A DNA stretch of 10,938 bases from Candidatus Hermodarchaeota archaeon (lineage in GTDB: Archaea > Asgardarchaeota > Lokiarchaeia > Sigyniarchaeales > SOKP01). The stretch spans positions 1 to 10,938 of the forward strand of contig JBHLLG010000095.1 of the NCBI GenBank assembly GCA_048885925.1. Reading direction: 5' to 3'. Each line of letters begins with the position of its first letter. Position 1 is the stretch's first letter. The notes under the pieces were generated by a model that searched no databases, was not told the origin of the DNA, and saw only the letters and a program-made list of their open reading frames with translations. Made by a program: the position numbers and the translations under genes. Shown here one piece after another: positions 1 through 10,938 of the stretch.

Positions 1-2
1 CC

Positions 3-218
3 GAGGATATGACTCCCAGAGAAAAAGTACTTGATAAAGCAGGAATGGAAATAGAAGCTGAAGAAAAAAAACCAGTCAAAGAAAAACCTCATGGAGAAAA
101 AAAGCGTAAAAAAGAAGAAAAAGTGGAAAAAGAGAAGATCTTCTGTTCATTCTGTGGAGAAGAACTAGATGAAGATTATCCCACATGTCCTTATTGCCGA
201 GCGGCAAGAAATTTCTAA
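3..218 (+). CDS. Probably 5'-truncated protein with a Lys/Glu-rich linker and C-terminal zinc ribbon
   Basis: The frame is open to the left edge (gag gat atg from base 3), so the ATG at 9 may be internal. It ends in CSFC-x10-CPYC, preceded by a K/E-rich low-complexity stretch. Confidence 0.75.
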   Translation, partial: EDMTPREKVLDKAGMEIEAEEKKPVKEKPHGEKKRKKEEKVEKEKIFCSFCGEELDEDYPTCPYCRAARNF

Positions 219-357
219 TATTCTAAAAAGATATCAAAAAACTATTTTCTTATCAATAAACTAATAAAAATAAATAATAGTAAAAACTAAATATTAAAAT
301 AAAGATTTTTGAAAACCAAAATTTAATTTTATTTTAAAAAATTAAGTGGAAAAAATT

Positions 358-1134
358 ATGCCGAGAGCAGGGAGAAGAGCACTGGAAAGAGAATATGATC
401 CCCTTGATGTATATAGTAAATGGGATAAAATTGGAGCCAAGACGATCTATTATGGCTTTATACTTGGTACAGTAGTAGTTGTATTAGGTGTATGGGTAGT
501 AATTATCTGGTTATTGGTTGGTGGAGGCTTTTGGGAATTTTGGAAAGGTATAGATCTTGGATTTCAAATTGCCATTATTGCTGGAGCAATTACTGGTCAT
601 TTATTCTTATTAGTCCTCTTTTATACACTGTTCCGTGGAGGAATGGTGCGATTATGCCAGATAATGTATAAAGATCGGTTAATTGCGAGTAAATGGGCCG
701 ATTATTACGGTTTACGTATGCTTGTAGGTGTTGCTCTTTTAGGGCTTTATATTACCCTTATAAGTGTTGTTATAGGTTTACTACCATCAACCTTTTTAGA
801 TGTAGTAAAGAAAGTATGGGCTTGGCAGGTTGAAACATTCAATGCGGGGTTATGGATTATGTGGGTAGGAGCACTTATATTTCTCTTTGTAATAATTATC
901 TTTCTTGGACTTATGATATGGAATAAAGGTGTATTTTGGGTTCTTTCACATGTCAAAGAAATTGAAGAGGAAATGGAAGTTGAGGAAAATATTAAGAAAG
1001 AAGCCATAAAGAATTCAGATGAAAGAACACTCAGAGATATTTACAAGAAAGAAACGGGACAAAAAGCAATACATCGAGGTAGAGAAACCCGTGGATATAA
1101 AGAGTGGAAACAAAAGCTAGGAATAAAGGAATAA
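358..1134 (+). CDS. Uncharacterised integral membrane protein (about 4 TM helices, charged C-terminal tail)
   Basis: ORF of 258 aa from ATG 358 (262 aa from GTG 346). Four long hydrophobic segments, then an acidic helical stretch and the motif YKKETGQKAIHRGRETRGYKEW. Confidence 0.85.
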   Translation: MPRAGRRALEREYDPLDVYSKWDKIGAKTIYYGFILGTVVVVLGVWVVIIWLLVGGGFWEFWKGIDLGFQIAIIAGAITGHLFLLVLFYTLFRGGMVRLCQIMYKDRLIASKWADYYGLRMLVGVALLGLYITLISVVIGLLPSTFLDVVKKVWAWQVETFNAGLWIMWVGALIFLFVIIIFLGLMIWNKGVFWVLSHVKEIEEEMEVEENIKKEAIKNSDERTLRDIYKKETGQKAIHRGRETRGYKEWKQKLGIKE

Positions 1135-1140
1135 AACGTT

Positions 1141-1173
1141 AAAAAATAAAAGAGTATTTAAAAATTTTTTTTT
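1141..1173. terminator. Putative bidirectional archaeal oligo(U) terminator
   Basis: 44-nt gap between convergent stop codons. T9 run at 1165-1173 for the + gene; A-runs at 1141-1151 read as U-runs for the - gene. Confidence 0.45.
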
Positions 1174-1178
1174 ATTTC

Positions 1179-2111
1179 TTATCTTCTCATCATTCGTGGA
1201 TTTCTGAATAAATCCATTTCTTGTTTTGGCATTTTGTAATCAGTGGTTGCTGTCTTTTTCATTTGTTTATAAAACTTCTTAATCATCTTTTCTGCATCGT
1301 GCATAAAATTACAGATGCATCCAAATAATATCATATAGAGTACAAAACTTTTGTCTTTTGCATAGGCTTCATCAGAAATCTGAATTTCAAAATTTTTCTG
1401 TACTCTTTGACCGTCTACTCGAGCAACTTTTTGATCACCGATATAGATCCAGTAATTTCTACCTGGACCTACAATACCCTTTGCCATAACTACTTGGAGT
1501 TTATCATCTTTTTGTTCTGGAAGAAGTGGCCAATTCCATCTTGTTCCCAATAATCTCCAACCTCTTACTACTTTAGCTAAATGGATCATTCTTGGATTCT
1601 GCATAATAAAAACAGGGGCAGGGTGTCTGATTTCATAACTTTGGATTAACGAGTGAGACACACTAAATTCAAATCCACCTTTAAAGGTTCCCCCTTTGGG
1701 TTGTGCATCCATTGATTCTTCCATAATGGTAAAAATACGACATACTAGACGTTTTTCTTCAAGAGGTTTTTCCTCCCAATCATCCTTACTAAACGCAATA
1801 ATGTACTTTTTCTCTCCATCTTCTTCTACTACTCCTTCAATATCGAAATTCTTAGAAAACCAACGTGTTTTAGCTTGGTATTTAAGCTGTTGATGAACTC
1901 CCAATTCTTCATCATGTAAACGAGTCCGCCAAAAATTTACTTTAATTTTTTTATACACTGCTTTTTTAGGTGGTACAGGAGCTTCTGGAGTTGGTTCTTT
2001 TTTTGATGGCTTGGAAACTTTCTTTTTTACCGGTTTAGCTCTTGCTTTTTCTCGAGGTTTAGCTTCCTTTTCCATTTTTTCTAATTCTTCTACTGGATCT
2101 TCTTCTGACAT
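1179..2111 (-). CDS. Hypothetical protein, probable LURP-one-related/Tubby-C/scramblase-like beta-barrel with a disordered K/E/P-rich N-terminus
   Basis: 310-aa ORF. The C-terminal pattern AKG...NYWIYIGDQKVARVD...NFEIQI...KSFVLYMILFGCICNF resembles the last strands plus buried hydrophobic helix of LOR/scramblase proteins (recognised by eye). The CDS is firm; the fold is tentative. Confidence 0.7.
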   Translation of the reverse strand: MSEEDPVEELEKMEKEAKPREKARAKPVKKKVSKPSKKEPTPEAPVPPKKAVYKKIKVNFWRTRLHDEELGVHQQLKYQAKTRWFSKNFDIEGVVEEDGEKKYIIAFSKDDWEEKPLEEKRLVCRIFTIMEESMDAQPKGGTFKGGFEFSVSHSLIQSYEIRHPAPVFIMQNPRMIHLAKVVRGWRLLGTRWNWPLLPEQKDDKLQVVMAKGIVGPGRNYWIYIGDQKVARVDGQRVQKNFEIQISDEAYAKDKSFVLYMILFGCICNFMHDAEKMIKKFYKQMKKTATTDYKMPKQEMDLFRNPRMMRR

Positions 2112-2330
2112 AAAATCACATCTATTATTTAATTTTTAAAATATTTATGTGTTAAGTTTATTTTCATTTAGATAATTAATAATTTTTACTTTAAACTTTT
2201 AGTTTATCAATTCATGTAAGAGTCCGTATTAATAAATCTTTCAATAATCTAAAATTATACTTAAGATGGTCTATTCAAGTTTAATTGCTCAATTTCAAAT
2301 TTGTTTTAATACCTGTACAATTTAAAAATC

Positions 2331-4508
2331 TCACTTTTTGAGTTTATGGTTCTTATCAATCTTTTCCAGCTTTTTCCCACGCTTAAGATAGTTCCTAATT
2401 AAAACAATAGAAGTAACACCAACAACGGAACTAATCGTTATTGCGGATATAATAATTATGGCTTTTAAAGCAAGAGGTAATCGAACAACAATATATACAT
2501 TGTTAGATAAAGTAAAGCCCATTTCATTATAAGCTGCCACCGCAAAATAGTATTTTCCGTTGGATAATCCAGTTACATGAAATGATGTCTCTGTGGTTAG
2601 ATTAGCTAAGCATGTGAGACTTCCATTTATAGAGGTGATTTGATTTGTATAACGAAATACAGAATAATTATCCGCTCTCTCAGATTCATCCCAATCTAGA
2701 TCAAAAGTACCGTCAGTGTCTGTTGGATCAGCATTATCAATCAAATTAAAAGGCTCTGGTCCAGGTACACTAACGTAAGTATAATTAGAAGACATTGTTT
2801 CACCAGTTTCATTATATGCAACGACCCTAAAATAATAATTTCCTTGTTTCAAAGACACTGAAAACGGAGTTGTTGCTGTTTGATAAGCGAGTAAGTCAAA
2901 TTTCTTACTAATATATGTAATTGGACTATCGGACATGTATATAGAATAATTTTCTGCACCCTCAGATTTCGTCCACGTTAGATTAAATTTACCATCATAA
3001 TCAGGACTCTCAGCGGTGCAATTTAAATAGAAGTCCCCAGGTGGATCTGGTGGATCAGTAAGAAGACCGTTAATTCCCCAGTACGGAAGCCTATAAGAAC
3101 CTGTCCAGAGAGAGTCGGGATACGCTGCAGGGTATTGAGAAAAAACCTTTACAACGCGAAGAACCACCTTAGTTCCATCGATATACTTCCAATGACAAAA
3201 TAAACTATAGCCGAAAGGATAACCATATATCAAATCATGGTTTAAAGGATTAAAAGCGGTTAATCCACCAACCCCAATAAAAGGATTGGTATTATTGATT
3301 TTTTCTAAAGCTGCTACAGTTACATCCGGATCAAAGGTTTGAGTCTCATTTACCGTTTTTACTAATAATTTAATAGCATCAAATGCACCTGCAGCGGTAA
3401 AATATGGATCAATACCATATTCATTGAAATAACTCGCAAAAAAGGGAATTGTCAATGGTGTTTTTGACGTATTATAGAAATATTGAAGGTTTACCACAAA
3501 TCGAAACGCACCTTCACTATAATCCCAATCTGTATACAAACTTCCAAAAGGACTGAAACTAAGGACTGCACATTGAGGTTTTACTTGTTGATATGCTTGA
3601 AACAACAATTTTCCAGTATCAGGACGACCAAACATTGAATAGACTTCCGAGATTCCAGCCGATTCAATAATATTCCAATAATTTATATAATCTGTAAGTG
3701 TAGCTCCAGTTGGGATTATAATGTCTTCTTCAACACCTATACCATATGAAGGAAGAGTATTCTTGATTTCGATAGCGAAAAAACCGAAAAGATCTATATC
3801 TTCACGTATTATTGCTGTCTTGTTTATTATGCCGGCATCTATACTATTTAAATAATAAACACCCATAATTGCGTAATTTAAATAATCCCATAATATACCA
3901 GTTAGATTAGCGGGTGAGATCCTGAAAAAATACTTATATTTCTCATAATTGCTTAGAACTCTTTCACATATTGTATTAGCGCCATCTCCGGTTCCCAGAA
4001 ATGGAATTTTGTTATCCATTACTACATCTTGATAATCACGAAGCTCAGAGCCACCAATAATGAAATGAGGGTGGTGTTCTTTTATGATTTTTTTAGCGGC
4101 TGCAATTGGTTCTGATACTGATCCATATACTTCATTGGTATTTTCTGCTACAAGGCCTACATAATAATTATTTCCATTTATTATGATACCCCCTTCCTCA
4201 TTAACTTCTTTTGCTGCGAGATATGCCCCCTTCCAAGCATGGACGCCTGTTATATAATTTAAATCGTCTAATACTCCAACTTTCATTATCCGGTTTAACG
4301 GTACAGTTTCTGGACCACCTGGAACGATATAATCATGTGAGGGATAAAGGTCAACACTGAAATAATATACACCAGCAATAATACTCGCGATTGTAATAAC
4401 ACCTATAATCCCACCAATGAGGAGTGACTTCTTTTGAGCTCTTAGCCTTTGGATTTTTAGAAATTTCTTTTTTTCATTAGGAATCTTATCGCTGATCTTC
4501 ACTCTCAT
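2331..4508 (-). CDS. Membrane-anchored type-1 periplasmic-binding-fold protein (LivJ/branched-chain amino acid ABC substrate-binding-like) with two FN3-like domains and a C-terminal TM; copy A
   Basis: Basic N-tail and TM (LLIGGIIGVITIASIIAGVYYF). LivJ-family motifs MKVGVL, GAYLAAKEVNEEGGI, KIPFL, YFFRISP, AFDAIKLL. PPDPPG linker. Two repeats of LxW...AxNYS...GxYYFxVxAYNExG. TM plus Lys-rich tail. ATG at 4508 is shared by both copies; TTG at 4520 is the alternative start. Confidence 0.85.
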   Translation of the reverse strand: MRVKISDKIPNEKKKFLKIQRLRAQKKSLLIGGIIGVITIASIIAGVYYFSVDLYPSHDYIVPGGPETVPLNRIMKVGVLDDLNYITGVHAWKGAYLAAKEVNEEGGIIINGNNYYVGLVAENTNEVYGSVSEPIAAAKKIIKEHHPHFIIGGSELRDYQDVVMDNKIPFLGTGDGANTICERVLSNYEKYKYFFRISPANLTGILWDYLNYAIMGVYYLNSIDAGIINKTAIIREDIDLFGFFAIEIKNTLPSYGIGVEEDIIIPTGATLTDYINYWNIIESAGISEVYSMFGRPDTGKLLFQAYQQVKPQCAVLSFSPFGSLYTDWDYSEGAFRFVVNLQYFYNTSKTPLTIPFFASYFNEYGIDPYFTAAGAFDAIKLLVKTVNETQTFDPDVTVAALEKINNTNPFIGVGGLTAFNPLNHDLIYGYPFGYSLFCHWKYIDGTKVVLRVVKVFSQYPAAYPDSLWTGSYRLPYWGINGLLTDPPDPPGDFYLNCTAESPDYDGKFNLTWTKSEGAENYSIYMSDSPITYISKKFDLLAYQTATTPFSVSLKQGNYYFRVVAYNETGETMSSNYTYVSVPGPEPFNLIDNADPTDTDGTFDLDWDESERADNYSVFRYTNQITSINGSLTCLANLTTETSFHVTGLSNGKYYFAVAAYNEMGFTLSNNVYIVVRLPLALKAIIIISAITISSVVGVTSIVLIRNYLKRGKKLEKIDKNHKLKK

Positions 4509-4529
4509 CAATATTTTCAAGGTGATTTT

Positions 4530-4548
4530 TATTATAATTGTTATAATT
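4530..4548 (-). promoter_or_regulatory. Putative TATA box(es) for the binding-protein gene, copy A
   Basis: Minus strand reads ataattataacaattataata. TTATAATA is centred about 26 nt upstream of ATG 4508, consistent with a leaderless transcript. Identical in copy B. The AT-rich background lowers confidence. Confidence 0.4.
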
Positions 4549-4792
4549 ATCAGTATTTTTATGCAAAAATGAATTAAATAAAAAATAAGCAGGAAAAGGT
4601 AAAACTGGCCATATTTTTATATGTACCATCATTGATTTCACATAAATTGGTTTTTAAAATACAATTAAGATAACCTAAAATTTAAGCATATTGTAGAATA
4701 TAGTAGAATGGTTAGGTATGTCAACCCTATGATCAGAAATACCTCAGCCACATTTAATTTTCAATTGATTAATAATTCATTGTTGTCGTTAA

Positions 4793-6352
4793 TTATTCGA
4801 GTTCAATTTTATTATTGCATGACCAGCATGTTTCGCCTTTCTTCTTTAAGACAGTAGCACATTTCATGCAATAATAAGTTTCACACTTAGGACAAATATA
4901 TACTGCCCCAACAATTTTTCCTCTATGTACAACACATGTATGATACTCTTTTTCTACACTCACTTCAGCTTCAGTTTTTCGTAATTCTTCTAATTCCTGA
5001 GAGCTTAATGTGGTTCTGGAAATTAATTTTTCTCTTGAGGATCTTTTTCTAAAAACATACAATCCAACAGCGACCATCGCACCGGCTATAGAAATCACGA
5101 TTATCATGACGATTTCAGGAGGAAATCCATTTTTATCTATGCACTTATTATTTTTAAATTTATTTCCTTCACATTCTTCTTCTTCTAGAGCGACGAAATT
5201 GTCACATACATCGTTGTCATATACATAATTATAATTAGATTTTACTAAATATAGACCATACTTAGTGTTATTGTTTATCTTATTTTCCATAATGTCTGTA
5301 TAATTAGAATTTTCCAAATAAATTCCAATTGCATTATCAATTATGTTGTTATTAGTGATATTATTAATCTCAGAATTCATTAACAAAATGCCAGTATCTA
5401 TATTAGAACTTATATTGTTTTCAAAAAATTGGTTATATCCTTTATCCTCTAAATGAATACCATATTCATTTCTACTAATGTTATTTTTAGATGTCATAAT
5501 ACCTGAACAACTATCCATTTCTACCCCTGAGTAATCGTTGTTATATATTTCATTATTATATAAAAAGTCCTCTAAACCTTCAGTTATTAATATTCCAGAT
5601 TTATCATTATTATATATTTTATTATTTAAAATGTTGTTTCTCCGAGTAAAGACGAGTCTTATACCGTTGTTATAGTTATTATATATTGAATTATAAGCAA
5701 TAATATTGGTGCCCGGATTATTAGCTAAATAAATGCCATCATTATTATTGCTTATATTATTCAATGTAATTATATGATTCTCACCTATTGACGTCTTCAG
5801 CCCATAACTAGTGTTATTATTTATGATATTTCCAGATATGTTATTATTTTTACCCGATTTTAATAATATACCGTTTCCTTTATTGTTGGAGCAGTTATTT
5901 TTAATTAATTTTCCATTGTTTACAAACATTAACTTAATTCCTCCATTTTCATCCAAATCAGGTCCAGAATTAGATAGCGTACAATTTCTAATTATAAAAT
6001 AATCATTTGAATCTCTAATCTCGATACAATTGCCCAGGCCTTGACCATCAATTGTAATATTTTCAATAATATATGGATTTTCTAAAGTTCCATTACCTCC
6101 ACCATACCAGGTTTGATTTTCAAACCACGTCCAATTATGAGCTCCAATTCCAGTCCAATCACCATCAATAAAAATGGGTGTTCCGGTAAGATTCCAAAAA
6201 CCTGAAGATTTTAGATTCTTTTCTGTCTGATTCTCAGAATTTATAAGCATTTCTATTGTAGTTAAATTAGAATATAGATTAACCCTGTTTGTTAATAATG
6301 AGATAAAAGTGAGTGTAACTAAGATAATGGTAATTTTCTTAGGTAAATTCAT
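4793..6352 (-). CDS. NosD-like right-handed parallel beta-helix surface protein with TM helix and cytoplasmic RING-like zinc finger; copy A
   Basis: N-terminal signal/anchor. Cap motif GNGTLENPYIIENITIDG...YFIIRNCT. Many ~22-24 aa repeats of GIxLxxxxxNxIxxNxIxNN. TM at about 5051-5113 followed by RKR. Eight-ligand zinc motif at 4817-4936. Confidence 0.9.
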   Translation of the reverse strand: MNLPKKITIILVTLTFISLLTNRVNLYSNLTTIEMLINSENQTEKNLKSSGFWNLTGTPIFIDGDWTGIGAHNWTWFENQTWYGGGNGTLENPYIIENITIDGQGLGNCIEIRDSNDYFIIRNCTLSNSGPDLDENGGIKLMFVNNGKLIKNNCSNNKGNGILLKSGKNNNISGNIINNNTSYGLKTSIGENHIITLNNISNNNDGIYLANNPGTNIIAYNSIYNNYNNGIRLVFTRRNNILNNKIYNNDKSGILITEGLEDFLYNNEIYNNDYSGVEMDSCSGIMTSKNNISRNEYGIHLEDKGYNQFFENNISSNIDTGILLMNSEINNITNNNIIDNAIGIYLENSNYTDIMENKINNNTKYGLYLVKSNYNYVYDNDVCDNFVALEEEECEGNKFKNNKCIDKNGFPPEIVMIIVISIAGAMVAVGLYVFRKRSSREKLISRTTLSSQELEELRKTEAEVSVEKEYHTCVVHRGKIVGAVYICPKCETYYCMKCATVLKKKGETCWSCNNKIELE

Positions 6353-6378
6353 GAAAATCTCAATTTCTAGTAAGAAAA

Positions 6379-6394
6379 ATTTATAATTTCATTT
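6379..6394 (-). promoter_or_regulatory. Putative BRE/TATA promoter of beta-helix gene A
   Basis: Minus strand aaatgaaa-TTATAAAT, with the TATA element 27-34 nt upstream of ATG 6352. Preserved in copy B even though the adjacent coding sequence has diverged. Confidence 0.55.
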
Positions 6395-6475
6395 ACATAT
6401 TTGCAGAAACTTAAGATCATCTTATTATCCTAGAATTAATAAATTTAATCGAATCAATTGCCTTTAATAAAAAAA

Positions 6476-6625
6476 TCAAAAAATAATTCGAAAAAAGATT
6501 GTATCATTAATTGAATCTAAAATTTCTCTCAATCTCTCTTTTTTAATAATATTTATTACTATTGCAATGATTGTTAATCCTCCAAAATTCATAATAAGAA
6601 GAATAAATGGCTAAAGGTTACCAGA
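6476..6625 (-). pseudogene. Possible remnant of a surface-protein C-terminal membrane anchor (or a 38-aa small ORF at 6476-6592)
   Basis: Minus-strand translation SGNL*PFILLIMNFGGLTIIAIVINIIKKERLREILDS...: a hydrophobic stretch followed by KKxR, interrupted by TAG at 6611-6613. Confidence 0.3.
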
Positions 6626-6667
6626 TTCACGATTTAAAGCTATATAGATGTTAAATTTTTAAAAATA

Positions 6668-8875
6668 TCACTTTTTAAGTTTATGTTTTTTATCAACCTT
6701 TTCCAGCTTTTTCTCACGCTTAAGATAGTTTCTAATTAAGACAATAGAACTAACACCAACAACGGAACTAATCGTTATGGCAGATATAATAATTATGAGC
6801 TTTATATCCATAGGTAATCGAACAACAATATCCCTATTGTTAGATAAGGTATATCCCATCTCATTATAGGCAGCAACCGCAAAATAGTATCTTCCGGTGG
6901 ATAATCCAGTTACATGAAATGATGTCTCTGTGGTTAGATTAGCTAAGCATGTGAGACTTCCATTTATAGAAGTGATTTTACTTTTATAATGATATACAGA
7001 ATAATTATCGGCTCTCTCAGATTCATCCCAATCTAGATCAAAAGTACCGTCAGTGTCTGTTCCAACAGTATTATCACGCAAATCAAAAGGCTCTGGTCCA
7101 GGTATACTAACGTAAATATCATTATAAGAATAAGACATAGTTTCACCAGTTTCATTATATGCGACAACCCTAAAATAATACTCTCCTTTTTTCAAAGACA
7201 TTGAAAAAGGAGATGTTGCATTTTGATAAGCAAGTAAGTCAAATTTCTTACTAATATATTTAATTGGACTATCGGACATGTATATAGAATAATTATCTGC
7301 GCCCGTAGAATTAGTCCAAGTCAGATTAAATTCTCCATCATAATCATAAGGAGTCTCAGCAGTACTGTTCATTGTGAAGTTTCCCGGTGGCTGAGGCGGA
7401 TCAGTGAGAAGACCGTTAATCCCCCAGTACGGAAGCCTTAGAGAACCTGTTGCGATTTCTTCGGGATACCCCTTATACCCCACCATTCCTTCCTCAAAGG
7501 GAACAATTGATTCATGCGGAACAACTTCCCTAGAACCATCGATATATTTCCATTGACAGAATAAAGCATACGAATAAGGCCAGCCATATACCAAATCATG
7601 TTTGTTATCGAAAGCAAGATTACCACCTGGCCCAACAACATAATTAGTACTATTAATTTTTTCTAAAGTGGATACAGTTATATCAGGATCAAATGTTTGG
7701 GTCTCATTGACTGTTTGAACTAATAATTTAACAGCTCCATAAGAACCTACACCTATATAATATGGGTCAATACCGTATTCATTAACATAACGATTAAAGA
7801 AGGGAATTGTTAATGGAGTTTTTGATGTATTATAGGTACCTTGTAATAAAATCTCATACTGACACGCTCCTTCATCATAATCCCAATCAGTATTAAGTTG
7901 GCCAAAGGAACTTAAACTCACAATTAAACATTTAGGTTGTAATTGTTGGTATGTTTGAGACATTAATTTTCCGAAAAGAGGATTAATAAAAAACGTCGAA
8001 CAGACTACTTGAACTCCCTTAGATTCAATTTGATTCCAAAAATTGATAAAATCTGCTTCTGTAACATTATATGGTAATATTTCATCTACTACAACCGATA
8101 TATTACTTTTAGGAAACTCCTGATAGATTAAATTAGCACAAAACGTAGATATAATATTGTCATCGCGGAGTATGGCGGTCTTGTTTACGATTCCAGCATC
8201 TATACTGTTTAGATAATAATAAAGGTAAACAATGTAACTTAAATAATCAGAATATATACAGGCAATATTATTGGGTGAGATTCTAAAAAAATATTTATAT
8301 TTCTCATAATTATCCAGTACTTTTTGACAAAAGTTCCATCCAGCTGCTCCAGTTCCTAGAAATGGTATTTTTTCTTCCATGATCACATCTAAATAATTAT
8401 AGAGAAATTCACTATAACCTCCAGTAATGAAATGAGGGTGGTGTTCTTTTATGATTTTTTTAGCGGAGGCGTTTCCTTCTAACACTGTTCCATATACTTC
8501 ATTGGTATTTTCTGCTACAAGTCCTACATAATAATTATTTCCATTTATTATAATACCCCCTTCCTCATTAACTTCTTTTGCTGCGAGATATGCCCCCTTC
8601 CAAGCATGATCTCCCGTAAAATGATTAAGATCGTCTAATACTCCAATCTTTATTATCCGGTTTGACGGTACAGTTGGTGGACCACCTGGAACGATATAAT
8701 CATGTGAGGGATAAAGGTCAACACTGAAATAATATACACCAGCAATAATACCCGCGATTGTAATAACCCCTATAATCCCACCAATGAGGAGTGACTTCTT
8801 TTGAGCTCTTAACCTTCGGATTTTTAGAAATTTCTTTTTTTCATTAGGAATCTTATCGCTGATCTTCACTCTCAT
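6668..8875 (-). CDS. Membrane-anchored type-1 periplasmic-binding-fold protein with two FN3-like domains and a C-terminal TM; copy B
   Basis: Same architecture and motifs as 2331-4508 (IKIGVL, GAYLAAKEVNEEGGI, YFFRISP, PPQPPG, two FN3-like repeats, TM, basic tail). The ORF track starts it at 8920; ATG 8875 is the start equivalent to copy A. Confidence 0.85.
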   Translation of the reverse strand: MRVKISDKIPNEKKKFLKIRRLRAQKKSLLIGGIIGVITIAGIIAGVYYFSVDLYPSHDYIVPGGPPTVPSNRIIKIGVLDDLNHFTGDHAWKGAYLAAKEVNEEGGIIINGNNYYVGLVAENTNEVYGTVLEGNASAKKIIKEHHPHFITGGYSEFLYNYLDVIMEEKIPFLGTGAAGWNFCQKVLDNYEKYKYFFRISPNNIACIYSDYLSYIVYLYYYLNSIDAGIVNKTAILRDDNIISTFCANLIYQEFPKSNISVVVDEILPYNVTEADFINFWNQIESKGVQVVCSTFFINPLFGKLMSQTYQQLQPKCLIVSLSSFGQLNTDWDYDEGACQYEILLQGTYNTSKTPLTIPFFNRYVNEYGIDPYYIGVGSYGAVKLLVQTVNETQTFDPDITVSTLEKINSTNYVVGPGGNLAFDNKHDLVYGWPYSYALFCQWKYIDGSREVVPHESIVPFEEGMVGYKGYPEEIATGSLRLPYWGINGLLTDPPQPPGNFTMNSTAETPYDYDGEFNLTWTNSTGADNYSIYMSDSPIKYISKKFDLLAYQNATSPFSMSLKKGEYYFRVVAYNETGETMSYSYNDIYVSIPGPEPFDLRDNTVGTDTDGTFDLDWDESERADNYSVYHYKSKITSINGSLTCLANLTTETSFHVTGLSTGRYYFAVAAYNEMGYTLSNNRDIVVRLPMDIKLIIIISAITISSVVGVSSIVLIRNYLKREKKLEKVDKKHKLKK

Positions 8876-8896
8876 CAACATTTTCAAGGTAATTTT

Positions 8897-8915
8897 TATT
8901 ATAATTGTTATAATT
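8897..8915 (-). promoter_or_regulatory. Putative TATA box(es) for the binding-protein gene, copy B
   Basis: Same sequence and spacing as 4530-4548, relative to ATG 8875. Confidence 0.4.
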
Positions 8916-9156
8916 ATCAATATTTCTATGCAAAAATGAACTAAATAAAAAATAAGCAGGAAAAGGTAAAACTAGCCATATTTTTATATGTACCCTCATT
9001 GATTTCACATAAATTGGTTTTCAAAATACAATTAAGATAACCTAAAATTTAAGGATATCGTAGAATATAGTAGAGTGATTAGGTATGTCAACCCTATGAT
9101 CAGAAATACTTCAGCCACATTTAATTTTCAATTGATTAATAATTTATTGTTGTTAA

Positions 9157-10707
9157 TTATTTGAGTTCAATTTTATTATGGCATGCCCAGCATGTTTCGC
9201 CTTTCTTCTTTAATACAGTAGCACATTTCATACAATAATAAGTCTCACATTTGGGGCATAAATATATCGCACCAACAATTTTGCCTCTATGTACAATACA
9301 GACATGATGTTCTTTTTCTACACTCACTTCAGCTTCAGTTTTTTGTAATTCTTCTAATTCCTGAGAACTTAATATACTTTTAGAAATTAATCTTTTTTTT
9401 GAGGTTTTTCTTCTAAAAACAATCATCCCTACAGCGAATATTATACCGGCAATAGAAATCACGATTATCACGACGATTTCAGGAGGAAATCCATTTTTAT
9501 CTATGCACCAATTATTATTGTTAAATGTATTTCCTTCACATTCTACTTCTTCTAGAGGCTTGAAATTGTCACATACCTCGTTGTTAGATATAGAATTATA
9601 ATTAGATTTTACTAAATATAGACCCCAATTAGTGTTATTGTTTATGTTATTTTCCATAATGTAATTACTATTAGAATTTTCAAAATAAATTCCAATTTCA
9701 TTATTATTTACATTATTTTTAATGATATTATTATTAATAGAGTTTAATATCACAATTCCAGTATCTCTATTGAAACTCACAGTGTTGTCAAAAATTGTAT
9801 TGGAATAATACCGCTCCAAATAAATTCCATATTCATTAGAACTAATACTATTATTTGAGATTATAATACCTTGAGTATTATCTATTTCTACTCCCGAGTA
9901 ATTGTTGTTATATATTTCATTATTACTGATAATAATATCAATGCATTGATTGACATATATTCCAGAATTGTTATTATTATGAATGCTATTATTTAAAATA
10001 TTGGTCTTACGAGTTCCGTTTAATATTATACCATTATTATAATTATTATTTATTATATTATCGGAGATTGTATTATTCGGTTCACCCGTTAAATAAATAC
10101 CATTACTGTTATGGCTAATATTATTTAATGTAAATATATTATGGTAGCTTATTATTGATTTTAATCCACATTGATCGTTGCTATTTATAAGGTTTCCAGA
10201 AATGTTGATATGCATACCATGATATAAGAATATCCCGTTGGCTTTATTGTTTGAGCAGGTGTTATTAATTAATTTTCCATTGTCAACCTCCAGTAATTTG
10301 ATTCCTCCATCAGCATCCGAAACAGATCCAGAATTAGATAACGTACAATTTCTAATTATAAAATATTTACTGGAATATCTAATCTCGATACAACTCCCCA
10401 ACCCTTGGCCATCAATCCATACATTTTCGATGATGTAAGGATCGTTCCAAGTGCCCGATCCAGAACACCAAGGGTAGATTGAAGCTGTATAAGTCCAGTT
10501 TTTAGTTGAAAGCCTATCGTCGATTAATATTTGGCTTCCTGTAAGATTCCAATAGCCCGAAGATTTCGGAATTTTCTCTATTTGGTCCTTAGAATTTGCA
10601 TTTGTTTTTATTTTAATTGATTTAGAATTTAGATTAACCCTATTAATCAATAATGAGAGAAAAATGAGAGTAATTAGGATAATGGTAATTTTTTTAGTTG
10701 AATTCAT
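9157..10707 (-). CDS. NosD-like right-handed parallel beta-helix surface protein with TM helix and cytoplasmic RING-like zinc finger; copy B
   Basis: Signal/anchor, cap motif WCSGSGTWNDPYIIEN, Asn-ladder repeats, TM IVVIIVISIAGIIFAVGMIVF followed by RRK, and zinc motif CIVH...CPKC...CMKC...CWAC at 9181-9300. Confidence 0.9.
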   Translation of the reverse strand: MNSTKKITIILITLIFLSLLINRVNLNSKSIKIKTNANSKDQIEKIPKSSGYWNLTGSQILIDDRLSTKNWTYTASIYPWCSGSGTWNDPYIIENVWIDGQGLGSCIEIRYSSKYFIIRNCTLSNSGSVSDADGGIKLLEVDNGKLINNTCSNNKANGIFLYHGMHINISGNLINSNDQCGLKSIISYHNIFTLNNISHNSNGIYLTGEPNNTISDNIINNNYNNGIILNGTRKTNILNNSIHNNNNSGIYVNQCIDIIISNNEIYNNNYSGVEIDNTQGIIISNNSISSNEYGIYLERYYSNTIFDNTVSFNRDTGIVILNSINNNIIKNNVNNNEIGIYFENSNSNYIMENNINNNTNWGLYLVKSNYNSISNNEVCDNFKPLEEVECEGNTFNNNNWCIDKNGFPPEIVVIIVISIAGIIFAVGMIVFRRKTSKKRLISKSILSSQELEELQKTEAEVSVEKEHHVCIVHRGKIVGAIYLCPKCETYYCMKCATVLKKKGETCWACHNKIELK

Positions 10708-10731
10708 GAAAATCTCAATTTCTAATTAAAA

Positions 10732-10746
10732 ATTTATAATTTCATT
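10732..10746 (-). promoter_or_regulatory. Putative BRE/TATA promoter of beta-helix gene B
   Basis: Minus strand aatgaaa-TTATAAAT, with the TATA element 25-32 nt upstream of ATG 10707, matching copy A. Confidence 0.55.
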
Positions 10747-10833
10747 AACATATTTGTAGAAGCTTAAGTTAATGATATTAGCCCTAAATTTAAAAATTTA
10801 ATGAGTGATGGATAAAAAGTATTTTTTTATTGA

Positions 10834-10938
10834 TTATTGGAGTTCAATCTCATTTTTACATACTCCACAAGTCTCACCTTTATTCTTCATAATAGTAGCA
10901 CATTCCATGCAATAATAACTCTCACACTTTGGACATAA
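10834..10938 (-). CDS. 3' end of a third gene carrying the same RING-like zinc-finger tail (truncated by the window edge; not in the ORF track)
   Basis: Manual translation LCPKCESYYCMECATIMKNKGETCGVCKNEIELQ*, clearly paralogous to LCPKCETYYCMKCATVLKKKGETCWACHNKIELK*. Confidence 0.88.
   Translation of the reverse strand, partial: LCPKCESYYCMECATIMKNKGETCGVCKNEIELQ

Follow-up and report, generated by a model that had tools for sequence, protein, structure and literature searches.

Organization of the locus

The sequence analyzed here (the window) is an entire 10.9-kb contig of one MAG (Promethearchaeia/Lokiarchaeia), and carries two tandem copies, A and B, of a gene pair in which a gene for a beta-helix-TM-zinc finger protein (BH) is followed by one for a protein with a LivJ-type binding domain, two FN3 domains and a TM helix (PBP); all four full genes are on the minus strand. 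BH_B (9157–10707, minus strand) encodes 516 aa, with a signal or anchor, a right-handed beta-helix ectodomain, one TM helix, a helical linker of ca. 40 residues and a putative RING-type finger that was located by an HMM match (residues 468–514; 9166–9306, minus strand). PBP_B (6668–8920, minus strand) encodes 750 aa, comprising a Lys-rich N-tail, a TM helix, the LivJ-type (Venus-flytrap) domain (residues 87–490; 7451–8662, minus strand), two FN3 domains, a second TM helix and a short Lys-rich C-tail; by comparison with the homologous PBP_A, translation probably begins at the Met of MRVKISDK, near position 8875.

In the second copy, BH_A (4793–6352, minus strand; 519 aa) has its TM helix at about residues 414–434 (5051–5113) and its finger at residues 471–517 (4802–4942). 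PBP_A (2331–4520, minus strand; 729 aa), with a probable true start at 4508, contains the binding domain at residues 76–470 (3111–4295), the FN3 pair at 491–690 (2451–3050), a C-terminal TM helix at about 687–708 (2397–2462) and a Lys-rich tail at 709–729 (2334–2396). Within each pair the genes are separated by a non-coding spacer on the same strand (4521–4792 in copy A; 8921–9156 in copy B, the second copy of a conserved non-coding block). The 3′ end of a third finger-tailed gene, of 34 codons (10834–10938, minus strand), runs off the end of the contig; at the other side lie orf310 (1179–2111, minus strand), for a strongly conserved cytoplasmic protein without a Pfam match, and orf262 (346–1134, plus strand), for a membrane protein with four TM segments, which is the other flanking gene conserved at the locus. 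The window is also covered by short contigs of four other studies, and these span the junction between PBP_B and BH_A (e.g., 6064–6778).

Comparisons with Pfam identified Peripla_BP_6 in PBP_A (E = 4.6e-15) and PBP_B (8.5e-17), fn3 in both (8.9e-6 and 1e-4, respectively) and Beta_helix in BH_A (2.2e-38) and BH_B (3.5e-62), as well as NosD in both beta-helix proteins (7.9e-37 in BH_B). A hydropathy scan placed a TM helix at both ends of the PBPs and, in the beta-helix proteins, a signal or anchor and a single TM helix near residue 414, ahead of the C-terminal finger. The short basic tails originally described for the PBPs are indeed rich in lysine, with 9 K of 31 residues at the N end and 8 K of 22 at the C end. 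None of the five proteins compared with the PADLOC models (BH_A, PBP_A, orf310 and two TIR fusions, see below) matched any family.

Duplication, gene conversion and selection

As the original prediction held, the two co-oriented genes were duplicated together: PBP_A and PBP_B are 71% identical (519/730) and BH_A and BH_B 62% (324/520), far beyond chance. The non-coding BH-to-PBP spacers are 95–96% identical between copies, and several conserved coding blocks show a dS of 0–0.07, versus 0.5–1.3 elsewhere. These are recent gene-conversion tracts and give no evidence of protein-level constraint. The finger alone is under clear purifying selection (dS 0.53, dN 0.06, dN/dS 0.11). The identity profile from which variable ectodomains and conserved TM-proximal and cytoplasmic parts had been deduced is real, but part of it reflects gene conversion. 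The ectodomain cores have dN/dS values of 0.2–0.5, with few windows near 1 and no strong sign of diversifying selection.

Two other species share a conserved block of ca. 150 nt of the BH-PBP spacer, likewise located ahead of their PBP gene; the spacer between BH_A and PBP_A is probably the promoter or leader of the PBP gene, and showed neither a convincing RNA structure nor an Rfam family. With spacers of 236–315 nt and probable promoters of their own, the genes of the module probably do not form a tight operon.

The cytoplasmic finger as a candidate E3 domain

The finger follows the pattern C-x2-[HC]-x11-12-C-x2-C-x4-[CH]-x2-C-x11-C-x2-C, with Cys or His at all eight positions in the 14 family members aligned and with the listed Cys columns in 43/43 long representatives. 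An AF2 model of the BH_A tail reached a pLDDT of ca. 90 over the finger, and the top Foldseek matches were nearly all RING/U-box E3s (probability 0.9–1.0, rmsd 2–3 Å, ca. 50 columns), with weak E-values of at least 0.015. Against PDB sequences, the profile of the finger family matched RNF4 (2.6e-4), MDM4 (0.0017) and MDM2 (0.0064), and members of the family matched Pfam zf-C3HC4_3 (6.7e-4 and 3.5e-9); the window's own finger misses the Pfam RING models, its best relevant match being an ANCHR-like B-box at 0.01. The first Cys is followed by Val/Ile; where RNF4 and MDM2 have the Pro of their C-P-x-C motif, the fingers borne by beta-helix proteins have a near-invariant Trp and those borne by PBPs R, Q or G. 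We take these positions to be those that bind E2 in RINGs.

The original prediction also placed a third zinc-finger-tail gene directly upstream. The 34-codon tail is there, but its best matches are not beta-helix proteins: they are the tails of PBP-FN3-TM-finger fusions (79% identity; L004/L034, L068), which it also resembles in its CMEC motif and in having no Trp ahead of the last Cys pair. By sequence, the finger of this gene is therefore probably one of those borne by PBPs.

In this genome (G000), a paralogue of the finger with several TM segments adjoins genes for AAA/CN-hydrolase, JAB, ThiF-E1, UQ_con-E2 and Ubl, at the end of the JAB-E1-E2-ubiquitin cluster, which was pieced together from contigs C41 and C120 through their overlap of 77 nt. 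Finger-tailed genes also flank the ubiquitin cluster in two other species, and the genome contains three E2 genes above the Pfam cut-off. The predicted fold, the profile matches to RNF4 and MDM2 and this paralogue beside the ubiquitin, E1, E2 and JAB genes together support the finger as RING-type and a candidate E3 domain, in line with the RING-like identity and possible role in ubiquitination first suggested for it. In Caldiarchaeum subterraneum, the small RING protein encoded in the ubiquitin operon, srfp, is a working E3, with a two-zinc RING-type finger beside ubiquitin, E1, E2 and JAB/Rpn11, according to PMC5654768. The finger paralogue of this genome occupies the same position as srfp so described, although it is multi-TM, whereas the finger of the window, a putative E3, is the tail of a single-pass beta-helix surface protein.

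Association of the two genes in other genomes

The pairing recurs beyond this locus, as gene neighborhoods show: after clustering at 90%, a PBP-family gene lies immediately beside the beta-helix-TM-finger gene, on the same strand, in all 12 non-redundant cases outside the window. This adjacency holds in the six clusters (6/6) that were retrieved by their finger, independently of any PBP. The scan likewise covered 71 loci whose beta-helix proteins all lack a finger, and at none of these (0/71) does a PBP lie next to them. Further species and metagenomes contain the pair, with the genes in one of two orders or fused; so far it has been observed in a single genus-level group.

The fused relatives come from the same genus or phylum as the organism of the window. 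Single chains of PBP-FN3-beta-helix-TM-TIR are found in L008, L009, L010 and L013 (TIR_2 E-values of 1.4e-11 to 9.3e-17) and in 6 of 32 named loci, beta-helix-PBP-TM-TIR fusions in 4–5 of the 32, and PBP-FN3-TM-finger fusions in L004/L034, L063, L064 and L068. Over 130–215 residues of its beta-helix and juxtamembrane segment, BH_A shares 40–48% identity with the beta-helix portion of the TIR fusions; TIR_2 has no match anywhere in the window's genome. Weak ANF_receptor matches appear in some relatives (3.1e-6, 7.2e-5), and some PBP-FN3-TM genes have no visible finger or TIR partner (L033, L052, L007). A functional link between the two genes is, on these sequence comparisons, well supported by recurrent adjacency, by single-chain fusions and by the homology of split and fused segments. 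Chance co-duplication of two unrelated neighbors would require only that the duplication unit in the window include both genes, but it is hardly credible given that further species and metagenomes have the pair, in either of two orders and fused, and it is contradicted by the adjacency in 12/12 cases versus 0/71 finger-less loci.

A putative split receptor-type RING ligase

We give about even chances to the interpretation that the module is a split receptor-type RING ligase, in which a sensor PBP is coupled to a membrane-tethered, E3-ligase-like output. The membrane-anchored Venus-flytrap domain on its FN3 stalk would be the extracellular sensor, and the beta-helix-TM-linker-RING protein the output, working with the genome's own E1, E2 and ubiquitin. 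The two proteins would associate side by side in the membrane, and closure of the flytrap upon ligand binding could alter where the finger lies, how it clusters or how active it is; the finger in turn would recruit an E2 and ubiquitylate nearby cytoplasmic lysines, with the Lys-rich tails of the partner as candidate targets, for turnover or signaling. Tandem amplification and gene conversion could diversify the ectodomains toward different ligands on a common chassis. For the sensor plus signaling co-receptor of the original prediction, the functional link is upheld by adjacency and fusions, but gene conversion takes some of the force from the argument that rested on conserved cytoplasmic parts.

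Several observations weigh against this interpretation: the long spacers between the genes, the PBP-FN3-TM genes that lack a visible finger or TIR partner, the weak Foldseek E-values of the finger and its absence from the Pfam RING matches, the restriction of the pair so far to one genus-level group, and the breadth of the finger family. The family is very large, with 1130 cluster representatives at E ≤ 1e-3, and its ectodomains are varied: among 43 long representatives scanned, 19 have a beta-helix and the rest propellers or PKD, Big or LTD domains. Since it is carried by so many unrelated ectodomains, the finger could serve more generally as a tag for sorting, anchoring or turnover, and need not be the output of this PBP sensor specifically. 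Alternatively, the proteins may belong to the glycosylated cell surface as a variable coat or recognition layer, amplified and shuffled to vary that surface and used in adhesion to partners or as virus decoys or receptors, in which the RING-type tail governs sorting or removal and conveys no signal. Tandem amplification, mosaic gene-conversion tracts and divergent ectodomain cores agree with such a coat, as do the 13–18 N-glycosylation sequons per protein, the presence of the same tail on hundreds of different adhesin-like ectodomains and the variation among species in copy number and architecture at the syntenic locus. We nevertheless regard it as rather unlikely, because it leaves unexplained both the constant small-molecule-binding partner (12/12) and the TIR ends of the single-chain relatives, and the dN/dS of the ectodomain cores (0.2–0.5) gives no strong sign of diversifying selection.

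Nutrient capture, which we deem improbable, would make the PBPs extra substrate-binding proteins for the one LivHMGF transporter of the genome; the beta-helix proteins would then be surface enzymes or adhesins unrelated to them but encoded nearby, and the finger a mere cytoplasmic anchor. The PBPs share their fold with the ABC binding proteins of the HAAT family, with profile matches among solved structures to 4gnr, LivK (1usg) and urea-binding proteins, and public annotation lists these PBPs as ABC substrate-binding proteins. Several binding proteins can share one permease, as LivJ and LivK both serve LivHMGF. In the cultured Asgard archaeon P. syntrophicum, moreover, the main glycoprotein found is a binding protein anchored through helices at both termini, as reported in PMC11284389.

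Phylogeny and architecture speak against a role in transport. In a quick IQ-TREE analysis, the window's PBPs fell within a 29-row clade (SH-aLRT 100) composed of all 12 TIR-fused rows, one finger-fused, six beside a beta-helix-finger gene and 10 FN3-TM forms, where the seven finger-associated rows form one clade (support 97). None of the 10 ABC-linked PBPs is inside the 29-row clade, agreeing with the expectation that the window's PBPs would not group with complete ABC operons; these 10 have 459–484 aa and only an N-terminal anchor, lacking the FN3 stalk and C-terminal TM helix. In favor of nutrient capture, the 463-aa PBP encoded on contig C120 falls to the ABC side in this tree. There is no permease gene in the window, and the genome's single LivH/LivM pair (C3:40196–42036), in its only LivHMGF operon, is accompanied by its own PBP and ATPases. 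By sequence, the window's PBPs are separate from ABC-linked binding proteins, and their closest relatives are fused to a TM helix and TIR or RING-type finger, with no transport role; adjacency to a finger gene in 12/12 cases likewise argues against nutrient capture.

Likeness to known systems

The window's PBPs share fold and family with LivJ/LivK (HAAT, Peripla_BP_6) proteins, as indicated by Pfam and profile matches, but differ from them in lacking an adjacent permease, in their FN3 stalk and C-terminal TM helix, in their separate clade and in their TIR- or finger-fused relatives. Solute-binding proteins also act as sensors for membrane transducers encoded by adjacent genes, as in LuxP-LuxQ and TorT-TorS, and reportedly in GlnH-GlnX-PknG, where the transducer is a separate membrane-spanning protein encoded alongside. 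The output of those bacterial systems is a kinase, whereas here it would be a RING-type finger (TIR in relatives), and the PBP is membrane-anchored at both ends. Class C GPCRs and natriuretic-peptide/ANF receptors couple a LivJ-like flytrap through the membrane to a cytoplasmic effector; unlike them, the window's pair has no 7TM, cyclase or kinase domain, and its coupling would be in trans. Toll-like/IL-1 receptors consist of ectodomain, TM and TIR, as do the single-chain relatives with one TM helix and a cytoplasmic TIR, but the ectodomains are unrelated and the window's genome is itself without a TIR_2 match.

Eukaryotic receptor-type or transmembrane RING E3s of like layout include the MEGF8-MOSMO-MGRN1 complex (PMC12458338) and the PA-TM-RING proteins RNF43/ZNRF3 and GRAIL. 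These combine an ectodomain, one TM helix, a helical linker and a cytoplasmic RING with a second transmembrane partner, and through them extracellular events control the ubiquitylation of membrane-protein tails. Homology to these eukaryotic E3s is seen in the RING itself, and the window's pair differs in its unrelated beta-helix ectodomain, its bacterial-type binding-protein partner and its archaeal host. This Asgard two-gene module resembles a forerunner, in two pieces, of those eukaryotic receptors that are coupled to ubiquitin.

Regarding the flanking genes, orf310 is 68–83% identical across relatives and flanks PBP genes in syntenic loci; a weak lead connects its product to Tubby/LOR-like proteins, with a predicted fold of low confidence. 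orf262 is present in L031, L033, L034, L052, L059 and L003.

Organization of the duplicated locus

The window corresponds to the complete contig C95 (10,938 bp) of a 3.9 Mb genome in 181 contigs, and its close homologs carry the labels Promethearchaeota or Promethearchaeia (Lokiarchaeia-type Asgard archaea). On the minus strand, the order of transcription is a finger tail from a gene interrupted by the contig end (10834–10938), BH_B (9157–10707), PBP_B (6668–8920), BH_A (4793–6352), PBP_A (2331–4520) and orf310 (1179–2111), beyond which lies a four-TM gene on the plus strand (346–1134). The BH products (Pfam Beta_helix/NosD; 62% identity between copies) start with a signal or anchor and have a single TM helix, a linker of around 40 residues and a 47-residue zinc finger; the PBP products (Pfam Peripla_BP_6 plus fn3; 71% identity) have a TM helix at both ends and Lys-rich tails. 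Each of the four proteins shows 13–18 N-glycosylation sequons. The current automatic annotation, “ABC transporter substrate-binding protein” and “NosD”, conceals the relationship of these genes. The tandem arrangement is not an assembly artefact, because short contigs from four independent studies, which cover the window, bridge the PBP_B/BH_A junction. A tRNA search of the window found none, and PADLOC gave no matches for the five proteins BH_A, PBP_A, orf310 and two TIR fusions (single-chain relatives of the PBPs ending in TIR).

The orf310 product is cytoplasmic, with a Lys/Pro-rich N-terminus and, by prediction, about 12 beta-strands ahead of a long hydrophobic helix; it is 68–83% identical among relatives. 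Together with the four-TM gene, orf310 flanks the PBP genes at all the syntenic loci seen (L003, L031, L033, L034, L052, and L059). The only pointer from an Atlas search, a weak one, was to Tubby/LOR-like proteins (0.88), and AF2 modeled the protein poorly (mean pLDDT 47.7).

Conservation between copies is partly due to gene conversion

The original prediction held that the TM-proximal and cytoplasmic parts are conserved between copies, with varying ectodomains. DNA identity between the two modules is a mosaic: 57–70% in the ectodomain cores and 90–96% across the end of the BH gene, the non-coding spacer and PBP codons 1–150. Values of dS between copies were 0.03–0.06 for PBP residues 1–70, 0–0.07 for the second FN3 domain (578–655), 0.02 for BH residues 361–400 and 0.5–1.3 for the PBP core. 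The blocks of low dS and high identity are gene-conversion tracts, so that conservation of the TM-proximal and cytoplasmic parts reflects constraint only in part. The claim stands for the finger (dS 0.53, dN 0.06, ratio 0.11), but not for the other blocks, with their dS near zero; likewise, constraint as the reason for the conserved PBP N-terminus and second FN3 domain was ruled out by a dS of about 0.

The spacers upstream of the PBP genes (within 4521–4792 and 8921–9156, minus strand) contain a conserved non-coding block of approximately 150 nt, which is 95% identical between the window copies and about 80% identical to the spacers of two other species (L001:8489–8694; L002:7720–7877), where the flanking proteins are only 52–56% identical. 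An 18-base core of the block occurs in the whole genome only in the two window copies. The consensus energy for an RNA structure in the spacer (-3.0 kcal/mol) was not convincing, and an Rfam search of the window, spacer block included, retrieved no family; the block is probably a promoter, operator or leader for the PBP gene.

The cytoplasmic finger resembles RING domains

The finger follows the spacing C-x2-[HC]-x11-12-C-x2-C-x4-[CH]-x2-C-x11-C-x2-C, with its eight Cys/His positions conserved. The AF2 model of the tail was confident across the finger and, in Foldseek, matched nearly exclusively RING/U-box E3 domains (TRAF3, RING1B, MDM2, TRIM21, RNF4, RNF8, RNF125, and others), with high probabilities and with E-values that are weak because the domain is small. 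A 14-member family profile retrieved from PDB sequences RNF4 (2.6e-4), the MDM4 and MDM2 RINGs (0.0017–0.0064) and the TFIIH p44 finger, and aligned the nearly invariant Trp of the family to the Pro of the C-P-x-C pair.

The genome of the window contains 15 finger ORFs, two of them being the halves of one gene broken between contigs C41 and C120 (exact 77-base overlap). This gene codes for a multi-TM protein that ends in the finger and adjoins a small Ubl gene ending in GG-NL, followed by genes for UQ_con (E2), ThiF (E1), JAB and an AAA/CN-hydrolase protein. In L006 and L018, from two other species, membrane genes with finger tails border the same ubiquitin cluster; the genome of the window has three E2 genes. 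The profile and structural matches, together with the family member at the ubiquitin cluster, support the proposal that the cytoplasmic zinc finger is RING-like. The equivalent operon of Caldiarchaeum encodes a small RING protein that is a working E3 (PMC5654768).

The gene heading the JAB-E1-E2-Ubl cluster (C41:18485–20860, equivalent to L021:6486–8861) encodes a 790–880-aa protein whose N-terminal part contains a P-loop and matches AAA_22 weakly, and whose C-terminus is a CN_hydrolase domain; such genes also lie in L001:1637–4258, L003:11502–14132, L006:2031–4673, and L018:3778–6420. A paralog sits beside beta-helix-finger/PBP pairs in several species and, in L006, a relative ends in the same finger.

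Clustered at 50% identity, the finger family comprises 1130 representatives with E ≤ 1e-3 (844 with ≤ 1e-10), and the finger is almost always C-terminal. Among the ectodomains of 43 long representatives that were scanned, 19 are beta-helices and the rest are propellers, PKD, Big, LTD and others. Named members belong to Promethearchaeota; in 60 related genomes, the tail query was positive in all 35 of the genus and in the four from one sister family, and in none of the 14 from another sister family. A main alternative is that these proteins form a variable surface coat, with the finger being only a sorting or turnover tag, and this explanation stays alive because the same tail is very widely used on unrelated ectodomains.

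Beta-helix-finger genes are coupled to binding-protein genes

The pairing of both architectures, originally seen at a single locus, recurs elsewhere. In the same genome, contigs C174 and C103 (77-base overlap) carry a PBP-FN3 gene, a beta-helix-finger gene and the start of a further PBP gene, and C120 contains a gene for a 463-aa PBP followed, after a 35 nt gap, by an FG-GAP-TM-finger gene directly beside the ubiquitin cluster. Beta-helix-finger genes followed by a PBP gene were also found in the related genomes G005, G029, G008, G009, G031, and G033. To avoid sampling from the PBP side, metagenome contigs were scanned with a beta-helix-finger alignment, yielding 80 loci: eight with a beta-helix-TM-finger gene, one with an FG-GAP-TM-finger gene and 71 with finger-less beta-helix genes. 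After clustering all loci at 90% identity, a same-strand PBP-family gene was immediately adjacent in 12 of 12 beta-helix-finger clusters (6/6 for those fetched from the finger side), vs. none of the 71 loci with finger-less beta-helix genes; for FG-GAP-finger genes, adjacency was 3/5.

In four non-redundant cases (L004/L034, L063, L064, and L068) the neighboring PBP-FN3-TM protein has its own finger. These PBP-borne fingers contain CMEC and have R, Q or G at the position of the Trp in beta-helix-borne fingers. The cut tail in the window (10834–10938) is of this type: a third zinc-finger-tail gene does lie directly upstream of the duplicated pairs, as first noticed, but it resembles the PBP-borne fingers, and its assignment as another beta-helix gene was rejected.

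The binding proteins are orphans with respect to transport genes

According to the other main alternative, the PBPs would capture nutrients for LivHMGF. Peripla_BP_6 has five matches in the genome, but LivH and LivM occur there as a single pair, on contig C3, preceded directly by its own 496-aa PBP gene and followed by two ATPase genes. The window PBPs are thus orphans regarding transport genes, in line with the initial observation of binding proteins without an ABC permease. A very long open frame (at least 1500–2700 aa) with dozens of hydrophobic segments in a crude hydropathy scan precedes the canonical PBP-LivHMGF operon (C3:30002–38248), as it does in many of these genomes, with counterparts before the PBP in L043, L045, L049, L051, L054, and L058.

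A PBP-domain profile led to 32 named loci, which we surveyed. Ten were classic PBP-LivHM(GF) operons, with PBPs of 459–484 aa anchored at the N-terminus only. Six encoded a single-chain PBP-FN3-beta-helix-TM-TIR protein and four, plus one cut locus, beta-helix-PBP-TM-TIR; three had beta-helix-finger then PBP-FN3 pairs, four a PBP-FN3-TM or longer PBP protein with no visible partner, and four were cut or unclear. The TIR domains were verified by Pfam (E 1.4e-11 to 9.3e-17), and TIR_2 had no match in the genome of the window. Over 130–215 residues, the beta-helix and juxtamembrane region of BH_A shares 40–48% identity with the beta-helix region of the PBP-FN3-beta-helix-TM-TIR proteins; thus, the two window genes correspond to the two halves of these single-chain proteins, with TIR exchanged for the finger.

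A quick ML tree (IQ-TREE) of 46 PBP domains grouped in one clade (SH-aLRT 100) all the TIR-fused (12), finger-fused (1) and beta-helix-finger-adjacent (6) sequences with 10 FN3-TM forms. None of the 10 ABC-linked sequences fell in this clade, so in this quick tree the window PBPs separate from the binding proteins of ABC operons. Two ABC-linked sequences are sister to the receptor-like clade, which therefore seems to descend from binding proteins of transporters. All seven PBPs associated with a finger formed one clade (97), in which PBP_A is sister to the PBP from another species (100) and PBP_B to that from a third species (88), indicating that the A/B duplication is older than those species. 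BH identities roughly parallel this A/B pattern. PBP_A alone matched only titin FN3 domains among PDB sequences, and in a profile alignment with LivK (1usg) the amino-acid-binding residues could not be placed reliably.

A putative split receptor

The best-supported reading of the pair is a putative split receptor-type RING ligase. The data show how the proteins are built, how their families relate, that the two genes are coupled, that the finger has RING character and that its family is linked to the ubiquitin cluster. In such a ligase, the flytrap would bind a small extracellular ligand, with the FN3 stalk and the beta-helix rod standing side by side on the membrane; ligand-driven closure of the flytrap could then shift the position or clustering of the finger, which would recruit one of the three E2s and ubiquitylate nearby lysines, perhaps in the tails of its partner. 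Where both partners have fingers, an E2-binding and a non-binding RING could conceivably form a heterodimer, by analogy with MDM2-MDMX. Eukaryotes offer a parallel in E3 assemblies of the receptor type, for instance MEGF8-MOSMO-MGRN1 (PMC12458338).

A broader reading, to which we would give only a minority chance, is that this group of Asgard archaea possesses a family of true transmembrane receptors combining a bacterial-type Venus-flytrap sensor, an FN3/beta-helix stalk and an exchangeable cytoplasmic effector, TIR or a RING E3 finger, of which the window would hold the two-chain form, with an outside ligand controlling ubiquitylation inside. The RING effector would then be served by the cell's own E1, E2 and ubiquitin genes. 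In the two-chain form, this control might operate through RING-RING heterodimers of an E2-binding (Trp) and a non-binding finger, like those of MDM2-MDMX. If this reading is true, E3 ligases of the receptor type would have arisen in prokaryotes, as would the turnover of surface receptors under ubiquitin control.

Among known prokaryotes, Asgard archaea are the nearest relatives of eukaryotes, and they possess ubiquitin, E1, E2, RING, and ESCRT genes. A conserved module in which a domain for extracellular ligand binding is tied to a RING finger tethered at the membrane is a concrete candidate for an input and a substrate set of their ubiquitin system, an argument strengthened by the sister forms with TIR in its place. 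The module also suggests that two eukaryotic hallmarks, Venus-flytrap receptors and receptor-type E3 ligases regulating surface proteins by ubiquitylation, may predate eukaryotes. Word searches of open-access full texts retrieved neither an Asgard pairing of a transmembrane RING and a binding protein nor a description of binding-protein-TM-TIR proteins, families that gene tables of comparative-genomics papers on Asgard archaea could list. The new elements are a binding protein as the constant partner, the forms in which the parts are fused and the exchange of effectors between finger and TIR. The size of the proteins allows direct tests by in vitro ubiquitylation, ligand screens and co-purification.

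Other arrangements of binding domains

Locus L017 (G022:C7:868000–887900) contains four PBP genes in tandem whose FN3 domains precede the binding domain, one of the products having two binding domains; these PBPs fall on the ABC side of the tree, and their neighborhood lacks LivHM, finger and TIR genes. The 1830-aa single chains from L020, L042, and L044 combine SBP_bac_5 (oligopeptide-type), beta-helix, Peripla_BP_6, a TM helix and TIR, therefore displaying two distinct binding-protein folds on one TIR-ended membrane protein.

Follow-up and report, generated by a model that had tools for sequence, protein, structure and literature searches.

The window, that is, the whole 10,938-nt stretch of archaeal contig analysed here, encodes two paralogous membrane proteins with a zinc finger at the C terminus (genes 1 and 2), the last codons of a third finger-bearing gene and two paralogous partner proteins (Table 1). 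The ectodomain of gene 1 matches the Pfam models Beta_helix (E 2.2e-38) and NosD (E 1e-31), and the architecture of the protein is the same in 18 homologues. Genes 1 and 2 are 60% identical in the ectodomain and 85% identical in the finger. In the truncated third copy the last dyad is C-G-V-C in place of C-W-x-C. The tail of partner gene 1 is short and Lys-rich (8 Lys), and in other genomes its orthologues lie downstream of a beta-helix–finger gene on the same strand in all seven orthologous pairs. A conserved neighbour of 310 aa has no Pfam match and no solved relative, and its only lead is Tubby/LOR-like (0.88). The window's own contig carries no ubiquitin-system genes.

Table 1. Positions of the finger-bearing genes, their parts and the partner genes in the window
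Feature	Position	Strand	Description
Gene 1	4793..6352	-	519 aa; signal anchor, NosD/right-handed beta-helix ectodomain, one TM helix, tail ending with zinc finger
Gene 1 ectodomain	5129..6271	-	Residues about 28-408; beta-helix repeats; 18 N-x-S/T sequons
Gene 1 TM helix	5048..5128	-	Residues 409-435; Kyte-Doolittle scan; followed by basic patch KRSSREK
Gene 1 juxtamembrane linker	4976..5047	-	Basic patch and start of acidic helix-like segment
Gene 1 conserved C-terminal module	4796..4975	-	Residues 460-519; 'TE.E..VEK' pre-motif and eight-ligand finger; ligands 4817-4936
Gene 2	9157..10707	-	516 aa; paralogue of gene 1; TM helix 9409-9495; finger ligands 9181-9300
Third finger-bearing gene, C-terminal 34 residues	10837..10938	-	Cut by contig end; hmmsearch E 2.4e-14
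Partner gene 1	2331..4520	-	729 aa; N-terminal anchor, Peripla_BP_6 solute-binding-like domain, fibronectin-III region, TM helix, tail (Pfam)
Partner gene 2	6668..8920	-	750 aa, counted from the TTG start listed; 73% identical to its paralogue, partner gene 1; tail with 9 Lys

In both finger proteins of the window every N-x-S/T sequon (18 of 18 and 14 of 14) precedes the last TM helix and the tail opens with a basic patch, from which we infer, by the positive-inside rule, that the finger is cytoplasmic. Each tail runs from the TM helix through the basic patch and ...ELEELRKTEAEVSVEKE into the pattern C-x2-H-x10-C-x2-C-x4-C-x2-C-x10-C-x2-C. This eight-ligand pattern, which the first-pass annotation had placed at 4817-4936 and 9181-9300, is present exactly in both copies (minus-strand codons of the first and last ligands at 4934-4936 and 4817-4819 in copy 1, and at 9298-9300 and 9181-9183 in copy 2). 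The Tyr noted before ligand 3 stands two residues upstream of it and is invariant in 18 of 18 close homologues, as are all eight ligands in the 18 closest homologues. A loosened form of the pattern occurs in 18 of the 44,567 six-frame open reading frames of the genome and in none after each of 20 residue shuffles; the strict form occurs in four open reading frames of the genome, two of them within the window. The pattern is not a product of chance.

Among 147 parsed domains, ligand 2 is His in 145, Asp in one and Cys in one, all of them metal ligands; it is Cys in the second subfamily of the genome, and ligand 5 is His in one paralogue. The beta-helix clade also has an invariant His two positions upstream of ligand 1, but this residue is not invariant across the wider finger family and is therefore unlikely to be a general ligand.

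The earlier description of the finger as a RING-like domain was borne out by its predicted fold. The AF2 model of the C-terminal module (pLDDT 87) adopts a beta-beta-alpha arrangement (strands 12-17, 20-27 and 34-36, helix 37-45), in which two strands lead into ligands 3 and 5 and the helix begins at ligand 6. RING, U-box and p44-type domains make up 45 of the 50 structural neighbours listed on VIA re-alignment. RNF38 scores highest (Z 4.1, rmsd 3.9 Å, 55 residues aligned), and two PA-TM-RING ligases, RNF13 (Z 3.6) and RMR1 (Z 3.2), are also listed; Z does not exceed 4.1 anywhere, a range that VIA grades as possibly a common arrangement. Foldseek against the PDB, the comparison suggested at first pass, returned nothing at E ≤ 0.001 (best E 0.1, to an artificial finger, followed by MDM2 RINGs).

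By HMMER, the best match among solved chains is the RING of MDM4 (E 0.0063), over ligands 5-8 and the helix, and the weak profile matches are all to cross-brace fingers (MDM4 RING, zf-C3HC4_3, Prok-RING_1 and p44/Ssl1). The window finger stays below the cut-off of every Pfam and NCBIfam model; the RING-clan Pfam models, searched on the window proteins at E ≤ 1, gave nothing apart from C1_4 (E 0.095), and the Pfam search found no Prok-RING_1 in them. Paralogues match zf-C3HC4_3 (E 6.4e-4, 19.9 against a cut-off of 27 bits), Prok-RING_1 (E 4.9e-4, 20.4 against 29.1 bits) and zf-RING_16, all below cut-off, as does one family member (C41:15623-15721) with Prok-RING_1 (PF14446; 23.7 against 29.1 bits). 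The ANCHR-like B-box model (PF22586; 14.3 against 27 bits, E 0.044) aligns over profile positions 2-29 of 39, which cover ligands 1-6 only. In the ESM Atlas, the only leads, below 0.9, are RING, C1 and Prok-RING clusters. That no curated RING model reaches its cut-off and that all structural scores are low are observations against an E3. The finger is predicted to form a binuclear, RING-like domain, with a cross-brace pairing of its ligands suggested by the fold neighbours.

The first-pass annotation had gone further and likened the finger to the C-terminal domain of TFIIH p44/Ssl1, an assignment that was not supported. The spacing of ligands 3-8 (x2, x4, x2, x10, x2) is indeed identical to that of a solved p44 chain in the HMMER alignment (E 0.24), p44 and Ssl1 chains account for 10 of the 50 listed structural rows, and the structure superposes most tightly on p44 chains (Z 3.4; rmsd 2.1 Å over 40 residues). 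The corresponding profiles, however, score far below their curated cut-offs (PF07975, C1_4, 13.4 against 28.9 bits, E 0.018-0.095 across window proteins and paralogues; TIGR00622, ssl1, 15 against 45.1 bits, E 0.03), E3 RINGs do equally well or better (MDM4 and RNF38, above), and the first dyad is C-x2-H instead of C-x2-C. The VIA scores cannot separate RING E3s from p44. The architecture is unrelated as well: no vWA or Ssl1 region was found, the window proteins consisting of Beta_helix/NosD and a TM helix and their paralogues of FG-GAP, TPR or multi-TM parts. Its carriers are membrane receptors, TPR proteins and giant surface proteins. The finger cannot be shown to belong to the p44/Ssl1 family, and we regard true homology to, and membership in, the C1_4 family of TFIIH p44/Ssl1 as very improbable.

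A profile search recovered 1061 cluster representatives of the finger family at E ≤ 1e-3. Within the phylum the finger is nearly confined to one family-level clade, where it occurs in about 109 of 133 (110 of 134) genomes, and the source genome has about 15 copies on beta-helix, FG-GAP, multi-TM and TPR proteins. The ectodomain–TM–finger order that had been compared with receptor-type E3s is present: a TM helix lies upstream of the finger in 107 of the 150 best representatives, usually at a distance of 40 to 120 residues, and this is the commonest layout of the family. The same finger also ends soluble TPR proteins and small stand-alone proteins, and occurs on giant surface proteins. A pattern scan combined with a close-homologue alignment gave 11 related loci, every one from a Promethearchaeota/-eia record (in one case with the label Hodarchaeota); the scan was narrow and has little bearing on absence elsewhere. 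When iterated on the open reading frames of the genome, the family HMM reached neither the RING-like finger of the canonical ubiquitin operon (E > 1) nor other RING-like fingers (E > 0.07). PF26037 is attached to 6 of 120 listed relatives and may be existing coverage of the C-x2-C subtype. Our literature search found no description of the family, which may be listed in supplements such as the Asgard orthologue-cluster (asCOG) tables. The finger is real, conserved and part of a large undescribed family.

The same distribution bears on whether the finger could instead be a FYVE- or C1-type binder of membrane lipids or small ligands lying just under the membrane. A membrane-proximal position would suit such a role, C1_2 (at best 24.3 against 26 bits, E 3.9e-5, for a relative) and C1_1 match paralogues and relatives weakly and below their cut-offs, and NCBI names one relative a 'DC1 domain-containing protein'. 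Against this, a Pfam scan of the window proteins and paralogues found no FYVE match at E ≤ 1, the spacing from the TM helix is usually 40 to 120 residues, the domain also ends the soluble and stand-alone proteins mentioned above, and its gene context points to a ubiquitin-like system. A lipid- or ligand-binding role is therefore highly unlikely.

That ubiquitin-like context begins with the source genome itself, in which the ubiquitin machinery presumed at first pass was found, namely genes for ubiquitin-like proteins, E1, E2 and JAB proteins. The last gene of its canonical ubiquitin operon encodes a multi-TM protein that bears a RING-like finger. Nor is the finger common in genomes that lack an E2: UQ_con is present in 116 of the 117 genomes with the finger, and the exception is 76% complete. 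Nearly every genome of the clade has an E2 gene (131 of 133), which makes general co-occurrence of finger and E2 a weak test. The third E2 of the genome, E2c (HPN motif and Cys; UQ_con E 8.8e-11), follows a JAB gene and a ThiF-type E1-like gene. In the source genome its tail-to-tail neighbour is a multi-TM gene of the finger family, beyond which come a PBP-like gene and an FG-GAP–TM–finger gene of the same subtype as in the window. Of 30 loci around E2c orthologues in other species, 16 have a family member no more than 1.5 kb away; these come from related genomes and are not independent, and the adjacency expected by chance is estimated at about 1% per locus (assuming no more than 16 copies in about 3.8 Mb). 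The finger gene beside E2c is usually of the multi-TM C-x2-C subtype and not of the window's C-x2-H subtype. In genome G225, the genes after E2c are a PBP-like gene and one for a 525-aa protein whose tail is of the window type. E2c is also nested within the finger-bearing genomes: all 69 E2c genomes of the family-level clade carry the finger, and none of the 24 finger-less genomes has E2c. PADLOC reported nothing for the window proteins, and a defence-system reading was dropped; for the E2c cluster it gave only generic JAB and E1 matches.

Docking, a check proposed at first pass, was carried out with E2c. The predicted complex of E2c, the finger and two Zn scored 0.75 (0.75, 0.76 and 0.71 in separate runs), compared with 0.00 for the best control. 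Of 80 solved complexes 58 attained that mark, as did 2 of 110 mismatched pairs. Contacts agreed completely (100%) between runs, and the pLDDT of the partner was at least 83. In the model, helix 1 of E2c and the loop after its catalytic Cys face finger residues 15-19, 38-39, 42, 46 and 51-52, a predicted interface that coincides with the canonical RING surface and includes the conserved Val, Leu and Trp contact residues. Because solved RING–E2 complexes exist, the pass mainly shows likeness to them. The three contact residues hardly vary across the 147 parsed domains: C1+2 is Val in 143, C6+4 is Leu in 141 and C7+1 is Trp in 144. From RING–E2 structures we take these positions to be those that contact the E2. 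Binding of E2c by the finger is a prediction of the modelled complex and, taken together, the gene neighbourhood and this complex point to E2 recruitment.

Other features of the finger are less typical of a ligase. The position after the last ligand, where E3 RINGs have their linchpin, is Asn or His in the window copies; across the 147 domains it is Lys in 8, Arg in none and Glu, Asp, Gly or Asn in 127. The absence of a Lys/Arg linchpin is an observation against an E3. According to the report on the Caldiarchaeum system (PMC5654768), every E3 RING has Lys or Arg at the linchpin, the archaeal cascade is impaired by R69A, and I30 and W58 of the archaeal RING srfp are needed for activity. The residue after ligand 2 is basic (Lys or Arg in 145 of 147 domains), the last knuckle has Trp where E3 RINGs typically have Pro, and the 'TE.E..VEK' pre-motif is conserved.

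These features suit a non-catalytic RING-like interaction module, comparable to the C-terminal finger of p44 or to a B-box, that would tether or dimerize receptor tails without transferring ubiquitin; its cytoplasmic partner might be a scaffold, a Ras-like GTPase system or the conserved 310-aa neighbour. Besides a linchpin missing in about 95% of domains and the atypical conserved positions just listed, the tight p44 superposition, the sub-threshold matches to C1_4 (E 0.095), ssl1 (E 0.03) and the ANCHR-like B-box (E 0.044), and the NCBI name 'B-box zinc finger protein' on one relative would all fit such an adaptor. An adaptor accounts poorly, however, for the conservation of the family beside the JAB/E1-like/E2 module (16 of 30 loci), for the nesting of E2c genomes within finger genomes (69 of 69), for the near-invariance of the canonical E2-contact positions and for a predicted E2c complex that passes its controls (0.75 against 0.00). 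We therefore consider it unlikely, although far less so than p44 membership or lipid binding.

On balance, we favour the reading that the finger is probably a receptor-type RING E3 or E2 recruiter, carried on the cytoplasmic face of a receptor-like membrane protein of type I. In this model the last ~60 residues of both proteins would form a binuclear RING-like finger beneath the membrane, and the finger would recruit a charged ubiquitin-conjugating enzyme there, the best candidate being E2c of the JAB/E1-like/E2 cluster. The extracellular NosD-like beta-helix might bind a ligand or partner, and the adjacent, co-conserved solute-binding-protein/FN3 protein could be either a co-receptor that delivers the signal or, through its Lys-rich tail, a substrate. 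Both the ligase activity of the finger and its substrate are proposals of this model. A broader extension, which we put forward tentatively and regard as rather doubtful, is that Promethearchaeia (Lokiarchaeia) possess a large lineage-specific family of receptor-type RING ligases with varied ectodomains, often paired with a solute-binding-protein-like co-receptor, that relay extracellular signals to a dedicated E1-like/E2c/JAB module and ubiquitylate membrane proteins.

The ubiquitin-dependent control of membrane proteins by transmembrane RING ligases that feed ESCRT sorting is regarded as a eukaryotic trait, and Asgard archaea are known to encode ubiquitin, E1 and E2 as well as small RING proteins and ESCRT. 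If the proposal is correct, the receptor-E3 layout and a diversified E3 repertoire would already be present in archaeal relatives of eukaryotes. Under the broader extension, the family would be a prokaryotic counterpart of the transmembrane RING E3s of eukaryotes and of ubiquitin-dependent receptor down-regulation, and might even be their forerunner. Were the finger an adaptor instead, it would still be among the commonest cytoplasmic output modules of Lokiarchaeial surface proteins, and one that is currently unannotated. The proposal can be tested at the bench with small constructs (about 60 aa) and one specific E2.

Among known domains, the RING-HC fingers of MDM2, MDM4 and IAP (zf-C3HC4_3, PF13920) share with this finger eight ligands, x10 between ligands 2 and 3 and between ligands 6 and 7, and a beta-beta-alpha fold; MDM4 also shares the helix after ligand 6 with C-x2-C-A-x2-L-K-K, followed by C-x2-C-x3-I. 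The finger differs from them in the C-x2-C knuckle of ligands 3 and 4 with x4 to ligand 5, in its C-x2-H first dyad, in Trp for Pro in the last knuckle, and in having neither a Lys/Arg linchpin nor the long C-terminal dimerization tail. The TFIIH p44/Ssl1 finger (C1_4, PF07975; TIGR00622) is alike in ligand 3-8 spacing and superposes most tightly, but differs in architecture and cellular setting: the p44 finger binds p34 within TFIIH, and the setting here is one of membrane receptors and an E1/E2/JAB cluster. Further relatives in kind are srfp, the small RING finger protein E3 of archaeal ubiquitin operons, and Prok-RING_1 (PF14446), archaeal RING-like fingers tied to E1/E2/JAB operons. The E1/E2/RING cascades of Caldiarchaeum (PMC5654768) and Helarchaeia (bioRxiv 10.1101/2023.07.25.550441) work in vitro, and srfp is active in vitro (PMC5654768). 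Unlike the present finger, srfp has an Arg linchpin, whereas the finger family is greatly expanded and its window subtype is mostly fused to large ectodomains. In layout, the nearest parallels are the PA-TM-RING proteins (RNF13/RNF128/RMR) and RNF43/ZNRF3, which likewise combine an ectodomain, a single TM helix and a cytoplasmic RING. The finger proteins differ in lacking a PA domain and carrying beta-helix, FG-GAP and other ectodomains, and the finger, with Cys at ligands 4 and 5, is not a RING-H2. No homology beyond the fold emerged, so the likeness to eukaryotic transmembrane RING E3s would be one of analogy or very distant kinship.

On the minus strand, the window, which is an entire 10.9-kb contig from a genome of 29% G+C, carries a two-gene unit present as a tandem duplication, in which a membrane protein ending in a zinc finger is encoded beside a partner composed of a Peripla_BP_6 domain and a fibronectin-III region (PBP/FN3). 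The beta-helix ectodomain of both finger proteins is recognized by Pfam (E-values from 2e-38 to 4e-62), and 83-84 residues follow the transmembrane (TM) helix. The first-pass annotation had claimed the pattern C-x2-H-x10-C-x2-C-x4-C-x2-C-x10-C-x2-C for this tail, and we read it identically in both copies, to the exact codon. The two proteins are 85% identical in the finger and 60% identical in the ectodomain, and the order of the two genes (beta-helix–TM–finger, then PBP–FN3–TM) is kept in seven of seven orthologous pairs from six other genomes. The sources name the close relatives Promethearchaeota, Lokiarchaeota or Hodarchaeota. The proposed ectodomain–TM–finger layout was likewise confirmed for both genes. 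Because all N-glycosylation sequons (18/18 and 14/14) lie in the ectodomain and a basic patch directly follows the TM helix, the finger of both proteins is probably on the cytoplasmic side.

Coordinates of the features discussed (positions without a genome:contig handle are in the window; G000 is the source genome)
Feature	Coordinates	Strand	Content
Finger gene, copies 1 and 2	4793-6352, 9157-10707	-	Signal anchor, NosD/right-handed beta-helix ectodomain, single TM helix, tail
Finger ligand codons, copies 1 and 2	4817-4936, 9181-9300		Eight ligands
PBP/FN3 partner gene, both units	2331-4520, 6668-8920	-	Anchored Peripla_BP_6, fibronectin-III region, TM helix, short Lys-rich tail
Third finger-bearing gene	10837-10938		Cut off by contig edge
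310-aa protein	1179-2111	-	No Pfam or PDB match
262-aa multi-TM protein	346-1134	+	No family match
Gene end entering from contig edge	3-218	+	Lys/Glu-rich segment, small C-x2-C...C-x2-C zinc ribbon
Beta-helix paralogue	G000:C174:377-1603	-	Asp as ligand 2 (C-x2-D)
Canonical ubiquitin operon	G000:C4:80428-87026		Two or three ubiquitin-like proteins, wHTH protein, E1, E2, JAB, 386-aa multi-TM protein
Second cluster	G000:C41:17376-23012		Ras-family GTPase, 887-aa protein (CN-hydrolase C-terminus), JAB, E1-like ThiF (294 aa), third E2 (E2c)
Second cluster, putative continuation	G000:C120:3-4464		
567-aa protein	G000:C27:32589-34289		Repeated RWD/UBC-like (inactive E2-like) modules, C-terminal Cys/His-rich RING-like finger
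Finger-gene cluster, locus L059	G207:C9:11361-17016		

Elsewhere in the window, the 310-aa protein usually adjoins the finger/PBP pair in relatives, at 76-81% identity, and its sole ESM Atlas lead is Tubby/LOR-like (0.88). The 262-aa multi-TM gene is conserved beside it in two relatives (63% identity). The zinc ribbon at the contig edge matches Zn_ribbon_3 under the cut-off (E 1.3e-4).

The finger is a domain family, not an isolated case. A search with a loosened pattern hit 18 of 44,567 genomic ORFs and nothing in 20 shuffles, and a profile of the conserved C-terminal module, which includes a conserved acidic segment (TE.E..VEK) N-terminal to the finger, retrieved 1061 of 1.84 billion cluster representatives at E<=1e-3, of which 529 score E<=1e-10. 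Protein length in the best 150 of the 1061 runs from 55 to 5839 aa (28 exceed 1000 aa), a TM helix lies upstream of the finger in 107, and the finger ends within 6 residues of the C terminus in 94. In 39 of these 150 (P0027, P0034 and P0041, for example) another 40-120 residues follow, commonly alike in length (roughly 65 or 97-108 aa), and this extension may be a further conserved module. The beta-helix architecture is common to all 18 nearest homologues, and His occupies ligand position 2 in 145 of 147 parsed domains. The same profile matches 16 ORFs in the source genome, two of them contig-end fragments, one of which is probably part of a gene whose remainder lies on a different contig. There, the C-x2-H subtype is found on beta-helix and FG-GAP proteins and one TPR protein (one copy has Asp at ligand 2), and the C-x2-C subtype on proteins that are multi-TM, TPR-bearing or small (one copy has His at ligand 5, a residue also noted there in paralogues and in E2c neighbours).

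Across the phylum, 117 of 399 genomes are finger-positive: 109/133 in one family-level clade, 4/4 in one sister family, single genomes in three others (1/14, 1/3 and 1/2) and 0/243 in the remaining 28 families. The first-pass annotation tied the finger to a ubiquitin system, and the finger is not common where an E2 is lacking: UQ_con is present in 116 of the 117, and the exception is 76% complete. E2s also occur in many finger-less clades (296/399 genomes overall).

The source genome encodes a canonical cluster of ubiquitin-like proteins, ThiF-type E1, E2, JAB and a multi-TM protein. The latter carries a RING-like finger of its own, which is of a different kind and has no Pfam match. Two more UQ_con E2s, each with an HPN motif and Cys, are present. 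One of them, E2c, lies in the second cluster, where it is followed by a tail-to-tail multi-TM finger gene, a PBP-like gene and an FG-GAP–TM–finger gene of the window's subtype; the multi-TM finger gene reaches past the edge of contig C41 and, from its sequence, probably resumes where C120 begins. Within this C41/C120 cluster we saw no ubiquitin-like gene. E2c orthologues occur in 69 of 134 genomes of the finger-rich clade; all 69 have the finger, and E2c is found in none of the clade's 24 finger-less genomes. A family member lies beside E2c in 16 of 30 loci (1.5 kb flank each), and in genome G225 a PBP-like gene comes next after E2c, then a gene for a 525-aa protein whose tail is of the window type. 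Finger genes also cluster in loci L059 and L056/L057, with two tandem genes of about 900 aa 6-9 kb from E2c, and with finger proteins of 196-288 aa adjoining ~880-aa and 173-aa genes beside a beta-helix/PBP pair.

None of the curated cut-offs of Pfam or NCBIfam models was reached by the finger, which fell short of the threshold for every named family tested. The window proteins gave weak matches to an ANCHR-like B-box (E 0.044), C1_4 (E 0.095) and TIGR00622 ssl1 (E 0.03), to which paralogues and relatives added sub-threshold matches to zf-C3HC4_3, Prok-RING_1, zf-RING_16, PHD and C1. Against solved chains, the top profile match was the MDM4 RING (E 0.0063, covering ligands 5-8 and the helix), followed by p44 (E 0.24), in which ligands 3-8 are spaced identically. 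An AlphaFold2 model (pLDDT 87) has a beta-beta-alpha core, in which the ligands would pair as a cross-brace. Foldseek returned no match to it at E<=0.001. VIA-align gave low but coherent Z scores (RNF38 4.1, RNF12 3.8, RNF13 3.6, p44 3.4 and RMR1 3.2), and p44 superposed with an rmsd of 2.1 A over 40 residues. As these rows are tied within 1 Z, the modelled fold is RING-like and p44 is inseparable from E3 RINGs. Of the p44/Ssl1-type RING first proposed, the RING-like fold is supported by prediction and ligands 3-8 align to a p44 chain at equal spacing, but the C1_4 and TIGR00622 matches are weak and under cut-off, and true membership of the p44 family is very unlikely. Of the best 50 rows, 45 belong to RING, U-box or p44-type domains; the other 5 are PolD zinc modules.

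We modelled E2c (15-row alignment) with the finger and two Zn ions, alongside three controls. The median run scored 0.75 versus 0.00 for the best control; among solved complexes 58 of 80 attain the mark, and among mismatched pairs 2 of 110. Because many RING–E2 complexes have been solved, such a pass means that the model sees a RING and an E2 in this pair, a likeness only and not proof of binding. Runs agreed in 100% of contacts, with partner pLDDT of at least 83. The predicted interface joins helix 1 of E2c, together with its residues 121-122 and 124 (in the loop past the catalytic Cys, which corresponds to the S-P-A loop in UbcH5-type E2s), to finger residues 15-19, 38-39, 42, 46 and 51-52, the RING loop-1/helix/loop-2 surface. 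A basic residue directly after ligand 2, present in 145 of 147 domains, touches the E2 in this predicted complex.

The window copies have Asn or His directly behind the last ligand; among 147 domains, this position is Lys in 8 and Arg in none. The archaeal srfp study reports that Lys or Arg is conserved at this linchpin position and that R69A impairs the cascade (PMC5654768). The residue found here speaks against a fully canonical E3. That the finger is a non-catalytic adaptor seems to us rather doubtful, and lipid binding highly improbable. We favour, as somewhat probable, a type-I receptor-like protein. Its ectodomain would bind a ligand or the adjacent PBP/FN3 protein, and its RING-like finger on the cytoplasmic side may bring E2c~Ubl to the membrane. 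Candidate substrates would be the tails, rich in Lys, of both the partner (8-9 Lys) and the finger protein itself (11-14 Lys).

Supplements aside, we found no description of the finger family in the literature; a newer Pfam entry, PF26037, to which the C-x2-C subtype may belong, is attached by the sources to 6 of 120 relatives. In vitro cascades are described for Caldiarchaeum (PMC5654768) and Helarchaeia (bioRxiv 10.1101/2023.07.25.550441). The protein proposed here would work like the eukaryotic receptor-type RING ligases and like the archaeal srfp E3s.
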